Below, piece by piece: positions 1-64,000 of a DNA stretch of 64,000 nucleotides (position 1 is the first letter of the stretch; each line of letters starts with the position of its first letter). Both the position numbers and the translations under genes were made by a program. The notes under the pieces are model-generated. The model searched no databases. It had not been told where the DNA came from and worked only from the letters and a program-made list of their open reading frames with translations. The stretch comes from a virus. Lineage: Duplodnaviria; Heunggongvirae; Uroviricota; Caudoviricetes. The stretch lies in IMG/VR virus record IMGVR_UViG_3300045988_141797, one strand, 5' to 3'.

Positions 1-2915
1 CATGACTTGCCGTTAATCTGATGTCTGCAGAACCATCAAAAGCCACTCCACTTATTTTTCTGGCAGTTTTTAACTTTGTCGCTGTAGCTGCATTACCACT
101 TGTATTTTGATTTCCGGCAATATTAACGCCCGGAAGATTGATGTTTGCTGTACCATCAAACGAAACCCCGCCGATTGTGCGTGCCGTCTGAAGTTTCGTT
201 GCAGTTGCAGCATTGCCGGTAGTGCTCTGATTACCTGTTTTATTCACGCCCGGCAGGTCGATATTTGCGGTGCCATTAAATGAAACACCACCAATAGTTC
301 TTGCCGTTAGTAATTTCGTTGCAGACGCCGCGTTCCCAGTTGTGTTCTGGTTGCCCGTGGTATTTACACCAGGGATGGAATCTTTCGATGTGTAGACCTG
401 CGCCCACTCAGACCAACTGGCTGTATCAGCATCTCGTCGTGAACGTACATGTACAGGCGCATGAGCACCACTTGTACCGCTCCAACCTATGAACAACTCG
501 CCTTCACCAGCGGCAGCTGCGCCCTTAAGATGAAGCACATTCCCGTAAGCAGAAGGATAGCCGTTGTTGTACGCCTCATACATCTGCAATCCAGTAGTAG
601 CACCTTGCGTTGTACTGGTGAGCGCAGTAACACGCCCTCTGGACGTAATTGTTGGTATCGAAATGTTCGCAGAACCATCAAACTTAACACCGTTGATTGT
701 GCGGGCTGTTTGCAGTTTTGTAGCGGTTGCAGCATTACCTGTTGTGTTCTGGTTACCAGCAATGTTCACACCCGGCAGGTTGATATTGGCAGTGCCATCA
801 AATGCCACCCCGCCGATTGTTCTTGCCGTCTGAAGTTTCGTTGCGGTTGCAGCATTGCCGGTAGTGCTCTGATTACCCGTTTTATTCACGCCAGGCAGGT
901 CGATATTGGCGCTGCCATCAAATGACACTCCGCCGATTGTGCGTGCCGTCTGAAGTTTCGTTGCGGTTGCAGCATTACCTGTTGTGTTCTGGTTACCAGC
1001 AATGTTCACACCCGGCAGGTTGATATTGGCAGTGCCATCAAATGCCACCCCGCCGATTGTTCTTGCCGTCTGAAGTTTCGTTGCGGTTGCAGCATTGCCG
1101 GTAGTGCTCTGATTACCCGTTTTATTCACGCCAGGCAGGTCGATATTGGCGCTGCCATCAAATGACACTCCGCCGATCGTTCGAGCTGTCTTGAGCTTTG
1201 TGGCAGTATCTGCGTTTCCCGTCAAATTACCAGTAATACCACCGCCAACTTTTACGCCGTTACCGATGGACACCAACCCAGTTCTTAAGTTTATAGAAAA
1301 TGGTCTTAATGGCCCGATGTCACCATTTTCACCCTCCCCTTCATTTGTCGGGATAAGATGAAGATATTCCTCGGATCTCCTGAAGATAAGGCCAAAGTCC
1401 TGGTTAAATATTCGAAGGGCATTTATTGTGCCAATTTTTAGCTGCCCCCCCATTGTGTCGCCAGAACGCTGAACTGCGTTACCAGCTTGAGAAGCAATAT
1501 CCGTTAAGCCAAGATCTTCAGGGGTCAGAGTAATATCTGCCGACCCATCAAATGCCACACCGTTAATCTTTCTGGCTGTTTTTAATTTCGTCGCAGTATC
1601 GGCGTTCCCGGTCAGCGTACCAGTGATCCCCGCGCTGAAAGTCTGGCGTGCACTCCAGGTATTAGCTGTGCTCAACAGGGGGAGCTTTTCTCCGCTGGTT
1701 CCGAGTTCTCTTAAACCAAGGTATTGGATAACAGCCAGTGTGCTTGTTTTAGCAAGAATATCGCGACCGACTGACGTTAAATCAGTCTGGGCTACAGTGT
1801 CTGTTCCGGTAAAGTACGGTAATTTATTTGCCCCCGTCGCCAGGCCAGCGAGCGCGGTTAAGGTTGCGTCGAGAGGCTGCTTACCTGCCAGGGCATTTGT
1901 CATTGTAGTCGCAAAGTTCGGGTCATTGCCCAGCGCCGCAGCAAGCTCATTAAGAGTATCAAGAGCTTCTGGTGATGAGCCGACCAATGCAGAAATAGCG
2001 GCACGAACATAAGCGGTTGTTGCAATCTGAGTGTTGTTCGTACCTTGTGACGCCGTAGGAGCTGTTGGAACCCCCGTAAATGCCGGGCTTAATAACGGCG
2101 CTTTAAGAGCTAAAGCATCATTAATCGTCTGGCTAAACTGGGGATCATTGTTTATTGCATCTGCAATTTTTTTCAGCGTATCCAACGCTGAAGGAGAACC
2201 ATCAATAAGTGCGGTTATAGCGGCCTGAACAAAGGCAGCGTTTGCGATTTGTGTACTGTTTGTACCTTGTTCCGGAGTTGGAGATGTAGGGATACCTATA
2301 AATTCCGGGCTATCAACCGGAGCTTTAAGTTTATTTAACGTGCTGATAGCAAGGGGGGTTGCAGCTTTATATTCTTCGTCACTATCCAAAGCACTGGAGA
2401 ACTCAACACCTACAGCACGATTAGCGCGATATTTAGTGCTAATCATATCTGCGGTAACGGCTTGAGCATTGTCAGGCACGATCACTCGGCATAGCTCAAT
2501 CTGGTTAGATGCTATGCCCTCATCAACGAGAGCTATAATTCTCGCTGCGCTAATATCCGATGAACTATCTACCTGGCTGGTTTTCACTCCATGTTCGTAA
2601 TTAGCTTCAAGAACGATGATTGTCGTTACACCTGCTTCTACAGGAACAACAACATCACTGACTTGCTGCACGGATATCTGACATTTACCCACGTCAACTG
2701 AAGCCGCCCCTCTTCCCTCTGTTTTCTCGGATGTAATCCGCACAAACAGGCCATCCCCTGGCACCGGTTCAAACCCACAGTACACACCGGGCAGAACGAT
2801 ATTTTTCATCTTCCTGTTTAGAGCTTCGGTGCTATACAGCTCAAAGTATTGCATGTCTGCAATTAGTGGAGCGGAAATGTCCGAAGATAAGGTGACAATG
2901 TTCTTTACTTTATCT
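1..2915 (-). CDS. side tail fibre protein, mosaic, 3' end beyond window
   Basis: ATG at 2915 with GAGGG RBS; continuous minus-strand frame to position 1; N-terminal part has lambda Stf-like segments (IPTSPTPEQGTNSTQIANAAF, ALGNDPNFATTMTNALAGKQP); distal part carries tandem fibre repeats (TGNAATATKLQTARTIGGVSFDG) and an EEYLHLIPTNEG block seen in Mu/P1/P2-type fibres. Confidence 0.8.
30..1250. repeat. about 120-bp periodic coding repeats inside the tail fibre gene, including two near-identical 240-bp units
   Basis: direct comparison: about 723-937 is identical to about 963-1177; flanking units are diverged copies. Confidence 0.85.
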
Positions 2916-2925
2916 GCGCACATAA

Positions 2926-3372
2926 TTATCCCTCGACCTGTTCAATGGTCATGAGCAAGCTGTATCGCTTACCTTTGAATAAGGTGTCCTGTTGAGTACA
3001 AACAACCCCAAAAGCCTGATCCTCTGCATCTACGAGAACCAGCGTATTGAAATCGTAAGGTGTATCGTCCGGCATCGTTTCTTGTGGAAAAGCGGCATTA
3101 ATCGTAATGACACCATCGAGGCTGGAAAGAATGAGATTGGATTCAGCAAAATGCTGTGCATCACTTAACTTGAAGTCGAGCGGAATATCAGAAATAGTCC
3201 AGCCACCAGCACTATTTACCGTCACAAGATCGGACTTGCACCAATAAGCCTTTGTCATAACAAAACGCTCACCTCTGCCGATTGCAGACTCTGCACGGCG
3301 AGAGTAGTAGTAAGAAAGGAGTTGCGCCTTGTAAATACTGGAATCGCTTTGGGATTTTAAAGTTTCAGCCAT
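2926..3372 (-). CDS. tail/baseplate-associated protein, hypothetical
   Basis: 148-aa ORF directly upstream of and overlapping-coupled to the fibre gene. Confidence 0.4.
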   Translation of the reverse strand: MAETLKSQSDSSIYKAQLLSYYYSRRAESAIGRGERFVMTKAYWCKSDLVTVNSAGGWTISDIPLDFKLSDAQHFAESNLILSSLDGVITINAAFPQETMPDDTPYDFNTLVLVDAEDQAFGVVCTQQDTLFKGKRYSLLMTIEQVEG

Positions 3373-3488
3373 ACGAACATAGCCCCTTTAACAAGCAATA
3401 AATCGAAGGGCAGTATGTTCAGTTTGTGATTTCCAGTGGTCTTTTGTTTTGAGAAATGGCCCCACCCAGGTTGGCGGGGCCTGGTTTG

Positions 3489-4331
3489 CTAAGGTGCAAA
3501 ATTATAATCCAGCGCCCAGGCGTCGAGCGGGAGTTCATCGAGATGAAGCACTCTTTCCGTCGTCCGGTCTGGCCTTCCTGCGAACTGGATGCCGCCTATT
3601 TGAATGATCGTATCGCTAATAGATAGCTCATCGACCATCTCTTGCGTCGTGTACACCCCCTCAATAAAGGACACTTCCGCAGATAAGCAATTCAGGATCT
3701 CCGCCATTTCCGGCAATGTTGCGCTTAACTGGAAAGAAACACCATCAAACACGATATGCAATGGCAATAGCGGCGCTATAACCGTATCAAAATCAGCAAG
3801 TAGCTTCTGTACAGCAACGTCTCGGTCATCGCTATCATAAGCTCGATACAGCTTATTTTGGTTGACGACAACCAGCCCTCTGGATGTCAGGAAAAACTCA
3901 CCATATTGTGCCTGAGCGGTCGGTATTTCATTTGCGGTCGCGAAGAATGAACCATAGGGATGTTTTTCTGTATCGACAGGCGCATACAAAGGTTCCCATG
4001 AGACGGGGATTGTGCCAAATTCACGCCAGAACGTTTGCTCTATCGGCCTTACTGTTCCTTTGAAGTGCACCTCATCCAGTCGTTGAGCTAATAGCATTGG
4101 CCTGCGTGTTTTGTCCGTTTCTGTGATAACAAAGAAACGACCATATTCAGCAATGCGAGTGTCCATATCCTCCCTTGCCATTGTGAAAAACGATTTACGG
4201 TTGCTTATTCGCGTGAGAATAGGTTCAACCGATTCATTCCACACGTCCTGAATCGTATCAACAAAGGCGGCCCACAATTTAGAATCCTGTTTAAATTGCG
4301 TCAGACGCTCTTTTAGCCAGTTATTCTGCAT
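3489..4331 (-). CDS. putative baseplate/tail protein
   Basis: 280-aa ORF within the baseplate gene string; position only. Confidence 0.35.
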   Translation of the reverse strand: MQNNWLKERLTQFKQDSKLWAAFVDTIQDVWNESVEPILTRISNRKSFFTMAREDMDTRIAEYGRFFVITETDKTRRPMLLAQRLDEVHFKGTVRPIEQTFWREFGTIPVSWEPLYAPVDTEKHPYGSFFATANEIPTAQAQYGEFFLTSRGLVVVNQNKLYRAYDSDDRDVAVQKLLADFDTVIAPLLPLHIVFDGVSFQLSATLPEMAEILNCLSAEVSFIEGVYTTQEMVDELSISDTIIQIGGIQFAGRPDRTTERVLHLDELPLDAWALDYNFAP

Positions 4332-4340
4332 TGTGACCTC

Positions 4341-5771
4341 TTACGGATAGGTTATGCTGAACGTTGATGATTCCACGTCCAGATAAACAAAATCATTAAA
4401 GTACACAGCTTCTTTCATGTTCTGCGTAGCCACGTCATAAGACAGGAACATATCCAGCGATTCGATTACTCGCCAGATATCTTTTACTTTGACCTGTGCA
4501 TAACATTGCTGTGAATCGTCATCACTCTGCAATAGCTGGCTAAATGACATGGAGTCTTTACCGAAGTTCTCCTCCAGTGCCGCTTTAATTGCAGTTAGCG
4601 CGTCATCCACCAGCACACTCTTTTTTACGATACCGGTAAATTTGATGTTGAACGGCTGTTCATTGGTGGCGACGTATTCGAACTTCTTATTCAGCTCATT
4701 AGGGATACTCTCAAGGGCTGATAATATCTCTGTTTTCAGAGCTTCCTGTGTTACGCCGGGCTTGTGCCCACAAAAGAAAATTTTGTTGATATTACGCACA
4801 TCAAAGCCCGTGATTTTCTCCTGTAGCGCCTCCCCCCACACGTTAAGCCATGACGTGCCACTGACCACGTTCTGAATGAACTGGCGGTAATCACCGCCCC
4901 AAACAACCTGCTCATCGTAGGCCACATAATACTGCGCCCTGTTTCGGGTTTCCTCGGTAGTTTCCATGCCACCACCGCCAGAAATGATCGAATCGGTTTT
5001 TACTTCCAGTGATTCGACATACCCGGAGATGTTCCCTGCTGGTTCAAGTTTCTGGCCTTCAGCCAGCGTGTAATCACCGAGGCTTGCCATAATATCAATG
5101 CGTACCTGACTCCCTGCCGCTGGCATCATCCCCATTGATCCATCACCGAAGCGCACGCCGATCTGTTCTGTCGGCTTATAAACCAACACATAATGTTTAC
5201 TGTTATCCCTGGACATGCGGAACAGGGGGTTATGTGTCCATTTTTCCTCGACACCATTAGTTATCACGACAACTTCCAGGCTGGCGACTTCTGCTGTTAA
5301 CTCACGGGAAAGTAACAGCGTCAAGAATGGTGTTTCTTGCACCACGTCGAACGTTACGCTGACTGCTTCATGCTGTTTTACTTCTATGCCGGGTACTGTT
5401 TCACCAGCAGGGATAACAACACTACTGCTGGTTGCAATTGGTGTCTGGTCACTTGTCAGTAATTCAGCCCCTCCGGGTAGAGTAATATCCCTGTCGGTTT
5501 TGTTGGTGATGGAAACAGTGCCGTATGACGCATCGACCAAACGACCGACATAGCCACGGTCTTCCGCTGCCGCGAGAATACTTGCTCTACGCGTCGCGGT
5601 GGAAATGAATCCTTCTGTAAGTGCACGGCTTGCAAATGTACGCGCAATATAAACAATCTGCGCGCCCAAAACGGACTGCATTTGAATAAACTGGCTGTTT
5701 ACAAATCGCGCCCACCAGGGGTTTTCGTTCAGCTTGGCATTAAACTTGTCCAGTAATTCGGTAATACTCAC
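4341..5771 (-). CDS. putative baseplate protein (J-like)
   Basis: 476-aa ORF, stop/start overlap with the gp25-like gene; size and position typical of baseplate J. Confidence 0.4.
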   Translation of the reverse strand: MSITELLDKFNAKLNENPWWARFVNSQFIQMQSVLGAQIVYIARTFASRALTEGFISTATRRASILAAAEDRGYVGRLVDASYGTVSITNKTDRDITLPGGAELLTSDQTPIATSSSVVIPAGETVPGIEVKQHEAVSVTFDVVQETPFLTLLLSRELTAEVASLEVVVITNGVEEKWTHNPLFRMSRDNSKHYVLVYKPTEQIGVRFGDGSMGMMPAAGSQVRIDIMASLGDYTLAEGQKLEPAGNISGYVESLEVKTDSIISGGGGMETTEETRNRAQYYVAYDEQVVWGGDYRQFIQNVVSGTSWLNVWGEALQEKITGFDVRNINKIFFCGHKPGVTQEALKTEILSALESIPNELNKKFEYVATNEQPFNIKFTGIVKKSVLVDDALTAIKAALEENFGKDSMSFSQLLQSDDDSQQCYAQVKVKDIWRVIESLDMFLSYDVATQNMKEAVYFNDFVYLDVESSTFSITYP

Positions 5772-6142
5772 GCTGTATCTCCGCTATCTTTCTGCATAAC
5801 AACATTCACGGTGCCTCCTTTTGCCTGGAAGCTAATTAGTAACTGGTCTTCAGAGACAGTCGCGCAGCGGATCGCCTGGAGTCCAAGCCCTGGTAAGTCC
5901 TGCTGTAGCTTCGTCATCATTCGCGCTTCAATCGCCACTTCAACAATGTGTGACGTATCAGAACCGAAGGATTCGTGTTTGAACTCCTCCATCGGATTCC
6001 CCCATGACGGCAATCCGTAAACGCTGCCATTTGGTGTCCGTAGCCATTCATCGAGTCGGGCTATCCAGGCGTTTGTGTCGCCTTCAGCGATTACCACCCC
6101 GCTCTCGTTTGTCTGAAGGCGGGCATCAATCTCATAAAGCAT
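5768..6142 (-). CDS. putative baseplate wedge protein (gp25/W-like)
   Basis: 124 aa, size and position typical of GPW/gp25 family. Confidence 0.35.
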   Translation of the reverse strand: MLYEIDARLQTNESGVVIAEGDTNAWIARLDEWLRTPNGSVYGLPSWGNPMEEFKHESFGSDTSHIVEVAIEARMMTKLQQDLPGLGLQAIRCATVSEDQLLISFQAKGGTVNVVMQKDSGDTA

Positions 6143-6147
6143 CGGTC

Positions 6148-9100
6148 TTAATCCTCCAGTAATTTGTCAAGAGATGGGTCATTGATAGTCGTGCTGGCAC
6201 GCTGACGAGGTTGTGGTTGTGATGTGTTCACAACTTTGTCCTGATCGCCTTTGCGGTTGTCTTTGCTTACGCCAAGAATCTCTTTAAGAACGGAATAAAC
6301 GTTCTCCAGTGCTTTCAACATAGCCGGATCGTTATTTGCGGTATCTGTTGTTAGCATCTGCCTTATTCCGCTTCGTGCGAGGTCCGTGACGATTGGTAGC
6401 TGCGGAGGCATTGCAAGGAACGGTTCTTTAGCAGCCACGCCCGAAGCAAACAGGCTTTGATTGATTGCGCCAGTTGTGTCCCTGATCGTATCCGCCGTTT
6501 TCTGTATGCCACCATTCAGCCAACCGCCAACACTCCTTGTTAACGGACTAATAGCGCGAGCAACATCGGTATTCTGTCCAGAGGACTGCAATACAAAGTC
6601 ATTTAACATTCCGGTGCTATCAATACCGCCCACAAGTCGCGAGAGGTTATCTCCAACGGCGGGGAGGACGGCGGAGCCTACCTGGTTAAGCCCTGACACA
6701 GTTGAATCAAATAGCGAGCCAAAGAAGCCCCTGTCCTCACCTTCAACCACCTTGTAGCCGTTGTCGTACATCTGCACACCCGCCGGTGTCGATGTGGCAC
6801 GCTTCTCGCTGATGGTTGCCGGACTCTCCGGAAGCAGGCCAATGGTTTCTGTATCGCGGTTAACGTTGCGCTTTTGCTGTATAGCCGTAGTGATATCGGC
6901 GATCTGTTCCGCCTTCTGGAAACTAAAGTTTTTGCCCGTTGCTCTGGATATTTTTTCAACAAGAAACTTATCCAATTGCTTGGCTTTTGCTGCTAACGAG
7001 GACATCTCTTCCGGAGAACTGACAGGGCCGAGATTTAGCCCCATATTGGGATCTCCCCCAACTATCCCGGCGATGACGCCCCCAACACCGTCTGCACTCA
7101 TTAACCGCTCCGTCAATCCGGCTGCGGCGGAAGAATTGCCACTAGCTTTCGCGTGGCTGATCGCTTGGGCATTTTCCTGTTGAGCTGCCTTCGGTTTTTT
7201 AGCTGCCTGTGCGTGTTGAACCACGTCAGTAGGGCTAGGCATTACAGCCTGGGCTACGCTTGACGCAGGAATAGCAGAAGATGAGCCGTTGGCGTATTTG
7301 ACTTTGCTACCGACACTATATTGGGAGTTGCGAGCGATTAGAGGACCGCCCTTTTCCTTCTGGATTTTATTAATGTGTTCCAGCGTTTCATCATTGAATT
7401 GCCCTTCCCAACGCCCAGTTTTAGCGTTGAATGAACCAAGAGCTGTTTTGATGAAATTGTTGTTAACCGCCGGGTTACCCCCCTCCTTCGTCGCAATAGC
7501 GCGAACAAGGTGCGTCATAACTTCAGGGTTGCTAACGTCTATTTTATCGTTGGGGGATACCCCTAGATATTTGCTGACGTTTTCAATGTACTGATTGGTG
7601 TTGTTCTCTGTTGGTGGTGCCCATTTTGAAATGATGCTGGATACTGTTTGCAGCTTCTGATACCCAGCGGCAGCACTTGTACCGTTGTAATAACTCGATA
7701 CCTGGTTTGCCAATGCCCGAATCCCTTCTTCGGGCGTATTAAACCGCGCAAAACGCTGTTCGCCTTTCGCGTTCGGCGCTTCCAGTACCGCCCCCTCCTG
7801 ATTTGCAAAAACCAGGTTCCCCAGGTTGTTATTCCGGTAATTCCTGTTCTTGGCGTTGCTTCCGCCTATATTCAGATCAGTCGTTATTGTATTTTTTTCA
7901 GGCGCTTTAAATTCGTCTGGCGATTTGTAGCCGTGTTCACCCACGCCATCCTCACCTCTGCGCCCGCCCTGTAGCTGTCGGGCCAGATCATTAATTGCGG
8001 CTACCGTTTGCTTGGTGCCATCTTCAACGGCTTTCTTAACCTGCGCAGTGCCTTCGCTGCTTGATGAGAACGATTCTTTTAGGCTGCTGAATGCGTTCTT
8101 CGACGCGTCGATAGAACTATTTATGCCGCGAGCAATATTGCTGGTATCAAGACTCTGAAGTTTTTGTCCGACACCTTCAAAGCCTAGCGCGGACATCCCC
8201 TCGCCAATGAGGTTAGCCGCTCCCGTCACCAGACCGCCCATATCCAGGACGTTAGCAGCGGCGTAGGCGCTCTTTTGCTGTGTTGTAACGTCCTGCCCTT
8301 CCTTCAGGTTATAAGTCGCCCTCTGCGCTTCTGTGTCGCTGTAGCCGTCTACGGCATCATAACCAACCATAGCCACCTGGCCGATGACTGGAATCGCCCT
8401 GAATCCGGCCCTTGCGGCAACACCTCCGGCAGCTTTGAGAGCCACTTTTCCAGCTTCTTTTTTCGCGATGTTTTCACCAGTGGCAACGGCAACCTTACCC
8501 GCCTCTTTCCTGGTAAGGCTTTCCCCAGCGGAAGTTGCCGCTTTACCAGCGTCTTTCCCTGCCGCTCCACCAGCCGCCGTTTTGGCTACGCTTTCTTGAG
8601 TGACCTTACCTGCTCTGGTTTTAACTGAAGATTTATCACCCGATGATTTTGGTGAGGTACTACCCTCGTTCCCACCAGCATTTTTTGTCCGATTTTTTTC
8701 CTCGCCCGCACTGTTGTTTTTGCCTGGCTGATTTTTTTTCCCCTCTTTGCCTTCCTGACTCCTGCCCGTCTCAGTAGGTTTGCTGGTGTTTTTTCCCTTC
8801 TTGCCCTTGTTTTCTTTACTGTCTCCAGTGCGGCCCGTGTTGCCACCACGTGCACTGCTACGACCGCGTGTAGGGGATATTTTGGTACGTAATCTGCCAC
8901 CGCCGAGGAGGTCGCTCAGTTTTAGCCCACTCTCCTGGGACTTTCTTAGCTTCCGGATCTCTTCGGATACAGTTTCCAGCTCATCAATTATCTGGCTGTC
9001 GTTGCGTTGAAGAACTTTCGTTTGTTCTTCGATCGCACGCACAGATTTTTCTTTAACGGCTTCAGTAAATGCCTTTGCTGAACCGGGCGCGTTATCTGGA

Positions 9101-10011
9101 GTCTTCCTTTCATTGTCAGGTGCCGGGTAAGTAATGGCGGGGGCTTTTGCGACCACCGGTGCGCCAGCCGCCTTGTCGTTGCCATTATCTATCCATTCTT
9201 TCAATGATTTAGCCTTACCAGTAATCTCGCGGCTGATATCAAATACGCCCCGTGCTGCCATCCATAGTGGACCACCAGCCCCTACCCCGGCAGCATCGGT
9301 TACAGCTCCATCGTCGGCTTTCCCTGAACCATCAACCCCCATAATGGAACCGAGTTTTCGCAGGAACCCAACCTGTAGTTTTGCCTGTGCGCGTAGCTCA
9401 TTCTGGCGTGCGAGATCCTCGTTTTTTTTCTGAGAGGCAAATCGTCCGTTGCTATCCCGTAACGGTGCACCAGCGATGCTCTGGTTTTCTCTAACTGGTT
9501 GTTCTTGCCTTGCAGGCTGAATGTCAGGAGTGAGCGATTGAATGCGCTCAGGTGATGACTTCGTGGCTTTGCCTTCAGCCAGCGGTGCTGTTTTTGATTC
9601 CGAATGAGCGGTGCGGTGATCTGCTGCTGCTTTTTGCGGATTATCTATCTCGCTAGTGTTGTTTATACGTAATCTCTGTTTCCTGGTAGGGAGCCGGTCT
9701 TTATACGGCCCCTGTGTGAAACTGTTGCGTTGCGCCCCTGCTTTCCCTGTTCGGGCCAGGCGACGACTTACGCGTCCTTGTGGTGCGTCGCTGGTATCAG
9801 GATTGCGTCCGTAAGACTCAAGTGCTTTTTTTATTTCTGAAAGCGCAGCTAGCTCTTTCGCGTTTGCCGTTTGTATTGCGTCGATTATCGCTATTCGGTC
9901 TTTTTTATCGTTCAAAATAACCTCACTTACATCGGCGGTGATCACCCTGTTTTTTTGGCGTGGGCTTTGTATTTCTCTTCCAGTGCTTTTTCCATATGGA
10001 GTGCCCGCCAC
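6148..10011 (-). CDS. tape-measure / injection-type large tail protein
   Basis: 1287 aa; long K/G/A-rich low-complexity repeats (KEAGKVA); globular block NNLGNL...SKWAPPTENNTNQY of unknown enzymatic type. Confidence 0.45.
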   Translation of the reverse strand: MAGTPYGKSTGREIQSPRQKNRVITADVSEVILNDKKDRIAIIDAIQTANAKELAALSEIKKALESYGRNPDTSDAPQGRVSRRLARTGKAGAQRNSFTQGPYKDRLPTRKQRLRINNTSEIDNPQKAAADHRTAHSESKTAPLAEGKATKSSPERIQSLTPDIQPARQEQPVRENQSIAGAPLRDSNGRFASQKKNEDLARQNELRAQAKLQVGFLRKLGSIMGVDGSGKADDGAVTDAAGVGAGGPLWMAARGVFDISREITGKAKSLKEWIDNGNDKAAGAPVVAKAPAITYPAPDNERKTPDNAPGSAKAFTEAVKEKSVRAIEEQTKVLQRNDSQIIDELETVSEEIRKLRKSQESGLKLSDLLGGGRLRTKISPTRGRSSARGGNTGRTGDSKENKGKKGKNTSKPTETGRSQEGKEGKKNQPGKNNSAGEEKNRTKNAGGNEGSTSPKSSGDKSSVKTRAGKVTQESVAKTAAGGAAGKDAGKAATSAGESLTRKEAGKVAVATGENIAKKEAGKVALKAAGGVAARAGFRAIPVIGQVAMVGYDAVDGYSDTEAQRATYNLKEGQDVTTQQKSAYAAANVLDMGGLVTGAANLIGEGMSALGFEGVGQKLQSLDTSNIARGINSSIDASKNAFSSLKESFSSSSEGTAQVKKAVEDGTKQTVAAINDLARQLQGGRRGEDGVGEHGYKSPDEFKAPEKNTITTDLNIGGSNAKNRNYRNNNLGNLVFANQEGAVLEAPNAKGEQRFARFNTPEEGIRALANQVSSYYNGTSAAAGYQKLQTVSSIISKWAPPTENNTNQYIENVSKYLGVSPNDKIDVSNPEVMTHLVRAIATKEGGNPAVNNNFIKTALGSFNAKTGRWEGQFNDETLEHINKIQKEKGGPLIARNSQYSVGSKVKYANGSSSAIPASSVAQAVMPSPTDVVQHAQAAKKPKAAQQENAQAISHAKASGNSSAAAGLTERLMSADGVGGVIAGIVGGDPNMGLNLGPVSSPEEMSSLAAKAKQLDKFLVEKISRATGKNFSFQKAEQIADITTAIQQKRNVNRDTETIGLLPESPATISEKRATSTPAGVQMYDNGYKVVEGEDRGFFGSLFDSTVSGLNQVGSAVLPAVGDNLSRLVGGIDSTGMLNDFVLQSSGQNTDVARAISPLTRSVGGWLNGGIQKTADTIRDTTGAINQSLFASGVAAKEPFLAMPPQLPIVTDLARSGIRQMLTTDTANNDPAMLKALENVYSVLKEILGVSKDNRKGDQDKVVNTSQPQPRQRASTTINDPSLDKLLED

Positions 10012-10062
10012 TGCGGTAATTGTTCAACGTCACTAACTGGCTGGTAGCCGTATAACGTCAGG

Positions 10063-10887
10063 TTATTGATAATGGTTAGCCATCCATTCAGATCTAATTG
10101 ATGGGATAAATTCTCTATTGAGAAATGGGGCGTACAGCGTGGTAGTCACGTCTGCACCCTCCTTAGCGTTTTTGCAGCGTTGTGGCGGTAGGATCAGGCG
10201 GCTTGTGCCTCGTTCAATAGCCATTTTTAAGCCGTGGCGAAGGTCTTTCTGCATGAGCTGAATGCGAGCTACCAGAGGGGTAAACTCGGTTTCCAGAGCC
10301 ATGTTTTCAATGATATCGAATCGTCTGTTTGCAGCTTGTGTGAAGTCTTCTGGATCGTCGTTCAGAGATGTACACAAGGCCAACTCAGCTATGCGGAGAC
10401 GAGCAACCTCAGCACTGTACTCTGGAGTTTTCATATCAGGCAAAGTGGCGCGCATACGCTCAAGCAATTCAGCTCCTTTCCCTGTTAGTGGTTTAAGCGT
10501 CCACTCGGTTGGTACTCCGTTTATAGGGACCATAGTTTTAATAAACGGCGGGACAGTCAGGATTTCTACCGTTTCGGCAAGGTCTGAAAGGTTAATATCT
10601 GCGTGATGAACGTTTCCACAGTGACCACACTCGTATGAGTAAGTCATGACGGCATCAGGCCTGGAATTAACAAAGATCCACCAAAGCGCGGTTCTGCGAT
10701 CCTGAACTGTCCAGTTTGAGCTGTCGTTAATTTCGCCGTCTTGCATAGCATTGAGGTATTCTGTTGTGGTTGCCTCGTCTTCTGCCGGATTGATGTCTGA
10801 ATATTTCAGGGCATCTTTCACAGTAGGTGCATGAAACTGAATTTCTATTTCAGGCTGTGAAGGCAATGGGAATTTGGGAATGTTCAA
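10063..10887 (-). CDS. hypothetical tail-module protein
   Basis: 274-aa ORF immediately upstream of the tape-measure-like gene. Confidence 0.3.
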   Translation of the reverse strand: MNIPKFPLPSQPEIEIQFHAPTVKDALKYSDINPAEDEATTTEYLNAMQDGEINDSSNWTVQDRRTALWWIFVNSRPDAVMTYSYECGHCGNVHHADINLSDLAETVEILTVPPFIKTMVPINGVPTEWTLKPLTGKGAELLERMRATLPDMKTPEYSAEVARLRIAELALCTSLNDDPEDFTQAANRRFDIIENMALETEFTPLVARIQLMQKDLRHGLKMAIERGTSRLILPPQRCKNAKEGADVTTTLYAPFLNREFIPSIRSEWMANHYQ

Positions 10888-10929
10888 GGATTCCTCCGAA
10901 AGCTAGGTTCAGTTAGTTTTTCAGAGGAT

Positions 10930-11130
10930 AGGGAGTGTGTGATTTGTGGGAGTATTGAATAAGGATCTTTGTCGATCGAACAGCAACTATTGAGGGTGAT
11001 TTTTACACCTTAAGTGACGCAATTCACATATCCACAGAGTATTTTTATAAACCTTTTTCTCTTTTTAATCCTTTTTAGATCCTTTTTAGGCATCGCGGAG
11101 GCCAGGGGTGGCGGGGCTTGTAGAGGACCA
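10930..11130. other. putative plasmid-type replication origin region
   Basis: AT-rich, several GATC sites (gatctttgtcgatcgaac, tagatcc) and a DnaA-box-like ATATCCACA at about 11028-11036, directly upstream of the iterons. Confidence 0.45.
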
Positions 11131-11249
11131 AGGTGTAAGATTTGCCCTCAATTAAGCTATTGAGGTGTAAGATTTGCCCTCAGCAGGTGTAAGATTTGCC
11201 CTCAAAAGGTGTAGTAATTGCCCTCAAAGTGATGTAAAAATTGCCCTCA
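11131..11249 (+). repeat. five direct 20-bp iterons upstream of repA
   Basis: AGGTGTAAGATTTGCCCTCA at 11131, 11163, 11185 (exact), degenerate copies at 11207 and 11228; 22-bp spacing. Confidence 0.85.
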
Positions 11250-11273
11250 CCATTTGAAGGATCACACAGGGTT

Positions 11274-12029
11274 ATGAACAGAGCGGAATTAACGGCAAAA
11301 GCCGTCAGTCTGATTGAATCAGCGACACCAATTAGCCGTAGCTTGGCGCAGGCCAATGAGATCACAGAGGCGGCTTATCACCTGACACGCGACCAAAAGC
11401 GACTGTTGTTTATTGTGGTGGGAAGACTTCGCTATGCTTCTAAGGATGGCGTTCTTGGTTCAGGTGCCTGTGAGTTGACGGTCAACGAATATGCAGAGAT
11501 GTATAATTTGCCCTCTGCTGAAGCCAGCAAGGATATTCGTAAAGCTATCTCCGGACTTAGTGAGAAGAAAGTCACGATATATAACCCTGATGAATCAACC
11601 GAATCAGAAGACAGTTATGAGTCTTATCCCTGGATGATTAAGGAGGCTTACTCACCACGCCGGGGGACTTACATTATTCATCTGAATCCATATCTCATGC
11701 CGTTTTTTACTCTGCTTGATAAGAGGTTCACGAGGCTGAATTTTACTGAAGTGTCTCGCCTGACAAACCCTTATTCTATGCGGCTTTATGAGTCCTTATG
11801 CCAGTATAGAAAGGATGATGGGAGCGGCTTCGCTATACTTGGCGTTGAATGGATGCGGGAGCGTTATGGTCTTCCCAAAAGCTATCAACGGTACGCCGAA
11901 TTTAAGAGAAGCTTTCTGGCAAAAGCTGTAGCTGAAATCGAAAAAAACACAAAAATGAAAATAGTTTTCTCAGAGGTTACAGAAGGTGGCAGAGTTACAA
12001 AAATAAAATTCACCTATCAGCAGTCTTAA
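11274..12029 (+). CDS. repA: iteron-binding replication initiator
   Basis: Rep_3/RepE-like composition, flanked on both sides by its iterons; ORF-track start at 11241 would lie inside the iterons, so internal ATG 11274 preferred. Confidence 0.75.
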   Translation: MNRAELTAKAVSLIESATPISRSLAQANEITEAAYHLTRDQKRLLFIVVGRLRYASKDGVLGSGACELTVNEYAEMYNLPSAEASKDIRKAISGLSEKKVTIYNPDESTESEDSYESYPWMIKEAYSPRRGTYIIHLNPYLMPFFTLLDKRFTRLNFTEVSRLTNPYSMRLYESLCQYRKDDGSGFAILGVEWMRERYGLPKSYQRYAEFKRSFLAKAVAEIEKNTKMKIVFSEVTEGGRVTKIKFTYQQS

Positions 12030-12319
12030 GGGCAATTTCTACACCTCTCTGTAGGTGTAGGATTTGCCCTTAAAGATGGGAGATTGAGGGCAATTCTTAC
12101 ATCATTAGTTAGTTGGTTGGATCTTTAACGGCTAACATTATTTGTAATTTATTGATTAATAAGGAATGTGTAAAAATCACCCTCAGATGGCATCGTATGC
12201 TATAGCTATTTTTATCGCACTACTGTTGAATGTTTTATGGTTGTAACGCGTTGATTTTGTTGTGATGTGTAAAAAATGCCATCATTGACGTAAACAGCAG
12301 GTGTAGATATTGCCCTCAA
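12028..12319. repeat. second iteron set in both orientations (copy-control locus)
   Basis: iteron-like units at about 12028 (inverted), 12053, 12086 (inverted), 12166, 12262 (degenerate), 12299. Confidence 0.7.
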
Positions 12320-12360
12320 GTTTGCCCCTTCCCCACCTTCTCGCACTTTAATACTGCATT

Positions 12361-13098
12361 TCAAAACTTGATCACGTTGCTGGCGGCGCTTTTAAGTGCG
12401 CTTGTTGCTAAACCAGCAGCTCCATTGACTAATGCGGACAGGCCGGAACCGGCAGATGTGTATCGCTGGAACGTGATCGGATAGGACAAGAATTCGGACA
12501 CCTGATCACGTGAGCGGCTGATCTCTCCTATCTGAGTCGGAAATACACGCATTTCCTCTTCCAGCTCTTTCCCGCCTTCCTGTGTAACGCGGTATAGCCT
12601 GATATTCATGAGATAATCTGGCGGCAGGTTTAGCGTACCATCGCTATTGGTTACACGAGCGCGGCGCTCTTTGAACCAATTCATTATTTTGCCGTCTTCT
12701 GTGTCTCTGACCGTCATTGTTACCGGCCCGGCGGTTACGTGCGTTGGCTTATTGAACTCGACGCTACCAATGATTTTGCTTTCTGTTTCAATATTCCCGC
12801 TACTGTAAGTGATGTCCTTAACGAACATATCAAAGCCGCTTAATCCGTCTACGTCTACCGTCCACTGCCAGCCCTGGGCATAGCGGATACGCATAGCCGT
12901 AGCAACTACGTTCTTTCCGTAAGCGATGTCATTGCCGTAGCTCCCACTAACGCCACTGCCAGACACCGCTCTATCCAGAATGTCGCTGATAAGGTTGCTG
13001 GTGAACGATTTCGCGCTAAACGATACCGCACTGGCTAGCGTTTGCGTTGTAGCACTAAAAATACTCACGTAGCCCTCCGTGTTAAAAAATGGTAGCAC
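12361..13098 (-). CDS. virion structural protein, hypothetical
   Basis: 245-aa ORF in structural gene string. Confidence 0.3.
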   Translation of the reverse strand: MLPFFNTEGYVSIFSATTQTLASAVSFSAKSFTSNLISDILDRAVSGSGVSGSYGNDIAYGKNVVATAMRIRYAQGWQWTVDVDGLSGFDMFVKDITYSSGNIETESKIIGSVEFNKPTHVTAGPVTMTVRDTEDGKIMNWFKERRARVTNSDGTLNLPPDYLMNIRLYRVTQEGGKELEEEMRVFPTQIGEISRSRDQVSEFLSYPITFQRYTSAGSGLSALVNGAAGLATSALKSAASNVIKF

Positions 13099-13633
13099 CA
13101 GGGATAATGGCCCGGTTGGCTGCCATTTTTTCTTCTATCTCCTGAACACGCGCGTAGAGCGTCGCCTCATCAGGAAGATCGGAGTAATCAAACTTGCCAT
13201 CAATTGACGCCCTTCGCTGGCGGGCAACGTTGCGGACATTGATAAGTGCTTCAAGATATTCCTCAAGCATTCCGATAATCGCAGGTGGCACTTGCCACTC
13301 ATCCAGGTTGCGATCGCGGAGATTTACAAGGTATTGCATCTTGAAAGGCCAGCGTTCAGAACCGGTAAGCTCAAGTTCGACAAAACCGGCAATCTCGTCG
13401 GCGTAAACCAGAAGCCCGTTGTGGTCAGTGACGTGGACCAGAGACAGATAATCATCCGGAACAGGGATCGCCGTGCCGTCTGATTTCTCCAGCTTTAACG
13501 CCTTAACTACGCCTGCCCTGTCCTGGTAAGTAGTCAACGCTTTGAGCAGGAATGCTTTCAGTGTTTCCTCTTCCCGTACAAGAAGAGGATTGAATCGCGC
13601 TTTAACGCTTTCTAATAGTTCAGAAGGTGTCAT
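13082..13633 (-). CDS. virion-associated protein, hypothetical
   Basis: 183-aa ORF, overlap-coupled. Confidence 0.3.
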   Translation of the reverse strand: MTPSELLESVKARFNPLLVREEETLKAFLLKALTTYQDRAGVVKALKLEKSDGTAIPVPDDYLSLVHVTDHNGLLVYADEIAGFVELELTGSERWPFKMQYLVNLRDRNLDEWQVPPAIIGMLEEYLEALINVRNVARQRRASIDGKFDYSDLPDEATLYARVQEIEEKMAANRAIIPGATIF

Positions 13634-13684
13634 AAATACTCCGGACGGAGGGGGATAATCCCGCTCTTTTGAGCGGGATCGGTA

Positions 13685-14176
13685 TTACTCAACCCAGTTG
13701 TACACAATACGCAGGGTCGGTCTGACAACCGCCGTTACATCTTCTGATGAGAAATCAACGGCATCGGAATACACTTTGCAGTGTGAGTAAGTACGTGACA
13801 GACCTTTGCTGTCACCGCTGTTAGATTCAGCGGCAGCCTGGAAAGAGATATCCAGATATTTCTTCTGATAAACCATCTCTTTGACGGCAGCGAGTACAAC
13901 ACCTTCAATCGTCTCCGCACAGGTAACCTGAAATTCACCTGAGTTACGCAGCGGGCCGTGTTGGTTGAACTTCATACCGCCTGGAGCGTAATCTTCTACG
14001 TCTTCACGCGTCATTTCCGGTAACTGCGCGGTGCGGATCAGCACTGACAGATTTTCGTATCCCTTAATGGTCATCCAATATTCAGTGCCAATTAATTTTT
14101 CGCCTGCTGCCAGGTTCTTGTTGAATCTGGCTTTCAGGAAGGCGAGATCGGCTTTTGTGTTTGAAAAACCGGCCAT
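13685..14176 (-). CDS. putative tail tube protein (gp19-like)
   Basis: 163 aa, C-terminus ...IVYNWVE resembling the T4 gp19 tube family ending; downstream of the sheath-like gene. Confidence 0.45.
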   Translation of the reverse strand: MAGFSNTKADLAFLKARFNKNLAAGEKLIGTEYWMTIKGYENLSVLIRTAQLPEMTREDVEDYAPGGMKFNQHGPLRNSGEFQVTCAETIEGVVLAAVKEMVYQKKYLDISFQAAAESNSGDSKGLSRTYSHCKVYSDAVDFSSEDVTAVVRPTLRIVYNWVE

Positions 14177-14184
14177 AATTACTC

Positions 14185-14802
14185 CTAAACAAAAACAGAT
14201 GAGATATTGCTGCGGTTAATAGATGTGTTGCCACTGCATTGCAGAGTGACCGTGTTGTGGGTGAAATAGCCTTCCGATGTGCGCGGGGCGTCAAGCTGAT
14301 AGCTGACGCTTTTGATCACAACGTTCGTTAACATCACGTTCCTGCCGATATTTATCGTTACGGCCTCCGGGACTCGACCAAAAGGCGTAATGTCGTTTAG
14401 TTCTGGCGATGCCATTTTCAGCAACGTCGTGATGGCGTCATTCACCTCAATTTTTGCGCTGGATGTAGCTAAAAAATCCAGGACAAGGGTAAATTCCGGC
14501 GGTTGTTGCCCTTCCCACACGAGGGTGGAGTTGAACCGGCTTTTACTCGTGTACCCTGATGATGTCTGCACGATGCCTGCAAGAGATGATGCAGCCTCGC
14601 TAATAGCGCCTAACATGCTGCCCATCGCTTTATCTTCAAATGGCGACTGCCACAGAGACGATAGTTCGGCAGAGGAACCTTCGCCGATATATCCGACTAC
14701 CATATCCTCACTTGACTTGATGTAGGCTTTCATTAGCGGGCTTATGCCGTCTGCCATGATCGCGCCGCAAATCACTGCTATTTCTCCCAAACAGGCCACC
14801 AT
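14185..14802 (-). CDS. tail protein, hypothetical
   Basis: 205-aa ORF between sheath-like and tube-like genes. Confidence 0.3.
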   Translation of the reverse strand: MVACLGEIAVICGAIMADGISPLMKAYIKSSEDMVVGYIGEGSSAELSSLWQSPFEDKAMGSMLGAISEAASSLAGIVQTSSGYTSKSRFNSTLVWEGQQPPEFTLVLDFLATSSAKIEVNDAITTLLKMASPELNDITPFGRVPEAVTINIGRNVMLTNVVIKSVSYQLDAPRTSEGYFTHNTVTLQCSGNTSINRSNISSVFV

Positions 14803-14820
14803 TACAGGTGGCTTACATCA

Positions 14821-15567
14821 TTACAGACCGCGTTTTTTGCGGATGCGGATAGACTTACGGCGGCGAGTGTTAGCTATCGACGTATGTGCCTTACGGCGAG
14901 CTTTTTTCAGCGCCTGCTTTTGTAAGGACGTCATGCGACGCGGGCGCGGGCGTTTGCGGATGATAGTAACCTTGCCATCACGAACGACTTTTTTGCTGAC
15001 AGCTTCGAGCATTGCTGCATTGCCACCAGCAACGGTGTAAATCGCAATGGCTTCTTCCATCATTTCACTATCGCTTTCTGACAGTGCGTCAAATACGCGT
15101 TCTGCTGCCGCGTCATCTTCGTCATCGATCATCTCGGTGACGTCGTCCTGATCAGCGCCCAGGGCCACAGCCGCGTTAGCCAACGCCGCGAGTGCGTCGT
15201 TATATGCGTCAACCTGTTCGTCGGTCAGTTCCGTGTCTTCGTCAATGTCGGCCAGGCCAGCCATTGTGATTGCCAGCGCATCAAATGAATCCGCTTCAGG
15301 GTCGCCATCTTCTACCCAGCTCGCCAGCATTGAAGCTGCCAGACTGCGGATGTCACTTTGTGCACGGGATTCCACCGCTTCCATCATTGCGGCTTCGATA
15401 TCCGCGCCATCTGTTCCATTCTTGGCACTTTCCAGGATGGCGTTATCGCCACTTTCAAAACAACCAGAATCTTTGGCGCTTTCCAGTATGGCTGTATCTG
15501 CGTTATCGGCTGTTTTGCCTGCAAATAGCGCGCGCATGAATGGATCAACAACAGAATAGTTTTTCAT
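14821..15567 (-). CDS. strongly acidic protein with highly basic C-terminal tail
   Basis: D/E-rich body, C-terminus RKRPRPRRMTSLQKQALKKARRK... Confidence 0.35.
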   Translation of the reverse strand: MKNYSVVDPFMRALFAGKTADNADTAILESAKDSGCFESGDNAILESAKNGTDGADIEAAMMEAVESRAQSDIRSLAASMLASWVEDGDPEADSFDALAITMAGLADIDEDTELTDEQVDAYNDALAALANAAVALGADQDDVTEMIDDEDDAAAERVFDALSESDSEMMEEAIAIYTVAGGNAAMLEAVSKKVVRDGKVTIIRKRPRPRRMTSLQKQALKKARRKAHTSIANTRRRKSIRIRKKRGL

Positions 15568-15610
15568 TAGGAAACCTCATTCATCCCCGCGTTTCAGCGG
15601 GGAAGATAAA

Positions 15611-17266
15611 TCAACGCATCAGGATTGGTTTGCCGAGGATTCGACGGGCAGTGCCTGTTGGGCACACGGACCATTCCACTTCCCACAAGTCGATGTCTTT
15701 TTGAGTTACCTTGACCACATAAGGGTCAGAACCTTGAGATTCATCGCGTGGTGTAACCAGCGCACCAGCCGCATAAAAACGGTCCAGAAGATCTGTCAGT
15801 GCGTTAGTCAGACTTTCCTGCGTAACGCCATCAGGTTCATGCTTGATTGCCTGAGCAACTTCATAGAAATTGCGGGCAATTGCATTCATCAGTGATGAAA
15901 CGTGCTGGAATCGCAGATAGTTATTTTTGCTGTATGTCGTCAGGGAGTCGTCGATGTAGACAGAACCATCCGCTGCAACGCTTACAGGGTTAATACGAGC
16001 GGTCACATACGCTTCACGATCGATTGTGCCAATTCCGGAGAGTCTGGTGATGTTCTGGCGATCAATGATTGCGCGAGACAGACCAGCCGGGGCGTAATGC
16101 CAGCCGCCTACATCAGACACAAGCGCAACGCCTTTCGCTTTTGCCACGAACGCATCACAACTGATTCCGTAAACCACATTCATACCGCTGAAAGTGTCAC
16201 GGCATGAGTACGGGAAGTGATAACGTGCAGCCTGGTGGGATTTGCCGAAACCATGTGATTTAGCTTCCGCGATAGCGTTATCACCAGTCTGAGCACATTT
16301 CAGGTCGTAGAACATATCCACGCGAACGTCTTCTGCCAGCGAATTAATTTTTGCCAGCACGGATGCGTCGTAGCAGCCCATAGAAAGCAGTGCGGTATAA
16401 TTAACTTCTGACGCTTCGAGAACCTCTAACGCTTTCAGATAATCATCAGCGTCAATTGAGGACAGATCGCCATCTGTACCGCCTTCAAACGCTACATCTT
16501 CGAAAGTCAGCAAGTGAGCGGAGTCTTCGGCACCATCAGCCAGTACAGCTCCAAGCCTGGAGGACTGACTTTCTAACAACGCAGGAATCCATGCTGGCTG
16601 GCCCATATCGTTCGTTGCATCCGGATCGAAAGAAACCTGGTAGCTTTCCAAAGTTTCTACAGAACCATCGGTCTGTGTCTCTTTCAGTTCCAGAGTGAAC
16701 AGGTCATTTTCTTCGTCCTCACGGGTCAGTGATAACGTGCGGTTTGTCGAAGCATCACCGTCCTTTATGTAGAAAATAGCCAGTTCACTGCCGGAAATTT
16801 CAGGTGTTTCGCTTGCAGCGAAAGTTACCGGAGAAGTGGCTCCAGAAACGGCACGAACGGTCAGTGTATCGCCGATATTTACCGTTGCTTCGGTCGGAGC
16901 AATTTGCAGAGTTTTTGCTGACTTGGTGCTTTTCGACCTGGCCTGAACAGAAACGGCAATGCCCGGTACTTTCATGTCTTTTGCGCATACGCGAACCACA
17001 TAACCGGTGCCGCCTTTTACTGCGCGTTCAACGTGGCGATATGGTTCAAATGCGGCCCCGGTGCGCGGGTGAAGAGGTGAACCTAACACGCTCTGATAGT
17101 TGGCTGCTGTAACCTGCAAAACCTTGCCTGGTGCTCCTCTGCGGGAAATCACCAGCCCGGCAAAGACGGAAGCACCGCCAGATGTGTTGGACAGAATAGC
17201 ATCGGCATTTACGTCCGCTACCGCAACGCCCGCCGCCTGACCAACAGAAAAACCAATTTTATTCAT
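15611..17266 (-). CDS. putative contractile tail sheath protein
   Basis: 551 aa; N-terminal pattern and a GWH block resembling P2 FI-type sheath proteins; strong RBS. Confidence 0.45.
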   Translation of the reverse strand: MNKIGFSVGQAAGVAVADVNADAILSNTSGGASVFAGLVISRRGAPGKVLQVTAANYQSVLGSPLHPRTGAAFEPYRHVERAVKGGTGYVVRVCAKDMKVPGIAVSVQARSKSTKSAKTLQIAPTEATVNIGDTLTVRAVSGATSPVTFAASETPEISGSELAIFYIKDGDASTNRTLSLTREDEENDLFTLELKETQTDGSVETLESYQVSFDPDATNDMGQPAWIPALLESQSSRLGAVLADGAEDSAHLLTFEDVAFEGGTDGDLSSIDADDYLKALEVLEASEVNYTALLSMGCYDASVLAKINSLAEDVRVDMFYDLKCAQTGDNAIAEAKSHGFGKSHQAARYHFPYSCRDTFSGMNVVYGISCDAFVAKAKGVALVSDVGGWHYAPAGLSRAIIDRQNITRLSGIGTIDREAYVTARINPVSVAADGSVYIDDSLTTYSKNNYLRFQHVSSLMNAIARNFYEVAQAIKHEPDGVTQESLTNALTDLLDRFYAAGALVTPRDESQGSDPYVVKVTQKDIDLWEVEWSVCPTGTARRILGKPILMR

Positions 17267-17331
17267 GCTGCTCTTTTCCTCTTTATCGAGCGGATGAGAG
17301 AAGCCTCCCCATTTGCATGGGGAGGCTTTTA

Positions 17332-17622
17332 TCAGGCTTCGCCGACCGTGAAGCTGTCACCTACCGTCACTTCTTTGGTTGACGGATCAACGCTGACAGA
17401 GTTGACACTTACTGCGGCTTCATTAACCGTTACAGTGCATGTTGCTGTTTTATTTCCATCTGTAGTTTTGATGGTTAGTACCGCAGTACCAGCAGATACT
17501 GCGGTGCATGTGGTTCCATCAACACTCACAATTTCCGGATGATCGGATTCGACAGTGAAAGTTTTATCTGTCGCATTTGGTGGGGTAATAGTTACCTGAA
17601 TATCAGCCATTTTTTCCTCCAT
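17332..17622 (-). CDS. Ig-like (Big_2-type) domain protein
   Basis: 96 aa rich in T/V/S beta-strand pattern (TCTAVSAGTAVLTIKTTDG). Confidence 0.45.
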   Translation of the reverse strand: MEEKMADIQVTITPPNATDKTFTVESDHPEIVSVDGTTCTAVSAGTAVLTIKTTDGNKTATCTVTVNEAAVSVNSVSVDPSTKEVTVGDSFTVGEA

Positions 17623-17751
17623 ATAGCCCCCTATTCAGGGGCTTGTCTTACTTCTTTTTGGGTGTTTTTCGTGTCTTTGAAGTGCTTGCGGCGATAGTTT
17701 CACCTTCGTTTACTTCAATTGCCGTTGGTGAAACTGACACGTTCGCCACTG

Positions 17752-19449
17752 CTACTTTTTTTCGTTGATTTGCCCGCTCAACATGTCAATCGCACCTTCT
17801 TTCGAACGTGTCAGGCGAAGGCGAGTGAAATAGTTCTCACCGTTGCGCGGATGCACATCGTTGATTGCTGTACCCCAAAGAGTGGTGCGGTTTACCAGGG
17901 CTGGATTTGTTTCGTGGACATACGGAATAGCAGGCACAGCATCACCAGCGACCAGGCCAGCTTTACCAATGCCTTCGCCACGACCATAGAAGTAGATGTC
18001 GTCCAGGCCAAAGTCGTAGCCATGTTCCTGGAATTGTTTGCAGATAGGCTTCGGCACTTCGTAGATACGAATGGAACCAAACAGGGTGCCGATGTATTGA
18101 ATGTACGGCGACTGTACATAGCCCGGTGCCAACTGGAAGTGCTGCGGCGGTAAGGAACGCAGGAAGTTAGCAGCATCGCCACCAGCAAAGCCACCACGGA
18201 TACCGGTAGTCAGGGTGCGGTCAGCCATGTCCTGTGACAGCGCGTTCACTACATGGCGAATTAAACCAACCCACGATTCGTAGTTCTGCGCTTCTGGCAG
18301 TGCCACATCAAATTCACGACCGTAAACTGTGTGGAATACCAGAGTGCGCAGGCGCATCATATCGATTTCGTGGGAAATCCAGTTGCGCATTGCGGAGAAT
18401 TGCAATGCTGCCAGTTCGAGTCCGTGTTCACGGCTCAGGTCAGATGCTGTCATAACCGTATGTTCGGATGCGATCACGTACTGCGACGGGCGCAGGGCGT
18501 AATTGCGCATGGACTGGTTAATGACTGGTATCAGGCTCGGATTGCGTTCAATGTTGATTTCAACCTGAACAGCGATTTCTGTGCCTTCTGCTGGTGCTTC
18601 ATTAAAGGTGATATCGATAACGCCGGTATCGTATTTAACTTTTGCTGTAGCAGAGAAAGAGTTGCCGTTGACGTCTTTGTCGTTGAAATACAGGTTGCCG
18701 TCACCATCATCTACTTTGGACGGTTTGCGGTTAATCAGCAGTTTGTTGTAGCCCTGGCGCAGCGGGCAGGCCTGGCCTTCGAAGTTCTGGATATCAAACT
18801 GGAAGGTGGTTTTGCTGCCATCGCCTTTTTCGGTCAGGATGTACAGGCGTTTCATCTGCGAATACACGCCAGCAGACTGCATGTTCAGTTCATCGCCCTG
18901 CTCGAATGTACCGAATTTTGTACCAGCAACGTTGGTCAGCTCGTAAATATTGGTTTCATCACGATCACAAGGGATAAACGTACATGCGTCGCTGGTGGCT
19001 GCGCCGAGAGAAGCAGGCAGGATCAGTGCGGCATATTGTGCAACCTTCATTACACCATCGGAGGTGCGCATGTCCTTGGCTACTGATTCAAACATGGCTT
19101 TGCCAGCGCCTTCATGCGTCTCTTTAGCGGACTCCATCATCAGGCGCTCAAGTGCTACATGGGCGTTGGCTAATACATCGCTTGCCGGATAATGCCCATG
19201 CTGGCGTTTGTATTCATGAATAGACATGGCCCAGCTACCAATGATCTGGCGAGCTGCTTCTGGTCCAACGCCTTCAAACATTGGCTCTTTCTGGATAGCT
19301 TTTTCCAGGTTAGCCATCATCACTTCGTTGTCGGTAATCATGTTACCGGCAGCATCAGTGGTTGGATCGACGGTCATAGCCATGACGCTTGCCGCCCGAT
19401 TCATAATCTCGCGCTCGCGCTTACGAGCTGGCTCAATGTTCTTGTTCAC
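17752..19449 (-). CDS. virion structural protein, possibly major head protein precursor
   Basis: 565 aa, first gene of structural operon; assignment by size and position only. Confidence 0.3.
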   Translation of the reverse strand: MNKNIEPARKREREIMNRAASVMAMTVDPTTDAAGNMITDNEVMMANLEKAIQKEPMFEGVGPEAARQIIGSWAMSIHEYKRQHGHYPASDVLANAHVALERLMMESAKETHEGAGKAMFESVAKDMRTSDGVMKVAQYAALILPASLGAATSDACTFIPCDRDETNIYELTNVAGTKFGTFEQGDELNMQSAGVYSQMKRLYILTEKGDGSKTTFQFDIQNFEGQACPLRQGYNKLLINRKPSKVDDGDGNLYFNDKDVNGNSFSATAKVKYDTGVIDITFNEAPAEGTEIAVQVEINIERNPSLIPVINQSMRNYALRPSQYVIASEHTVMTASDLSREHGLELAALQFSAMRNWISHEIDMMRLRTLVFHTVYGREFDVALPEAQNYESWVGLIRHVVNALSQDMADRTLTTGIRGGFAGGDAANFLRSLPPQHFQLAPGYVQSPYIQYIGTLFGSIRIYEVPKPICKQFQEHGYDFGLDDIYFYGRGEGIGKAGLVAGDAVPAIPYVHETNPALVNRTTLWGTAINDVHPRNGENYFTRLRLTRSKEGAIDMLSGQINEKK

Positions 19450-19530
19450 GGTTAAACCCTAAATTCGGGCGCGGCGTGAAGATTCTTTTGACGAGGTGAC
19501 AATACTCACTTTGTTATTTAGTCAATAGCA

Positions 19531-19605
19531 TTAGAAAAATAATTTTCGTTAACAATCTTGTGTTAGTATGGTTTAATCTTAATTTTCTAACATAAAACAT
19601 TAGAA
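19531..19605. promoter_or_regulatory. operator cluster (TTAGAAAA / TTTTCTAACA half-sites)
   Basis: several copies of the window-wide operator half-site directly upstream of the 19609 ORF. Confidence 0.5.
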
Positions 19606-19608
19606 CAA

Positions 19609-20001
19609 ATGGCGTACAAGATCTTCGTTTCATACAAAAATGGTGCTAAAAGCCATTCTCTGAATACAAGCAGCAGATGCCTTGTAGAAGCTCAACTGTC
19701 ATCAATCCTTACTGAAAGAGACATTCTTTCCCTGGCTGAACGAATCGTGATTCTCCATTCAGGAAAGGCTATTCTTAATGTTCCCGCGCTTACCCCGCCT
19801 TCTGACGTTTTGGTATCTGTTAAGTGGCCTCAAATTGGCACGCCTGTAAGAGTGGAAGATCCTGTAACGACCACTCTTTATATGCCGAAGTCAGTAAGGG
19901 ATTGGCTTGCTGCGGTTGGTAATGGGAAGGTCAGCGCGGGGCTTCGGAAGCTGGTTGAAATGGCTGATATTCCGGAGCTGAAAAATGCATGGAGACAGTG
20001 A
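19609..20001 (+). CDS. hypothetical protein, operator-controlled
   Basis: 130-aa ORF immediately downstream of operator cluster. Confidence 0.4.
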   Translation: MAYKIFVSYKNGAKSHSLNTSSRCLVEAQLSSILTERDILSLAERIVILHSGKAILNVPALTPPSDVLVSVKWPQIGTPVRVEDPVTTTLYMPKSVRDWLAAVGNGKVSAGLRKLVEMADIPELKNAWRQ

Positions 20002-20012
20002 GTAGAGGAAAC

Positions 20013-20471
20013 ATGAGTCACGCGAACCCATCGAAAACACAATATCGTTTAATGCTGGCTATCGCGTCAGCTATACCAACCAGACTGAATCCACCCGCTG
20101 GCTATCCCGCTATTGTTGATGATTGTTTTCAGTATTACGGTGAAGACATCCTGAGTCAGTCTAAGGCACTCAAACAGTTATGCAAGGCAGGCATTCTTCA
20201 CTGCATAGGCGATCCGGATGATTTTGTAGTCATGCTGGCAGATCGTGACTCTTTTCTGCTGTCCTGGAAAGCCGGGGCGCGCGAAGCGCGTTTGGGTAAT
20301 GGTATTGGCTACATCGACTATAGCGATTGTCCGCTGGCATTTGCTGGTGGATATATGCATTGGCATGAGCGAAATAGAGGCCGTCAGCGCCAGTATCGCT
20401 TGAGTGACTTTAACGTCTGTCACGGTTTCGAAGAAGCTGACAGCCAGGACATCTGGCTTCAGGAGCCTTGA
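20013..20471 (+). CDS. hypothetical protein
   Basis: ORF 19989-20471; ATG at 20013 has GAGGAA RBS. Confidence 0.4.
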   Translation: MSHANPSKTQYRLMLAIASAIPTRLNPPAGYPAIVDDCFQYYGEDILSQSKALKQLCKAGILHCIGDPDDFVVMLADRDSFLLSWKAGAREARLGNGIGYIDYSDCPLAFAGGYMHWHERNRGRQRQYRLSDFNVCHGFEEADSQDIWLQEP

Positions 20472-20758
20472 TCCCCCTTCCCTTCCCAAATCTCCCTGTT
20501 TCTTTGGTTATTCAGTGCGTTTCTTTGGTTGCATTCATCGATAGTGCTGAATAACTGTTCAGTGTATGCCGGATACTTGTTTAACAGCACAGGCGTGTCC
20601 TCTGGCACTATGCAAGGGGTATAATCAATCAGATTTGCCTGTGGTTTGCTGGTGGCTTCTACGGTAATTTTCACTGGCACGCTGATTGATTTCTTTTGCC
20701 CGTTCCCGCTGCATCCTGATAACGTCATCAGGCACACGCACATCATTAACCCCAGCAT
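20459..20758 (-). CDS. o-spanin (Rz1-like outer-membrane lipoprotein)
   Basis: signal peptide with lipobox LSGC; overlaps the 3' end of the Rz-like gene in another frame; start uncertain (20758 or 20791). Confidence 0.55.
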   Translation of the reverse strand: MLGLMMCVCLMTLSGCSGNGQKKSISVPVKITVEATSKPQANLIDYTPCIVPEDTPVLLNKYPAYTEQLFSTIDECNQRNALNNQRNREIWEGKGDQGS

Positions 20759-21083
20759 TGCGTAAAGCAGTTTCAAGACGAGTAATTTCATTCTGGCTTT
20801 CCTCCCGTTGTTTGATCAGGCTGGTATTCAGTTCTGCTGTTTTGCGCTGGTACTCCTTCTCCAGTGTTTTAATTCTTTCGTTTTCAGCCATCATGGCAGA
20901 TCGCGATTTTTCACTTAACTGCAATGCGGTAGAAAGCGTGTTGTTCTCGCTTTCAAGTTGTGATTTTGAGTCTTCCAGGGAACGGATATACCTGATGTGA
21001 TCGATAACTGCCGCCGTAGTACGGTAAATTCCATAAATGGCTAAAAGCGCAACTACTATCAAAATTATCTTTTTCAAAACCAT
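20625..21083 (-). CDS. i-spanin (Rz-like)
   Basis: N-terminal TM helix (ILIVVALLAIYGIY) followed by coiled coil; ATG 21083 with GAAGAGG RBS; long ORF-track N-terminal extension rejected. Confidence 0.6.
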   Translation of the reverse strand: MVLKKIILIVVALLAIYGIYRTTAAVIDHIRYIRSLEDSKSQLESENNTLSTALQLSEKSRSAMMAENERIKTLEKEYQRKTAELNTSLIKQREESQNEITRLETALRNAGVNDVRVPDDVIRMQRERAKEINQRASENYRRSHQQTTGKSD

Positions 21084-21153
21084 CCTCTTCAGATTTTTTG
21101 TTGGTGTGATATGTGTACCAATTTGTAACCATTTATGGGCTAAAATGGTGTAG

Positions 21154-21948
21154 TTATGGTTCCTTTTTAGTGTTGCTTTGGAGCGCATCGATCACACCTT
21201 GTGGCATGATCAAACTGATTGCCGGACTCATTACTTCATCGCCCAGTAGAGAACCGGTTAACGTAATAGCTACAGCATTCTCCAGTCCCTGTTTGGCTTT
21301 TCCGGTAGAGTCCTTAACTTGCTGTACAAGTGTTGAGAGACTACTGCTCGTGTTGTTTATTGCATTTATTTGTTCTGTTGCTGCTTCCACTGCGTCTTTT
21401 AGTGCTTTGATCTCTTCTTCTGTTAGTGCTGGTTGCTGTGTTGTTCCGGTGGAACTTCCGTTGCCTGAAGCCTCCCCGCTTGACGCCTGAACTTTTGCAT
21501 TTATAGCGGTCATGGCTGAAGTGATTGGCACCAGTTCAAATGCTGCCAACGCGTCAATAAGCGATTGCGGATGCAGGGTATCTCCCATAACTGTTACGAG
21601 AGCAAATTCTGGCGCAGGAGATAACTCATTACCTTTGACGTAACATTCCCAGCCAATTTTCATCTGAAGTAATTCAGTTGGCGAAGTATACGGAGACAGC
21701 GAGTCGGCTAAATTGGTTGCTTCTGCACTGACAGTTTTCAGTTGTTCTGAAAAGACAGAAAGCTGATTGACCCATGAAACCACCGACGCCGGGTATGCTT
21801 TATCCTTCAGGATAAGAGCCTGGATATTCTCTTCCAGAGAACTGGCATTGGATGACGCTGTTTTACTTAGCGTGATAGATGCAGGCGTAGTTGTGCCTGA
21901 TGCATTTAGAATTTTGAATGCATTAACTTCAGCGATTGAATCAAGCAT
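21154..21948 (-). CDS. hypothetical protein
   Basis: 264-aa ORF between PAAR-like gene and spanins. Confidence 0.3.
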   Translation of the reverse strand: MLDSIAEVNAFKILNASGTTTPASITLSKTASSNASSLEENIQALILKDKAYPASVVSWVNQLSVFSEQLKTVSAEATNLADSLSPYTSPTELLQMKIGWECYVKGNELSPAPEFALVTVMGDTLHPQSLIDALAAFELVPITSAMTAINAKVQASSGEASGNGSSTGTTQQPALTEEEIKALKDAVEAATEQINAINNTSSSLSTLVQQVKDSTGKAKQGLENAVAITLTGSLLGDEVMSPAISLIMPQGVIDALQSNTKKEP

Positions 21949-22232
21949 TATGACACCTGAAAAATTGCCTCACCATTGGCGATGACTGAGCCACAAGAAA
22001 GGGGATCTCCCACACAAACAACTCCTTTCCCGCCTATTGCAAACCATGAGCGCGTCGATACGGCTGATCCGGGGTGCGCGCTATTTCCGTCTGTATGGCT
22101 GGGGAACGCTCCCCCATCTACAACTACTGGCTTTCCATTTACGGTAAACCAGGAAACTGTTTCTGCTACAGGTCGCGGAGGGAATCCTCCATGACCAGAA
22201 CAAACTGTGTCACTGGTCGCTATTGCACTCAT
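21948..22232 (-). CDS. PAAR-like spike-tip protein
   Basis: 94 aa, Gly/Cys/His-rich with CSGHGG and GDPLSCGSVIANGEA. Confidence 0.45.
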   Translation of the reverse strand: MSAIATSDTVCSGHGGFPPRPVAETVSWFTVNGKPVVVDGGAFPSHTDGNSAHPGSAVSTRSWFAIGGKGVVCVGDPLSCGSVIANGEAIFQVS

Positions 22233-22289
22233 CTAACACCTCCTTTTTCTTAAATCTTCTCCACTTTGTGATTTTCACTCTTCAGATTT

Positions 22290-22400
22290 CTTACTTCTCA
22301 TATTTGTCTCTGATTTGTCTCAAAAGGGTATCATGGGTACATCATGTATCATCTAAGTCTCTTTTGTGTCTCTTTTACGTCTCTAGTTTGATGCTTTTTA
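22290..22400. repeat. parC-like centromere repeats upstream of parM
   Basis: reiterated TTTGTCTC / TGTGTCTC / TACGTCTC units. Confidence 0.4.
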
Positions 22401-22481
22401 CGCTATCTAACTTCTGGTCTTATTTTGTTTTCTCATATAAAATTCAATTCTTTCTCAAATGTGTCTCAGAAGTGGAGCAAT

Positions 22482-23441
22482 ATGATGCGCATTTTTATCG
22501 ACGATGGTTCTACCAATATCAAAATGCTGTGGGAACAAGACGGGGAAACTCGAACCCATATCTGTCCGAACAGTTTTAAACGTGGATGGTCCGCCACATT
22601 TGGCGCAGGAAAGCCGTTTAACTACATCATTGATGACGAAAAATATTCATATGACTTGATTTCGCCGGATGTGCTGCCGACGAATAATGTGGAATGGCAA
22701 TACAGCCCGCTTAATGTGCTTGCTGTTCATCATGCCCTGCTTACAAGTGGCATTGAGCCTCAAGAAGTGGAAATAGTTGTCACGTTGCCACTGGCAGAGT
22801 TTTATGACGACGACGCACAATACAACATGAAAAATATTGAGCGGAAAAAGGCCAGCCTGATGCGACCAGTCACCCTTAACAAAGGTCAGGTTTTTACTAT
22901 CAAAAAAGTGACTGTGCGCCCGGAGTCAATACCCGCAGGGATCGGTCTGTGCGACAGCCTTGTGCCAGCGCATTCTGTGCTTATTGTTGATCTTGGTGGG
23001 ACTACTCTGGATGTGTCGATGGTCGCCGGGCAAATGACCGCCGTTTCTCGCGTATTTGGCGATTCTAATCTCGGCGTTTCGCTGGTAACTAAAGAGGTCA
23101 GACAGGCACTTGCAAAAGCGAATACCGAAACCTCTAATTATAATGTCGATCAATTAATCATTAATCGTGATGATGAGGATTATTTGACCGACAATATTAA
23201 CGATCCGTCTGCTATTGATGATGTTAAGAAAGCCATTTCGTCAAGCATAGAACGACTCCGTACACGCGTACTGGATGTGATCAGTGATTTCAAAGGATAC
23301 ACGCATGTTATGGTCATTGGTGGCGGCGCGCCGCTTGTTGCTGATGCTATCCGTGAGCAGGTAAACATTCGTGACGATAGGTTTTTCGTTGCTGATGATC
23401 CACAACTTGCTCTTGTCTATGGTCTAAAATCTATCGGTTGA
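22482..23441 (+). CDS. parM: actin-like plasmid segregation ATPase
   Basis: N-terminus MMRIFIDDGSTNIK...PNSFK and VLAVHHALLTSG match the ParM/StbA family; GGAG RBS. Confidence 0.85.
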   Translation: MMRIFIDDGSTNIKMLWEQDGETRTHICPNSFKRGWSATFGAGKPFNYIIDDEKYSYDLISPDVLPTNNVEWQYSPLNVLAVHHALLTSGIEPQEVEIVVTLPLAEFYDDDAQYNMKNIERKKASLMRPVTLNKGQVFTIKKVTVRPESIPAGIGLCDSLVPAHSVLIVDLGGTTLDVSMVAGQMTAVSRVFGDSNLGVSLVTKEVRQALAKANTETSNYNVDQLIINRDDEDYLTDNINDPSAIDDVKKAISSSIERLRTRVLDVISDFKGYTHVMVIGGGAPLVADAIREQVNIRDDRFFVADDPQLALVYGLKSIG

Positions 23442-23451
23442 TGAGGTTGCC

Positions 23452-23817
23452 ATGTCTCAGGAACGTCGAAAAGTATTGTTTTATCTTCGTCCTGGTCTTA
23501 ACGCCAGTGAGCAATATGCTGATGCAAAACTTGAGGGCCATCCATTAAGAGATCGCAATGATATGGCGCGCACAGCGATGCTTGCAGGTATCGCTCTTGG
23601 CGAGGTTGATAGCAGATTACCTCCCATGTTGGCATCGCTTTTATCCGGTGATAATAGCCCTGAAGTGATCAGAAAAATGCTGGTTTCATTTCTTGAAATT
23701 TCGCCTGAAGTTCGGGAAAACCCTGAAGGAAACCCCTCAGCCTCAGCGGATGTTAAAAAACCTGGCGTTTCGAAAAGCCGCTCTGCACAGAATTTGGCAA
23801 ACTCACTCCCTGATTAA
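23452..23817 (+). CDS. parR: ParR-like centromere-binding adaptor
   Basis: 121 aa immediately downstream of parM; N-terminal RHH-like region, acidic/disordered tail. Confidence 0.6.
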   Translation: MSQERRKVLFYLRPGLNASEQYADAKLEGHPLRDRNDMARTAMLAGIALGEVDSRLPPMLASLLSGDNSPEVIRKMLVSFLEISPEVRENPEGNPSASADVKKPGVSKSRSAQNLANSLPD

Positions 23818-23879
23818 CAAATCTACATCTTCAAAGGCTGCAATTTGCAGCCTTTTTTATACTGTTATGGTTCTAATTT

Positions 23880-23935
23880 GGTGCTCTTTTAGTACCAAAA
23901 CGGTGTTGTTGTGGTGCTGTTTTGTGTCTGGTTCC
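23880..23935. repeat. centromere-like repeats upstream of parA
   Basis: AGTACCAAAACGGTGTTGTT and a related GTGGTGCTGTTTTG unit. Confidence 0.5.
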
Positions 23936-24102
23936 ACTTTGAGGCTGATTTCGTGTTAAACAGGATGCAACAGAGGGCAAATTTCGAGTGTTTAGTGTTA
24001 TACTTTTGCAAAGCATAGTGACTCCACTATAGAGCCAAAACCGCATCAATAAGGCTTCTGTTTGGAGCCATTTTGATACCAAAATAACACCGAGGGACGG
24101 AT

Positions 24103-24744
24103 ATGATTATATTGGTAGCCAGCCAAAAAGGTGGCTGTGGCAAATCAACCACCAGCGTAAACATTTGTGCGGAGCTTGCCCGCGCAAATAAGGACGTAGT
24201 TCTACTTGATGCAGATAAGCAAGGAACATCTGCCCGTTGGGCATCGGACCGTAATGCGGCAGAGGTTTCTCCAGTAATTCATTGCGTCCAGAAGTTTGGG
24301 AATATTCGTGAAACACTTCTTGATCTGGACAAGCGTTATGAATTTGTGGTTGTTGATACCGCTGGTCGTGATAGCAAAGAGATGCGCACCGGTATTACTG
24401 CGGCGGATGTTTTGCTTGTTCCATTCAGGCCATCTCAGCCAGATTTAGACACGCTGGCGCATTTTGTTGAAGTCTTTGAAGAGGCTTTGGATCTGATGCC
24501 TAATCCTAGCATTAAGGCGTGCGCAGTTTTAACAATGGCCCCATCCAATCCGGTTGTGAATGAAGCCAATGAGGCCAAAGAGTACCTGGCTGAATATCCG
24601 CAACTGAAGTTGCTGAAAACCATCATTCGCGATCGCAAGGTTTACCGCGATTGTATGGCTGAAGGGAAGGGCGTTGTTGAGATGGACAACGGGAAAGCTA
24701 AAGGTGAAATCCAGATGTTGGTTAAGGAGTTATTAAGTGATTAA
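24103..24744 (+). CDS. parA: small Walker-type partition ATPase (type Ib ParA/ParF-like)
   Basis: deviant Walker A KGGCGKST, 213 aa. Confidence 0.8.
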   Translation: MIILVASQKGGCGKSTTSVNICAELARANKDVVLLDADKQGTSARWASDRNAAEVSPVIHCVQKFGNIRETLLDLDKRYEFVVVDTAGRDSKEMRTGITAADVLLVPFRPSQPDLDTLAHFVEVFEEALDLMPNPSIKACAVLTMAPSNPVVNEANEAKEYLAEYPQLKLLKTIIRDRKVYRDCMAEGKGVVEMDNGKAKGEIQMLVKELLSD

Positions 24745-25024
24745 GCCTCGTAAATCGGTAAAAGCCCCCGAAGTAAAAGACCTCGATCTTGAACGCCGAA
24801 TTGAGGCTTTTGCCAGCAAAGCTGATTTGGTGCCGGGTGAGCAACCAGAAGACAACAAAGTGCTCGATAAGGACGCCCCACGTGATTTTAAATCCATTCG
24901 TGTTGGCTTCAATGAATACGAGTACCAGGTACTTGATGCGTTAAGCAAAAAGCATAATCGCAGCAAATTGAATATGATCCGCCATGCTATCCTCATGCTT
25001 GCAGAGTCTGAGGATACAAAATGA
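24737..25024 (+). CDS. small ParG/ParB-like partner with RHH-like C-terminus
   Basis: 95 aa, overlap-coupled to parA. Confidence 0.5.
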   Translation: MIKPRKSVKAPEVKDLDLERRIEAFASKADLVPGEQPEDNKVLDKDAPRDFKSIRVGFNEYEYQVLDALSKKHNRSKLNMIRHAILMLAESEDTK

Positions 25025-25029
25025 CGCCG

Positions 25030-25130
25030 GAATGACACCGTTTTGGGTCCATGTGTTATTTTGAGGCTACTTTGATTCCTTTTTAGTACCAGAATGGTGT
25101 TGTTAGTGTACCGTAACGGTGCTTGTTTGA
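25030..25130. repeat. centromere-like repeats downstream of the parA operon
   Basis: CACCGTTTTGG (inverted), AGTACCAGAATGGTGTTGTT, AGTGTACCGTAACGGTGCTTG; same family as 23880-23935. Confidence 0.5.
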
Positions 25131-25159
25131 TGTTATAAAAGCCCCATATGGGGCTTTTC

Positions 25160-26002
25160 TTAATTAAGTGTGGCTATAATGTCGTTAGCTATCATTCGCG
25201 TTGATGCTTTACAGGATACAGAGCGACGGGATGGCATAGGATACACCTTGAAGCCATTGCCAACGTAAAGTTCGCGAATGTTAGGCGCACCACTGTTTGT
25301 TATCACAATTTTCGCTCCGCGTCTGTGGGCATCCACCAGCAGTGACACCAGCCGTTGTTGATCTTCAAACCTAAAGCTATGCCCTGAGTAATTTGTAAAT
25401 CCGGTAGTGTCGGGCAATGGTTCATAGGGGGGATCGCAGAAAATCACATCATCATTCCCGGCAGCCTCAATTACACCAGCAAAATCGCCGGACACAAATT
25501 CCGAATACTTTGAAATATCGTCAGCCAGGAACGCCTCCATTTCCGCGAGAGGGAAGTGGGGTGATTTCTGCTTTCCATATCCGACGTTGAACTCTCCTTT
25601 ACGGTTATAGCGAGTGACGCCATTAAAACAATGACGATTGAGATACAGGAACGCCGCTGCATGGTGAAGGGAATCATAAGCACCATTGTTGAATGCATTG
25701 CGAACATTCAAAAATGCATCAGCAGAGTTGTAATCCTGAAAAAAACGATATGCCAGTGTGATAAGAGAATGCCCTTCACGCTGCAATGTCTGATAGAAGT
25801 TAATCAGGTCATTATTGATATCGTTCAGCAGGTTGCTTTTAAATCCGGCATTAGTGAAAACAGCGCCACCTCCAACGAAAGGTTCTATCAACCGTTTTCC
25901 GTGGGGCAGGTGTTCGAAGATAATGGGCAGTGCAGAAAATTTGCCGCCGACCCACTTAAAGACTGGGCGATCAAATTCGTCCTCCGAGCGAATACGTCGC
26001 AT
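25160..26002 (-). CDS. dam: DNA adenine (N6) methyltransferase, Dam-like
   Basis: FKWVGGK N-terminal motif and DPPY catalytic motif; ORF-track start 26194 rejected in favour of the ATG at 26002. Confidence 0.8.
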   Translation of the reverse strand: MRRIRSEDEFDRPVFKWVGGKFSALPIIFEHLPHGKRLIEPFVGGGAVFTNAGFKSNLLNDINNDLINFYQTLQREGHSLITLAYRFFQDYNSADAFLNVRNAFNNGAYDSLHHAAAFLYLNRHCFNGVTRYNRKGEFNVGYGKQKSPHFPLAEMEAFLADDISKYSEFVSGDFAGVIEAAGNDDVIFCDPPYEPLPDTTGFTNYSGHSFRFEDQQRLVSLLVDAHRRGAKIVITNSGAPNIRELYVGNGFKVYPMPSRRSVSCKASTRMIANDIIATLN

Positions 26003-26069
26003 ATGGCTGATAGTGGCTTCCGCCGCAGGACGATGATTGTCGCTATAAGAAATAAATTTAGCACCAATA

Positions 26070-26876
26070 TCAGCCACGGATTCCCTCCTTATTTGCTTCA
26101 AATACAGCTCTTGCAAAACCGTAAGGTGTCGCGCTACGAAAATTCGCTCTTTCAGGCCCTGGCGGTGCCTTGTGTATTCGGTTATCTGGATCACCTAACG
26201 ACTTGTCGATTCGCGGAGTTGGCATGATGAATCCTTGTCCGCTCCACAGGCATGTTTTTTTGGTGTAATTGTCTTCCTTGCAATATGCAGTGAAGTGATA
26301 AGGATGGAATATGTGATCAGGTTTACGCCAGAATGTCGATATTTGGCTGACCGGGTTTTCAATCATGTACGGGCAACCAATCATCTTTGCAATGTCGTAA
26401 CACTGCCAGACAACCTGCATTGCTTTGAACTGGAAAACCGGATCTTTTTTTGCTTTATCTGCGAACCAGCGTGCGCCAGATACAGCCAGGTCAGTACATG
26501 GAGGGAAACCGGCTAAAAATACAACTCTGTGCAAATTTTTCCGAAGGAAATTGTAGACCTCATCACTGTCAATAATTGCGCTGATACGTGTGAGTACAGC
26601 ACCTGACTCCATCAATTGGCTGCCGGACTCCTGGTGTTGCGGATCGACAATGACTGCATCAATGCCGTGTTCCAGCCAGGGGGAAACCATATTCCCTGTA
26701 TAATCACAAAGACTCACCGCCAGCGGTCGGTTATTAATGCTCTGCTTCACCGCCAATGGCCTCCACCAGCGAGCTAAACATCGCGGATAATTCGCTTGTG
26801 AACAGAATGAAGTCAGCATCAAATCGCTGGGCAACATCTTCACGGTCGATGTCATCGTTCTGGTCATAGAGATCAT
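26070..26876 (-). CDS. DNA cytosine-C5 methyltransferase-like
   Basis: PC motif (AGFPPCTD) and ENV motif (MIENPV); true start probably internal (about 26819-26855), it overlaps the rdgC 3' end. Confidence 0.55.
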   Translation of the reverse strand: MISMTRTMTSTVKMLPSDLMLTSFCSQANYPRCLARWWRPLAVKQSINNRPLAVSLCDYTGNMVSPWLEHGIDAVIVDPQHQESGSQLMESGAVLTRISAIIDSDEVYNFLRKNLHRVVFLAGFPPCTDLAVSGARWFADKAKKDPVFQFKAMQVVWQCYDIAKMIGCPYMIENPVSQISTFWRKPDHIFHPYHFTAYCKEDNYTKKTCLWSGQGFIMPTPRIDKSLGDPDNRIHKAPPGPERANFRSATPYGFARAVFEANKEGIRG

Positions 26877-27639
26877 CGCAAAACGTCAGTGCTTTGATGC
26901 TCATGTCATCGTTTAACCTGAAGGTCGCGCGGTCCTGCCAGTTGATTGCAACTGTTGTTGCAACTTTTCCGGCTTCAATATGAGTCATTATTTCCTCTGA
27001 CTGTAGGTCTACTTTCTTGCAACGAACTGCGCCGCCGTCATCGAACAGAGATTTCAATATGGCTTCTTCGCCTGCTTTAAAGCCTTGAGGAAATGTTGAC
27101 TTGAACCATTCGGTCATAGTCATTTCGAGCGGTTCTATCGGCGTGAATGGAATCACTGGCAGGCTGCCAAGTGATTTACGTAAGAGCGCCAGCATTTCTT
27201 CTGCTTTTCTGGCGCTGGAAGCTTCTACGAAGACCAGATAGTTGTCGCGATCAATAAGGATTCGCGACAATGATTTGCGAGTGAATGCGCGAGGCAACAA
27301 AGAGTGGAGAACTTCATCCTTCAGGGTGTTTTTTTCCGACTTCTTCAGCTTACGAGATTGCTCATTTTCGAGCTTTTCCACTTTTTTCTGCACTTCCTCC
27401 TTAATGACATGGGAGGGCAGGAGCTTAATTTCTCGCTGTTGCTGGAGAAGTAGAAAACCGTGGTATTCATGGATCAGGTTGTCAGCCAGAACCGGCACCC
27501 ATCCGACTTTTGCCATTTCTTGTGATGCGCATGGAGTGAATGTGAATTGGCTTAAGGCATCACTAACGGTGGTTGAGTCCAGTTTAATTTCGCGGGCAAG
27601 GCGATAGACGTATATGTTTTTAAAGGCGACTAATCTCAT
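26734..27639 (-). CDS. rdgC: recombination-associated protein RdgC
   Basis: colinear similarity to E. coli RdgC as I recall it (LRKSLGSLPV, DDGGAVRCKKVDL, EDIDREDVAQRFDADFILFT); ATG at 27639 preferred over track start 27648. Confidence 0.85.
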   Translation of the reverse strand: MRLVAFKNIYVYRLAREIKLDSTTVSDALSQFTFTPCASQEMAKVGWVPVLADNLIHEYHGFLLLQQQREIKLLPSHVIKEEVQKKVEKLENEQSRKLKKSEKNTLKDEVLHSLLPRAFTRKSLSRILIDRDNYLVFVEASSARKAEEMLALLRKSLGSLPVIPFTPIEPLEMTMTEWFKSTFPQGFKAGEEAILKSLFDDGGAVRCKKVDLQSEEIMTHIEAGKVATTVAINWQDRATFRLNDDMSIKALTFCDDLYDQNDDIDREDVAQRFDADFILFTSELSAMFSSLVEAIGGEAEH

Positions 27640-27646
27640 GTTTCGC

Positions 27647-27690
27647 AAAACTGTGTTAGAAAATAAAACTCAATTATCTAACACAGTTTT
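27647..27690. promoter_or_regulatory. palindromic operator upstream of rdgC operon
   Basis: AAAACTGTGTTAGA ... TCTAACACAGTTTT 14-bp inverted arms. Confidence 0.6.
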
Positions 27691-27698
27691 GCATTTTG

Positions 27699-28376
27699 CT
27701 ATCCCTTTACAAAGGAGAAATTGCTCGCTGTTGCTTTTAGCGCGCCACCAGCTTTCAGGGCTATATCACCATCAGCGGCGACGGTTACATTGCTGCCTTT
27801 TACATTAACGTCTCCATCAGAGGATACATTGGTTTTGCTGCTTGATTTGACGTTAACCTCACCACCAGCATTAAGCACTATATTCGCCGGGCCGATTATG
27901 TAAATCTGGCCGGATTCGTTCATCCCTATCCTTGATCCTGCGGCGGTGTTTGCTATTTCATAGCCACCGCCAGCCGTTCTGACCTCAAGGATATTGTTTC
28001 GGTGAATAACAAAATCTTCAGTCGCCGAAAACTGGGGGCGGGCAGGAGCACCATCAACTTCTTCTGGCGACCATCCACTTCCTTGTCCGGAGGCTTCCGG
28101 AGGCACATTTGGTACGCCTCCTGGGGCATCCTGCGCCGCGCCAACGATTAAAGGTCGGCGCGTGTCTATCCTGCCTTTAGCATCCAGATAAGGAAATTCG
28201 ACCCAGACTAAATCGCCGCTGACTGTAGGTGTAAAGGCGTTACCGATAGGCATTTGATACTCTGCCCATGGGAGGTCTTCATCCGGTACACCGTCCCAGT
28301 CAGGCAGTATGCGGACCTGCGCTCGCATAAGTCCGGCAGGGTGTTTGGTCCCTACGATTTGCGCTCTGCGTTTCAC
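27699..28376 (-). CDS. putative baseplate spike protein
   Basis: 225 aa; N-terminal OB-like part, C-terminal repetitive beta-helix-like segment (GEVNVKSSSKTNVSSDGDVNVKGSNVTVAADGDIALKAGG). Confidence 0.45.
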   Translation of the reverse strand: MKRRAQIVGTKHPAGLMRAQVRILPDWDGVPDEDLPWAEYQMPIGNAFTPTVSGDLVWVEFPYLDAKGRIDTRRPLIVGAAQDAPGGVPNVPPEASGQGSGWSPEEVDGAPARPQFSATEDFVIHRNNILEVRTAGGGYEIANTAAGSRIGMNESGQIYIIGPANIVLNAGGEVNVKSSSKTNVSSDGDVNVKGSNVTVAADGDIALKAGGALKATASNFSFVKG

Positions 28377-29353
28377 TGGTTGGGTACTCCTAATATCATT
28401 CGTGTTGTATAGCCGATCCGGTCTTCAAAATGGGCTACGTTTTTCACCAGCAGCTTACGAGGCAACGATTCGTCCAGCTTATTTTCCTGGTCGTAACGAT
28501 ACACGAGGATCTCAATAACCATTCCCGGCGTGATGTCGGGATTACCCGCGACCTCAATATCCATTTTGGGTACGAGCGACAATTGCATATTGCGCAGAGT
28601 TTCCATATCCGGATCGGATATATAGCGTATTGGAAGTGAGCTATCGCCATATTCGACATAGCCTTCAGTCATTGAATAGCCGGTAAATCGATACTGAGTA
28701 TTTGCCGTAACGGCATACTCTTGCTGTATAAGCCTCATTTTTGAAATCGTGTATTCCGCCCTGGGGTTGTTCCCTTCATAGGTGAATGATGGTTTGGCTT
28801 TCATAAGGTCAGCTAATGTATAAAAGTTAAACTGACCACGGCAGGCCCAGCATAAAGCGCCTTTATCGCGGGCCATTTCAGATAGCATTTTGGAGGGTTT
28901 TTCCCCGGCGGAAAGATGGTACGTACAGCTTCGTTTCAATGCGCTGGAGGCGATTTTCAGTGTACCGGTATACGTCTTGAAAATGGTATCAGGCGTTTTA
29001 TTTGTATGCAGGTTAGCCCGTATAGCGGGGATCTTAAATATCCGAACGTCTTCACTGACTGCAATGACCGTGATGACATCACCAGCCAGCACCGCAGATG
29101 TTACGAAAAAAGTTGTTTTAAACGTGCCTGAATTGCCTTGTGGATCTCCCATCTCTGCAACCAGTGCTGCGCCGTATTTTGTTTTCCAGTCATCAATTAT
29201 GGTGCCGGTAATGTCGTGAATTTCCAGTTTCAGCAATGGTGCTCGCAGGTTTGCCTTTTCCACATATACGGCAGTGAATATCCACTCCCTGGGCACTTTG
29301 TTTCCGTTGATGGTAATGGACTGTAGAAAGTATTGCTGTAGCTCCTGGGACAT
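28373..29353 (-). CDS. putative baseplate hub protein
   Basis: 326 aa, overlap-coupled upstream of spike-like gene. Confidence 0.3.
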   Translation of the reverse strand: MSQELQQYFLQSITINGNKVPREWIFTAVYVEKANLRAPLLKLEIHDITGTIIDDWKTKYGAALVAEMGDPQGNSGTFKTTFFVTSAVLAGDVITVIAVSEDVRIFKIPAIRANLHTNKTPDTIFKTYTGTLKIASSALKRSCTYHLSAGEKPSKMLSEMARDKGALCWACRGQFNFYTLADLMKAKPSFTYEGNNPRAEYTISKMRLIQQEYAVTANTQYRFTGYSMTEGYVEYGDSSLPIRYISDPDMETLRNMQLSLVPKMDIEVAGNPDITPGMVIEILVYRYDQENKLDESLPRKLLVKNVAHFEDRIGYTTRMILGVPNQ

Positions 29354-29356
29354 GGC

Positions 29357-30124
29357 TTACCCCATTCTCAGAGAGGTTTCAGTAATAATTCGTTTCGCGT
29401 CCAGCTCCCAGGCGGTGATCACGTCTGCTATAACACTAATTGCCGTTTGTGCAGCATAAATACGCTCTTCCCCAATTGGGGCTGAAACATCAGTAAAACT
29501 GATGTCTTTAGCATCCTGAATCGCGCAAATTAGCGGGACGGGTACTCGTACCAGCGGGGTTGTTGCTTCAAACTGCGTTCCTGCCATCAAGCGAAGACGT
29601 GCTCCTAGCGAGTTACACATCAGACTCATGGTCGCCTTATCCGTCGCCATTAATGTAACGTCATACGTCAGATTTGCCTGGGTGTATTCCAGGGCTACTA
29701 AAGGCATACCGCTGCCAGGTTCGCAGAAGTGATCACATCTTTTGCGGTCTATCTGCTGGTCATTGTTGATATAGCTGATATCCATTGAGCGCGAGATATT
29801 AATCAGAGGGAGTGCATCGCGATTAATGTTCGGATTCTCTGGCTTTCTCCCTTGCCCGGCATTAGCACGGCGAACCGCTTTAAGGAACTCGACCGCGTTA
29901 TCAAAACGGGCAACATAAACACGCTCCGCTGGTGGGCGACTCAGGAATGATGCAAAGCGCCTTTCTTCTTTTGCTGGTTCCACCAGCGTTACGTCAGAAA
30001 AAATGTCACTGATTAGCGTAGCAAAAGCGTTATCCACTCTTTCCAGACCAGTTGTCTGGAATTTTCCAGTACGCGTTGTCTGCCACTCGCCAATGCGGGA
30101 CAGGAGAGTTTTGTTGGGTGTCAT
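29357..30124 (-). CDS. hypothetical structural-module protein
   Basis: 255-aa ORF. Confidence 0.3.
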   Translation of the reverse strand: MTPNKTLLSRIGEWQTTRTGKFQTTGLERVDNAFATLISDIFSDVTLVEPAKEERRFASFLSRPPAERVYVARFDNAVEFLKAVRRANAGQGRKPENPNINRDALPLINISRSMDISYINNDQQIDRKRCDHFCEPGSGMPLVALEYTQANLTYDVTLMATDKATMSLMCNSLGARLRLMAGTQFEATTPLVRVPVPLICAIQDAKDISFTDVSAPIGEERIYAAQTAISVIADVITAWELDAKRIITETSLRMG

Positions 30125-30924
30125 TCGATCACTCCGTTTTGAGTGGTATCAAAGTTCCTGGCCGGGATGCAGTAATAAAGGGAGCCGACGTGTTGTGTTC
30201 CGTAGCTGAAGATTCGATGCACGTACCACCAGCGGCGGGCGAGGCCATTCGCCATTTCTTCGTTCCATTCCAGGATTGAACCAACAGGTACGTTGTTTGC
30301 AGCAATACGCAGGATTAGCACTTCATCAGCAAGACCATCCTGTTCTCCATCGGCATCAATGGCATGAAACGAATCCCTTCCGTCCGGGTTATCCAGGACG
30401 TATACGATTTCCGGTTCCAGATAGGTAAGCTCACGCTGGTTGTTGTCCAGTTGCGTGAAAGACTCTTCACCTGTTTCATCGTTTACGACGCCATAGGTGC
30501 CATCAGCCGGGCGGTATAAAAGCGCCTCGAACGCGTCAGGGCTTGATTCAATAATGAGCATCCAATCGGCGCGGATCTGGTCGTTGAACGCTTTATGTCC
30601 GTTATATCGGGTTTTAAGCTGCTGGTTTGGTTCTCTGTTAGCGAGCGATGCCGGTAGGGGAGCGATGTCAGGTTCAATCACTTCCGTAACAGAGTCACCA
30701 GCATTATCAGGCCAATTATCATGGCTATTAGATTGGGTGGCGGCGTGCTCTTCCAGAATACTGAATGGCCCTGCACTGACATTCCCATTTTCCGTTGTGC
30801 TTCCTTCATTCGCTTCAACCGTCGTTGTCTCTTCTCTCTGCGTGCTGTCATGTTCTGTTCCCTTTCTCATCAGGCTTGCATCATCAGCAAGCCATTCATC
30901 AAAACGGCCCATAAGCGTCCTCAA
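30121..30924 (-). CDS. hypothetical acidic protein
   Basis: 267-aa ORF, first gene of this minus-strand operon. Confidence 0.3.
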   Translation of the reverse strand: MRTLMGRFDEWLADDASLMRKGTEHDSTQREETTTVEANEGSTTENGNVSAGPFSILEEHAATQSNSHDNWPDNAGDSVTEVIEPDIAPLPASLANREPNQQLKTRYNGHKAFNDQIRADWMLIIESSPDAFEALLYRPADGTYGVVNDETGEESFTQLDNNQRELTYLEPEIVYVLDNPDGRDSFHAIDADGEQDGLADEVLILRIAANNVPVGSILEWNEEMANGLARRWWYVHRIFSYGTQHVGSLYYCIPARNFDTTQNGVIE

Positions 30925-31075
30925 AGGTCGATTTATCAGGTATCGAAAGGAAGATTTTCGGGAGATTGTGATTTTGGATGGAGGAGGGGAATTGTTACAA
31001 TATGCACTTGCGCACGGTGCAACGGTGCGCTATCATTATGACATTCATTAATAATCATGGAGGATAAAATGATCG

Positions 31076-31378
31076 ATGAGCAAAAAGATTAACATAAAGA
31101 ATTTCAGGGATGAGTGGCTTGATGATTTTTTTGAATTTTCAATACCACACAAAAAGATACCTTCTGATATTCAGATTACATTGTTGCGGAAGCTGGATAT
31201 TATCAATGCTGCAACTACTTGGAAGGACTTGAGATCACCACCAGGTAATCGGTATGAGGAATTGTCAGGGAAGCTAAACGGCTATTCATCAATAAGGGTG
31301 AATAAGCAATACAGGTTAATTTTTAAGTGGGTTAACGGAAAGGCCGAGGACTTGTATCTCGACCCTCACAAATACTAA
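31076..31378 (+). CDS. higB: HigB-family toxin (RelE/ParE superfamily)
   Basis: 100 aa; toxin-first order; C-terminal block QYRLIFKWVNGKAEDLYLDPHKY typical of HigB toxins. Confidence 0.75.
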   Translation: MSKKINIKNFRDEWLDDFFEFSIPHKKIPSDIQITLLRKLDIINAATTWKDLRSPPGNRYEELSGKLNGYSSIRVNKQYRLIFKWVNGKAEDLYLDPHKY

Positions 31379-31449
31379 AACAAATACCCGGCGGATGGAC
31401 CGGGTACTGACCAGAGTCCACTTAATACGCACGCTAGTAAGGGCAAAAA

Positions 31450-31788
31450 ATGAAACAGGCAACCAGAAAACCGACGACTGTAGGTGATATCCTGCTGTAC
31501 GAATACCTGGAGCCGTTAGAGCTTAAGATCAACGAGTTAGCAGAAATACTTCATGTTCATCGTAACACCGTAAGTGCTCTTGTTAATAATAATCGTAAGC
31601 TAACGATGGATATGGCATATCGCCTGGCAAAAGCATTCGATACTTCTGTAGATTTTTGGATTAATCTTCAGACCGCAGTAGACCTGTGGGAAGTCGAAAA
31701 TGATATGCGCGTTCAGGAAGAGTTAAGTCGTATCAATACTGCTGAAAAATTTATTTCTCAGCGGAACCTGAATAAAAAAGCAGCCTGA
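31450..31788 (+). CDS. higA: HigA-family HTH antitoxin
   Basis: HTH (INELAEILHVHRNTVSALVNN), 112 aa, directly downstream of higB. Confidence 0.7.
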   Translation: MKQATRKPTTVGDILLYEYLEPLELKINELAEILHVHRNTVSALVNNNRKLTMDMAYRLAKAFDTSVDFWINLQTAVDLWEVENDMRVQEELSRINTAEKFISQRNLNKKAA

Positions 31789-31808
31789 TATAGTAAAACA
31801 CATACAAA

Positions 31809-31835
31809 AAGCCCACTTAACAAGTGGGCTTTCCT
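31809..31835 (+). terminator. intrinsic terminator after higBA
   Basis: perfect hairpin GCCCACTT-AACA-AGTGGGC followed by TTTCCTTT. Confidence 0.55.
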
Positions 31836-31844
31836 TTGGAATTA

Positions 31845-32204
31845 ATGAACATTAAACCTATCCGTACAGAACAAGATTATGAGGCCGCACTGCGTGCGGT
31901 CGAACCGATGTTCGATAACGAACCGGAAATGAACACCCCGGAAGGTGATTTCTTTGAGGTCATGTGTCTTCTCATTGAGGAGTACGAGAAAAAACATTAC
32001 CCAATTGAGCCACCATCACCTATTGAGGCCATTAAATTCCGTATGGAACAGCAAGGGCTGACCGTGAAGGATCTGGAACCGGCGATTGGTAAGTCAAATC
32101 GTGTTTACGAAGTGCTAAATGGAACACGAAATTTAACGTTACCTATGATTCGTCGTTTACATTCCCAGTTTGGCATTCCTCTTGAAAGCCTGGTTGGTGT
32201 ATGA
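31845..32204 (+). CDS. second HTH antitoxin-like protein (E. coli HigA/YgjM-type), no cognate toxin adjacent
   Basis: domain layout and C-terminal HTH (KSNRVYEVLNGTRNLTLPMIRRLHSQFGIPLESL) resemble chromosomal HigA as I recall it; ATG at 31845 follows the terminator. Confidence 0.55.
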   Translation: MNIKPIRTEQDYEAALRAVEPMFDNEPEMNTPEGDFFEVMCLLIEEYEKKHYPIEPPSPIEAIKFRMEQQGLTVKDLEPAIGKSNRVYEVLNGTRNLTLPMIRRLHSQFGIPLESLVGV

Positions 32205-32238
32205 GTTCGGCGGTCTGTATGACCGCCTTTGTTGTCAA

Positions 32239-33435
32239 TCAAGAACCTTTCTTCACGTACTCCATAAACATTTTTTCAGCTTGCCCAGGTGACGTTCCTG
32301 CCATGACCAGCGCATCAATGAACGCCTGCTTCTTCAGTGCGAACTGATCGGCAAGGCGTTGCTGAAGCTCCTTGTTTTTCTGTTTCTCACGTTGCAAGGC
32401 CGCTTCTTTTGCTGCCGCTCGTTTTTTCTGTGCGTCTGACAACTTTCTGGCCCTGGTCAGTTGGTCACGTAGCTTGTCGATCTTGCCGTTGTCCTTCGCC
32501 AGTTTTGTACTTAAAGCTGCCTGGCGCTTCTGATAGAGCCTCCATTCGCGTTTGGCGGCTTCAACGTTCGTTTTACTGCTACGATTGCGATTAAACTCCT
32601 TCTCGTCTTCTTTTGAGAAGTGTTTGGTTGTACGGCGGCGATCGTCACCAAATGCAATTTGCGTTGCAGCCTTTTGTAGCGCACGAGCAATACTCATCTG
32701 CCAACTGGCAGACTGTAGTCGTGTCATTGAGTGGATCACATGTTTACAGGCGACGCCTTGCAGCTTAGGGTTGCGAACTTTTGGATAGGCGTATTCTTTT
32801 GGCGGGGCCAGGGCAAAGTTACCCGCAGTGGCGATGTAGCGATACCAGTATTGATGGCGACCGCAGTCACAGTCGAAAGACACTCGCCCGGCACACAGTG
32901 ATTTTGTGACTTTCAGGGCTGATTTATCGTCTTCTGCGATGTCATCGACCATCTGATCCCATTCTTCAAAACGTACCCGGACAATGTGGTGCTGGTGAAC
33001 GGATATATCGGACGCTTCCACGCGGATATTAATCACATTGTGACGAAGAGATACGGGCGTAGCTCTTTTGATACCAGAACCGTCGTCTACGGCGTTATTT
33101 GCTCGCTTAATATCGATAGCCTGGCTGGACGCTACCAGTTGTGCGTATGTGATGCCAGCCGTCTTGCTGTCATATTTTTCGCGTGCTTTGCTTCGCAGCT
33201 TTTCGAAGCCTTTCAGATCGTCACGCGTAAAGAACGTGCCGCCTTTCTTTTTCCCCAGCTTAAGAATGTCTTCAGCTGATTTATTCCTAAGCCTGCCCGG
33301 CGTGAGTGTCCTGTGCGCCTGGCGGCGTTTGCGGTTTTGCTCTTTCCTGATGAGTTCAAATACGCGTGTGAAATCCTTAGAGGACAGGCCGTCAGTGATA
33401 TATCGCCCGTCCTGATTTTTCAGGAAGTCAGGCAT
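32239..33435 (-). CDS. SWIM-type zinc-finger protein with K/R/Q-rich coiled-coil tail
   Basis: CxC...CxH signature (SFDCDCGRHQ ... GVACKHVIH); C-terminal 100 aa is charged coiled coil. Confidence 0.45.
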   Translation of the reverse strand: MPDFLKNQDGRYITDGLSSKDFTRVFELIRKEQNRKRRQAHRTLTPGRLRNKSAEDILKLGKKKGGTFFTRDDLKGFEKLRSKAREKYDSKTAGITYAQLVASSQAIDIKRANNAVDDGSGIKRATPVSLRHNVINIRVEASDISVHQHHIVRVRFEEWDQMVDDIAEDDKSALKVTKSLCAGRVSFDCDCGRHQYWYRYIATAGNFALAPPKEYAYPKVRNPKLQGVACKHVIHSMTRLQSASWQMSIARALQKAATQIAFGDDRRRTTKHFSKEDEKEFNRNRSSKTNVEAAKREWRLYQKRQAALSTKLAKDNGKIDKLRDQLTRARKLSDAQKKRAAAKEAALQREKQKNKELQQRLADQFALKKQAFIDALVMAGTSPGQAEKMFMEYVKKGS

Positions 33436-33757
33436 TTTCTATCTCCGGTGCCGAGCCAGCGTAATCGCGAATCTTGTTTCTTAGCCATGCTGCGTCAGGA
33501 AGAGTTAACGTTGTCCCGACCGGCATTTCTTCCATTTCTGACTCATGGCCCACCAGCACGCGAAATACCCAGCGCAAATCAGCGTTGCCATAGGCGCGAT
33601 AGGCCGCCAGGTCTGAGCGATAAACCTCATCAATTTTTATCGTGTACTGGAAATTATCGGAGTGATACTCCGATACCCGCTTGATCATCTCCTGATGGAA
33701 TAGTGCGCGCAGCACATCGTCTTCAATGCATCGATCGTCGAGCCTGCTGTAACTCAT
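33428..33757 (-). CDS. hypothetical protein, overlap-coupled to SWIM gene
   Basis: 109-aa ORF with 8-nt overlap. Confidence 0.35.
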   Translation of the reverse strand: MSYSRLDDRCIEDDVLRALFHQEMIKRVSEYHSDNFQYTIKIDEVYRSDLAAYRAYGNADLRWVFRVLVGHESEMEEMPVGTTLTLPDAAWLRNKIRDYAGSAPEIENA

Positions 33758-33953
33758 AACAGTTCCTCACAGTCATAACCTGGGGGGAACTGTATGCAGG
33801 GTGTGAAATGCGAGAAACAGACAGTCCACCAGTTCAGGGGGATGTGGTTCATAAATCCCCTCACTGGTGACAAGTGACTTTCATTAATCTTTATGCGGGG
33901 GCCAGCTTCATTGTTTGCTGGCTGTAGATTAAAAATTAAATAGTGTGAATGAC

Positions 33954-34088
33954 ATGGACGTTATTCTCGAATTGTTAAAGCTAATTGTTCTGTTTATGAA
34001 CGCCTCGTTGACCACGCAAATACTGGCGTTAGTATTTTTGTTACTCTTCTACCTGGTATTAAGGGAGTTAACAAAGCTACTGAGTTGA
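33954..34088 (+). CDS. candidate small hydrophobic peptide (44 aa)
   Basis: manual translation MDVILELLKLIVLFMNASLTTQILALVFLLLFYLVLRELTKLLS; below ORF-track cutoff; weak RBS. Confidence 0.2.
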   Translation: MDVILELLKLIVLFMNASLTTQILALVFLLLFYLVLRELTKLLS

Positions 34089-34742
34089 TTAAAGTATCAC
34101 CGTATCTTCATCAATTACTTGCCCGGCCAGCGATTTTGGTTGGGTATTTCCTGCTTTAGCTTTTTGATCGCTGATAATGGACAGGAACGAGGCCATTATC
34201 CCTGCTTTGTTTTCTTTCTCTACCGCTCCTGTCATTTGTTTCAGGTAATCCGCGCTGGCAACATTGTGGTATACCGTTGCATAGCAGCACAGAATCATCA
34301 GGATGTGCTCTGGTCGGATATCTTGCCAGTTAACTCGATAAACCTCTTCACCGTTGCCGTTGTATTCGGTATCGACGATAGAGTCGGGGATCTCAAATGC
34401 CCCTTTGTTCTTGTCAGGCAGGGATAGCAGCCTTTGTAGTTTCAGCTCCCGGTATCTCTCCATGCCGACAATGATCGCTGCTCTGCCGTCGGCGTGCCGT
34501 GTTTTTAATGTTACCTGGCTGGCACCTGTACCGGCTGAAATGGTTGGCGTGATTTCGTCAACCAGCACCTTAAATTCACTTTTACGCAGCTCGGCAATTG
34601 CTGGTGGAATTTTTCGTTTTTGTTCAATAGCAGATGCAGGGAGCGGCTTTACTTTGTCAATTACAAGCGCGCCGTCTTTCAGGACTGCCGTAGCCATCAG
34701 CGGCTTGTTAGTAGAAAGACTGAATATTGCGATCTTTTGCAT
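34089..34742 (-). CDS. hypothetical protein
   Basis: 217-aa ORF. Confidence 0.35.
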   Translation of the reverse strand: MQKIAIFSLSTNKPLMATAVLKDGALVIDKVKPLPASAIEQKRKIPPAIAELRKSEFKVLVDEITPTISAGTGASQVTLKTRHADGRAAIIVGMERYRELKLQRLLSLPDKNKGAFEIPDSIVDTEYNGNGEEVYRVNWQDIRPEHILMILCCYATVYHNVASADYLKQMTGAVEKENKAGIMASFLSIISDQKAKAGNTQPKSLAGQVIDEDTVIL

Positions 34743-35007
34743 GGCTTTTACTCCACGATAGCAGGCACAAAAAAAGGCCGCACATGGCGGCCTGCTTTGG
34801 CGTTATGACTCCCTACCGCGCATCGGCTGAAAGTTAGTCGTCAAAAGAACCTTCAACGGGAGCCGTTTGCGCAATGGATTTTGTCCAGATTGTGATTTCC
34901 AGAATAGTGTCAACAATTTTTTTGAATTTTTTATTCGCGCTGAATTTGGCCTAAGTCATTTTGGCGTAGATGTTTGTTTTTGTAACATAAAACTTCAGTT
35001 TGTTTAC

Positions 35008-35637
35008 ATGAAGGATGGTTTTGTGAAGTTAAGGGTTTTGGGAGCAGTGCTCGCGGTTATATTGGGGGGAGTTTCTCTTAATGCTGCCTATGCAGGCGCG
35101 TTACCTGCAAAGTATGAGGCTGGGCTGAAGGTGTTGCGAAACGCCAAAACAAACTATACGCCTGATGAAGTTTCAAACTATTGCCAGAAAGAAAATATCC
35201 CGCTGAAACCTGTAGAGCCATTCTTTAAAAGCAACATTGAGTTCTGTGTATTTGCATATGCAGCAGATGAAACAGGCAAAGCCATACAAAAGACAGGGTA
35301 TTCCACCAAAGACACAATGTCGGTGTTAAGTAACGGCGTGTTGCAGTTTGAGCTTTATCGTCAGCAAGGAATGGGAGATCTATTGCAGCCTTTGTATATG
35401 CTGGCTTGGGTGCCTGAAGGGCAGCAGTTTCTTATCCGGAAAGGGATGCTTCGGCAAAGTGATGTGGCAGGATTCAATAACATGATGGAACTTGAACGAT
35501 CCGCGAAGCAAAAACAAGCACCTAAGCAACCTACAGCGGAATGCATTCGTAGTGAGATCCAAAAGATATTAAGTGAGCAGCCTTACATTGATCGTGGGGT
35601 AGCCGAAGTCGCTGCAAAAATGAATTGTACTAATTAA
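35008..35637 (+). CDS. secreted/periplasmic protein, hypothetical
   Basis: signal peptide MKDGFVKLRVLGAVLAVILGGVSLNAAYA; ORF-track N-terminal extension rejected. Confidence 0.45.
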   Translation: MKDGFVKLRVLGAVLAVILGGVSLNAAYAGALPAKYEAGLKVLRNAKTNYTPDEVSNYCQKENIPLKPVEPFFKSNIEFCVFAYAADETGKAIQKTGYSTKDTMSVLSNGVLQFELYRQQGMGDLLQPLYMLAWVPEGQQFLIRKGMLRQSDVAGFNNMMELERSAKQKQAPKQPTAECIRSEIQKILSEQPYIDRGVAEVAAKMNCTN

Positions 35638-35680
35638 CCTCAAATTGGATGAAAAGACAACAATGTATGGAGTTAATGAA

Positions 35681-36124
35681 ATGATACGCATAAAAAAAGA
35701 GAAACCATTTTCTTCAACAAAGACATCAAACTTGAATAAGCTGGCTATAGCGGCATTAATGTTTTTTCCTTTGATTGCTAATGCTGGGAATTTGCAGGTA
35801 AAGTGCGGTAGGTTTGATATAAAAATCTATCCGAACGCCATATTTCTGAATGGGAATAAGGTTGATAACGCGCACCGGAAAACTGAATCTGACGTAATGA
35901 GCTATGTGTTCCAGGAGTATGCCGAGATGGGGGGAACTTACACGTTGTACTCGCTGGATGTTCCTTCTCGCGGTGATATGACGTTATCTCATCAATGGCA
36001 GAACGCCGATGGCGAAGCTCTGCGCGAGGTTAAAACAGAAAAATGTGGCACTTTCCATTCTTTTAAAGGGAAAGCGCCCAATGTTAAATCTACGCTTGAA
36101 AAACAGCGTGCTGGTGAGCTTTAA
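35681..36124 (+). CDS. secreted protein, hypothetical
   Basis: signal peptide ...LAIAALMFFPLIANA; ATG 35681 has GGAG RBS. Confidence 0.4.
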   Translation: MIRIKKEKPFSSTKTSNLNKLAIAALMFFPLIANAGNLQVKCGRFDIKIYPNAIFLNGNKVDNAHRKTESDVMSYVFQEYAEMGGTYTLYSLDVPSRGDMTLSHQWQNADGEALREVKTEKCGTFHSFKGKAPNVKSTLEKQRAGEL

Positions 36125-36459
36125 GCCCCTTTAATCACGGAGATTTCGTTTCCCGCACGATAGCGGCGGGGAACGGAACTCTCCATCAGGTCACGAATTA
36201 CTCCCGCTTCACGCAGTTCCTCTGTCTCCCAGTATCTGTTTGTCACCAGGTCAAGGCTGGCAATGACTTTATGCCGGTCATTCGGCATTGCTTCTTTTTT
36301 AGCCATTATCATCAGTGAGAACTCTTCATCCAGTAGAATTTGATACCAGACTTTTGACAGTTCCAACTCTCTAATGAGGGTGAAGCGCCGCTCAATTGTG
36401 GCGGAAGAATAAGTGAAATCAATTTTTTTCGTGGCATACATTTTGCTGTGTCCGGTCAC
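36121..36459 (-). CDS. hypothetical protein
   Basis: 112-aa ORF downstream of antirepressor-like gene. Confidence 0.3.
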   Translation of the reverse strand: MTGHSKMYATKKIDFTYSSATIERRFTLIRELELSKVWYQILLDEEFSLMIMAKKEAMPNDRHKVIASLDLVTNRYWETEELREAGVIRDLMESSVPRRYRAGNEISVIKGA

Positions 36460-36497
36460 TTAGTAGTTAAAGCCCCGGCATGACCGGGGCAAATCTA

Positions 36498-37439
36498 TTA
36501 ACTAACAATCCAGTCGGTCGCTGCTACATCTTCTGGCTGTAAATCAATCGCACAGATCTTGCCGTCGCGAATGGTGCGCCAGTTTTTCCGTGAGCCTCTT
36601 TCGGGCCATACCCAGACACTTTCAGGCCAGGATGCTCGACGGCATACGGTTGCATACCCTGTTTTAATCTTCTCTCTGGCGGTATGCAACGACAGGTTTG
36701 CCTTTGGACTTTCAGGCACAGGATGGTGAATGGCCTGAAATAGCCCCATCCTGGGATGATACCAGCGTTTGTTACGTGGTTCTGCCTCCGACATAACCTG
36801 CTTAAAGGCTTTCCGGAAGGGGGCCAGGGCCACAATGGAGCGTCGCGCAAGCAAACCGTCGGGAGTTAAAAACTCATGCGTATCAGTGGGTATCCGGTAA
36901 GCGTTGACCAGGTTGCGGCATTTGGCTTCAGTCAGGCCGCATTTTGCCGCCAACTGGCGATAGCCAATGTAGCCTTCTGGAATATTGCCTTTCTTGATCT
37001 GCTCAAGTGTTTCGGTGACCCTGGACACTTGTGCCGATACCTCGGCTACCTGGGCATTTACGGCGTTGATCCTGCGTTCATGCTCAAGATGCATTTGCGC
37101 CATTTCAGCCAGGATTTCGGCTTTTGATTTTAACGGTCCCCTGACATTCTCCAGTTCGCGCCAGCGGTCCACCAGCCGGGCGGTGAATTCCGGAGAGAGC
37201 TGCGCGACGACGATAATACTATCGCGCTTGCCTTGTTCGCCTTCGAAGAAATAGGCTTTTGTGTATTTATTAGGGCTAAGTGATTGATTATTCTCAACTG
37301 TAGCCAATGGCGTATGTTGGATAACTCCTTTAGCAACAAGTCTTTCGATGCTGCGTTTAACATCAGAGTGACGACTTCCCACCAGTTCCGCGATCTCAAT
37401 GCTGGTCATTGTCGCTTTTTGAGAGATGGACAGATTCAT
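36498..37439 (-). CDS. Rha-family phage regulatory protein (antirepressor-like)
   Basis: N-terminus MTSIEIAELVGSRHSDVKRSIERL typical of the Rha family; start overlaps stop of the upstream small ORF (TGATG). Confidence 0.55.
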   Translation of the reverse strand: MNLSISQKATMTSIEIAELVGSRHSDVKRSIERLVAKGVIQHTPLATVENNQSLSPNKYTKAYFFEGEQGKRDSIIVVAQLSPEFTARLVDRWRELENVRGPLKSKAEILAEMAQMHLEHERRINAVNAQVAEVSAQVSRVTETLEQIKKGNIPEGYIGYRQLAAKCGLTEAKCRNLVNAYRIPTDTHEFLTPDGLLARRSIVALAPFRKAFKQVMSEAEPRNKRWYHPRMGLFQAIHHPVPESPKANLSLHTAREKIKTGYATVCRRASWPESVWVWPERGSRKNWRTIRDGKICAIDLQPEDVAATDWIVS

Positions 37440-37654
37440 CAGTGCACCTCCACGCAGTTCATCGGCAGATTCCAGTAATTGAGGATCTCCATCGCATCAA
37501 GAGTGAAGCGAGCAGCAAAAATACAGGGTTCTTCGGGAAGGTATGAGCGCGCCTCTGCTTCGGTAGCAGCCATTACGCAGATATAGAGGTGTTTTTGGCA
37601 GGAATAGAAACGCCAGATAAATTCAGAATGAGTTGGGGTAGGGATAGTAGCCAT
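37439..37654 (-). CDS. small leader ORF translationally coupled to antirepressor (icd-like position)
   Basis: 71 aa, strong RBS AAGGAGG, stop overlaps antirepressor start. Confidence 0.4.
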   Translation of the reverse strand: MATIPTPTHSEFIWRFYSCQKHLYICVMAATEAEARSYLPEEPCIFAARFTLDAMEILNYWNLPMNCVEVH

Positions 37655-37699
37655 ATTGGCAGCCTCCTTTTGCTAATTTAAGGAGCTACCGCGTGAGGT

Positions 37700-37800
37700 T
37701 CCAATCTCAATGGCGGTAGCACTGACTGGGTTGGAACTACCGGCGCAAAAGGGAACCGGCCTGCCTTTCGGCAGCCCAGCCAGCACTACCATTGATCTCT
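37700..37800 (-). ncRNA. candidate structured regulatory RNA / leader
   Basis: minus-strand 16-bp helix between 37775-37790 and 37715-37730 with three G-U wobbles (would be C-A mismatches on the plus strand), extended by CAATGG/CCATTG, enclosing hairpin CTGCC-GAAA-GGCAG. Confidence 0.4.
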
Positions 37801-37837
37801 GAGCTAAACGCTACGCATGGCTGTGCGATGGCATGAC

Positions 37838-37862
37838 ACAAAAAAAGACGCTTTCGGCGTCT
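37838..37862 (-). terminator. intrinsic terminator (minus strand)
   Basis: hairpin GACGC-CGAAA-GCGTC followed by T7 run on the minus strand. Confidence 0.55.
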
Positions 37863-37957
37863 GTGTCGCCTTTTGCATTATCCGGGGTTCCAATCCCGGC
37901 ACCCGTTTTTCTAAGGTGCCGTAGAAATATACCCCACGATAATGCCAGGGCGCAACT

Positions 37958-38125
37958 GTGTGTTTTCTTATGCTTTTCTTTTCTTCTTTTGGGCTTGCTT
38001 GCAGGCGTAGGCCATTGCTTTAGCTTTCACTTCATCCAGCTTCCCGGTGATCACTTCTTTTCCGAGAGTGACAAACCAGTCATAGCAACCGCCAGTGATG
38101 TTCTGGATTTGAAAGTTGAGGTAGC
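37958..38125 (-). CDS. candidate small basic protein (55 aa)
   Basis: manual translation MTVRYLNFQIQNITGGCYDWFVTLGKEVITGKLDEVKAKAMAYACKQAQKKKRKA; below ORF-track cutoff. Confidence 0.3.
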
Positions 38126-38452
38126 GAACGGTCATTTTGACACCCCCAGCGCGAGTAAAGAATGCAGATTATCGCGTGAGTGGCGGACAACGAGTGATGG
38201 GAAAAGACAGTAGCTGTTCATAGTGTAGTGACTCCTTGCTTTCGGAGCCGCCATCGACTGTTCCACGGTCTGGTGGCGGCGCAATAAAGGCTGGAACACC
38301 GTGAGTCAACGGGGGCTTTTCAGCCACCTATATTGCACCGCCATTGGTATGGCGGCGGCAATCATACGAAAAACCAAACGGTTTGTCTCAAAAAGTTGAC
38401 CGGTGTACCAATCGGTTGTGAATGTACAACGGTGGATCTCACAATTCAACTT

Positions 38453-38481
38453 AAAATGTTAGAAAATTAATTTATTAATTC
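38453..38481. promoter_or_regulatory. operator site at head of the immunity-I-like operon
   Basis: AAAATGTTAGAAAATTAATTTATTAATTC. Confidence 0.5.
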
Positions 38482-39084
38482 AGTCACCATCTGATACAAC
38501 GTCATTTCATCAGCATTGTGCCGCCTGAAATCTGCTTTGCCGCCTATTTTTCCATCAGCATGAACAGGAACCAACCAGGGGTATTGCTCGCGGATCTCTG
38601 CTGGCGCTGCGTGTTGATGGTGCCATTTACACAAAGGGAGGACGTATTTATGCGCGTTCTCTGCTGTTCTCCCGAAGATGTGGTGCAGGGATACCACAGG
38701 GCTATGCTGTCCGTGCATATGGCAGGCAATGCAGGGGAGAGCACCGATGGCAGTTTGTATCCGGCGCTCATCTGCTGTGAGTGTTCTGCCTTTCAGGCCG
38801 CGTGACGCGCGAGTTTTTTTGACAGGAGCAGAAGCGGCCTTCTCTTTTCTTCGCTGTTCATATTGCTTCGCTTTTTCAATTTTCTTTTGCCGATATTCAG
38901 GCGATGCGGCTTTTTCTCGCGCACGCTGCTGCTGGCGTTGAGCTTGCTGAAGACGCTTTGCCCTTTGTTCCTCCCGCCATTTCGGATCAGCCAGTTTTTG
39001 CAGGGCTTTTTGTGTCTGTTTCTCCCAATAGCTTTGCTTCATAGAAATACCCGGTTTGTCTACATCGCCGCTATGGTTGATCAA
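38467..39084 (-). CDS. Ref-like HNH endonuclease with basic disordered N-terminus
   Basis: N-terminal 85 aa K/R/Q/E-rich; C-terminal Cys/His cluster LPCIACHMHGQH...LHHIFGR...LPLCKWHHQH; true start may be internal. Confidence 0.45.
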   Translation of the reverse strand: MINHSGDVDKPGISMKQSYWEKQTQKALQKLADPKWREEQRAKRLQQAQRQQQRAREKAASPEYRQKKIEKAKQYEQRRKEKAASAPVKKTRASRGLKGRTLTADERRIQTAIGALPCIACHMHGQHSPVVSLHHIFGRTAENAHKYVLPLCKWHHQHAAPAEIREQYPWLVPVHADGKIGGKADFRRHNADEMTLYQMVTELIN

Positions 39085-39086
39085 AT

Positions 39087-39120
39087 GTGTTAGAAAATCA
39101 AAATTGATTTTCTAACACAA
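39087..39120. promoter_or_regulatory. perfect palindromic operator between divergent operons
   Basis: TGTGTTAGAAAATCAAAATTGATTTTCTAACACA. Confidence 0.65.
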
Positions 39121-39314
39121 AATGAAGATACTTTTTTTCAGACGCTATATCAGGAGGTCATGATGCTTGTCGCAATAAGTGCAATCCACCAGCAATCCGG
39201 TACAGAAATTGGGTTGCTATATGCCCTGTTTTTCACTGTCCTGGCGTTGTTTGAGCTGGGCATTGAACTCTTTGCTCTCATCAACTTTTGCGTAACGTTC
39301 CTGGGGAAACTTTG

Positions 39315-39926
39315 ATGTCAAAACGCATTATGAAAATTTACATCGCGGGTCCGATGACTGGTTATCCCGACTACAACCGCACAGCGTTTTTTTCGAAAGC
39401 AAAAGAGCTGATGGAGGTAGGGCATATTGTTCTGAATCCGGCGCTGTTACCTGCTGGCCTCTGCCAGAGCGAATACATGGATATTTGCCTTGCAATGGTG
39501 CGTTCGGCTAATGCGGTCTATTTGCTCAAGGGGTGGGAGGAATCAGTTGGCGCTCGTGCAGAGCACGAGCTGGCTCAAAAGCTGGGGCTGAATGTAATTT
39601 ATGAGTCACCAACCAACATTGAATGCCAGGTTGCTCCGCATATTTACCGGGAACTGGTCAATGCACTGCGTGATATCGCTGCTGTATATCACGGCACAGA
39701 ACAGCTTCGTGAGCGTTTAGCCCATACCATTTCCTATTACCTGTCTGCATCTCATGAGCACAAGCTCCGTCAGAAGGTAATGATCAAATTTATCATGAGG
39801 TTATCGAAATCCCTGGCAAGCGCCGATCCAAAGAATCCATTACCGAAAGAGGCAATGAATTACCTGAAGTCCTGCAACGTTGTTTCTGAAGATGGCGTTC
39901 TTTTGGTTAGAAGGAGTTCTGCGTGA
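39315..39926 (+). CDS. DUF4406-like (nucleoside 2-deoxyribosyltransferase-like) protein with C-terminal extension
   Basis: N-terminal KIYIAGPMTGYPDYNRTAF...VLNPAL pattern; C-terminal block shared with the 48011 ORF. Confidence 0.45.
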   Translation: MSKRIMKIYIAGPMTGYPDYNRTAFFSKAKELMEVGHIVLNPALLPAGLCQSEYMDICLAMVRSANAVYLLKGWEESVGARAEHELAQKLGLNVIYESPTNIECQVAPHIYRELVNALRDIAAVYHGTEQLRERLAHTISYYLSASHEHKLRQKVMIKFIMRLSKSLASADPKNPLPKEAMNYLKSCNVVSEDGVLLVRRSSA

Positions 39927-40240
39927 GCTGGCGGGGATGGGGAAGGGCAGAAATCATGATACTCCGCCAGTGCGCCGGGACTATGACAGTCGAGGGTATT
40001 GGGAGACTGATCGGGCGTACCGGTGGTGCTGTCAGGACTAAAGCGCGGCAACTGCGGATCAGCATGATTCTGAAAGGAGACTTTCACCAGTCAGCCAAAT
40101 ACCGGCAGAGCGATATAGAACTGGCGCGGCAGCTTCATCAGTGTGGTGTTCCCCGCCGTGAGATCGCAGAAAAACTCGAAATGCCCCTGGGAATGATTAA
40201 TCAGTACGTTTATTTCGAAAGGAGAGTACATGAAGTCTGA
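39923..40240 (+). CDS. hypothetical DNA-binding-like protein
   Basis: 105-aa ORF, overlap-coupled. Confidence 0.3.
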   Translation: MSWRGWGRAEIMILRQCAGTMTVEGIGRLIGRTGGAVRTKARQLRISMILKGDFHQSAKYRQSDIELARQLHQCGVPRREIAEKLEMPLGMINQYVYFERRVHEV

Positions 40241-40733
40241 AGGTTTAACGCCCGCACAACTGGCAGAGCGTAACGCTGAGTATGTAACGGAAATTTCCCG
40301 ACTTGAGAAAGAGCGCGCGGCGCTGGCGGCGGAGAATGCACTTGCTCGTAAAGCTGTTCAGGCATTCTGTGAGGTTGTTGGCGACAACACTGAGATTATC
40401 TCCGAGTTGGTTGGGCAAGATGGCGTTCTGGTTATTTTGAAGGCCATGAAGGCAACAGGAAATATGTCAGCCACCGACGCTTTCCTGGCTGAAATACGTG
40501 CGGAGGCACGCAACGAGGGGATTAACTACACCGCAAGCCGTCTTGCTGCTGCGTTCAATCACGGATTTATCAATAAGTCTTTGCGTGAAGTTTTCGACGT
40601 TACACGCATGATTTTGTCAGCGAAAGAAGAGTTGGCTAATGAACCGCATCCGATTGATGGCCTGTCCGGTGAATATGCGGAGAAATCCCTTGAAGAATGG
40701 GCGGAACAGATTCGCAAAGGAGTTCAGTCATGA
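40230..40733 (+). CDS. hypothetical protein, paralogous module with the 41974 ORF
   Basis: shares ERAALAAENA and [13 protein letters not shown] blocks with the 41974-42684 protein. Confidence 0.35.
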   Translation: MKSEGLTPAQLAERNAEYVTEISRLEKERAALAAENALARKAVQAFCEVVGDNTEIISELVGQDGVLVILKAMKATGNMSATDAFLAEIRAEARNEGINYTASRLAAAFNHGFINKSLREVFDVTRMILSAKEELANEPHPIDGLSGEYAEKSLEEWAEQIRKGVQS

Positions 40734-40963
40734 GCATCCGAACTGAACATGGATTTGGTCCTTCAACGGTCGAAGTCGAATGGCTTGATGATTGCCCTAG
40801 GTGCCAGCACGGCAAAGCCAGGGTAACAGGATGGTCGGTAACCAAAGATTCTTTGTGGGCGGGTGATGAGGCCGTTTGTTCCAAATGCGGTCACAAAGGT
40901 GAAATCGATGCTGATGGAGAGAATGCCTGGGTGGAAAGGGACGAAATCGAGGAGGCACAATGA
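40730..40963 (+). CDS. small zinc-ribbon protein
   Basis: CPRCQHG ... CSKCGH; AAGGAG RBS. Confidence 0.4.
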   Translation: MSIRTEHGFGPSTVEVEWLDDCPRCQHGKARVTGWSVTKDSLWAGDEAVCSKCGHKGEIDADGENAWVERDEIEEAQ

Positions 40964-41652
40964 GCAACATCGACATCGACACACTGGCGCTGCGTGAGGC
41001 GGCAGAACGTGCAATTCCGGCAATGGAACGCCTGTTAATGTTGCCAGTTGATGATGATCTGATAAGTGAACAGGAACTTAAAGATTACGGTGTGGATATT
41101 GATGCGCTCAACGCCTTCAAATTTCTGACCGGACCAGAAACCGTGCTGGCACTGCTGGATGAACGGGAAAGAAACCAGCAATACATCAAACGACGCGACC
41201 AGGAGAACGAGGAGATTGCGCTTACGGTTGGGAAGCTGCGCGTTGAGCTGGAAGGCAAAGACAGCAAAATAGCCAATCTTACCGCCGAACGCGATGCTCT
41301 TCGTGAAGGTGAGATGGGCGACGCTAGGCATAGCAACACACGGGCCGCAGCTGATATCTACTTCCAACTGGTCGAGGAGTGCGAAATTCCTGCTGGCGGA
41401 TCTCTGGTCGAGTACGTTGACGATATGCGCGAGAAGCTGGAAGCCGCAGAGAAGCGCATTGCAGAGTTAGAAAGTGGTTCTCAGGCACAAAAGTTAGTTG
41501 AAGCAATCATTGTTGCGATAGAAAACGAACAGGAAAGGCTTTTTGATGAAGATTACCTAATGGATTCGAAAGAATGCATTGACGTAATTCGTGAAGAAGT
41601 AAAGCGATGGAATGATTCCCGTGCCGCTGGCATTCGCATCAAAGGAGAGTGA
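40960..41652 (+). CDS. Ead/Ea22-like protein
   Basis: N-terminus [16 protein letters not shown]..., [35 protein letters not shown]-terminus AGIRIKGE, as in lambdoid Ea22-like proteins from memory. Confidence 0.55.
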
Positions 41653-41653
41653 G

Positions 41654-41977
41654 ATGACCACATCGCATTCTGCAATCACCCAGGAAAAAGTATTTCGCTT
41701 GCTCGAACGTCTGGAGGCGCTCGCCACGGAGGAGGATATATCCCCGGAGATGCTGGTCGAGTGCAGCCGTGTGATATTGCGTCGCAAGAACGACATCGCG
41801 CGGCTGACATCTGGCGCACCATCCGTATCAGCCAGTCCAACGCTTTATTGCAGCTTCTGCAACAAATCCCAGCACACCGTTAAAAAGTTAATTGCCGGGG
41901 ACAACGTTTTCATCTGCAACGAGTGCGTGAAAGATTGCAACAACATTATCCAGGAAGAGCAAAGGGAATCAGCATGA
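41654..41977 (+). CDS. small protein with ClpX-type N-terminal zinc finger
   Basis: C-terminal [36 protein letters not shown] closely matches the ClpX zinc-binding domain; AAAGGAG RBS. Confidence 0.6.
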
Positions 41978-42684
41978 AATTTTCCAAATTCTCGGAGTTG
42001 GTGAATAGTATTTTGTCCAACAACCACAGCCATCGTCGCGATATGGATGTAACGATCGTTGTTCATTCGCCTGGTCGCATCGGTTCAACACCATCAGTTG
42101 AGGTTCAGTCAATTCAGGTGGGTTTTGATTGGGATGCCGGGAAAGTGCTGATTTTCCCAGCACAGCCACTGACCACGCTAACACCAGAACAGATTACTGA
42201 TATCACGGATAGTGTGCGCAAAGGTCAGTCTTGGCACGCATATCAGGAATACAAGAAGCATAAAGAGCAGTTGGGAAAATTGTCGATTGAACTGGATGCT
42301 GCAAGACGGCGCATTACAGAACTGGAGAGCGAACGCGCGGTGCTGGCGGCGGAGAATGCGGAGCTGAAGTCTGTGCACCCTCAACCATTCGGAGCTGAGA
42401 TGATGAAGGCTCTTGATGCGTATGAGAAGCATCAGGATGAAGTGCCAGAGACTGGAATGCTCAATGCATTTTTCATCTTGCGCGACAGTATCCGTGTTGA
42501 CACCCCAGCCACCGATGCTTTCCTGGCTGAAGTACGTGCGCAGGGCGTGGATATGGCTCGTAACGCGATGATTGATTTTGTCGATGGTGAAGTTGGGCCA
42601 AACAAGAACGTTCCGGGGCTGATTAGAGGCGCAGAGATATGCGTAAGTATTGCTGAACAGCTTCGCAAAGGAGGCAGCCAGTGA
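41974..42684 (+). CDS. hypothetical protein, paralogous module with the 40230 ORF
   Basis: [15 protein letters not shown] and [13 protein letters not shown] blocks. Confidence 0.35.
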
Positions 42685-42956
42685 ATATCGACACGACAAT
42701 AACGATCGATACGCTCCTAAATACCGGTCTGGCACTTCTCGGTTGGCTTTACATCATGTCCCGTACATGGCGATGGCTGGGTTCCATTTTCCTGAAACAG
42801 TGGAAAAAACGGCGCAAACAGGAACTACGCCAGAAGGCATTAGAAGCGTTCTATGACGCATTTGAGCTTAGCCGCATTGAACCAGGTACAACAGCCAGGA
42901 TAGCGACAAAAGGCGACCTGATGATAGTGATGTTCAGACAGGAGAAAACAAAATGA
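42681..42956 (+). CDS. small membrane protein
   Basis: TM helix LLNTGLALLGWLYIM. Confidence 0.3.
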   Translation: MNIDTTITIDTLLNTGLALLGWLYIMSRTWRWLGSIFLKQWKKRRKQELRQKALEAFYDAFELSRIEPGTTARIATKGDLMIVMFRQEKTK

Positions 42957-43177
42957 CAGAACAGACGATGACAAATCGCGAACTTGTTGATGCCGCGATT
43001 GAACTTGCTGGCGATTTTTATTCCATGTTGGGTTACGAGCATCGACCTGGTTTTAAGTATTGGGAGTCACCGCATCCGCAAGAACAACAGGTGTTTGAAA
43101 TGGCCTGCCGTGCTTTTGAGGTTATTCGCGGTTCTGATGTGATGGAGGCCGTTGCCGACTTGGAGGATGAAGAGTGA
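42953..43177 (+). CDS. hypothetical small protein
   Basis: 74-aa ORF, overlap-coupled. Confidence 0.3.
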   Translation: MTEQTMTNRELVDAAIELAGDFYSMLGYEHRPGFKYWESPHPQEQQVFEMACRAFEVIRGSDVMEAVADLEDEE

Positions 43178-43485
43178 GCATCATTAAAGAAATGCCGGTA
43201 GAACGTGATGAATATGGCTGCTGGACACATCCGGAATATGAAAAGTTTTGCGCAGGTCGTGAATATATATCCACTGAGGAATTTGACGCCTGGATGAAGG
43301 AAAATAATCTTCAGTGGACTATTCGCAGTATGGATGAAGATCATTTTAATCTGGACGCAGATGGTCCCGATATTGCCGCCTGGGAACCAGAGCGACCAGA
43401 GGGCGAAGGATGGTTTGTTGGCTCTATTCATGACACTGAAGATGGCCCGGTTTGTATCTGGCTGCGGGAGAAGGTTGCCGCATGA
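43174..43485 (+). CDS. hypothetical small acidic protein
   Basis: 103-aa ORF, overlap-coupled. Confidence 0.3.
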
Positions 43486-44168
43486 CCCAGGCGCTGCATG
43501 AAGTGAATTTATATAGCCGTATTGATGGTTCAGGCTACAGAAACATATGGGTTGTTGGTGATCTGCATGGTTGCTACACCAGATTGATGTCTGAACTTCA
43601 TCGTGTGGACTTTGACCCGACACAGGATTTACTGATATCGGTTGGCGACCTTATCGATCGCGGCACCGAAAATGTTGAATGCCTGGAGCTATTGCAGATG
43701 CCCTGGTTTCGGTCGGTTATGGGAAACCACGAGCGATTAATGATCGATGCGTTAAGCCCCGCAGGCAACGTGAATAACTGGCTAATGAATGGCGGCCAAT
43801 GGTTCTTCATGCTGGACGCTGATCGGGAAATATTAGCCAGGGCGCTGGTGGAGCTGGTAAGACGTTTACCCTATATCATTGAGTTGAACACCGGGCATGA
43901 AACTATCGTTATAGCCCATGCCGACTATCCTGATAACGAATACCAGTTTGGTAAACCTGTTAGCGATCTCAATGTTACCTGGCGGCGTGAGCGATTTTAT
44001 GACGCGGTTGATGGTGTTGGTGGAATGATCACTGGTGCAGATAGCTTTATTTTCGGGCATACGCCAGTAAACAGCCCGAAATCTTTCTGGAACCAGCACT
44101 ACATAGACACTGGCGCGGTTTTTTGCGGAAATCTGACGCTAAAGCAGGTGAAGGGAGGCCAGCCGTAA
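43482..44168 (+). CDS. Ser/Thr protein phosphatase (lambda PPase family)
   Basis: GDLHG, GDLIDRG and GNHE metallophosphatase motifs. Confidence 0.8.
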
Positions 44169-44197
44169 TCCTGAACACATCGTTTATGCACTCAAAA

Positions 44198-44235
44198 CCG
44201 TGTTAGAATATTGATTTTAATTTTCTAACATATTA
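44198..44235. promoter_or_regulatory. operator site
   Basis: GTGTTAGAATATTGATTTTAATTTTCTAACAT upstream of the 44273 ORF. Confidence 0.55.
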
Positions 44236-44272
44236 TTTTACCGCTCGGAACAAAACAGAGTCGGTATACATT

Positions 44273-45268
44273 ATGAGTGCAATAATCACACCTCATTTCG
44301 TAAACGGAGCTGGTGTGGCTGTCTTTCCGGTAGACAAGCCCACCAGCAACTACATTGGCGCAGGTCGCCGTTTCATTATCTCTCCACTTCCGCGCGAACA
44401 GGCTGAAAACACGCCAGATGGCGTAGTGGATCTGAACTATTCGCTGGTTGCCAACCAGTCTCTGAAAGCATTTTTTCAAAGCGAGCGCGTATTTAACGCA
44501 TTAGGCGGTGAAGATTCGCTTGTTCATTGGGTAAGTTCCAATATCCACGATTGCCAGGCGCACGATAAGCGCGATTGCAGCCACCAGCTAACCACTCATT
44601 TCTATAACGGCTCTGCCGTTCGCCTGTGCTGGAAGCATGATGCGGAATACATGATGAAGGGGTACGGCAAGCTGGATGACCAGTTATCCCTGAATCGTGC
44701 CAACTGGGTTATGAACTGGGCTGCGAGCGAGTTAAAACTACCGCCAGAACGCGATCTGAGCATGGTTGAACTCACTTTTTGGGCCATTCGCCGGAATCTG
44801 AAAGACGAGCTGCCAGATGAAGCCGGTCGCATTGCATTTTGTCAGCCAAAACAGGAAATCCCTACCGGCACACTGAAAGAATCGGATATCACCTGGGAGC
44901 ACAGCACCCGTGAGCTGGTGGACATAACCGCAGAGCAGATCGTCAACCTGTCTGTAGATGAGGATTCCGGCCTGCTGTATATGCGCCGACCAAAAGCGGT
45001 TCTCGGTAAAAGCCCGGCTTATCTCCGGTTTGTGATTTCTCGTCCGTGCATCGGATGCGGAGGCAAAGTTAATCACCCGTTCATGTACCGCGCCCGCTCG
45101 TTAAACGAACACGATCGCTGGGCCGTTCCTCTTTGCGATGAATGCGCCAGAAGCGCAGAAAACGATGTCCGGGCATGGGAAAAAGCACATGGCATACGCC
45201 TTTACGTAGCCGCCAACCAGCTTTTCGACTTCGCCATCGAGCGCGGAGTGATCACGTTCAATAACTGA
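44273..45268 (+). CDS. hypothetical protein with C-terminal Cys cluster
   Basis: 331 aa; CIGCGG...CDEC near C-terminus. Confidence 0.35.
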   Translation: MSAIITPHFVNGAGVAVFPVDKPTSNYIGAGRRFIISPLPREQAENTPDGVVDLNYSLVANQSLKAFFQSERVFNALGGEDSLVHWVSSNIHDCQAHDKRDCSHQLTTHFYNGSAVRLCWKHDAEYMMKGYGKLDDQLSLNRANWVMNWAASELKLPPERDLSMVELTFWAIRRNLKDELPDEAGRIAFCQPKQEIPTGTLKESDITWEHSTRELVDITAEQIVNLSVDEDSGLLYMRRPKAVLGKSPAYLRFVISRPCIGCGGKVNHPFMYRARSLNEHDRWAVPLCDECARSAENDVRAWEKAHGIRLYVAANQLFDFAIERGVITFNN

Positions 45269-45284
45269 TGGAGTGGATCAAAAA

Positions 45285-45863
45285 ATGAAAGAACGCGGGA
45301 TGATTTTTAACGATGAGATGGTCCGGGCAATTCTTGGCGGGAATAAAACACAGACTCGCAGGATTGTTGAAGAAAAATTCTATGGACGAGCAGTTGCCGC
45401 AGAGTTGCTTGCCAAGCATTGTCCATATGGTCAACCGGGCGATCGTATTTGGGTTCGCGAAACCTACCGGGTACATGGCAAAGCGACGGACGTCGCAACG
45501 CTGGTTTATCGCGCAAGCGTGCGTAACTCCTGGACAGAACAAACGCACCGGGTTCCGGTCGATGTTTGTAATAAACCAGTATCAGAAAAGTGGACGCCAT
45601 CAATTCACATGCCGCGCTGGGCATCGCGCATTCTTCTGGAAATTACCGACGTGCGTGTGGAACGGCTGCATGACATGAGCGAGGCAGATGCTAAAGCAGA
45701 AGGCGCAACTCCGGCGACGTACAAGATTACGCCACCTGAAGCTGTTTATCGCGTTGGTTTTGGTGATATCTGGCGCAGTATTTACGGGCAGGATAACTGG
45801 CTATCTAACCCGTGGGTATGGGTAATCGAGTTTAAGCGTATTCAGGGGGCAACCAGTGAGTGA
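45285..45863 (+). CDS. putative ASCH/PUA-like domain protein
   Basis: N-terminal MVRAILGGNKTQTRR resembles the GxKxxExR ASCH signature; start ambiguous. Confidence 0.3.
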   Translation: MKERGMIFNDEMVRAILGGNKTQTRRIVEEKFYGRAVAAELLAKHCPYGQPGDRIWVRETYRVHGKATDVATLVYRASVRNSWTEQTHRVPVDVCNKPVSEKWTPSIHMPRWASRILLEITDVRVERLHDMSEADAKAEGATPATYKITPPEAVYRVGFGDIWRSIYGQDNWLSNPWVWVIEFKRIQGATSE

Positions 45864-46122
45864 GTCAAAATGCCAAATTAATGGCAACAAGATAGAACCG
45901 TGCGCGGCGTTGACGCAATCCCTGGAACATGACGCTGAATACACGACGCGAAAAGGTCTGCTGAAATACAAAATCTATAACCATGCATTAATTCATTCAC
46001 AAGACCTGATCATGCTGCGGTCAGGCGAGTTTTCTAAATCGCCGATTCGAATTTCATTTTGCCCGTTCTGTGGTGAAAGTCTGAAAACGTGGGAAGCGGA
46101 GGCAACCAGTGAGCAAAATTAA
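45856..46122 (+). CDS. small zinc-ribbon protein
   Basis: Cys pairs at both ends (C...C and CPFCGES). Confidence 0.3.
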   Translation: MSESKCQINGNKIEPCAALTQSLEHDAEYTTRKGLLKYKIYNHALIHSQDLIMLRSGEFSKSPIRISFCPFCGESLKTWEAEATSEQN

Positions 46123-46840
46123 CTATCAAGAACTGCGCGAGGCGGCGGAACAGGCAACGCAAGATGAATGGGTAGCATATATTTTGCCGGGTCATAACGG
46201 CATTTATCCTGCGCGCACGTCTGAGGGTAGGCATTGCGGATACTTTATTGACTGGCCTGGCATTGATGGGCAAAGGAATGCTGGTGCTAATGCCCGTTAT
46301 ATCGCGGCTATCCCACCAAAAGTTGCGCTGGCACTACTGGATGAGATCAACGCATTAGAGGAAACGCGTATCAACGATGTTTGCCGTATTGCGGAACTAA
46401 CAAAACAACTGGAGTCGGCAAAATCAAAACTCAACGAGCAGCGCGAGCATTACGAGGGAGTAATCGCGGATGGAGGTAAGCGCATAGCAGAACTGGAAAA
46501 ACAATGCGCTGAATCGGAGCGAAAAGCATTAAGCAACTTTGAAGAGTGTGCTGCGATGGCTGAACGTATCGAAGAGTTGGAGCAGGCCAACACAAGACAG
46601 GACGCCAATATAAACCACCAGCAGGAGGGCGTGACTCAATCAGTCACCCGATACATATATCACTACAACGCAGTGAATGGTTCTGACTCTATGTCTGGAA
46701 TTGCGCGGTTAACTTTCATGATCAAATCACAATCTGACCTTGACGCACTTAAAAGCGCACTTAGCAAGGTTGGTGGTTTCCGTGCAAAAGCAATTACATC
46801 TCTTTCATATCTTGGGTGTGAGGAAGATAGCAAACGATGA
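46109..46840 (+). CDS. Ead/Ea22-like protein (second paralog)
   Basis: MSKINYQELREAAEQA..., ALLDEINALEE, coiled-coil KSKLNEQREHYEGVIADGGKRIAELE. Confidence 0.5.
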   Translation: MSKINYQELREAAEQATQDEWVAYILPGHNGIYPARTSEGRHCGYFIDWPGIDGQRNAGANARYIAAIPPKVALALLDEINALEETRINDVCRIAELTKQLESAKSKLNEQREHYEGVIADGGKRIAELEKQCAESERKALSNFEECAAMAERIEELEQANTRQDANINHQQEGVTQSVTRYIYHYNAVNGSDSMSGIARLTFMIKSQSDLDALKSALSKVGGFRAKAITSLSYLGCEEDSKR

Positions 46841-47370
46841 AAGAAGGATTTAAAGATAATTCAGGTGCAGCGCAAAACACTGGAGAAATCATTGAGGCAT
46901 TTAATGGGGAGGAAATGCCCACTTTATTCAGAAAAGAATATCCGCGAAAGAGTAGAGCAATAGAATTGCTGTTTATCATTCTGTTTTTCGTGTTGCTGAT
47001 ACCAATAGCCTCAATATTAGTGACTGTTCTAATGGGGAAAGTATTTGAACCGTTAGTTGAACTGTATATCGATATAGTGTGGACCCCATTCAGGAAGCTA
47101 CACAATAAAATTAACCCACATAAGGAAACAGATATGGCAACTTTGAAAAAAGAAGATCTTTTTACCAAAAAACAAATCGCCGAGGCAAAAATCCTCGATA
47201 ACAACGGAACCTACTTCATCAACGGTTCCATTCTTCCAGTTTATATCAATGAGGATGGAGACACTTACCTTATTGAAGAGTACGAAAAAGGCGAGCCGAG
47301 CGAACACCTCATTAAAGATTTGTTCGCGGATGGCGTTATTGTTGCGGTTAATCCAATCGGATACAACTGA
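46837..47370 (+). CDS. membrane protein, hypothetical
   Basis: TM segment LLFIILFFVLLIPIASILVTVLM. Confidence 0.3.
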   Translation: MKEGFKDNSGAAQNTGEIIEAFNGEEMPTLFRKEYPRKSRAIELLFIILFFVLLIPIASILVTVLMGKVFEPLVELYIDIVWTPFRKLHNKINPHKETDMATLKKEDLFTKKQIAEAKILDNNGTYFINGSILPVYINEDGDTYLIEEYEKGEPSEHLIKDLFADGVIVAVNPIGYN

Positions 47371-47380
47371 GGCATAATTT

Positions 47381-47956
47381 ATGACCACTTTAACCGACAA
47401 AGAACTGATTAAAGAAATCAAAGAGCGCATAGGCAGTCTGGACGTGCGAGACAATATTGAGCGCCGTGCTTATGAAATTGCGCTGGCATCGCTGGAAGCA
47501 GAGCCTGTTGGTGAGTTTTATGAATACAAACCGGGTGACTGGTATCAGCGTTCGGTCGGGGATAAAGCACCAAAGTGGGTGCCGTTATATGCCACTCCGC
47601 CAGTTCCGGAATTGCAGGCTGATGTCGCACAAGCAATTGAAAATCTCAAGCAGAAGTTAGTGGAATGCAATCGCTATAACTACTGCGCAGATGCAGTTAA
47701 AGGCGTAGAGGATGCCAGCCGCGTCTTGGCACTCCAAAATCAAAATATGTCAGCACCGGTAACGCCGGAGGCCATTGAAAACGCAATTGAATATATCCGC
47801 AGTATCGCTTTTCACATCGATGAAGACGATTACCACGGCAAGCATATTGCGTATTTCATGCGACAAGCACTGGTCTGGCTGGAAGGGCATTCATGCAGCG
47901 ACGACAGACAGGGTAAAGCCGAGAATCAACCAGTACGCGGCAACCAGGCTGCCTAA
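47381..47956 (+). CDS. hypothetical protein
   Basis: 191-aa ORF. Confidence 0.3.
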   Translation: MTTLTDKELIKEIKERIGSLDVRDNIERRAYEIALASLEAEPVGEFYEYKPGDWYQRSVGDKAPKWVPLYATPPVPELQADVAQAIENLKQKLVECNRYNYCADAVKGVEDASRVLALQNQNMSAPVTPEAIENAIEYIRSIAFHIDEDDYHGKHIAYFMRQALVWLEGHSCSDDRQGKAENQPVRGNQAA

Positions 47957-48010
47957 TCCAATCGCGGTAATGAGTGGACCGGCAATCCTGATATTGATAA
48001 CGCAATCATC

Positions 48011-48463
48011 ATGCACGACCGCATAGATACGCTGGAAAATTGCGATGATGACCGTATTGAGGGTGTTAAGGCTGTTTTGCGCAGACTGGCTGGCAACTAT
48101 CCGGATATTCCGGATAGTTCGGTGCCAGCACCAGGAAAGGGCGTCACCGGTGAACGTATCCGAATTAAGCCGCATGTTTATCGCGAACTGGTTAACCGTC
48201 TCCACGATACAGCGATCAAGTGTGCTGGCACCCAGCAATTACGAGAAAGAATTAGCCGTGTTTTGGGCGACGTTATTACGCCAGATCATCATAAACAAGC
48301 CGAGAAAAGTGACCTGGAAAGGTGTCACCTTGAGGCGGCATTAAACATTAAGCCGGGGCATACGCTTGGCATTATCGATGCTCTGTTGGTTCATAAGATG
48401 GCCAGGGCTTTATTGCCGCTGGTGGCTGAAAAGCATGAGGCGGACCATGCCAACGAAAGCTGA
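48011..48463 (+). CDS. hypothetical protein sharing a module with the DUF4406 protein
   Basis: PHVYRELVNRLHDTAIKCAGTQQLRERI versus PHIYRELVNALRDIAAVYHGTEQLRERL. Confidence 0.35.
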   Translation: MHDRIDTLENCDDDRIEGVKAVLRRLAGNYPDIPDSSVPAPGKGVTGERIRIKPHVYRELVNRLHDTAIKCAGTQQLRERISRVLGDVITPDHHKQAEKSDLERCHLEAALNIKPGHTLGIIDALLVHKMARALLPLVAEKHEADHANES

Positions 48464-48715
48464 ATTACAGGTGCGCGTAGATGAGCTTGAAAAAGAGAAC
48501 GCGAGCCTCAAAAAAATGCTGTCGCGGGCGGAAAGGGAATTATCAGGCAAATTATTGCCAGAAGAACTGCCACCAGCAGATATACCTGATCGCGTGTCCT
48601 GATGGATGAAGTATTTCCGTGCACCGTGGGAGGCGTTTTGGTGCTACGACCATCGCAGATGGTGTGATGAACTTGATAGCAGTTTTCCCTACTTTGCGGA
48701 AGGGAACACCTGCCC

Positions 48716-49066
48716 TCAATGCAGGGGATAGCATTTGACGAAATCGATCACCCTATCCTGAGCTTCAGAAAGAAGGTCTTTTTCTCGCGCCAGGACGTCA
48801 GGATATTGACGTTCTGGCCTTATCAGATGCCGGAGCTTCCCATTAAGCAGAATGGCCTCAGAAAACACTTTTACGCTGTGCTTTATCCCCTCTGTTTCAC
48901 TTTTCAGCGTCAAAATAAAGCGCAATTGCTTATTAGCCTGATTCGGATTCAATACACGAATTTGCAGTTCGTCTATGCTGTTTCGCAATGGGATTGATGC
49001 CACCACACTGGTGCAGTCCCTGATTGTCTGAATTGAACGGCTAACATTGAGAACGTTATTGTGCAT
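48716..49066 (-). CDS. hypothetical protein, lone minus-strand gene in plus-strand array
   Basis: 116-aa ORF. Confidence 0.3.
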   Translation of the reverse strand: MHNNVLNVSRSIQTIRDCTSVVASIPLRNSIDELQIRVLNPNQANKQLRFILTLKSETEGIKHSVKVFSEAILLNGKLRHLIRPERQYPDVLAREKDLLSEAQDRVIDFVKCYPLH

Positions 49067-49098
49067 GTGCCTGATCCACTAACTCCTGGAGGTTTCTT

Positions 49099-49350
49099 GT
49101 GTCAGATCGAAATATAGCAGCTAAAAGCCAGGAAGAGCGAGACAAGGTGAACGTAGACCTTGCCGCCAGCGGCGTTGCTTACAAAGAACGGCTGAATATA
49201 CCTGTGATTGCAGAGCAGGTGGCCCGTGAGCAACCGGAAAACCTGCGCGCCTATTTCATGGAACGGCTACGGCACTACCGGCAGTTAAGCCTCCAGTTGC
49301 CAAAAGGGAGCGATCCGGTGTATCAGAACGAGGATGCACCAAAAAAATAA
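49099..49350 (+). CDS. hypothetical small protein
   Basis: 83-aa ORF. Confidence 0.3.
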
Positions 49351-49473
49351 CGGCAAGCTGGGGGAGAAATGTGATTAGCCCCCAGCGTGGCGCGCCTACA
49401 AACCCCGCTTTCACAAACTATGCCTTTTCAATGTATACTGTATGAATAAACAGTATTATTGAGGTAAAACGCT

Positions 49474-49863
49474 ATGGGCTTCCCTTCTCCTGCGGCGGAT
49501 TATGTTGAAAGCCGAATTTCTCTTGATCAGCAACTAATCAGGCATCCATCAGCCACCTACTTCATGCGGGCGGCTGACAGCCACTACCGCGAAGGCATAT
49601 TGCAAGGGGCGTTGCTGGTGGTTGATTCCTCGCTTACTCCGGTTGATGGTTCGCTGCTTGTCTGCGCTATGGAGGGTGAATATCGCATAAAGAGATACAG
49701 GAAGTATCCGCGCCAGCACCTGGAGGATTTAAGCACCGGGAAGAAAGAGGCGTTACCAGTGGATGACGATGGATACACGGGCAGTAATGCTGTTTTTGGT
49801 GTGATCACCCACATTATCAATGACGCCAGGGACGGTGAATTTGATGATAGTCCTGCTATATGA
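49474..49863 (+). CDS. humD: UmuD'-like S24 peptidase-fold protein (HumD-like)
   Basis: MGFPSPAADY...ATYFMRA...GALLVVD...GEYRIKRY, UmuD-type core without the N-terminal cleavable arm. Confidence 0.7.
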   Translation: MGFPSPAADYVESRISLDQQLIRHPSATYFMRAADSHYREGILQGALLVVDSSLTPVDGSLLVCAMEGEYRIKRYRKYPRQHLEDLSTGKKEALPVDDDGYTGSNAVFGVITHIINDARDGEFDDSPAI

Positions 49864-49997
49864 TTTGTTTTCAGAGAAACCATAGAGAGGCATGACTGGA
49901 CCTATATCGCCCTGGCCATTTAAATGATTCCTCCCATTAGACGCGGTTACTCACTTGAAGATAAGATGAGGTTATAATTCTCTTTTTAGGTACGCGA

Positions 49998-50420
49998 ATG
50001 AGTTCGTCTGCTTTTGTCACTGTTGTCACTGGAGTAAGCGTTTTTGTCCTAGGTCGACTCATCATCAAGGGGGTTGAGTCTTACATTTCATTCAAGGAAC
50101 AGTTGGGGGAAATATCGCATCTGTTATTGTCTAACCAAGCAAAGCTATCGAATCCCCGCTCTGACTTAAAACAAGAAATCATCCATGATTTGAAAGATGC
50201 GGCAGCACAGTTACGGGTGAAGTACGAACTATTACCTTTCTATATCAAAATGTTACCCATCGGTTTTCGCCTTGTTCCATCAGAAACTGAAATTCGTAAA
50301 GCGGCGCAAGAATTGAATCTGATAGCCTCGATACATGATGGTAAAACCGGAGAGCTGCCATATGAGCACATAGCCAAGATTGGATTACTGCTCAGAATTC
50401 CAACCACTTATTCTGCTTAA
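49998..50420 (+). CDS. membrane-anchored hypothetical protein
   Basis: N-terminal TM helix AFVTVVTGVSVFVLGRLII. Confidence 0.3.
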   Translation: MSSSAFVTVVTGVSVFVLGRLIIKGVESYISFKEQLGEISHLLLSNQAKLSNPRSDLKQEIIHDLKDAAAQLRVKYELLPFYIKMLPIGFRLVPSETEIRKAAQELNLIASIHDGKTGELPYEHIAKIGLLLRIPTTYSA

Positions 50421-50528
50421 TCCCAGCAATTGCAAGACTGCATCTCGAGGATTTAAGGCACCAAGAAGTGGTATTCAGCATCATTAAAACCTATAATTGC
50501 GTACACATAACGAGTACACGAGGTGTTT

Positions 50529-50750
50529 ATGCAATCCATTAACTTCCGTACCGCGCGTGGCAACCTTTCTGAAGTGCTCAACAATGTTGAAGCCGGGGAA
50601 GAGGTTGAAATCACCCGCAGAGGCCGTGAGCCAGCAGTAATTGTCAGCAAGGCTACTTTCGAAGCCTACAAAAAAGCGGCGCTGGATGCCGAATTTGCAT
50701 CCCTGTTTGACACTCTGGACTCCACCAACAAGGAACTGGTTAACCGATAA
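50529..50750 (+). CDS. phd: Phd antitoxin
   Basis: [39 protein letters not shown]... matches my memory of P1 Phd almost residue for residue. Confidence 0.85.
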
Positions 50751-51130
50751 TGAGGCATATATCACCGGAAGAACTTATTGCGCTTCATGATGCGAATATA
50801 AACCGCTACGGCGGCCTGCCTGGCATGTCAGATCCGGGCAGGGCAGAGGCCATTATCGGGAGAGTCCAGGCCAGAGTTGTGTACGAAGAGATTACCGACC
50901 TTTTCGAAGTCTCCGCCACCTACCTGGTGGCTACAGCGAGAGGGCATATATTCAATGATGCCAATAAGCGTACCGCGCTAAACAGTGCGCTGCTATTTCT
51001 ACGCCGTAACGGTATACAGGTATATGATTCTCCCGTGCTGGTGGAACTTGCGGTGGGGGCTGCAACTGGTGAAATCCCCGTATCTTCAGTAGCGGAAAAA
51101 CTACGTGAACTATATGGTTCCAATATTTGA
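50750..51130 (+). CDS. doc: Doc toxin (Fic-fold kinase)
   Basis: [17 protein letters not shown]...[15 protein letters not shown]; stop/start overlap with phd. Confidence 0.85.
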
Positions 51131-51165
51131 AAAGAAGCCCGCTCAACCAAGCGGGCTTCCTGCTA

Positions 51166-52272
51166 TCACTCAATGATTTTTTCTGCTGTCAGCCAGCTAA
51201 TTTCTTGCCTGTCTTTCGGCGGTTTTAGCATGTGGGCGTATTCAGCGACATTCTCCCACGGAATTGTTTTTGCCCACTCAACGATAGCATTGTGATCTGC
51301 AGTGAAGAGTGGAATGGTGTGCGATTTCAACCACTCTAATGTTGTAACGCCATGTTTTTTGGCGTGGTGCTGTGCATGATGCCGGGCTATCACTAGTAAT
51401 GGCATTGTCCATTCACTACCATCAGGCATCGTAAAGCGCATTGTTTTCGGCATATCTGATTCAAGAACAGCCTCCCGAATACCAGGGAACTCACCAAGAA
51501 CCATACGACGGTAGTAATCGCCGTTTTTACCACCATGCGATTTTGCGAACTCATCGAAATAATCTTGAGTGAGAAGAGGTGATTCTTCTGCGTTCAGCTT
51601 AATAGCCGTATAAATACCACATGGATTTTCTTCAGTTTTTGCTCGATCATGATGGGAATCGTAAAAGTGTCCATGTTCCTCCTCTGGAGGAGCAGACGTC
51701 AAAAGTATACGTGAGTCGCCACTAACTAAAGATGCTCTTAACATCCCGAATAGCCGATAGCTTACCAGAGCCGCGTCCATAACAATGATCAGAAGATGTT
51801 CACCATAATACCCGGCTACATCTTCCTCATAATTTAGGCGATATGGTTTAATTTCGCAGCCCCAAGATTTTTGGTAACGATGATTGAGGCCATTTTGAAC
51901 GAGTTGAAAATACTCTCCCAGCAATGGCGCTTTTGTATTAGCTTTCTCCCAATACATGTTCATGAGTGAAAGAGTTACCATTGCATTACGCTCAAAGTCT
52001 GGAGCGACTATGACCGTTTTAGACTCAGGCATCAGGATCGTATAAAGGATACAAATGATAGCCAGAGCAGACTTATGCCCTATCCCATGCGGTGTGGTAA
52101 CGCTGACTGCTGAACCTTTTTGTTGAATCGCCTCAACAATTAGCTTTTGCTGGTGGGTTAACTTAACACCCATCAACTCTTCTGCTGCTAATGCCCAGTC
52201 ATGGCTATATTTGCTTACCAGCTCTCTCCACTCTGGTAATTCGGTGATGTTTTTAGGCGTCAGCATCAGCAT
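51166..52272 (-). CDS. degenerate paralog of the large terminase ATPase domain, no nuclease domain
   Basis: colinear with the N-terminal 300 aa of the 57607-59115 terminase; Walker A interrupted (TPHGIGHKSA vs SGHGTGKSS); Walker B acid lost (LLIIVMDAA vs LLLILDEAS); unrelated C-terminal 100 aa. Confidence 0.6.
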   Translation of the reverse strand: MLMLTPKNITELPEWRELVSKYSHDWALAAEELMGVKLTHQQKLIVEAIQQKGSAVSVTTPHGIGHKSALAIICILYTILMPESKTVIVAPDFERNAMVTLSLMNMYWEKANTKAPLLGEYFQLVQNGLNHRYQKSWGCEIKPYRLNYEEDVAGYYGEHLLIIVMDAALVSYRLFGMLRASLVSGDSRILLTSAPPEEEHGHFYDSHHDRAKTEENPCGIYTAIKLNAEESPLLTQDYFDEFAKSHGGKNGDYYRRMVLGEFPGIREAVLESDMPKTMRFTMPDGSEWTMPLLVIARHHAQHHAKKHGVTTLEWLKSHTIPLFTADHNAIVEWAKTIPWENVAEYAHMLKPPKDRQEISWLTAEKIIE

Positions 52273-53059
52273 CCTCCGCTACCTCTGCCTCCACATCTGC
52301 CGCGACTTCATCGGACTGTTCTTCTTTGGCCTGTTCTGCAATCGCCGCACGGCATTTCGCCCTGGCTGTAGCGATGGCCTCAACTTTCACGTCATTAGGA
52401 ATACTTGAGGTGACATACATATCCAGTTCTTCAGCACGGAATACTGTTTTGTCCAGGAATTCATCAAGCATCCAGGTTAAGGAAAAGTCGCAGGAAATCA
52501 GCTCTACTTCGCCTTCCGCGCCGTTTGGGAAATGGATAAACATCTGCTTGCCCAAGCCAAGCACGCGACAAGCAGCCATCATTACTGCAAGTTCCAGGTC
52601 TTTGTTTTCACCTGCTACTGGTTGATCCACACCAGTAATAGTGCCGTTCAAATGGATATTATATGGCTGATATTTAGAGATGCGTTCTACACGCCATGTG
52701 CCGGTTAAGGTTCCCTGGCGGAAGATTATTGGCGTGACCGAAAGCGACAGCTCTCGAATGAGTTGTTGTGCTATGGCTGGGTCATACAGGGGATCTAACG
52801 CGATGCATCCATAAGACTGCGCCAGTTCAAACAATTCTTCCTGTGTGCACTGAATGTCTCTTGCCGTAATAAAACGTCTGACTCCCGTTTTTCCGTCACG
52901 CCAGATAGCAATGCCATTCTCACTATCTAACTCTTCGTCTAAACCCAGGTATGTAAGGATGGTTCGCTCAATGGTGGCAAAGGGCAGGGACATATCATCG
53001 TTTACATCCACCAGCAGGCCGTTACGCAGGCGATATTGAATGTTTTTGGTATTTTCCAC
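52253..53059 (-). CDS. hypothetical protein with acidic C-terminal tail
   Basis: 268-aa ORF, overlaps downstream gene by 20 nt. Confidence 0.3.
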   Translation of the reverse strand: MENTKNIQYRLRNGLLVDVNDDMSLPFATIERTILTYLGLDEELDSENGIAIWRDGKTGVRRFITARDIQCTQEELFELAQSYGCIALDPLYDPAIAQQLIRELSLSVTPIIFRQGTLTGTWRVERISKYQPYNIHLNGTITGVDQPVAGENKDLELAVMMAACRVLGLGKQMFIHFPNGAEGEVELISCDFSLTWMLDEFLDKTVFRAEELDMYVTSSIPNDVKVEAIATARAKCRAAIAEQAKEEQSDEVAADVEAEVAEDADADA

Positions 53060-53065
53060 GTTAAA

Positions 53066-53716
53066 TCACTCCACAACAAACCAGTCACAGGCCAGTAAAT
53101 CATCCACAGACGGCAACCAAACGCTGTCCATATTTTGTGCATCTTTCAATACAAAATGGTCACCATAAGGAACGTGAATGCCGTGTAAATTGACGCTTCC
53201 AGCGAGAACTAACCAGCAGAATTGCTTTTCGCCTTTCCACTCGCGTCGGGCAACTTTCTTGCCTTCCTTCAACCACATTAGCGCATCAGAGAAGTCGGCT
53301 GCTTCAAGGTCGATTTCTTCTTGCTGGGTGGTGATGCCACCAGCAGAAATAGTTACGCTCCCAGTAAGATTAATCATCACGCCGTTGTCATCCGTAATGA
53401 TGACCGTGGTTCCATTTTTGGAGGCGTCGTTAACCAGGCCATAGCATTCCTCAAATGGTTTCTCCGGGGCATAGAACAGATAACCGTTTTCATAAACGAT
53501 CAGATACCCGCCAGTTTTTGGTCGGTGTTTTTGTAAAAACATTGCGTCAACACAAACTGTTGCCCCTTTTGGTTCAACGAGTTCGATGCAGCCCCAAAGT
53601 GGGGCATCAGTTACTCCGAAAATAACAACATTTTTGATTTTCGATGCACTAACGTTTTTGTGAGCTTTGTATTTGGGAAGGAACTTAAAAAGCTCTTTCG
53701 TGGGCATGTTATTCAT
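53066..53716 (-). CDS. two-domain protein with C-terminal DUF2829 (Tad2-like) domain
   Basis: C-terminal 75 aa DFSDALMWLKEGKKVARREWKG...VWLPSVDDLLACDWFVVE matches the DUF2829 pattern. Confidence 0.5.
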   Translation of the reverse strand: MNNMPTKELFKFLPKYKAHKNVSASKIKNVVIFGVTDAPLWGCIELVEPKGATVCVDAMFLQKHRPKTGGYLIVYENGYLFYAPEKPFEECYGLVNDASKNGTTVIITDDNGVMINLTGSVTISAGGITTQQEEIDLEAADFSDALMWLKEGKKVARREWKGEKQFCWLVLAGSVNLHGIHVPYGDHFVLKDAQNMDSVWLPSVDDLLACDWFVVE

Positions 53717-53730
53717 AGCCTTTCCTCTAC

Positions 53731-54225
53731 TTAAAACTTTGCGTACTGAAGCGGTGTACGCTTGATTTCAATGCGGTCTTCCGATGTGCTACCAAAGCCA
53801 CCAGCACCTCGCTCTGTTTCATCGAGTTCATCAACTTCTACCAGCGATACCGGTTCAACACGCTCAAAAATGCCTTGCATGACCGCCATTCCTGGCTTGA
53901 GGCAAACGCCTTCACCACCGGGATCTGTAATCAGTTTTGCTTTGATTTCACCGCGATAATCGGAGTCGATAATTCCTACGCAGTTAGCCAGGCGCGTATG
54001 CTTTTTGCAGCCCAATCCGGAACGAGGATAAAGTTTCAGACACCAGCCAGGAGGGATCGCCATAGCGAGGCCGGTATGCACCCACCAGCTTGAGGAAATA
54101 GCGCCGTTGCTATTGATACCTGGCGTTATTTCAACAGCAATAAAATCCATCGCCGCCGATCCGGCGGTGGCGTAAACGGGGAGTCTTGCCGCCGGATGAA
54201 GGCGTTTCACTTTCACGTTAATCAT
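53731..54225 (-). CDS. dut: dUTP diphosphatase
   Basis: dUTPase motifs AGSAAMDF, RSGLG, GIIDSDYRGE, ERGAGGFGSTS. Confidence 0.85.
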   Translation of the reverse strand: MINVKVKRLHPAARLPVYATAGSAAMDFIAVEITPGINSNGAISSSWWVHTGLAMAIPPGWCLKLYPRSGLGCKKHTRLANCVGIIDSDYRGEIKAKLITDPGGEGVCLKPGMAVMQGIFERVEPVSLVEVDELDETERGAGGFGSTSEDRIEIKRTPLQYAKF

Positions 54226-54710
54226 TGCTTTTTAGCTCTCCGGGTAAATGTATAAATCCGGCGTTTGATATGCGGAGCGGTCGGAACGGAGACGCAGGTA
54301 TTCTCGATAACACCTTGTTCCTCCAGCGATCGCACAGCACGCAAGAACTGTGATGCATCACCACCGCCAGACAGCCAGAATTTGCGGGCATAGACGCTGC
54401 CATTACGGATAATTTCTGCGATCACCCGCGCTTGCGTCTGGCTTTCTCGATAGCCAAAGAGTTCTCTTGCCTCTCCTTGTGGGATAGCCAACTGATAGCC
54501 TTTCCCGCTACGGTGACGGACAAAACCGTGAGCAATGAGGTTCTTCAGCTCATTTCGGGTGCGGATACACCCGTACTCAGGGAACTGTGTGTTGATATCA
54601 CCAGGCTTATGCCATTCATCAGGACTATCAGCCAGGAGGGACAGAAGTTTCCCTGACAGCTCAGGATTAGTGGTTGGATAGCAGTTCAGGGATGGGTAGT
54701 AAGTTTTCAT
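54222..54710 (-). CDS. hypothetical protein
   Basis: 162-aa ORF, overlap-coupled. Confidence 0.3.
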   Translation of the reverse strand: MKTYYPSLNCYPTTNPELSGKLLSLLADSPDEWHKPGDINTQFPEYGCIRTRNELKNLIAHGFVRHRSGKGYQLAIPQGEARELFGYRESQTQARVIAEIIRNGSVYARKFWLSGGGDASQFLRAVRSLEEQGVIENTCVSVPTAPHIKRRIYTFTRRAKKQ

Positions 54711-55051
54711 TTGCGCCCCCTTGCCGGATAGCGCCCGGCATTTGCATCAGGAGCAATGAAGCCGCTGGTGGGGCGAGTGAAAACATGGTTAATTTTCTCG
54801 GTCATAGCGCGATAATTTTCCTGATAGTGGGCCAGGAGTTTTTCAGCAGCAATGACGGTTACTTTCCGGACGTAGCGTTCAGCTTCCTCCAGATTTCGCC
54901 AGTTTTTTTCGAGGGTAAACACGGGAACGGCATCAAGTCCGGTCATAACACCGAACACCACGACCGCCTGGTCGCGCTTAACGCCCGCAGTGAAGGTTAT
55001 GGTGTAACCGTCAACAGTGAAGCGTTTTGATTCCGTAATACGATTGTGCAA
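54707..55051 (-). CDS. hypothetical protein, first gene of operator-controlled operon
   Basis: 114-aa ORF. Confidence 0.3.
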   Translation of the reverse strand: MHNRITESKRFTVDGYTITFTAGVKRDQAVVVFGVMTGLDAVPVFTLEKNWRNLEEAERYVRKVTVIAAEKLLAHYQENYRAMTEKINHVFTRPTSGFIAPDANAGRYPARGRK

Positions 55052-55105
55052 AGTACCCTCCGCAATAGGCGAGGGTACTTTACATTAAAATGCACTGTCT
55101 AAAAA

Positions 55106-55130
55106 GATTGTTAGAAAATTAATTTATGAA
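55106..55130. promoter_or_regulatory. operator site
   Basis: GATTGTTAGAAAATTAATTTATGAA upstream of the 55051 operon, overlapping the Cre-like gene 3' end. Confidence 0.5.
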
Positions 55131-56152
55131 TCCATCAGGCGACTATTTGCACCAACGGATGCCCCGCTACGGCGCAAATATCGCATAAGTGTTTCGGGCT
55201 TTTTCCATGTGCCTTCCTGCATGATCTCGACCATTGACACCTGTTTCTCAGCCATATCAATTGCCGCACCAACACGCGCACTATGGCCTGTCCACGTCCG
55301 GTATCTTCCCTTGTTCGGCGTGGCATCTCGTTTGTTCAGCAACCCCCAGGCATCGCTGAATATTTTCTCCATTGCAGGTGCAGTAAGGGGCGTTGTCGTG
55401 ATTCTGGCCTTATTACTGCGGTGTATTGGCGGGAATAGCACCGCGTCCGGATGTTCTCGAAGTCCGGACACCTCCAGCCAGTCGTTCAGTACGGCGGTAG
55501 TGTAACGAGAAAGCACCTTATCAAGTCCGGCGGCGGTCGTGATGGTCTTCGTGTGTGAAATATGCAGCGTTACAGTGTCACCTGTTTGGTCCAGATCTCC
55601 GACGCGGATGCGCGAGATTTCTGACATACGCATCAGGGTATTGTATGCCACGAAGAGAAACGCCCGATTGCGCAGGTCCACCAGCCGCTCGGAACGGGAC
55701 AGCAACACGTCGAGCAATTTCAGATCATCCCACCGCAACGGTATAGCCTGGCCTGTTCGCTCGCCTTTTTCCGTTGCCGCTTCGCGCCGGATGCGCCGCA
55801 TGGCCAGAGACACACTTTTATCGTCCGACAGCGGCGGGAGGCCACATTGCGAAAGCAGCATGTTAAGCATGGCATAGTGCTTATCAATGGTGGTCGAAGC
55901 CAGATCGGCCTCATGCAACTGGAGAAGATACTCGCGGGCCATTTCCGGCGTAATCGGGAACCAGGGGCGCTGGCGCGAGTTACACCACCGCGCCCAGGAA
56001 TGAAACACCAGACGGAGATCACGAAGTGTATTTGGGGCATAAGCTCCCTGGTCGTTCATGAACTGCATAAAGTTTTTTGCAGCTTCCTGGTATTCGGTGC
56101 CAATATCGCGCAGAAAACCACCAGAACCGCCGGAGATAACTAGTTCACCCAT
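55124..56152 (-). CDS. Cre-like tyrosine site-specific recombinase
   Basis: colinear with P1 Cre from memory (WTGHSARVGAA, RIRVGDL, MRRIRRE, conserved C-terminal Tyr) but clearly diverged. Confidence 0.8.
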   Translation of the reverse strand: MGELVISGGSGGFLRDIGTEYQEAAKNFMQFMNDQGAYAPNTLRDLRLVFHSWARWCNSRQRPWFPITPEMAREYLLQLHEADLASTTIDKHYAMLNMLLSQCGLPPLSDDKSVSLAMRRIRREAATEKGERTGQAIPLRWDDLKLLDVLLSRSERLVDLRNRAFLFVAYNTLMRMSEISRIRVGDLDQTGDTVTLHISHTKTITTAAGLDKVLSRYTTAVLNDWLEVSGLREHPDAVLFPPIHRSNKARITTTPLTAPAMEKIFSDAWGLLNKRDATPNKGRYRTWTGHSARVGAAIDMAEKQVSMVEIMQEGTWKKPETLMRYLRRSGASVGANSRLMDS

Positions 56153-56303
56153 GAAACTATTAAACCTCTATATACAGATAACGCTACGTGAAAAATAGAA
56201 AACTGACAGGGTAGTTATAAGTTAATTTTCAAAATTCAAGCCTTTGATTCGAGGCATGATTTTTCATCCTTGTCAATACTGCCTGTTTACTGGAGATTAT
56301 AGC

Positions 56304-56337
56304 CTAACTTTAAATAATGCCAATTATTTAAAGTTAG
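56304..56337. other. lox-like recombination site (13-bp inverted arms, 8-bp asymmetric spacer)
   Basis: CTAACTTTAAATA-ATGCCAAT-TATTTAAAGTTAG, perfect arms, about 150 bp upstream of the Cre-like start; arms share TAACTT...ATA with loxP. Confidence 0.65.
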
Positions 56338-56416
56338 AAATCGGGACTTTTTCCCAAAAAAACACCGACCAGATCACTTCGCAAATCCGTCAGCCATGCG
56401 GTAGCCGCTCCTGGTT

Positions 56417-56521
56417 ACATTTTCTAATAGGAACAATCAAAAAAAAGCGGTTTTATCCTTTACTCACCTTGTTATTCGGCATAAATTTGTCACAGGACTT
56501 TTATGTTAGAAAACTAAATCG
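56417..56521. promoter_or_regulatory. pair of inverted operator half-sites upstream of the 56532 ORF
   Basis: ACATTTTCTAATAG at 56417-56430 and TGTTAGAAAACT at about 56505-56516. Confidence 0.45.
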
Positions 56522-56531
56522 AGTAGGAATA

Positions 56532-57569
56532 ATGAGTAAGAAGTCGATCGAGAATGAGTACAAACGGTTCCTGCAAACCGCTGAACGGTGGAAAGAGCTG
56601 GTGGTCGCAAACTCTGTTTTCCATGATACCAGTTATGTTGGCGAGGAATTTCGCCATGTTGCATTAACACATGATCCGGCTGTATTAGAAGAAGCTGAAA
56701 AATGCATAGCCGAATGGAAAGCCTTTGTTGATCTGTGTCGCAAGGATGATGACAAAGCCTCAAACATTGTTGAGTCGGTTTATTTACCGATCCCATTCAT
56801 TGTTGAGGATACTAATCAGAGTACGCATATCGTTATGCAAAGCGCAACCACAACGAGAACATTTACGCGCGAAGACCTGTTGAAAAAATACGATAAAACT
56901 ATAAAGAAAAGCATGAAAAACAGGATATTTTCACAGGTTGTCGGTGCGCTTGAAGAAGAACGCAGATTCTTCGCCGCTGAACGTGAGGGCGAGGTATACC
57001 GCGCAAGAAAAGAAGGTTATACCGATGTGGTGATTACCACCAATATTGAGGGCAACAATGGACTTTCACGCTTCAGAGTGGGTACGCACGGTGCGCTGAT
57101 CTTTGCAAAAAAAGCAAACACAGAGATTCCCGTTGTTAACAACGTTGGTGAGCGCCGCACCCTTACCATTTACACTGGCATTAAACCGCTTCCGTGCGGA
57201 CTTCTCGGCGAATTTGACCTTTATCGGGTTCGTGATCTGGAAAAGCAGCAGCCAAGCTACGTCGTGAAGTCATATATCCTGAGAAACATTGATATCCGCA
57301 ATCAGAGTTTAAAAAACAAATCAGATAAAATGCTGGCCGAAGCCGATCCAGCCATACACCAGATCGTTAGCCGGAAAATTCAAGAGGCTAAAGATGCAAT
57401 GGCAAGGCTGGATAAAATGGACCTGGAACTACTGGAAGTTATGATTGCCTCCGGCGATGACCTGACAGGCATCCGCCTTACTGAAGCCAGGAAAAAATAC
57501 GGTAAAAGCGTTGAAGAACGCTATGGGTACACATTCACACAAACGATGTACGCGGCAAAACTCTGGTAA
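56532..57569 (+). CDS. hypothetical protein, candidate master repressor by position
   Basis: 345 aa from ATG 56532; sits between lox/cre and terminase genes and is preceded by operator half-sites; ORF-track start 56244 rejected. Confidence 0.3.
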   Translation: MSKKSIENEYKRFLQTAERWKELVVANSVFHDTSYVGEEFRHVALTHDPAVLEEAEKCIAEWKAFVDLCRKDDDKASNIVESVYLPIPFIVEDTNQSTHIVMQSATTTRTFTREDLLKKYDKTIKKSMKNRIFSQVVGALEEERRFFAAEREGEVYRARKEGYTDVVITTNIEGNNGLSRFRVGTHGALIFAKKANTEIPVVNNVGERRTLTIYTGIKPLPCGLLGEFDLYRVRDLEKQQPSYVVKSYILRNIDIRNQSLKNKSDKMLAEADPAIHQIVSRKIQEAKDAMARLDKMDLELLEVMIASGDDLTGIRLTEARKKYGKSVEERYGYTFTQTMYAAKLW

Positions 57570-57606
57570 TCGCAAGCCACCCACAAGCCCCGAATCGCCG
57601 GGGCTT

Positions 57607-59115
57607 TTAAATGTCAATATCAGGAATATCCACTTCTGCCAACACCTGATCGCGGAATGTTGCGAGTTCTGCGCCAATGTCTTCATTAGCAGGCACGTAA
57701 TCCACCAGCATAGTGAAGCAGTAGGTATCCCATCTGTCCGGTGACTTGATGTTTAACTTCTGCCGCATGTGCTCCTTGCGCATCATCGCTACCTTCCCTT
57801 CTTCGTTAAGCATATACGGGATTTTTGATGCCTGATCTGCGGTTTTGGGGTCACTATCGATACGCATACGCCCGGATTTAATGGCATCCCCTGCCATAAT
57901 ATTGGCGTAAGCACGCTGATTGACAAAGCGTTCTCTGTCTCTCAGCGCAAACATAGGCTTACCCCAACGGATGCGAACGGGATTAGCACCACGGCGGACA
58001 AGCTGCGCACACGTATCTGAACCAAAGCCATCAGCATCCACAGCAATGGTGATGTTCGGGTATTTATCAGGAGTGCATTCGTTATAGATAAAGTCGGCAA
58101 AAGCCAACGGGTCCATAGTGCCTGGCATCTCCAGTATCTTAAAGTTTACAACGCGTCGTTTCTCACGATAACCGGATACTTTGCATATATTGAGCACCGA
58201 TTTGTCGCGACCATTACCGACGTCAGCGGTCGCTACCCAGCCCCAATCTTTCTCCAGCAACACTTTACGCCGTGCGGCGCGGTCGCACTCATCACGACCA
58301 AGCAAATACCCGTTAATTGCACGCGGGAACTGGCCCAGCACCTTAACCATGTACTCCAGCGAATCCCTGCCGCCGTACTCCAGCAATTTCTCACGAATAA
58401 AGCTCGGTTCAACGAATGGTGATTCTTCAGAGTTAAGGACTATTGCCGTCCAGACACCTTCCGGATTGCCTTCTGCCTTTGCCCTTGAATGGTGAGATTC
58501 ATAAAAGTAACCGCTTGGACGCGTAGGCTGGGAAAGCATGAGCATACGGTTATCTTTCTGCGTTAACGCCCCCGTCATGACGTTAATCGCCTTATCGGAT
58601 ATGCCCGATGCTTCATCAAGGATTAGCAGTAAATGCTCAGCGTGCTCCCCCGCCAGTGCCTCTTCGTTACCGAGTCGATAACCTTTACAGAGCACTTCCC
58701 ATATCCCTTTACGGGAACGCTCATAAAACATGGTGTCAGACAGGACAAAATAGGTCTGTAACCAGCCGTGACGCTTAACAGCATTCGCCCAAAACTGTTT
58801 CACGTATTTGAATACGCCTGTTTTTACCTGGCCTATTTTGTTCGCAACAATAATGACGCGGGCGTCGGGGAACAGGATCATGAAAATTAGTAGCAACATC
58901 GCGGTAAGGGACGACTTACCCGTTCCGTGTCCGGACGTAACGGTCGTCCTGCTCCCCGTCTCCTGCACTGACTGAATGATCTGCTGCTGCTGGTGGGAGG
59001 GGAACATCCCAAAAATATCGACAACCGCCTGGGTAAAGTTGTATCGATACCTGATAACCATATCGCGCCAACGTGGATCACTGGTGACGCACTTAATCTT
59101 ACGACCACCAGCCAT
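57607..59115 (-). CDS. terminase large subunit (PacB-like)
   Basis: Walker A SGHGTGKSS, Walker B LLLILDEAS, C-terminal nuclease-type acidic residues; 502 aa. Confidence 0.8.
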   Translation of the reverse strand: MAGGRKIKCVTSDPRWRDMVIRYRYNFTQAVVDIFGMFPSHQQQQIIQSVQETGSRTTVTSGHGTGKSSLTAMLLLIFMILFPDARVIIVANKIGQVKTGVFKYVKQFWANAVKRHGWLQTYFVLSDTMFYERSRKGIWEVLCKGYRLGNEEALAGEHAEHLLLILDEASGISDKAINVMTGALTQKDNRMLMLSQPTRPSGYFYESHHSRAKAEGNPEGVWTAIVLNSEESPFVEPSFIREKLLEYGGRDSLEYMVKVLGQFPRAINGYLLGRDECDRAARRKVLLEKDWGWVATADVGNGRDKSVLNICKVSGYREKRRVVNFKILEMPGTMDPLAFADFIYNECTPDKYPNITIAVDADGFGSDTCAQLVRRGANPVRIRWGKPMFALRDRERFVNQRAYANIMAGDAIKSGRMRIDSDPKTADQASKIPYMLNEEGKVAMMRKEHMRQKLNIKSPDRWDTYCFTMLVDYVPANEDIGAELATFRDQVLAEVDIPDIDI

Positions 59116-60479
59116 TAGTCATCCTCCGGCTGGTCTATCGCAATCTCGTCATCTACAGCATCAAAACCGGTATCCCCCGCGTCATAATCACCGTAGATAT
59201 CAGCCGTGGCGGAAGGGTCTATATTCAGGTCTTCATCATTGGCCTCAAATTCACCGGCTTTACGTTCTCCGTTCCGGTCGTAATCCCCCATCCCAAGCCT
59301 ATCAACGATTTTCGCTACTTCAGCCCGGCGTTGTGCAAGCCATTGTGGGAGTCCAGCTTGTTGCTCGGCAAACTGTTTCGCCTCTTTATCCAGTTGCTCA
59401 TCATCAACATCGTTAACGTCAGAAACCGGAGGCTCCAGAAGTGAGATCGCTTTTGCCGCTCGTGCCGCCAGGATAGCCGGGACACTGACGCCCTGCCGCT
59501 CGATATATTCAGCAACACCTATATCATCCAGCTCCTCGCGCTCACGCATACGTATAGCGGCGGCGATAACCCTGGCGGCGCGTGCGTCAGCGCCAATGCG
59601 ATACTCAATCTCCTTGCCACGCTGCTCGGCTTGTAGGCGGGCAATCGCCAGTTTTTCTCTGGCCTCAGCCTCCCTGAATGCCTGCTGACGCGCGCCCTGC
59701 GCAAGTTTTTCATCCCCCTGGCGTAGCTTCTGCTCGTTCTGATAGATGGCTGCCAGCCTGGTGATAAAGTCATTCATGTAGTAGGCCGCATCGCTGATCA
59801 GTCCGAGAAGACGCTGCCCTGGGTGCATCCCCTCTGGCTGTGTATCACCGAGGGCGTCAATCTCTTCCTGTAGTCGCTCCGCTTCCTGGTCAACGATAGC
59901 CTGATACTGAATTGCTCGTTCCTGCGCCATCTGTATCGCAAGTCGTAAATGTTCAGTCGCGCCGTTCTTCATCATCTCACGGGCGACGTTGGTGGCAGGC
60001 AAAGTGGTGCTTTGAGCTGATGAATCAGGGATCATTTGCAATGATCCCTTGTTTCGTTGGGCTTTATCGCTGCTTTTAGGGATCATTTCTCCCATTTCAT
60101 CACAAAATGATCCCTTCACATCCTTGTGTATCTTGTTGTTATTACTTGGCTTTTCTTTGTGATCCGCATTTTGTTTTTGCGGCATGGCGCGGAACCGTCC
60201 ACCAGCCAACGATTTGTCAGTTTTTGTAAATTCTGTGCTTTTATTAGCCTTTTTTTGCTCTTTTTTTGAGCCGGTGGCGCTGCTTTTTGCGCGCTGTTTT
60301 GTACTTTTCCCGGTAGCCTTAGCTTTCGCCTTAACCTCATTTTTTTTCATATTGAGATGCTTTCTGGCGGTGTTAAAGCTGAGGTCATGCTGCTCGCAAT
60401 ATTCTTTTATGGTGATCCCGGTTGCTTCTCTTAACTCCAGGAACTTAGCTCGATGCGCTTCCCAGTTAATTAACGTCAT
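59115..60479 (-). CDS. terminase small subunit (PacA-like), contains pac-like site
   Basis: N-terminal HTH, overlap-coupled to large terminase; GATC heptamer cluster within N-terminal coding region. Confidence 0.55.
   Translation of the reverse strand: MTLINWEAHRAKFLELREATGITIKEYCEQHDLSFNTARKHLNMKKNEVKAKAKATGKSTKQRAKSSATGSKKEQKKANKSTEFTKTDKSLAGGRFRAMPQKQNADHKEKPSNNNKIHKDVKGSFCDEMGEMIPKSSDKAQRNKGSLQMIPDSSAQSTTLPATNVAREMMKNGATEHLRLAIQMAQERAIQYQAIVDQEAERLQEEIDALGDTQPEGMHPGQRLLGLISDAAYYMNDFITRLAAIYQNEQKLRQGDEKLAQGARQQAFREAEAREKLAIARLQAEQRGKEIEYRIGADARAARVIAAAIRMREREELDDIGVAEYIERQGVSVPAILAARAAKAISLLEPPVSDVNDVDDEQLDKEAKQFAEQQAGLPQWLAQRRAEVAKIVDRLGMGDYDRNGERKAGEFEANDEDLNIDPSATADIYGDYDAGDTGFDAVDDEIAIDQPEDD
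60028..60167. repeat. pac-like cluster of GATC-containing heptamers
   Basis: GGGATCA 60028, TGATCCC 60042, GGGATCA 60079, TGATCCC 60108, TGATCCG 60161; five Dam sites in about 140 bp. Confidence 0.55.
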
Positions 60480-60868
60480 AGGGAAGCCTCACGTTTTTTC
60501 ACAGCGGCGTTCCATAGCTGGTTAGTCATCGCCACCAACTGACGCTGCTCCTTTCGTAATTGAGCTTCTATCTTTCGGTTGGTGTTTTTCACCAACAGCC
60601 GACCGAATTCAGGAGTGCGCCCGCGCACCTTGAACTGGTATCCATTCAGGCCATGTAACCAATATTTCCGGGGGTATACGCGGTCGTCTATTTCGCAAAT
60701 GGCACGACTGGAACGAACAAAAAAACGTATGATGTTATTTACGTTTACGCGCGACACATGAAGGTGAGGATATTGTGCTTTTGCACGGCTGGTGATTTCG
60801 GTGACCGTCAGATAGCAGTTAGCCCTGATCATGATATCCGCTATTTCGGCGCTACTGATTTGCTCCAT
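60476..60868 (-). CDS. hypothetical protein, candidate late activator by position
   Basis: 130 aa, first gene of the operator-controlled terminase operon. Confidence 0.3.
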   Translation of the reverse strand: MEQISSAEIADIMIRANCYLTVTEITSRAKAQYPHLHVSRVNVNNIIRFFVRSSRAICEIDDRVYPRKYWLHGLNGYQFKVRGRTPEFGRLLVKNTNRKIEAQLRKEQRQLVAMTNQLWNAAVKKREASL

Positions 60869-60944
60869 TTATCCCCCGGATAGAAAAAGACCGAGGGGAT
60901 GATAATCAGCTTGTTAATACTGAGAAGACTGTCAAAAACATGAT

Positions 60945-60976
60945 CTATTAGAAAATTAATATCAATTTGCTAACAC
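60945..60976. promoter_or_regulatory. operator site
   Basis: CTATTAGAAAATTAATATCAATTTGCTAACAC. Confidence 0.5.
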
Positions 60977-61359
60977 TACCAGCGGGATAAACGAACAACA
61001 TGCTTAACTTTTGCCTCCCACTTCCCTTTATGTTTGTTGATCACCGCCTGCGCCATCTTCAGACTGGCTTCAAAATCGGCTTTTCGACCACTATTGCCCA
61101 CCAGCAACGCTCCGTCTATTTCAGGTAAGCATAAGTAATCCTGCTCGACGGTAAGCGGCATTGATGATGTAACCTGGCAGGCTTTCCATCTGAAGCGTAT
61201 GCGCACACTCCTGACTGACATCACGACATAACCTGATATTGTGCTCTTGTGTCCGGCGTCTGTGCGTGTAGCCTTGCATGATGTTATCTTGCAGGTGATG
61301 ATATCCCAACCAATGTGCATCGCATCCTCAATGCGTAATTTAGTAGCCTCGTACATCAA
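60976..61359 (-). CDS. hypothetical protein
   Basis: 127-aa ORF. Confidence 0.3.
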   Translation of the reverse strand: MMYEATKLRIEDAMHIGWDIITCKITSCKATRTDAGHKSTISGYVVMSVRSVRIRFRWKACQVTSSMPLTVEQDYLCLPEIDGALLVGNSGRKADFEASLKMAQAVINKHKGKWEAKVKHVVRLSRW

Positions 61360-61931
61360 AAAACCTCCCAGTCAGTAGCGATAATATCAACACCAGTTGC
61401 AAACCAGTCTGTCTGTGCCTGTAAATCCCCATTCATCATTACCAGGCGAGGCATAACCATCACATCACAACCTTCAACAATATCGAATGCCTCTTCCGGC
61501 AGGAATTCGACGAGCTTTTCTTTGCTGCCAACACTGCCACGGAGCATCGATATATAGCTCCCTTTAGGCCATGATGTTCGCCGGGCATCAAGCCCCTTCA
61601 TCATCCAGTAAAAGGCCGATGAGAACGGGATGTTCTTTTTGGCGATGAGCACGTTATTCGCTTCTGTGTACTTCAGGAACTTAACTAACCTTACCATCGA
61701 CTCGGATAACGCAATGTACGGCTCATGATTGATTGCTGACACACTTACGCCGTGCAGTCCAACACTTACCACTGTCATATCACCGTTCTGTGCGGTTTCG
61801 ATGTTGACGCCTTTACGAACTAACGCTGCATAAAGCTCCTCGCGCTTTTGCGTCCAGCATTCTCGTCGCCCTATAAAGTCACTCAAAACGAGATCATCTT
61901 CTAAATACGCGTTATCGTTCGCCGTTAACAT
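61356..61931 (-). CDS. second DUF2829 (Tad2-like) domain protein
   Basis: C-terminal half FSSAFYWMMKGLDARRTSWPKG...DLQAQTDWFATGVDIIATDWEVF parallels the DUF2829 block of the 53066 ORF. Confidence 0.4.
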   Translation of the reverse strand: MLTANDNAYLEDDLVLSDFIGRRECWTQKREELYAALVRKGVNIETAQNGDMTVVSVGLHGVSVSAINHEPYIALSESMVRLVKFLKYTEANNVLIAKKNIPFSSAFYWMMKGLDARRTSWPKGSYISMLRGSVGSKEKLVEFLPEEAFDIVEGCDVMVMPRLVMMNGDLQAQTDWFATGVDIIATDWEVF

Positions 61932-62383
61932 AACGTCTCCTTTTTTACACGCGCGACTATCCCCCGGCTGAACCGGTAGTGACGTCGTAACTTCGTATTA
62001 ATTAAGGGTTACAGCCTGAGCGGCTATATGATGAATTGAAAGGAGTTGTGGCGGTGGTGCCTCCACCTGCCAGGTTAGCCACGCCCGGCGACGACACTTA
62101 TCAGAACGTAGTGAATGAAAATGGCTTCGTCACGAGCGCATAGCCGCAATTACCACAACGGAAACGGCGCTCACGCTAATTAAACGCCTTTTCCTGTTGT
62201 ACGCCGTGCTCTTCCGGCTGTCACACCGAATCGCCAGGATGGTGAATCCGCAGTCCGACGCTATGAACGGGGCTTGCACATTCCGGCTACCTGGTGTGCC
62301 CATGCAGTGTTAGTAAAAGGTACCTAACAGCTACACCAGACCGCTAACGACGCATGTGCCATACGCCGTGTTACAACCAAATG

Positions 62384-62459
62384 TGGTGGCCCCTACCGGA
62401 CTTGAACCGGTGACCGTGCGATTATGAGTCGCCCGCTCTAACCACTGAGCTAAAGGGCC
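62384..62459 (-). tRNA. tRNA-Ile2-like (anticodon CAU)
   Basis: cloverleaf with CCA encoded; anticodon arm GGCGA-CTCATAA-TCGCA; close to E. coli ileX from memory; could formally be elongator Met. Confidence 0.8.
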
Positions 62460-62469
62460 AGATTACTGT

Positions 62470-62598
62470 TAATTACGCTTACGCTTTTTGCCAGAACCGC
62501 GTAAGGCTTTTGCCGCTTGCTCTACCCCGTATGCAACCACCAGCAGAAACAATAATGTCCACTCCGGGTTTTTATCGGCAAACGCCCAAAAATCCATC
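62470..62598 (-). CDS. candidate 42-aa membrane peptide
   Basis: manual translation MDFWAFADKNPEWTLLFLLVVAYGVEQAAKALRGSGKKRKRN with AAGGTGG RBS; below ORF-track cutoff. Confidence 0.25.
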
Positions 62599-62888
62599 AC
62601 TTGCAGCCACCTTTTAAGACAAAACGCCATTGCTGTTAGGTTGCGGTGCCGGGTGCCTCCCGGTGACGTTAACCAGTTAACAATTAACGCCGGATCACTT
62701 ATGGATTCTCGTTACGCCAGTAAAAAGACCACCTTTACTGTTTTAACTGTTCCGCGTGCGCTTAGCCGCATTCACCGCAATGGTAAGAGCATTTGGCTGA
62801 CTGGGCGGCGATGACGCCTGTACGCATTTGGTGATCCGGTTCTGCTTCCGGCATTCGCTTAATTAGCCAAATACTCTTAACGTTGCGC

Positions 62889-62975
62889 TGGCGGAGAGTA
62901 ATGGAATCGAACCATCATCGCTTGCGCAATGGGACGGTTTTCAAGACCGCTTGAGCACCATGCTCCCTACTCTCC
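62889..62975 (-). tRNA. tRNA-Ser (anticodon UGA), type II
   Basis: anticodon arm GCGGT-CTTGAAA-ACCGT, long variable arm, T-loop TTCGATT, discriminator G, CCA encoded; short D-loop. Confidence 0.65.
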
Positions 62976-63081
62976 AGTGATTGTGATGGTCGGTGCTGAA
63001 CTCCGACACAGGGTTGTAGCAAGCCCCGCAAAGCGCGCACTACTGTAGTTGCGGCACATCAGCCTGTGCATTCATCACAAC

Positions 63082-63155
63082 GGTAAGGGTACTTCGTAGG
63101 GATTCGAACCCTCTGCCAAGCTCGGCGATCTCCGACGTCGCAAAATACCCTTACC
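63082..63155 (-). ncRNA. non-canonical tRNA-like element
   Basis: perfect 10-bp terminal helix GGTAAGGGTA/TACCCTTACC extendable to about 15 bp, canonical T-arm AGGG-TTCGAAT-CCCT, no standard D or anticodon arm, no encoded CCA. Confidence 0.35.
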
Positions 63156-63163
63156 TGTTGTGT

Positions 63164-63239
63164 TGGTGCCGGTTAACGGACTCGAACCGCTGACATCCTG
63201 CTTACAAGGCAGGCGCTCTACCAACTGAGCTAAACCGGC
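63164..63239 (-). tRNA. tRNA-Thr (anticodon UGU)
   Basis: GCCGGTT acceptor, anticodon arm CCTGC-CTTGTAA-GCAGG, T-loop TTCGAGT, CCA encoded. Confidence 0.85.
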
Positions 63240-63243
63240 AATT

Positions 63244-63330
63244 TGGTGGGGAGTGATGGAGTCGAACCATCCGAGTCGCAATGACAGTAGATTTACAGTC
63301 TACCCCGCTACCCCTACGGACTAACTCCCC
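63244..63330 (-). tRNA. tRNA-Tyr (anticodon GUA), type II
   Basis: anticodon arm GTAGA-CTGTAAA-TCTAC, long variable arm, T-loop TTCGACT, CCA encoded. Confidence 0.75.
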
Positions 63331-63335
63331 TAAAT

Positions 63336-63412
63336 TGGCGATGGTGGGTGGATTCGAACCACCGACCGACAGCTTAGAAGGCTGCTGCTCTATCCTACTG
63401 AGCTACACCATC
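63336..63412 (-). tRNA. tRNA-Arg (anticodon UCU)
   Basis: GATGGTG acceptor, anticodon arm GCAGC-CTTCTAA-GCTGT, T-loop TTCGAAT, CCA encoded. Confidence 0.8.
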
Positions 63413-63875
63413 ACTTGCCGGGTACGTCTCCGGCGAGGGCTTCCACCTCCGTATGCTTTTCGGCGCACCGCGCCCTGGCTGCAATTCGGTAACAGGGGAT
63501 GCATAACCCTGGCTTCCAGCGTGATTAGCGCCTTCAGCATGACGGGATATACCCGTTACAAGACATTATCCCAGAAAGCCATTAACCAATGGCTGTTACG
63601 CGGGAGGGACGTAACAGGTAAGGGCGCTGACCAGAAAGACCTGACCCTTCTCATTCATCTGGTTAATCACACCAGCGCCCTTGCCTGTTATGCCTCCCCG
63701 TTCCCTAATACACAGACGGGGACACTCTGCGGTCGATTTTTTGACGGGGGACGACTCATACCCCGTGGCGTCAGGCTTCTTAGGCCGCTACCATCATCAG
63801 ATCATCGTTTGCATTTACTTTAATGGTCGGGTTCTAAACCGCCGCAAAGTCGCTAACCATGACGAAAACACTGAA

Positions 63876-63900
63876 AAAACACCCACCCGAAGGTGGGCAA
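63876..63900 (-). terminator. intrinsic terminator (minus strand)
   Basis: hairpin GCCCACC-TTCG-GGTGGG followed by T-run on minus strand. Confidence 0.5.
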
Positions 63901-64000
63901 ATATCCCACTCGCGGTATTGCCACTTAGGCGTATGGTCAACCTGGCAACTCGGTGTCCTCAACGGGGAAGGAATAACCCCGCCATACTTACCGCCGCGCC

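Follow-up and report, generated by a model that had tools for sequence, protein, structure and literature searches.

The gene and its operon

The window, by which we mean the whole stretch of 64,000 nucleotides that was analysed, belongs to a D6-like (P1-related) phage-plasmid of E. coli. On its plus strand lies a small gene whose product carries a ClpX-type zinc-binding domain (ZBD); the positions of the gene, of its domains and of the surrounding features are collected in Table 1. The 107-aa start was favoured over a 121-aa alternative (41612) because of the position of the AAGGAG Shine-Dalgarno sequence, and it is also the start used in RefSeq. The upstream Ead/Ea22-like reading frame has its stop at 41652 and the downstream one its ATG at 41974, in ATGA overlap with the stop of the ZBD gene. 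Since reading frames abut or overlap on both sides, the gene is tightly packed in a plus-strand operon. The exact window protein occurs in at least 975 public contigs, and its domain annotation is already public in the form of the RefSeq name. We found no functional study of free-standing or phage ClpX zinc-finger proteins in the literature; a 2019 preprint mentioned the annotation of a ClpX zinc-finger protein only in passing. The product name 'carboxylate--amine ligase', used for family members such as those of phage P88 and D6 (orf93) and in many other entries, was rejected: Pfam and NCBIfam showed the ZBD only, with no ligase or ATP-grasp domain. As no domain search backs this name, it appears to be an annotation error.

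Table 1. Positions of the ZBD-protein gene, its domains and nearby features in the window, followed by the phage contexts of the family
Feature	Position	Strand	Remarks
Perfect 16+16-nt palindrome	39086..39119	.	Head of the + strand operon 39160-44168 holding the ZBD gene
Shine-Dalgarno sequence AAGGAG	41642..41647	+	6 nt 5' of the ATG
ZBD-protein gene	41654..41977	+	107 aa, two domains; PHROG 6797; RefSeq WP_021551796, 'ClpX C4-type zinc finger protein'
Helical hairpin, helices at residues 10-26 and 31-52	41681..41809	+	AlphaFold2 pLDDT 80-88; alignment
Ser/Pro-rich flexible linker, residues 54-63	41813..41842	+	pLDDT < 50 at 56-61; dN/dS at or above 1
ClpX-type C4 ZBD, residues 64-102	41843..41959	+	Treble-clef beta-hairpins and C-terminal helix; profile, PDB sequence and fold matches
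Zinc-ligand span including F68 (= ClpX F16)	41849..41926	+	Alignment: no variation among the 17 family sequences, nor when ClpX is included
Codon of zinc ligand C66	41849-51	+	= ClpX C14
Codon of zinc ligand C69	41858-60	+	= ClpX C17
Codon of zinc ligand C88	41915-17	+	= ClpX C36
Codon of zinc ligand C91	41924-26	+	= ClpX C39
Downstream gene: phrog_6026 N-terminal module and variable coiled-coil tail	41974..42684	+	ATGA overlap
Family context: D6-like phage-plasmids
Family context: ~108-kb phage-plasmids			e.g. PhiR41_1
Family context: lambdoid prophages			Gene between replication genes and RusA
Family context: P2-like prophages			Gene between ParM/ParR-like genes and portal gene; protein 110 aa, hairpin clearly homologous

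The neighbours of the gene encode mosaic Ead/Ea22-like proteins, DUF4752, DUF4406 and a metallophosphoesterase. Two genes upstream, an 88-aa reading frame (40697-40963; phrog_4446) has a zinc-ribbon-like CPRC...CSKC pattern and gave a weak rubredoxin-like Pfam match. The phrog_6026 module of the downstream gene, that is its N-terminal ~105 aa, is beta-rich, is without Pfam domain and was found in E. coli, Salmonella and Klebsiella prophages, in at least 252 clusters. In most of the 39 non-P2 loci that were inspected, a phrog_6026 gene stood next to the ZBD gene, but the larger phrog_6026 family is mostly without an upstream ZBD gene, and in D6 and P2-like prophages other neighbours stand beside the ZBD gene. 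An obligate partner gene could therefore be ruled out.

Between ref and the plus-strand accessory operon stands the palindrome listed in Table 1, TGTGTTAGAAAATCAA-aa-TTGATTTTCTAACACA. Its half-site was counted 11 times in the window where 0.89 were expected, with further copies at 19579, 27652, 27670, 34974, 38455, 44217, 55107, 56502 and 60944; the P1 C1 operator consensus had 0 matches in the window. The palindrome probably serves as an operator for a repressor, in overlap with a TTGATT-17-GATACT promoter, and the dispersed half-sites look like the operators of a prophage master repressor, in the style of P1 C1 but different in sequence. The operon 39160-44168 would be under repression during lysogeny and switched on early upon induction or infection, a timing that fits the early-operon positions of the gene in lambdoid and P2-like contexts.

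The ClpX-type domain and the helical hairpin

The identity of the ZBD is beyond doubt. The Pfam profile zf-C4_ClpX (PF06689) matched residues 65-101 over profile positions 2-39 of 39, with E = 9.8e-18 and 64.2 bits (cut-off 27), and the same model gave 77.2 bits for E. coli ClpX (residues 1-68). C66, C69, C88 and C91 show the CxxC-18-CxxC spacing of the zinc ligands. In a phmmer search against PDB sequences the E. coli ClpX ZBD came out on top, with 1ovx at E = 1e-15 and 2ds5 at E = 4e-15, whereas ClpX from Listeria and Neisseria scored more poorly than that from E. coli; the first place of E. coli ClpX is consistent with mimicry of the host protein. AlphaFold2, run on a 12-sequence family alignment (mean pLDDT 74), predicted for the ZBD a pair of short strands and, at residues 89-106, a C-terminal helix. 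In this predicted model Foldseek recognised the treble-clef fold of 2ds5-2ds8 and 1ovx, with an rmsd of 1.8-2.0 Å over 36-38 residues, 68-72% identity and a probability of 1.00. ClpX ZBD structures were the only confident matches in the PDB, and other ZBD carriers were the only matches in the viral library BFVD. The preliminary description had proposed a free-standing ClpX-type ZBD, and profile search, PDB sequences and fold all agree with it. A full ClpX unfoldase was ruled out: the protein of 107 aa is without AAA+ module, and the NCBIfam ClpX equivalogs TIGR00382 and NF003745 matched over profile positions 5-50 only, with 43-47 bits against cut-offs of 359-371.

Phage protein and E. coli ClpX have in common the C4 spacing, 70% amino acid identity over 40 residues of the ZBD, the predicted fold (2.0 Å rmsd) and the residues corresponding to F16 and I46. 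They differ in that the phage protein has no AAA+ module, carries its ZBD at the C-terminal instead of the N-terminal end, has an unrelated hairpin in front of it and bears the surface substitutions L42D, G18N, P31D, S32N and Y34F. Among 17 diverse family members, the four cysteines, S67, F68, V76, I80, G82, I87 and V92 were invariant in the ZBD. The hydrophobic positions are mostly as in ClpX (L/I64, F68, V76, L/I79, I80, V85, F/Y86, I87, V92, I98 and I99), with the exceptions of D94 in the window variant and Cys at 86 in some members. At I98, the equivalent of ClpX I46, 16 of the 17 aligned members have I, V or L and P0021 has Gly. Positions 70, 75, 83, 84, 93, 94 and 97 vary within the family. 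In ClpX, F16 and I46 line a hydrophobic pocket common to lambda O, trigger factor, SspB and RssB (PMC7804408). D94 of the window variant takes the place of ClpX L42, a position at which other members have V, A, L or I. Judged by helix periodicity, L42 may adjoin the docking pocket on the same face as I46, and if it does line the pocket, ligand specificity may differ from that of ClpX. Inspection of sequence and alignment by eye revealed neither an XB-like (LRVV / LKxh) tethering motif nor a conserved terminal degron. The whole protein is acidic, with a computed pI of 5.7, which argues against binding of nucleic acids.

The N-terminal segment had been called unrelated to ClpX, and this proved correct: its ~60 aa matched no domain in Pfam or NCBIfam, and they form a conserved helical hairpin. 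Residues E18, R19, E21, E26, E27, E36, R43, R44, D47, L51 and S53, most of them charged, were invariant in the hairpin among the 17 members. When residues 1-61 were searched with phmmer against 1.84 billion representative proteins, 9 hits were obtained. Seven were ZBD-fused members of the family or truncated or frameshifted copies of such members; an eighth was a repetitive protein of 1176 aa, matched in 12 stretches to residues 10-30 only, and the ninth a repetitive protein of 190 aa (P0042). Among representative proteins, the hairpin of the N-terminal 53 residues occurs essentially only together with this ZBD. Foldseek found no relatives of the hairpin in PDB and BFVD, where only the ZBD part was matched, there was no paralogue of the hairpin within the window, and a scan of species-representative genome contigs with the N-terminal domain gave nothing.

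The linker is the recombination junction in chimeric variants. Different N-termini are joined there in P0022 and P0024, and in rare chimeras the ZBD stands behind other coiled-coil N-termini, fused at the linker. Shuffling of modules among the Ead/Ea22-like genes was observed both in the window (40230-42684) and in P0008, P0017, P0022 and P0024: some ZBD proteins bear the N-terminus of the reading frame at 40230 (MKSEGLTPAQLAERNAE...), others a different coiled-coil N-terminus at the linker junction. A metagenomic protein of 145 aa (P0025) contains two tandem ClpX-type ZBDs connected by an acidic Ser-rich linker, with 122.6 bits in two stretches in Pfam; it may represent the ZBD dimer in single-chain form.

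Distribution, selection and relation to host clpX

A 1.9-kb part of the window (40900-42800) aligned over 95% of its length, at 99% identity, with a 92.8-kb non-mobilizable plasmid of E. coli, which carries genes for tail, baseplate, Ref, Icd, a theta-subunit homologue and an S24 (HumD-like) peptidase. In phage D6, a relative of P1 which lysogenises as a plasmid, the ZBD gene is orf93, with 83% amino acid identity. The match to the phage-like plasmid and D6 orf93 confirmed that the protein is phage-encoded, as had been stated before. The family consists of a few sub-families found only in temperate phages of Escherichia and Salmonella. A blastn search of 5426 complete E. coli genomes detected the gene in 195 of them (3.6%), about half of the copies being on plasmids, and all listed matches in these genomes were annotated as a small zinc-finger protein. 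Since clpX is universal and only 195 genomes were matched, clpX is not among these matches. The gene was intact in 32 of the 34 IMG/VR viral loci and in all annotated records inspected. Two IMG/VR loci, L030 (4001-4849) and L045 (3917-4822), have a deletion past the fourth zinc cysteine which fuses the gene in frame to the downstream one, giving proteins of 282-301 aa; these are probably inactivated copies. In the P2-like prophages of UTI89, CB9615 and DA33135 (L002-L004, ~3480-5150), the ZBD gene comes after ParM-/ParR-like plasmid-segregation genes, in the variable region between replication endonuclease and portal gene. Segregation cargo of this kind is unusual for an integrated prophage.

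Pairwise Nei-Gojobori dN/dS values, calculated for few sequences and short regions, were 0.23-0.39 for the hairpin (phage-plasmid clade pairs with measurable dS) and 0.23-0.37 for the ZBD in long-range comparisons. Very close pairs gave 0.65-0.98 for the ZBD, values that are noisy as they stem from very few substitutions. On the evidence of the long-range comparisons, the family is under purifying selection. These sequence data are best explained by a small functional protein that selection has maintained and that combines a helical hairpin peculiar to the family, a flexible linker and a genuine ClpX ZBD.

Relation to the host gene was examined at both levels. DNA identity between the ZBD region and E. 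coli clpX was 62% in the window and ranged from 62 to 65% when the P2-type was included, and synonymous sites were saturated. The expression 'almost a copy' of the ClpX ZBD in the preliminary description can thus be kept for the protein, with its 70% identity, but not for the DNA. Recent capture from E. coli clpX was ruled out by the saturated dS, the low DNA identity and the absence of clpX from the blastn matches, and capture was therefore either ancient or from another species. The P2-type ZBD is 77.5% identical to E. coli ClpX in amino acids, and all three sub-families stand at 70-78%, with 64-66 bits in Pfam against 77 for ClpX. The ZBD has been held near the ClpX protein sequence since capture, as would be required if it mimics the host domain.

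Proposed action on ClpXP and competing explanations

The ZBD dimer of ClpX serves as tethering site for SspB, RssB and UmuD and as recognition site for lambda O and MuA. [quoted passage not shown] Because of this inhibition in trans, a role of the phage protein as a competitor or decoy that soaks up ligands of the ClpX ZBD is the best-supported mechanism, although we would place it somewhat short of an even chance. The preliminary description had suggested a dominant-negative or adaptor mimic that redirects ClpXP, which is plausible. Its suggestion that phage replication or repressor proteins are protected in this way found no support, since the family spans four phage types with unrelated replication modules. 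The gene occurs on four temperate-phage backbones that are unrelated and replicate by different modules, and it has no obligate neighbour; this points to a target in the host and not to a phage-specific one.

As a competitor, the protein would be expressed alongside other accessory early genes of temperate enterobacterial phages. Its ZBD most likely folds as the ClpX ZBD does and would dimerise in the same way. The dimer would present a hydrophobic pocket for the adaptors SspB, RssB and UmuD and for N-domain-dependent substrates of the lambda-O-like and MuA-like kinds. By competing with host ClpX for these ligands it would slow N-domain-dependent ClpXP proteolysis and leave pore-recognised substrates largely untouched, and the charged hairpin may add oligomerisation or a second binding partner. 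A substrate that would lie outside its reach is, for example, the antitoxin CmdA of the ClpX-dependent CmdTAC defence, which has an ssrA-like C-terminal degron and does not need the ZBD (bioRxiv 10.1101/2024.02.24.581848). As many ClpXP substrates bypass the ZBD, for instance by ssrA-like degrons, any effect would be partial. The competitor role is favoured by the invariant zinc ligands and F68, by an I98 that is mostly kept, by a ZBD that has stayed near ClpX despite saturated dS, and by a gene that is intact and widespread. Against it stand D94 at the position of ClpX L42 and the dN/dS of 0.65-0.98 in close pairs of the ZBD; a pure decoy would, moreover, leave the strongly conserved hairpin unexplained.

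A bolder version goes further. The captured ClpX docking domain and a targeting or oligomerising hairpin would together constitute a natural 'anti-N-domain' factor, a general anti-adaptor by which delivery of the SspB, RssB and UmuD types would be blocked simultaneously with N-domain-dependent substrates. We put this forward tentatively, as an idea that is rather unlikely to hold in full. If it were true, RpoS, UmuD'/HumD or phage initiators, for example, would be stabilised on induction or infection, or ClpXP-dependent host responses would be blunted, and AAA+ proteases would have, in this protein, a first natural inhibitor that works by mimicry of the protease's own recognition domain.

The main rival to an action on ClpX ligands is a function unrelated to ClpXP. 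Treble-clef fingers serve as compact dimerisation and protein-binding modules in many contexts, and the ZBD may be just such a zinc-stabilised module, with the hairpin acting on another host or phage target as in Ead/Ea22-type accessory proteins. This would suit the position of the gene among mosaic Ead/Ea22-like genes in D6-like, ~108-kb phage-plasmid and lambdoid contexts, the tail that the P2-like downstream protein shares with the same PHROG family, the rare chimeras in which the ZBD follows other coiled-coil N-termini, a hairpin constrained at least as much as the ZBD, and the variability of position 94 (= L42) and several surface positions. A mere folding or dimerisation module should drift, however, whereas three sub-families have kept 70-78% identity to E. 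coli ClpX along with the docking-pocket residues, and reach 64-66 bits in Pfam where ClpX itself reaches 77. We regard this rival as doubtful, but it deserves to be weighed seriously. Were it correct, a host recognition domain would have been recruited as a building block in the Ead/Ea22 accessory gene pool.

Improbable in our eyes is a docking of the phage protein to ClpX itself, in which the phage ZBD would heterodimerise with the ZBD of a ClpX subunit and park the hairpin on the unfoldase, either as a new adaptor delivering hairpin-bound cargo or as a poison of N-domain movement. A mixed dimer would be allowed by the hydrophobic residues of the ZBD, which are mostly those of ClpX. The invariant charged surface of the hairpin resembles a specific binding site, and the order of binding domain, flexible linker and ClpX-tethering element parallels that of SspB. 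The ClpX ZBD is, on the other hand, reported to be a very stable constitutive dimer (Wojtyra 2003 and Donaldson 2003, as cited in PMC7804408), so that subunit exchange with assembled hexamers may be slow; nor was there an identifiable cargo, or a conserved neighbour gene to supply one. Least probable by far is a component of a toxin-antitoxin system or of anti-phage defence, an explanation that the data refute weakly. It could draw on a match to phrog_4681 ('antitoxin'), which at E = 0.1 is not significant, and on the site of the P2-like gene between replication gene and portal gene, a variable region known for defence cargo. It is opposed by the fact that PADLOC gave no hit for the ZBD protein or its neighbours, by the lack of a partner gene conserved across contexts and by the location of the gene inside early accessory operons in lambdoid and D6-like phages.

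The activity proposed for the competitor resembles that of the isolated recombinant ClpX ZBD, which binds adaptors and inhibits adaptor-dependent degradation in trans (PMC7226468; Wojtyra 2003 and Thibault 2006, as cited in PMC7804408). That ZBD is a laboratory fragment, whereas the phage protein is a natural, selected gene product with an extra conserved domain and a putative activity. Small proteins that retune an ATP-dependent protease of the host at the recognition step are also familiar in the anti-adaptors IraD, IraM and IraP, and phages possess inhibitors of AAA+ proteases in T4 PinA and T7 Gp4.5 against Lon, lambda CIII against FtsH and SPO1 Gp53 against ClpC. The competitor would be like all of these in being small and acting at the recognition step, but they have no kinship to the ZBD protein in sequence or fold, and to our knowledge none of them copies the substrate-docking domain of the protease itself. 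ClpX-type zinc fingers are also encoded by the jumbo phages PA5oct and phage G, there as part of complete ClpX unfoldases, and ZBD-only reading frames without hairpin exist in Pseudomonas phage PP9W2 (65 aa) and Caulobacter phage Cr30 (gp170, 41 aa). These small ZBD-only products are far less ClpX-like, that of Cr30 scoring ~30 bits. Free-standing ZBDs are therefore present in other phages too, and the new part would be the proposed action, by which a virus copies the recognition domain of a protease.

Under the control of ClpXP stand sigma-S, proteins of SOS mutagenesis and of cell division, several antitoxins and, on the side of the phages, some proteins for replication, transposition and repression. 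If the competitor role is true, these temperate phages would have a new viral route to reprogramme host proteolysis, and their protein would be a ready-made tool to switch off adaptor-dependent ClpXP degradation selectively.

Follow-up and report, generated by a model that had tools for sequence, protein, structure and literature searches.

The closest described relatives of the locus studied here come from the phage-plasmids P1 and D6. In both, the large terminase PacB is encoded in a late pacAB operon. For D6, a dre-orf117-orf116-dut-DUF2829-isaA operon has been deposited (MF356679 / NC_050154 / AY753669). In P1, isaA is non-essential (PMC10695390) and belongs to the isaA-IS1-isaB locus, which is the variable region RD-2 of P1-like plasmids (PMC6906374). 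Elsewhere, phage T4 encodes vs.8, an extra terminase ATPase domain without nuclease that is found in one phage lineage (bioRxiv 10.64898/2026.04.30.721860). Proteins of the phrog_17928 / DUF1351-coiled-coil type, such as ORF36 of Xanthomonas phage CP2, are encoded upstream of Erf, exonuclease and SSB genes. Finally, Tad2 is the Thoeris anti-defence gcADPR sponge, and AcrIIA7 is also a DUF2829 protein.

The window, i.e. the whole stretch of 64,000 nucleotides of viral DNA that was analysed, belongs to the P1 family of phage-plasmids and is of the D6-like kind. At the coordinates given in a preliminary description of this DNA, six ORFs were found on the minus strand in close succession (Table 1); some neighbours share 4 to 20 nt, and gaps of 6 to 14 nt lie between the others. 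Gene order, operator and the hairpin following dre are the same as in D6, and the operon proteins are 72-94% identical to those of D6 (94% for the dre product, encoded immediately upstream). However, D6 carries a pdcA-like ORF in place of the last gene, and its DUF2829 protein is shorter (146 aa). The 162-aa protein gave tblastn matches in D6 records only, and the 114-aa protein showed no homology to P1 C8. The last gene encodes a paralog of PacB which had been described as kept next to the real terminase. Both genes do lie on the same element, but pacB is 5.3 kb away, with c1 and dre in between.

Table 1. Coordinates of the operon, its signals and related genes in the window
Feature	Coordinates	Strand	Evidence
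Monovalent C1-type operator, overlapping the dre stop codon	55109..55125	+	motif match
RNA hairpin over the GGAGGG Shine-Dalgarno and TTG start codon of the first ORF	55051..55084	-	RNA folding
114-aa protein, first operon gene	54707..55051	-	phrog_1968 match
162-aa protein, D6-lineage-specific	54222..54710	-	phrog_6669 match
dUTPase, trimeric type	53731..54225	-	Pfam PF00692, TIGR00576, NF001862, phrog_135
216-aa protein with C-terminal Tad2/DUF2829 domain	53066..53716	-	Pfam PF11195
isaA homolog, 268 aa	52253..53059	-	47% identity to isaA of P1
Putative pseudo-terminase (paralog), 368 aa, last operon gene	51166..52272	-	BLASTP vs PacB; phrog_5902 and phrog_2 matches
Predicted dead ATPase-like domain of the paralog	51484..52272	-	family alignments
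Tail domain of the paralog, ~100 aa, conserved	51169..51483	-	motif MPDGSxW...DTLPLF...DWAxNNMNW...GWxNG
dre, Cre-like tyrosine recombinase, immediately upstream of the operon	55124..56152	-	Pfam Phage_integrase
pacB, functional large terminase, parent family of the paralog	57607..59115	-	phrog_2, E 4e-41

The operon had been reported to start at an operator half-site (55106-55130). The operator is real and the operon is associated with it, but it is a full 17-bp asymmetric site, TGTTAGAAAATTAATTT, and not a half. Thirteen sites with at most 3 mismatches to the motif were present in the window, against 0.29 expected, and none of 100 shuffles reached this number. Further copies precede c1 (56504) and lpa (60946/60959), an arrangement shared with P1. 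The position after dre is also occupied in D6 and L005, and its analogues in P1 are Oref and Omat, downstream of cre. A search for a sigma-70 promoter in the interval from the operator to the first ORF found none; an 11/12 match lies at 56323-56296, and dre is a possible source of read-through transcription into the operon. Since no promoter was found beside the operator, the timing of expression was deduced by analogy with P1, which would make this an early accessory operon. The hairpin over the first start codon folds at -23.5 kcal/mol (z -4.6) and is kept in D6, L004 and L005.

Residues 7-263 of the paralog were aligned by BLASTP with residues 8-264 of the window PacB (502 aa), with 35% identity over 258 aa (E 2e-50). 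Against PacB of P1 and D6, the N-terminal ~260 residues are homologous at 35-40% identity and the fold motifs are shared. The preliminary description had proposed both this paralogy and a loss of catalytic residues, and both proposals were borne out. The P-loop strings quoted there, TPHGIGHKS for the paralog and SGHGTGKSS for PacB, are correct, as are those of Walker B (LLIIVMDAA and LLLILDEAS); PacB has both motifs intact, Walker A as GTGKS and Walker B as LDEAS, and shares them with P1 PacB. Intact Walker motifs were looked for in the paralog and not found, and the loss is family-wide: no member in the alignments has the lysine of Walker A, the aspartate of Walker B or the Gln/Thr of the C-motif. 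In contrast with PacB, the RNase-H-like nuclease domain is also missing. Residues 264-368 are unrelated to it (hhalign probability 0.3%), in agreement with the reported replacement by a tail of ~100 aa.

The family nevertheless keeps the structural motifs SRxLLxSxP, GxFYDSHH, NPxG, GG and YRRxxxGxFP, which are among its 43 invariant residues, as well as the region preceding Walker A (cross-family identity 0.39-0.40, residues 1-22 and 45-66). The Q-motif and glycines of the paralog are retained, some alleles reading GIGQKT, and residual nucleotide binding may persist. The proposal that the paralog would be unable to act as a normal ATPase or nuclease is supported. As judged from sequence, its best explanation is a terminase-derived pseudoenzyme that goes back to an ancient duplication of the PacB ATPase domain. 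By comparison, T4 vs.8 is described as keeping conserved Walker A and B motifs and activating EcAvs2, whereas the paralog has lost both motifs and added a C-terminal domain. PADLOC and NCBIfam searches gave no match.

The paralog gene always follows isaA directly, with a conserved overlap (20 nt between the isaA 3' end and the paralog start in the window), and a mobile two-gene module best explains this arrangement. A fold search with IsaA gave no informative relative. The module lies after ssb in P1-type genomes, ssb being under the operator Ossb in P1, and after dre, dut and the Tad2-like gene in D6-type genomes. In P1-type genomes without IS1, the pair fills exactly this locus, flanked by ssb and hxr. 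Of the paralog, no more than 9 nt is present in P1 itself, and after it come a hairpin, IS1 and the unrelated isaB. The window pair, in contrast, is part of a different operon, downstream of dre.

Full-length copies, all annotated "hypothetical", were found in 164 of 747 plasmids (P1/D6-type, with a PacB-type hit). The paralog was looked for in P1 and D6 and is absent from both, as it is from about 78% of related plasmids, and packaging in these is normal. This distribution, together with the non-essential isaA of P1, points to an accessory status. The six genes had been presented as one undescribed unit. The operon is indeed present but, because a dre-orf-orf-dut-DUF2829-isaA operon is deposited for D6 without the paralog and isaA plus paralog form a separate module, it is not one evolutionary unit.

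When related plasmids were compared, the dead ATPase domain was seen to behave as a hypervariable, sharply bounded cassette that appears to be swapped between near-identical plasmids. It is 53% identical between plasmids in which PacA, PacB, C1 and the tail are at 96-100% (94-100% with IsaA included), and D6-like backbones otherwise 96-100% identical carry three types of allele with 50-74% identity. The breakpoints are sharp and coincide with the domain borders. PacB, in contrast to this dispensable and hypervariable protein, is 92-100% conserved among the same plasmids. The Tad2-like gene is swapped as well (63% identity to the closest plasmid, against 96-100% for the flanking genes). Such exchange amid near-identical flanks was taken as a signature of conflict and, for both the paralog and the Tad2-like gene, would fit a counter-defence role. 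However, ordinary mosaic recombination of old lineages can also give hypervariability with conserved flanks, and a dN/dS below 1 tempers the arms-race reading.

We tentatively favour, with somewhat less than even confidence, the view that the paralog is a binding protein with a terminase fold, expressed early and devoid of catalysis, that takes part in conflict between phage and host or between phages. It would work by binding, and not by ATP hydrolysis, DNA cutting or translocation. Its fold-defining residues have been kept, but it has lost the lysine of Walker A, the aspartate of Walker B and the coupling motif. The nuclease domain has been exchanged for a small phage domain that occurs elsewhere alone or on accessory proteins of recombination modules. 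The ATPase-like domain would be the variable, partner-facing part, and the tail a constant part linking the protein to recombination and DNA-end machinery. As a terminase-shaped adaptor or mimic, it might either engage factors by which terminase-like proteins or DNA ends are recognised, or itself be under pressure to evade this recognition. It would probably act early after induction or infection and be dispensable for packaging.

The tail is an uncharacterised phage domain, mostly stand-alone, with 211 representative homologs and a confident predicted fold, for which a search for fold relatives found none. The same ~90-aa domain ends the CP2 ORF36-type proteins, where its N-terminal partner is DUF1351 and a coiled coil, and not a dead terminase ATPase domain as in the window. 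In one homolog it is joined to a Lar restriction-alleviation domain. In a second, independent fusion (P0016), the two modules of the paralog occur in swapped order, with the P-loop GSGTGTTT.

This distribution bears on a rather unlikely alternative, in which DNA, perhaps at injected or pac-cut ends, is bound by the terminase-like domain, and a partner from recombination, replication or exonuclease action is either brought in or blocked by the tail. The protein would then help cyclisation or protect ends, like the Gam-slot accessory proteins of SSAP modules. Neighbours of the tail domain are Erf/exonuclease/SSB (phage CP2), RecE (PHB04) and the Ban helicase (JK004). Some copies are fused to DUF1351 proteins, which occupy a Gam-like slot of SSAP modules common to Mu Gam homologs (PMC8093625). 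Furthermore, the module follows ssb in P1-type genomes and dre and dut in the window, and in L007 it lies beside a Ref-like RecA-dependent nuclease. These contexts are, however, anecdotal, coming from a handful of genomes, and stand-alone tail genes on metagenomic contigs lie within uninformative small-gene arrays. That a TerL ATPase domain binds DNA without ATP is conjectural, and the role itself does not explain why the ATPase-like domain alone is hypervariable.

That hypervariability, the early operator-linked context and the Tad2-family gene of the operon agree with an unlikely second alternative, a decoy, as the preliminary description had suggested. The dead ATPase domain would bind Avs1-3, Upx-type or other sensors of the TerL ATPase fold early, without activating them, and so shield PacB. 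Avs2 recognition of terminase does not need the nuclease domain, and the ATPase-only vs.8 engages EcAvs2; however, recognition uses terminase-bound ATP/Mg and a bridging ATP, and the known ATPase-like binders vs.8 and Ksap1/2 activate the sensor and do not block it (bioRxiv 10.64898/2026.04.30.721860). The paralog lacks the residues for holding ATP. Moreover, its alleles are no closer to one PacB lineage than to another (33-40%), so that mimicry of a particular lineage is not apparent, and a decoy leaves the tail's distribution in recombination modules unexplained.

A packaging role, also raised earlier, appears quite improbable. The paralog would keep PacA- or PacB-interaction surfaces and restrain its own pac cleavage, or act as a poison subunit on the pacase of P1-like competitors (superinfection exclusion). 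Its complete ATPase-domain fold, including the region before Walker A, and the presence of pacAB in the same genome agree with this. However, variation in the ATPase-like domain does not follow that in PacA and PacB, the alleles of this domain differing by 47% between plasmids in which both are 98-100% identical; P1, D6 and most related plasmids package without the gene, which lies in early operons and not in the late pac operon. In other phages, the C-terminal domain of TerL usually docks it on the portal, and the paralog lacks this domain.

The paralog is not a split or frameshifted pseudogene, and a decaying relic of a terminase duplication is very improbable: although the lost catalytic motifs vary between members, one of which is truncated (P0007, 266 aa) and another interrupted by a transposon, an open frame of 364-368 aa is preserved in lineages down to 44% identity in the ATPase-like domain (48-49% over the whole protein), the dN/dS of 0.26-0.42 indicates purifying selection, the invariant residues include structural motifs, the isaA overlap is conserved and the tails of P1-type and D6-type copies still show 59% identity.

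Concerning the other operon genes, the dUTPase proposed earlier is genuine, scoring 116.8 bits against the TIGR00576 cut-off of 102.6 and also exceeding that of NF001862. The reported DUF2829 match of the 216-aa protein was likewise recovered, both with Pfam Tad2-like PF11195 (E 2.8e-18, above threshold) and with solved Tad2 proteins (ModTad2, 9eib; E 7.5e-11). This Tad2-family domain covers the C-terminal 80 residues (137-216) and differs from Tad2 by its fusion to a variable N-terminal region of ~135 residues. A second Tad2-like gene is present in the window at 61356-61931.

The 368-aa protein is colinear with the ATPase domain of PacB, the element's own large terminase, as had been proposed in the preliminary description. 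In BLASTP, its residues 7-263 were aligned with residues 8-264 of PacB at 35% identity (E 2e-50), and both the paralog and PacB were matched by phrog_5902 and by the large-terminase phrog_2, the latter giving an E value of 1.4e-7 with the paralog. Three PacB sequences (from the window, from a second D6-like plasmid and from P1) were then compared with seven paralogs in a motif alignment. In PacB, TSGHGTGKS, which contains the Walker A sequence GTGKS, and LLxIxDEASG are invariant. The predicted loss of both motifs in the paralogs was confirmed: the P-loop reads PHGIGHKS in the window, and the aligned paralogs present TTPxGIG followed by HKS, QKT, RPQ, RAP or ETS. In place of the LILDEAS of PacB, the Walker B position carries IIVMDAA, IIVTEAA, IIVAEAA, FIIVDSA, FIVVNAA or FIVINSA, and the C-motif SQPT of PacB is changed to SAPP, SIPS or SKPS. 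The PacB-invariant Walker A lysine and serine, the Walker B aspartate, the glycine following DEAS and the glutamine and threonine of SQPT never occur in the aligned paralogs, which keep the structural signature of the fold (Q42, G63, G65, R188, S193, P195, GxFYDSHH, NPxG, GG and YRRxxxGxFP). The nuclease domain has indeed been replaced, since residues 264-368 gave an hhalign probability of 0.3% with that of PacB. Searches of the PDB sequences with PacB, the paralog family, the tail and IsaA returned no useful match.

Judged by these residues, the paralog derives from a terminase and cannot be a conventional ATPase or nuclease. Compared with TerL/PacB, it fails four of the five defining features of a terminase: the homology of the ATPase domain is present, and Walker A, Walker B with the C-motif, the RNase-H-like nuclease and the location in a late packaging operon are missing. 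The T4 protein vs.8 is likewise a homolog of its phage's own TerL ATPase domain devoid of the nuclease domain, but its Walker motifs are intact and it has no tail, whereas the paralog has lost the motifs and gained a tail. Extra copies of the terminase ATPase as such are thus known; what is new is a copy that is a pseudoenzyme, with a new domain and a cassette-like hypervariability.

The tail (residues 264-368) belongs to a phage domain family that had previously no name. An exhaustive HMMER search with this segment identified 211 representative clusters (E <= 1e-3), most of them stand-alone proteins of about 100 aa, which share the motif MPDGSxW...IAxxRA...DTLPLF...DWAxNNMNW...GWxNG and four near-invariant tryptophans. 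No Pfam family covers this domain, and a fold search against BFVD matched uncharacterised members of the same family only. Among 45 longer homologs, the fusion partners were DUF1351 (3), N4 gp49/Sf6 gp66 (1) and the Lar restriction-alleviation domain (1).

Where the gene context can be interpreted, the tail domain sits in recombination or replication modules. In Xanthomonas phage CP2, it forms the C-terminus of a DUF1351 coiled-coil protein encoded directly upstream of Erf, an exonuclease, an endonuclease and SSB; in Bordetella phage PHB04, it is located after RecE; in the P1-like Cronobacter phage JK004, its gene lies two genes after that of the Ban helicase. DUF1351 proteins are reported to share their slot with Mu Gam homologs beside erf, sak4 and recT (PMC8093625). 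The metagenomic neighbourhoods of the stand-alone proteins were uninformative arrays of small genes. The possibility that JK004 gene_33 supplies, as a separate gene, the ATPase partner of the stand-alone tail protein was rejected, as this gene encodes a DnaB-like helicase. In another P1-like element (L007:8001-8741), the tail has been fused independently to a degenerate terminase ATPase domain, in swapped order: the tail comes first and is followed by a degenerate PacB-like domain with the P-loop GSGTGTTT. This swapped gene is cut short by a Tn3-family transposase gene; a Ref-like RecA-dependent nuclease gene and an AbiH gene are its neighbours.

Within the P1 family of phage-plasmids, the window belongs to the D6-like members, and its segment 52296-56197 is 82% identical to phage D6 DNA. 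Its closest complete relative found is the Escherichia marmotae plasmid pRHBSTW-00605_3, in which the paralog is 97% identical and most neighbour genes are 96-100% identical. The coordinates of the features are collected in the following table.

Features of the paralog region and candidate operators of the window
Feature	Coordinates	Strand	Remark
phd/doc	50523-51130		convergent with the six-ORF operon
Six closely packed ORFs after dre	end at 51166	minus
Paralog ORF	51166-52272	minus
3' end of isaA	52253-52360		last ~35 codons
Segment compared with phage D6	52296-56197
Tad2-like gene	53066-53716
RNA hairpin	55051-55084	minus	just after dre
Operator at operon start	55109-55125
dre	55124-56152		Cre-like recombinase
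Repressor, mechanical ORF	56244-57569	plus
Operator-like site	56504-56520		just upstream of the repressor start
C1-type repressor gene	56532-57569	plus
pacB	57607-59115
pacA	59115-60479
Second Tad2-like/DUF2829 gene	61356-61931	minus
Candidate C1-type operators	19529/19576, 27654/27667, 38457, 39088/39101, 44201/44214, 55109, 56504, 60946/60959

The view that the six genes form one unit was not borne out. In phage D6, dre is followed by two small ORFs, dut, a DUF2829 gene that is shorter than in the window, and isaA, and a pdcA-like ORF takes the place of the paralog; the remainder of the operon is therefore the dre-dut-DUF2829-isaA operon of D6, already deposited. In P1-type genomes such as MH422554, the interval between ssb and hxr holds a homolog of isaA and a paralog of 364 aa, with ORFs overlapping as in the window. 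The paralog gene is thus found at the end of the dre operon (window) or of the ssb operon (P1-type genomes), in both cases away from pacA. From these arrangements in D6 and in P1-type genomes, it was concluded that isaA and the paralog constitute a mobile two-gene module that occurs in two different early operons. Both contexts are associated with C1-type operators and would be under their control, with Ossb in P1 and the element's own operator in the window. The 268-aa protein encoded next to the paralog is 47% identical to P1 IsaA over 262 aa (E 1e-85).

In P1 itself, the ssb-hxr locus is occupied by isaA-IS1-isaB, a known variable hotspot (PMC6906374), and isaA, isaB and ssb are non-essential (PMC10695390). 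The homology between P1 (L003:5440-5640) and MH422554 (L001:6880-7080) stops exactly 9 nt into the paralog ORF (GTGATTAAT), and beyond this remnant P1 carries a terminator-like hairpin, IS1 and the unrelated isaB. P1 and D6, both laboratory archetypes, are without the paralog; because the P1 homology ends at this point and is replaced by the hairpin, IS1 and isaB, the gene has never been studied in P1. Two candidate relationships were discarded: P1 IsaB is not an IS1-split remnant of the paralog, since there is no similarity and the P1 homology ends 9 nt into the ORF, and the 114-aa ORF of the operon is not a homolog of P1 C8. Pfam, NCBIfam and PADLOC gave no match for the paralog, IsaA, the 114-aa or the 162-aa proteins.

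When six D6-like elements were compared, three allele types of the ATPase-like domain were distinguished. Type A is shared by the window and its E. marmotae relative, type B is 74% identical to A, and type C shares about 50% identity with A and 53% with B. A plasmid carrying type B (L005) was compared with three plasmids carrying type C (L004, L017 and L019) at the protein level. PacA (98% identity), PacB (99%), C1 (100%), IsaA (94-98%) and the tail domain (96-98%) are almost the same in both groups, whereas the ATPase-like domain is 53% identical. The breakpoints were mapped by a sliding nucleotide comparison of L005 with L004: identity is 95-100% over most of isaA, falls to 33-80% across the stretch that begins ~35 codons before the end of isaA and runs through the ATPase-like domain, and returns to 92-100% over the tail, doc and phd. 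Between these conserved flanks, the dead ATPase domain thus forms a hypervariable cassette with sharp borders. An acidic C-terminal helix, encoded by the final ~35 codons of isaA, diverges along with the ATPase-like domain while the rest of the gene remains 97-100% identical, a pattern that suggests a contact between the C-terminus of IsaA and the variable domain. A second swapped cassette of the operon is the Tad2-like gene, which in the window is 63% identical to that of the closest plasmid (L016:8545-9207), with flanking genes at 96-100%. The N-terminal half of its product is present or absent among D6-like plasmids (146, 216, 220 or 233 aa).

The ATPase-like cassette did not co-vary with PacA or PacB. 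The paralog alleles are equidistant from all PacB lineages (33-40% identity), so that allele-specific mimicry of particular PacB lineages was not seen. They are 44-89% identical to each other, and the P1 and D6 PacBs are 61% identical in the same domain. These values point to one old duplication followed by faster evolution.

A full-length paralog was present in 164 of the 747 PLSDB plasmids with a PacB-type match, always annotated as 'hypothetical protein'. It is thus common, occurring in about one fifth of P1/D6-type phage-plasmids. Near-identical DNA was found on plasmids only, 5,426 complete E. coli genomes having been searched, and our literature search retrieved no paper on a terminase paralog in P1-like elements.

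The paralog is under selection (dN/dS of its ATPase-like domain: 0.42, 0.30 and 0.26 against three relatives), accessory, coupled to isaA and located in operator-linked early operons, and it combines a constant tail with a variable terminase-fold domain. Such a protein would work by binding and would act early. Its variable domain would face a diversifying partner or pursuer, which would imply a role in phage-host or phage-phage conflict, and the tail could possibly tie this role to DNA-end or recombination functions. Few phage proteins are as highly conserved as the large terminases, which pattern-recognition immunity of bacteria takes as a major target. A dead, hypervariable copy of the terminase ATPase, clean, common, unannotated and relevant to terminase-sensing immunity, offers a tangible way into the question of how the terminase fold is used, or hidden, by phages in roles other than packaging.

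The preliminary description had raised the idea of a decoy for terminase sensors. In one form of this idea, a hypervariable early terminase mimic would titrate or blind those host proteins that sense the terminase ATPase fold (Avs1-3, Upx or unknown ones), the lost ATP binding would prevent activation of the sensor, and IsaA and the tail would serve as cofactors. If true, an anti-defence protein would for the first time have been derived from a phage protein that is itself the target of immunity, and the diversity of the alleles would be the trace of an arms race with terminase sensors. According to a 2026 preprint, the ATPase domain of the terminase is sufficient for Avs2, which can dispense with the nuclease domain; EcAvs2 is activated by T4 vs.8, a terminase homolog that consists of the ATPase only and has intact Walker motifs; and recognition by Avs2 employs the ATP bound by the terminase plus a bridging ATP (bioRxiv 10.64898/2026.04.30.721860). 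These findings also speak against a simple decoy: the ATP-holding residues are lost in the paralog, and the known look-alikes trigger the sensor and do not block it. We regard the decoy as improbable. The loss of the nucleotide site could equally reflect an escape from terminase sensors.

A role of the paralog in regulating packaging was weakened by several observations: the ATPase-like domain does not vary with PacA/PacB, the operon context is early and the gene is absent from most relatives. Finally, it is very unlikely that the gene is a relic; it is not a split or frameshifted pseudogene, its frame being intact at 364-368 aa down to 48-49% identity.

Concerning the other genes of the operon, which had been regarded as a counter-defence or DNA-hygiene cassette, the dUTPase is real and canonical: it scored 116.8 with TIGR00576 (cut-off 102.55) and 116.7 with NF001862 (cut-off 103), and its translation shows the motifs GIIDSDYRGE and RGAGGFGST. 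The DUF2829 C-terminus of the 216-aa protein is also genuine, its last 80 residues matching PF11195 with 66.7 bits (cut-off 25, E 2.8e-18). This protein resembles the solved Tad2 proteins 9eib (ModTad2; E 7.5e-11), 8v3e (1e-10) and SPO1 Gp34.65 (5e-6). Nevertheless, the Tad2-like fold does not fix the ligand, because DUF2829 also includes AcrIIA7. A second Tad2-like/DUF2829 protein of 191 aa (PF11195, E 4.4e-10) is encoded upstream of lpa/pacA, and its homolog in D6-like plasmids is named 'Thoeris anti-defense Tad2 family protein' in RefSeq. The element therefore carries two Tad2-family genes.

An operator is present at the start of the operon, as had been described, but instead of a half-site it is a complete asymmetric site of 17 bp (TGTTAGAAAATTAATTT) that overlaps the stop codon of dre. 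When up to 3 mismatches were allowed, 13 copies of the motif were counted in the window where 0.29 would be expected, including four overlapping inverted pairs, and the consensus of the set is TGTTAGAAAAT(T/C)AA. These pairs overlap like the bivalent operators of P1, but with an offset of 13 bp instead of 11 bp. As with Oc1 and Olpa of P1, sites immediately precede the repressor gene (56504) and lpa (60946/60959), and the identity of Lpa was confirmed for the gene downstream of the latter pair. The operator after dre is kept in D6 and in other D6-like plasmids; in P1, C1 operators likewise control genes downstream of cre, namely Oref and Omat, the latter overlapping the ref stop codon. The P1 operator consensus ATTGCTCTAATAAATTT had 0 matches in the window, and the element uses its own operator motif.

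A sigma-70 promoter search gave no match between the operator and the first ORF. Just after dre, a strong RNA hairpin (-23.5 kcal/mol, z -4.6) sequesters in its 3' arm the ribosome-binding site GGAGGG, together with the base that opens the TTG start codon of the 114-aa ORF. This hairpin is kept in D6, where an A-to-G change retains the pairing as G-U, and it could be a terminator or attenuator, or a translational control element. The P1 late-promoter box ACAAGTGACT is not enriched in the window (3 matches, 3.4 expected) and therefore says nothing on late expression.

The mechanical ORF of the repressor encodes 441 aa from a TTG codon; its homologs have 345 aa and correspond to a start at 56532 (MSKKSIENEY...). 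The 345-aa C1 homolog of the window is weakly similar to P1 C1 and matches NF041318 weakly (E 1.8e-5). The c1 product of three other D6-like plasmids (L004-L006) matches the Pfam family Phage_P7_repressor_C1 and is 80% identical to that of the window, which suggests that different immunity types exist among D6-like plasmids.

Follow-up and report, generated by a model that had tools for sequence, protein, structure and literature searches.

The number of known viral sponges, which serve phages in immune evasion, is growing fast, and the homologues of Tad2 have been reported to target 3'cADPR, His-ADPR, N7-cADPR, cyclic dinucleotides, and cCMP/cUMP. In SPO1 Tad2, 3'cADPR is held by W25, N26, W73, and D79, and S76 helps to position a water molecule (Yirmiya et al., preprint). 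In HgmTad2, an insertion between beta2 and beta5 forms a pocket for cyclic dinucleotides.

Proteins that combine two sponge modules have been documented repeatedly (10.1101/2025.07.12.664507). Examples are Acb4-Tad2 from Pasteurella phage Pm86, Tad2-Sequestin, and Acb4-Sequestin (Ab09 gp59). Sequestin itself was found via a query for Pfam families that are fused to Tad2 or Acb4 (10.1101/2025.07.12.664507). A domain without a Pfam model would escape this type of query because the query used Pfam families.

RyR Tad, which is gp68 of Pectobacterium phage CB1, sequesters gcADPR with its C-terminal RyR-like domain. The N-terminal domain of gp68 alone has no activity against type I Thoeris, and in the crystal it forms a domain-swapped dimer through strand beta1 (bioRxiv 10.64898/2026.06.04.730250).

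Among phage-plasmids, an automated screen has reported Tad2 in 93% of the D6 type and 56% of the P1 type (10.1101/2025.09.12.675607), and Tad2 in these elements is already in the literature as automated annotation. Here, we describe a Tad2 gene with an unusual partner domain in a window of 64,000 nt (the whole stretch of viral DNA that was analysed; IMG/VR record IMGVR_UViG_3300045988_141797). Based on its sequence and on structural models, the gene is proposed, with a probability of about 0.6, to encode a two-module counter-defence protein that combines a Tad2-type sponge for a TIR-derived ADP-ribose signal with an accessory OB module.

The OB-Tad2 gene and its neighbours

The OB-Tad2 gene is an ORF on the minus strand (53066..53716) that starts with ATG and encodes 216 aa. 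Its translation is identical to the one from which the earlier note had quoted ...DFSDALMWLKEGKKVARREWKG...VWLPSVDDLLACDWFVVE. The protein carries the NCBI name 'DUF2829 domain-containing protein'. According to the ORF list and the domain searches, it consists of an N-terminal OB-fold domain (aa 13-96; 53429..53680, minus strand), a variable beta-rich linker (aa 97-134; 53315..53428, minus strand), and a Tad2-like (DUF2829) domain (aa 135-216; 53069..53314, minus strand). A Shine-Dalgarno-like stretch, GAGGAAAGG, was read from the sequence at 53719..53727 on the minus strand, and its GAGG core lies 7 nt upstream of the ATG.

The region shares 82% DNA identity with Escherichia phage D6, a P1-related phage-plasmid, and the element is a D6-like phage-plasmid of E. 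coli. The gene belongs to a tightly packed minus-strand string in the order of a cre-like recombinase gene (55124-56152), two small ORFs, dut, OB-Tad2, an isaA-like gene, and a PacB-like gene (51166-52272, 368 aa), and the string converges on doc (50750-51130). The upstream neighbour is the dUTPase gene (53731..54225, minus strand; PF00692, E = 3.5e-13; TIGR00576, E = 6.2e-34), which is separated from the OB-Tad2 ORF by 14 nt. The downstream neighbour (52253..53059, minus strand) encodes an IsaA-like protein of 268 aa with an acidic C-terminal tail (phrog_2326, E = 4.6e-125). The gene is thus placed between dut and the isaA-like gene, near the cre-like gene and doc, and is not encoded with head genes.

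The best sigma-70-like promoter match (TTGGCA-16-TATAAT; 11 of 12 matches in a consensus scan) was identified upstream of the cre-like gene at 56296..56323 on the minus strand. In the same scan, promoter-like sites in the region were no more frequent than in shuffled sequence. Because these sites do not exceed the shuffles, a seven-gene minus-strand operon with its putative start at the 56296..56323 match and its end at 51166 is read from the tight or overlapping gene junctions, and such an operon is possible.

The C-terminal domain belongs to the Tad2 family

The assignment of the C-terminal 75 aa to DUF2829/Tad2 in the earlier note was borne out by the HMM search, by sequence matches to solved chains, and by the fold. 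The Pfam model PF11195 ('Tad2-like') matches aa 141-215 with an E-value of 2.8e-18 and a score of 66.7 bits (the cut-off is 25), which is far beyond chance, and the alignment spans positions 2-73 of the 73 profile positions. The phmmer search against solved chains identified ModTad2 (9eib, E = 7.5e-11) and SPO1 Tad2 (8sme, E = 5e-6), and SptTad2 and HgmTad2/AcrIIA7 were also matched. The Foldseek search with the AlphaFold2 model matched Tad2 structures with a probability of 1.0 and E-values of 1e-6 to 1e-4. The target-normalised TM-scores were 0.6-0.86 to 9eib, 8v3e, 8sme/f/g, 8wje, and 8kbi. The pLDDT of the Tad2 domain is 74-88; the full-length model has a pTM of 0.43, and the linker and the full-length arrangement are poorly modelled in it.

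The domain shares with the Tad2 sponges of SPO1 (8SME/8SMF), ModTad2 (9EIB), and HgmTad2/AcrIIA7 (8KBI) the same Pfam family and the same architecture of alpha1 and an antiparallel sheet. The identity over about 80 aa is 38-42% to ModTad2 and 30-36% to SPO1 Tad2. The characterised Tad2 proteins are single-domain proteins of 74-104 aa whereas the window protein has an N-terminal extension of 134 aa. The beta2-beta5 insertion also differs, with about 15 aa in the window protein compared to 24 aa in SPO1 Tad2 and 41 aa in HgmTad2. A cyclic-dinucleotide pocket of the HgmTad2 type is unlikely because the insertion has only about 15 aa.

The window protein retains four of the five residues that are the main ligand contacts in SPO1 Tad2; its W160, W200, S203, and D206 align to W25, W73, S76, and D79. 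Among 31 homologues, W160, W200, and D206 are invariant and S203 is nearly invariant, and the alignment of homologues also exhibits a conserved alpha1 helix, DFSDALMWLKEGKK. The fifth contact, N26 of SPO1 (phosphate/hydroxyl contact), is K161 in this allele, and most relatives keep N. On the adenine side, I63, T65, D67, and H71 of SPO1 align to L190, D192, Q194, and S198. The ligand may differ from that of SPO1 Tad2 because of the change from N26 to K161. The target is unreadable from the sequence because Tad2 homologues differ widely in specificity.

The N-terminal region consists of an OB-fold domain and a linker

The earlier note had described an N-terminal domain of about 140 aa with no recognisable motif. 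This region is really two parts, which are the OB-fold domain and the linker. It is correct that the N-terminal domain has no model in Pfam, NCBIfam, and PADLOC, where no match was found, but the domain belongs to a very large OB-fold family. The PHROGs search gave families of unknown function only, the search against solved sponge structures gave no match, and the matches of the BFVD fold search were all uncharacterised proteins of viruses.

With aa 1-135 as the query, an exhaustive phmmer search identified 1,750 clusters (50% identity) at E<=1e-3 that aligned at about aa 13-95. The search with the OB profile identified 4,445 clusters (90% identity) at E<=1e-5, and these are mostly stand-alone 'hypothetical' proteins of 85-100 aa. 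The consensus of the family is EMPRYKCHKEVWALKI...KHKPQVGGYYVVYxDGYKSFSPAxAFExGYTRI with 21-22 invariant positions in 62 sequences. The window protein keeps the invariant residues P14, Y16, H19, K20, K26, H64, GGY69-71, Y75, G78, Y79, P84, F88, E89, and Y92. It is a divergent member in which 12 other conserved positions are substituted.

The AlphaFold2 model of the OB domain alone is confident (pLDDT 89, pTM 0.79), and its fold resembles the OB fold of phage L Dec (6E3C), which was the sole solved relative in sequence and fold searches. The phmmer alignment to Dec extends to aa 126. The linker aligns weakly, over about 30 aa, with the start of the Dec spike via an I-x-LTG-x-VT-x-SA stretch, and its model confidence is low (pLDDT 44-49). 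The linker segment is variable or absent in relatives; at least two alternative linker alleles exist among them, and unrelated, partly helical segments replace it in homologues. Dec does not have H19, K20, H64, Y75, Y79, and P84 of the OB family, and these residues are therefore not demanded by the fold.

The stand-alone members are acidic with a median pI of 5.4. Because of this acidity, it is unlikely that the OB fold serves for generic binding of nucleic acids.

The N-terminal domain of RyR Tad belongs to the same superfamily. The comparison of gp68 aa 2-70 with the OB profile gave an hhalign probability of 95.3% and an E-value of 2.3e-8, and the N-terminal domain of the window protein is therefore in the same superfamily as a domain of a validated sponge. 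Both proteins have this N-terminal domain followed by a C-terminal sponge module. However, the C-terminal module of RyR Tad is RyR-like (PF02026) whereas that of the window protein is Tad2. The N-terminal domain of gp68 is also shortened, without the central hairpin at about aa 28-62 of the window protein, and RyR Tad forms dimers, in contrast to the tetramers of Tad2 proteins. In CB1, the fused OB copy lies in an anti-signalling hotspot. The suggestion of the earlier note that the N-terminal domain may add or change ligand specificity is speculative. In the only experiment on a homologous domain, that of gp68, the domain alone was inactive against type I Thoeris and had a dimerising, domain-swapped structure. 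A second, independent activity is possible in view of the repeated fusions to sponge modules.

OB domains are fused to five families of sponge modules

The composite proteins Acb4-Tad2, Tad2-Sequestin, and Acb4-Sequestin resemble the window protein in that a sponge is joined to a second small phage module and in the type of locus, which is an accessory or an anti-defence one. They differ in that their partner is a validated sponge whereas the partner in the window protein is an uncharacterised OB-fold domain; by Pfam, NCBIfam, PADLOC, and solved structures, only one of its two modules belongs to a validated sponge family.

Among 144 representative OB members compared to Pfam, eight are fused to Tad2, five to Acb4 (PF13876), five to Sequestin (PF21825), two to the Acb2/Tad1 hairpin (PF24729), and one to RyR (PF02026). 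The best 120 OB profile matches include 12 fusions to Sequestin, one to the hairpin, and one to RyR. The OB profile was also used to collect 80 viral contigs, in which ten OB ORFs are fused to a sponge domain. A sponge gene was found at less than 4 kb from the OB gene in four more loci as well as at one of the fused-ORF loci (L051), which brings the total to 14 loci. All ten sponge matches that were checked were confirmed by Pfam. One locus (L034) has a Tad2 gene directly downstream of the OB gene. Locus L051 has a Tad2-Sequestin gene (465-953) immediately upstream of an OB-Acb4 gene (980-1711), so that four modules are encoded by two adjacent genes.

The enrichment of sponge genes in the neighbourhood of OB genes was also considered as evidence and was dropped since the control loci anchored on dUTPase were confounded. 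Of these 80 control loci, 34 are D6-like elements and 46 are distant. Seven of the 46 distant loci, from closely related gut phages, have a Sequestin (PF21825) gene directly after dut. The argument is consequently carried by the fusions and not by neighbourhood enrichment. The dut-then-Sequestin loci (L131 4395-4709, L136 4473-4958, L170 4442-4687, and four more) mirror the dut-then-OB-Tad2 order of the window.

Single fusions of the OB domain to DUF4406 (nucleoside deoxyribosyltransferase-like), DUF5662, DUF551, DUF2158, and an AlpA-like domain were also observed among P0100-P0243. Many OB members of 125-175 aa have C-terminal extensions without a Pfam match, and these extensions could hide further modules.

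The OB fusion partner has been noticed earlier in passing only (bioRxiv 10.64898/2026.06.04.730250). In the supplement of the Sequestin/Lockin paper, as far as it was accessible, the OB motif occurs only as a fusion partner in one homologue table. The motif was not found in the searchable text of the supplements of the sponge-diversity paper, where absence is weak evidence.

Natural alleles differ in the OB module

The reference gene orf114 of phage D6 (L001 3771-4211, 146 aa) corresponds to the window gene minus an in-frame segment of 237 nt. The deletion removes aa 21-99, the OB core, between short CAAAAA repeats. Tad2-only alleles of 146 or 149 aa are found in six of the 34 D6-like viral loci. 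Since D6 and these six loci have lost the OB core, the elements can propagate, at the least, without the OB module, and it is not needed for the Tad2 fold. The alleles with and without the OB core, as in the window and in phage D6, are a ready-made natural comparison.

In the full-length alleles of E. coli and Salmonella, the OB domain, the linker, and the Tad2 insertion with the C-terminal part vary independently. The identities across the OB domain, the linker, the Tad2 insertion, and the C-terminal segment are 98%, 100%, 27%, and 73% in one allele (P0015) and 59%, 53%, 67%, and 100% in another (P0025). The junction IDLEAADFSDALMWLKEGKK is invariant amid these independently varying segments. 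At least three alternative Tad2 insertions that differ in length were identified. The independent exchange of segments suggests the modular exchange that is expected under an arms race.

The size of the OB family was not found stated in the literature searched, the description of Tad3-Tad8, which bind Thoeris proteins directly and one of which could be the OB family, lying outside that search. Neither the homology of the family to the Dec OB fold, nor its fusion to five sponge families, nor the natural OB-deletion alleles were found stated in the literature searched.

Proposed function and alternative explanations

Of the proposed two-module counter-defence protein, the domain identities, the folds, the conserved residues, the pattern of fusions, and the genomic surroundings were observed, whereas the oligomeric state, the ligand, and any OB activity are inferred. 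The Tad2 module would most likely assemble into the homotetramer of its family. The pockets of this tetramer, lined by W160, W200, S203, and D206, would sequester an alarm molecule derived from ADP-ribose and made by TIR proteins. The candidate ligand is of the 3'cADPR/gcADPR type, and His-ADPR or N7-cADPR are possible as well. With the signal sequestered, Thoeris-type effectors would never be switched on. By analogy with RyR Tad, the OB module probably pairs as a domain-swapped dimer, and it may add stability or avidity, or a second counter-defence activity.

A more far-reaching and tentative explanation is that the OB module is an autonomous counter-defence domain, which could act as a sponge for another signal or inhibit a defence protein directly. 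In that case, the fusion would have two specificities, as Acb4-Tad2 and Acb4-Sequestin do. Most family members stand alone at about 90 aa, which would not be expected of a pure helper domain. Many of the invariant positions are polar or aromatic (Y16, H19, K20, K26, H64, Y71, Y75, Y79, E89, and Y92), and the absence of H19, K20, H64, Y75, Y79, and P84 from Dec indicates that the fold does not require the latter set. The fusion to five sponge families invites the same fusion-partner reasoning that led to Sequestin. In the three phages that were checked, the stand-alone copies lie in small accessory-gene arrays, two of them beside regulators, and the hotspot position of the fused copy in CB1 points in the same direction. 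The mildly acidic character of the members is also unlike that of typical nucleic-acid-binding OB folds. However, the N-terminal domain of gp68 alone was inactive against type I Thoeris, and the OB domain of the window protein is itself divergent at 12 conserved positions. A large structure-guided screen for oligomers with positively charged pockets did not report the OB family in the accessible part of its account. That the family, with its thousands of clusters, binds an immune signal or a defence protein outside those assayed, and that the window gene is bispecific, is thus held to be possible and rather doubtful. Under this explanation, the gene would encode a natural bispecific inhibitor, and the phage-plasmids of E. 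coli and Salmonella would exchange each of its two halves independently of the other. The fusions to five sponge families and the many stand-alone copies make the OB domain a concrete candidate that is cheap to test, and fusion-partner reasoning has already given Sequestin.

It is improbable that the DUF2829 domain is not a sponge here and serves as an AcrIIA7-like anti-CRISPR protein, as a regulator, or as a partner that binds nucleotides for the adjacent dUTPase. Weak matches were obtained to AcrIIA7, which has a DUF2829 domain (E = 0.005-0.012), and phrog_643, 'transcriptional regulator', was matched with an E-value of 1.7e-6. The nearest solved relatives are nevertheless Thoeris sponges and not AcrIIA7, and AcrIIA7 itself is HgmTad2, a sponge for gcADPR and cyclic dinucleotides. 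The CRISPR systems of E. coli are type I, and the species is not known to carry type II-A systems. The genes dut and DUF2829 are adjacent in the window and fused in some E. coli elements (P0062). However, dut is also found beside Sequestin genes in unrelated phages, and a shared accessory locus fits this arrangement equally well. The conservation of the ligand-pocket residues also argues for a sponge.

The relationship to Dec raises the explanation that aa 1-135 are a Dec-like decoration unit, with an OB 'leg' and a trimeric beta spike, that places Tad2 on the virion. The alignment to Dec continues beyond the OB fold and takes in the beginning of the spike, the linker is beta-rich and of low confidence in the monomer model as expected if it folds only on oligomerisation (for the Dec spike, see PMC6449081), and a homologue in the record of one phage (Dolphis) carries the label 'capsid decoration protein'. 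This explanation is very improbable, since Dec binds to the capsid as a trimer and its gene lies among structural genes whereas the window gene, with its Tad2 C-terminus, lies in an accessory string by dut, the cre-like gene, and doc and not in a head module; most OB relatives are bare of a spike and homologues have the linker swapped for unrelated, partly helical segments; a trimeric spike would be hard to square with a D2 Tad2 tetramer; Dec is without the invariant polar residues of the OB family; an external capsid site would give a sponge no reach to intracellular signals; and the Dolphis annotation stands in an array of small hypothetical genes.

Distribution of the gene and related elements

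The assembly index has the exact protein in 806 blocks, and the fetched examples are contigs of about 89-94 kb with the same gene order. The identical protein (P0001) has 105 member sequences. The gene matches 226 plasmid records and 210 of 5,426 complete E. coli genomes (about 4%), and 209 of the 216 places in these genomes are on plasmids. The proposed activity of the two-module protein would bear on persistence in TIR-immune hosts, given that the gene is carried by about 4% of complete E. coli genomes. The element belongs to phage-plasmids that are linked to clinical lineages.

The isaA-like gene follows the OB-Tad2 gene in D6-like elements (L006-L009, and D6, in which the annotation notes a similarity to P1 isaA). 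In the P1-like phage Ro157c2YLVW, the same position is occupied by a hypothetical protein of 260 aa, which by its position may correspond to IsaA. The IsaA-like protein had no matches in PDB, Pfam, NCBIfam, and PADLOC, and it may work together with the OB-Tad2 protein or have a counter-defence function of its own.

The 368-aa product of 51166-52272 is a paralogue of the terminase large subunit PacB with 37% identity to the first 270 aa or so of P1 PacB, and its Walker A motif is apparently degenerate. Its gene is inserted between the isaA-like gene and doc, and it is absent there in D6 and in the four fetched places L006-L009. Some P1-like phages have a 49% identical copy of this gene.

In P1-like phages, the OB-Tad2 gene follows lyz and ssb, where P1 has IS1-associated 'isa' genes. 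In the P1-like phage RCS47 (L011 2501-2950), the OB-Tad2 gene is interrupted by IS26. The dUTPase-Tad2 fusion (P0062) of some E. coli elements has 241 aa. In one E. coli homologue of 306 aa (P0024), the annotation places a phage tail-fibre repeat (PF03406) at the N-terminus, before the Tad2 domain, and this architecture may be an artefact of gene calling or recombination.

Follow-up and report, generated by a model that had tools for sequence, protein, structure and literature searches.

A close allele of the Dre recombinase and an intact rox site in a D6-like phage-plasmid

The stretch of DNA analysed here, 64,000 nucleotides of the IMG/VR virus record IMGVR_UViG_3300045988_141797 and referred to below as the window, carries a recombinase gene and an adjacent palindrome that almost certainly form the Dre/rox site-specific recombination module of a D6-like phage-plasmid. 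This assignment follows from a target site equal to rox in 32 of 32 positions, a recombinase 94% identical to Dre, the conservation of catalytic as well as specificity-linked residues, the synteny with D6, the single copy of the site and a dN/dS of 0.043 for the gene. Dre/rox of phage D6 was reportedly described by Sauer and McDermott in 2004. The system is routinely used beside Cre/loxP, and has found wide use in mouse genetics. Table 1 collects the features of the locus, together with the rox cores found at related loci.

Table 1. Features of the dre/rox region of the window and natural rox cores at related loci (positions are those of the window unless a locus is named).
Feature	Position	Strand	Basis or remark
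dut	53731-54225	-	dUTPase Pfam match; size and order as AY753669 dut
orf3-like	54222-54710	-	size and order as AY753669 orf3
orf2-like	54707-55051	-	size and order as AY753669 orf2
dre, Dre-type (Cre-like) tyrosine site-specific recombinase, 342 aa	55124-56152	-	open reading frame, ATG start, homology, domains
sigma-70 promoter-like site toward dre	56296-56323	-	11/12 consensus match
rox, 32-bp Dre target	56305-56336		matches published wild-type rox and the AY753669 misc_recomb 'rox'
rox left arm, TAACTTTAAATAAT	56305-56318		
rox core GCCA, asymmetric	56319-56322		same core in D6 and in 20/23 IMG/VR loci
rox right arm, ATTATTTAAAGTTA	56323-56336		
c1-type prophage repressor, 345 aa	56532-57569	+	80% identical over its full length to D6 C1 AAV84948; D6-like position
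pacB, terminase large subunit	57607-59115	-	size and position as D6 pacB; weak Terminase_6N match
pacA, terminase small subunit	59115-60479	-	size and position as D6 pacA; annotation in the 99.6%-identical plasmid is 'DNA pacase A subunit'
rox core CCCC	L027 12405-12436		one 94% Dre allele
rox core GCTA	L020 3706-3737		69% homologue
rox core ACTA	L004 1905-1936; L005 1905-1936; L006 1886-1917		each of three loci sampled from the ~79% tier

Concerning the enzyme, the window protein is identical, residue for residue, to RefSeq WP_021551777.1, a coding sequence of the E. coli plasmid NZ_CP085065.1 (locus L002). It aligns without gaps to D6 Dre (AAV84949), with 322 of the 342 residues identical (94%), and shows 41% identity to P1 Cre. 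Two Pfam families, PF00589 (Phage_integrase, E = 2.6e-17) and PF02899 (N-terminal SAM-like, E = 1.3e-05), score above cut-off, and Cre chains from PDB crystal structures match residues 22-341 with E = 4e-72. All seven catalytic residues are present, namely R175/E178/K202/H290/R293/W316/Y325, which pair in the alignment with R173/E176/K201/H289/R292/W315/Y324 of Cre, and they agree with the catalytic residues listed for Dre in PMC4777119. Having the catalytic and the SAM-like domains as well as the R-E-K-H-R-W-Y active site, the protein is a tyrosine recombinase of the Cre type.

At the nucleotide level, a megablast search of positions 55000-56500 against phage records returned a sole match, Escherichia phage D6, at ~86% identity, and beneath it the D6 record is annotated with 'dre: tyrosine recombinase' and with 'region of crossover (rox) site for Dre recombinase'. 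Over the gene itself the nucleotide identity to D6 dre is 87%, with a dS of 0.69 and the dN/dS given above, values which imply ample time for divergence and yet a tightly constrained protein. The dre gene is under strong purifying selection.

The palindrome, CTAACTTTAAATAATGCCAATTATTTAAAGTTAG, occupies 34 bp at 56304-56337 and starts 151 bp upstream of the dre ATG (56152). It is the sole match to its sequence in the window at ≤3 mismatches, with 0 expected from 100 shuffles. A repeat finder describes it as a perfect inverted repeat of 15+15 bp around the asymmetric 4-bp core GCCA. Its inner 32 bp, 56305-56336, read TAACTTTAAATAAT-GCCA-ATTATTTAAAGTTA, which is rox at 32 of 32 positions; PMC4777119 prints wild-type rox as 5'-TAACTTTAAATAATGCCAATTATTTAAAGTTA-3', the same 32 bp as in the window, and parses it as 14-4-14. 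The pair just outside rox is C...G in the window versus C...T in D6, hence the palindrome is one pair longer here. The site is fully kept between the window and D6, while only 27/40 and 19/40 positions are identical in the 40-bp flanks, and a 16-bp indel relative to D6 lies on the c1 side. A scan for loxP-like sequences found none within 10 mismatches in the window, and rox shares 21 of 34 positions with loxP; given this and the protein identity of 41%, the locus is not P1 Cre/loxP proper. The palindrome was also considered as a terminator and rejected, since a terminator scan gave no flag there.

An initial annotation, made from the raw sequence, had described most of this arrangement. It proposed a 342-aa Cre-type recombinase diverged from P1 Cre, which agrees with the identity to Cre and with the retention of the seven catalytic residues, and a perfect 34-bp site about 150 bp upstream of the start, which is indeed found; its span of 55124-56337 correctly covers both gene and site. 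The proposed parsing into 13-bp arms and an 8-bp spacer is literally true, though not maximal, the arms extending to 15+15 bp around a 4-bp core. It had also called for confirmation that the complete element has no second copy of the site, and a single rox at ≤8 mismatches is found in the complete plasmid NZ_CP085065.1, which holds one further arm-like sequence, with 2 mismatches and no partner arm.

What the same annotation went on to claim, a Cre/lox-type pair of new, undescribed specificity, is very improbable. The protein is, to be sure, just 41% identical to P1 Cre, the site shares only the 21/34 positions with loxP, and 20 residues differ from D6 Dre. Against this stand the full match of the site to rox, the specificity-linked residues shared with Dre, the presence of the exact protein in RefSeq and in IMG/VR contigs, and the fact that Dre/rox has been published and in use since 2004. 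The equivalents of Cre K43/R259/G263 contribute to the discrimination of loxP from rox/pox (Karimova et al., PMC4957104), and they are R44/P259/K263 in both the window protein and Dre. Of the 20 residues that differ from D6 Dre, 15 lie in the N-terminal domain (7 within residues 1-30) and 5 in the C-terminal domain. Only one, Dre H102Q (aligned with Cre R101), hits the list of Cre DNA-contact residues used for this check, which was drawn up from general background. D6 Dre recombines rox with rox and is inactive on loxP (PMC4957104 and further literature), and no cross-reactivity between Cre/loxP and Dre/rox has been seen in E. coli. Moreover, Panto, just 52% identical to Dre, recombines rox (PMC4957104), so an allele at 94% should do so too. 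The window protein is thus expected to share the enzyme specificity of Dre, and we infer from the sequence comparison that this allele would behave like that of D6. The suggestion of a Cre homologue paired with a lox-like site of its own holds, in that Dre/rox is heterospecific to Cre/loxP and serves as an orthogonal tool in the literature, and the roles it named, plasmid cyclisation and dimer resolution, are plausible; the suggestion of novelty is refuted on sequence grounds, as the Dre/rox system, the exact protein and the type of host element are all already known. The raw sequence alone sufficed to spot a true pair of recombinase and target, the novelty claim being the sole failure.

The gene neighbourhood corroborates the Dre/rox assignment. 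The order dut-orf3-orf2-dre-rox-c1-pacB-pacA is that of the D6 immC region, as judged from the order and sizes of the open reading frames in AY753669 and MF356679. Downstream of dre, the dut/orf3-like/orf2-like block (53731-55051) is syntenic with D6 immC; on the other side, c1 is placed divergently from dre, across rox, and the pac genes follow at ~1.3-4 kb from rox, a layout found in both P1 and D6. A P1-type pac cluster of TGATCA/G hexamers was not found in pacA, where a single hexamer occurs. C1 is 80% identical to its D6 counterpart versus 94% for the adjacent Dre, and the rox-c1 intergenic region combines low identity with the 16-bp indel; from these sequences, the recombination module would seem to diverge more slowly than the immunity determinants.

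Two further open reading frames lie beyond this block. At 51166-52272 (minus strand), a 368-aa protein is a paralogue of the N-terminal ATPase half of PacB (35% identity over 258 aa, E = 2e-50), without the nuclease half, and its Walker A and B motifs look degenerate by eye (PHGIGHKS, and MDAA for LDEA). Pfam gives no match for it, and it is not found at the corresponding position in NZ_CP085065; it may act as a decoy or as an accessory in packaging. At 53066-53716 (minus strand), just past dut in the dre-orf2-orf3-dut string, a protein of 216 aa bears, at its C-terminus, a Tad2-like domain (Thoeris anti-defence 2, PF11195, E = 2.8e-18), which makes its gene a candidate anti-defence gene.

The source element is a D6-like phage-plasmid of E. 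coli. Most of the window aligns at ~96-99.6% to NZ_CP085065.1, a circular plasmid of 94,191 bp on which phage genes for head, tail, portal and terminase stand beside RepB, ParM and several toxin-antitoxin pairs. Two stretches of the window, 46340-50492 and 10945-12265, have no alignment of >400 bp to this plasmid, which, at ~19.5-26.3 kb, opposite the first of these gaps, holds a type I restriction-modification system, hsdRSM. The unaligned stretches and hsdRSM indicate that accessory or defence cargo differs between near-identical phage-plasmids.

The dre/rox locus was matched in 193 PLSDB plasmids and in 155 of 5,426 complete E. coli genomes, where 153 of the 158 places are on plasmids and 5 are chromosomal, and window-type flanks were found in five IMG/VR contigs; Dre and rox had been noted earlier in two E. 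coli strains (Karimova et al., PMC4957104). The matches form three nucleotide tiers, at ≥97% (the window subgroup), 83-87% (the D6 subgroup) and ~79%. Among the matches listed, those of the window and D6 tiers are all on plasmids of 80-120 kb, mostly ~87-97 kb, while the ~79% tier, whose three sampled members have the rox core ACTA, occurs also in many unrelated plasmid backbones, on plasmids of 49 to 218 kb, and accounts for all three chromosomal places among the matches listed (NZ_CP010143, NZ_CP115312 and NZ_CP098841; H129, H139 and H140). The occurrence of the ACTA tier on E. coli chromosomes and on plasmids of such varied size indicates that this module travels outside intact phage-plasmids.

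These places bear on another reading, which takes the enzyme for an integrase and has the element insert at a pseudo-rox site in the host chromosome. The 5 chromosomal places out of 158 would fit it; those listed, however, all belong to the ~79% tier with its different core, the listed window-tier and D6-tier matches are without exception on plasmids, the closest relative has the plasmid replication and partition genes RepB and ParM, and the target is a simple 32-bp site without an attP-like arm structure. An integrase of this kind is extremely improbable. Concerning the chromosomal copies of the ACTA tier, IS-mediated capture and Dre-mediated integration are candidate routes.

Natural variation of the site, as seen in a scan for both rox arms with any 4-bp core, is confined to the core: with Dre homologues spanning 69-100% identity to the window protein, the arms never change. 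Besides GCCA, the cores found are CCCC, GCTA and ACTA (Table 1). The recombinases of two ACTA loci (L004 and L005) are 88-90% identical both to the window protein and to Dre, and the ACTA class is common, the ~79% tier comprising 81 PLSDB plasmids, including pK91 of S. Typhi and IncY and IncF plasmids. In the literature searched, an ACTA-core rox variant was not found. Strand exchange between two sites requires homology of their cores. Karimova et al. (PMC4957104) observed no co-integration of rox with pox and considered spacer incompatibility the likely cause. Taken together, the need for core homology and this absence of co-integration imply that the GCCA, ACTA, GCTA and CCCC cores are probably natural heterotypic classes of rox. 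The useful yield is hence a catalogue of natural Dre alleles, at 69-100% identity with constant 14-bp arms, and of natural 4-bp cores, which could be mined for heterotypic rox sites or for better-behaved Dre variants.

A scan of GTDB genomes for rox arms with any core gave one match, in OZ007016.1, an uncultured Clostridia metagenome-assembled genome (L014, 6381-6412): a perfect, AT-rich 14-4-14 palindrome with rox-identical arms and the core TAAT. It was rejected as a relative of rox, given that a Dre-like gene is absent from the 8-kb locus. The palindrome is probably due to chance or of a terminator-like kind, and could in principle act as a pseudo-rox site.

The rox site also overlaps a promoter-like sequence directed toward dre, the sole sigma-70 match of ≥11/12 on either strand of the window. 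Its -35 hexamer, TTGGCA (56323-56318), overlaps the junction of the rox core and right arm, and after a 16-nt spacer its -10 hexamer, TATAAT (56301-56296), lies 3 bp beyond the rox arm. The -10 hexamer is invariant in 32 of the 32 sites tabulated from the window and related loci, including that of the 69% homologue, with its otherwise unrelated flanks, while the -35 hexamer varies along with the core. A putative dre promoter would therefore overlap the rox core, which suggests that rox-bound Dre could regulate its own transcription.

One might then take the palindrome as mainly transcriptional, an operator or a promoter-occluding site for, e.g., C1, with the recombinase acting elsewhere. The position of the -35 hexamer on the core, the invariant -10 hexamer just outside the arm and the location of the site within the divergent dre-c1 intergenic region all speak for it. 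Yet the identical 32 bp are the minimal Dre substrate used in experiments in the literature, and the arms stay constant even though the -35 hexamer shifts with the core, which fits recombinase binding better than a promoter constraint; furthermore, neither a second copy nor a half-site of an operator array is present in NZ_CP085065.1. This transcriptional reading is highly improbable, and a regulatory role at rox is compatible with the recombination role rather than an alternative to it.

Within the Dre/rox assignment, these observations can be joined in a tentative and rather doubtful picture, in which the core would double as the -35 element and bound Dre would throttle its own synthesis, the core variants would be non-recombining classes that prevent the fusion of co-resident D6/P1-like plasmids, and the 94% allele might be more or less active or toxic than laboratory Dre. 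If this were true, the core variants would be ready-made, natural heterotypic rox sites.

The mechanism proposed for the module follows that of Cre, the structural paradigm of the family. One Dre monomer would bind to each 14-bp rox arm, and two sites occupied in this way would synapse into a tetramer. Y325 would then cleave and swap one pair of strands, and the resulting Holliday junction would isomerise before the second pair is exchanged. The asymmetric core would set the orientation of rox and would have to be homologous in both partners. Each genome having one rox, a plasmid-prophage dimer holds two, and by analogy with P1 Cre/lox their recombination would yield monomers and permit stable partition. 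Similarly, as in P1, linear virion DNA that enters the cell with rox in both of its terminally redundant ends would be closed to a circle by recombination between them, in which case rox would, hypothetically, lie within the terminal redundancy of the first headfuls. Dimer resolution and cyclisation are hence the roles that the analogy with P1 suggests for Dre/rox.

Among known systems, Dre/rox of D6 (AY753669, MF356679) is the nearest. The two have in common the complete rox site, a collinear recombinase of 342 aa at 94% identity, the catalytic and specificity residues, the gene neighbourhood and the 151-bp spacing between site and start. They differ by the 20 substitutions, by a nucleotide identity of 87% over the gene, by the divergent flanks of rox with the 16-bp indel on the c1 side, by the palindrome, which is 15-4-15 in the window versus 14-4-14 in D6, and by a C1 only 80% identical.

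P1 Cre/loxP belongs to the same family, with the same fold and catalytic residues, and likewise has a single inverted-repeat site by the gene, between it and c1-pacB-pacA; dimer resolution and cyclisation are presumed roles of both systems. In contrast to P1, the protein is at 41% identity, the site shares 21 of 34 positions and is built as 14-4-14 here versus 13-8-13, the window is without a cra open reading frame between site and gene, and the promoter arrangement differs; according to the literature, Cre/loxP and Dre/rox do not cross-react.

Finally, Panto/pox of Pantoea sp. aB (Karimova et al. 2016, PMC4957104) is also a Cre-type system, with site arms that are nearly those of rox, and Panto and Dre each act on both rox and pox (PMC4957104). 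It is set apart by its pox spacer, which differs, and by the 52% identity of Panto to Dre, whereas the window protein is a close Dre allele.
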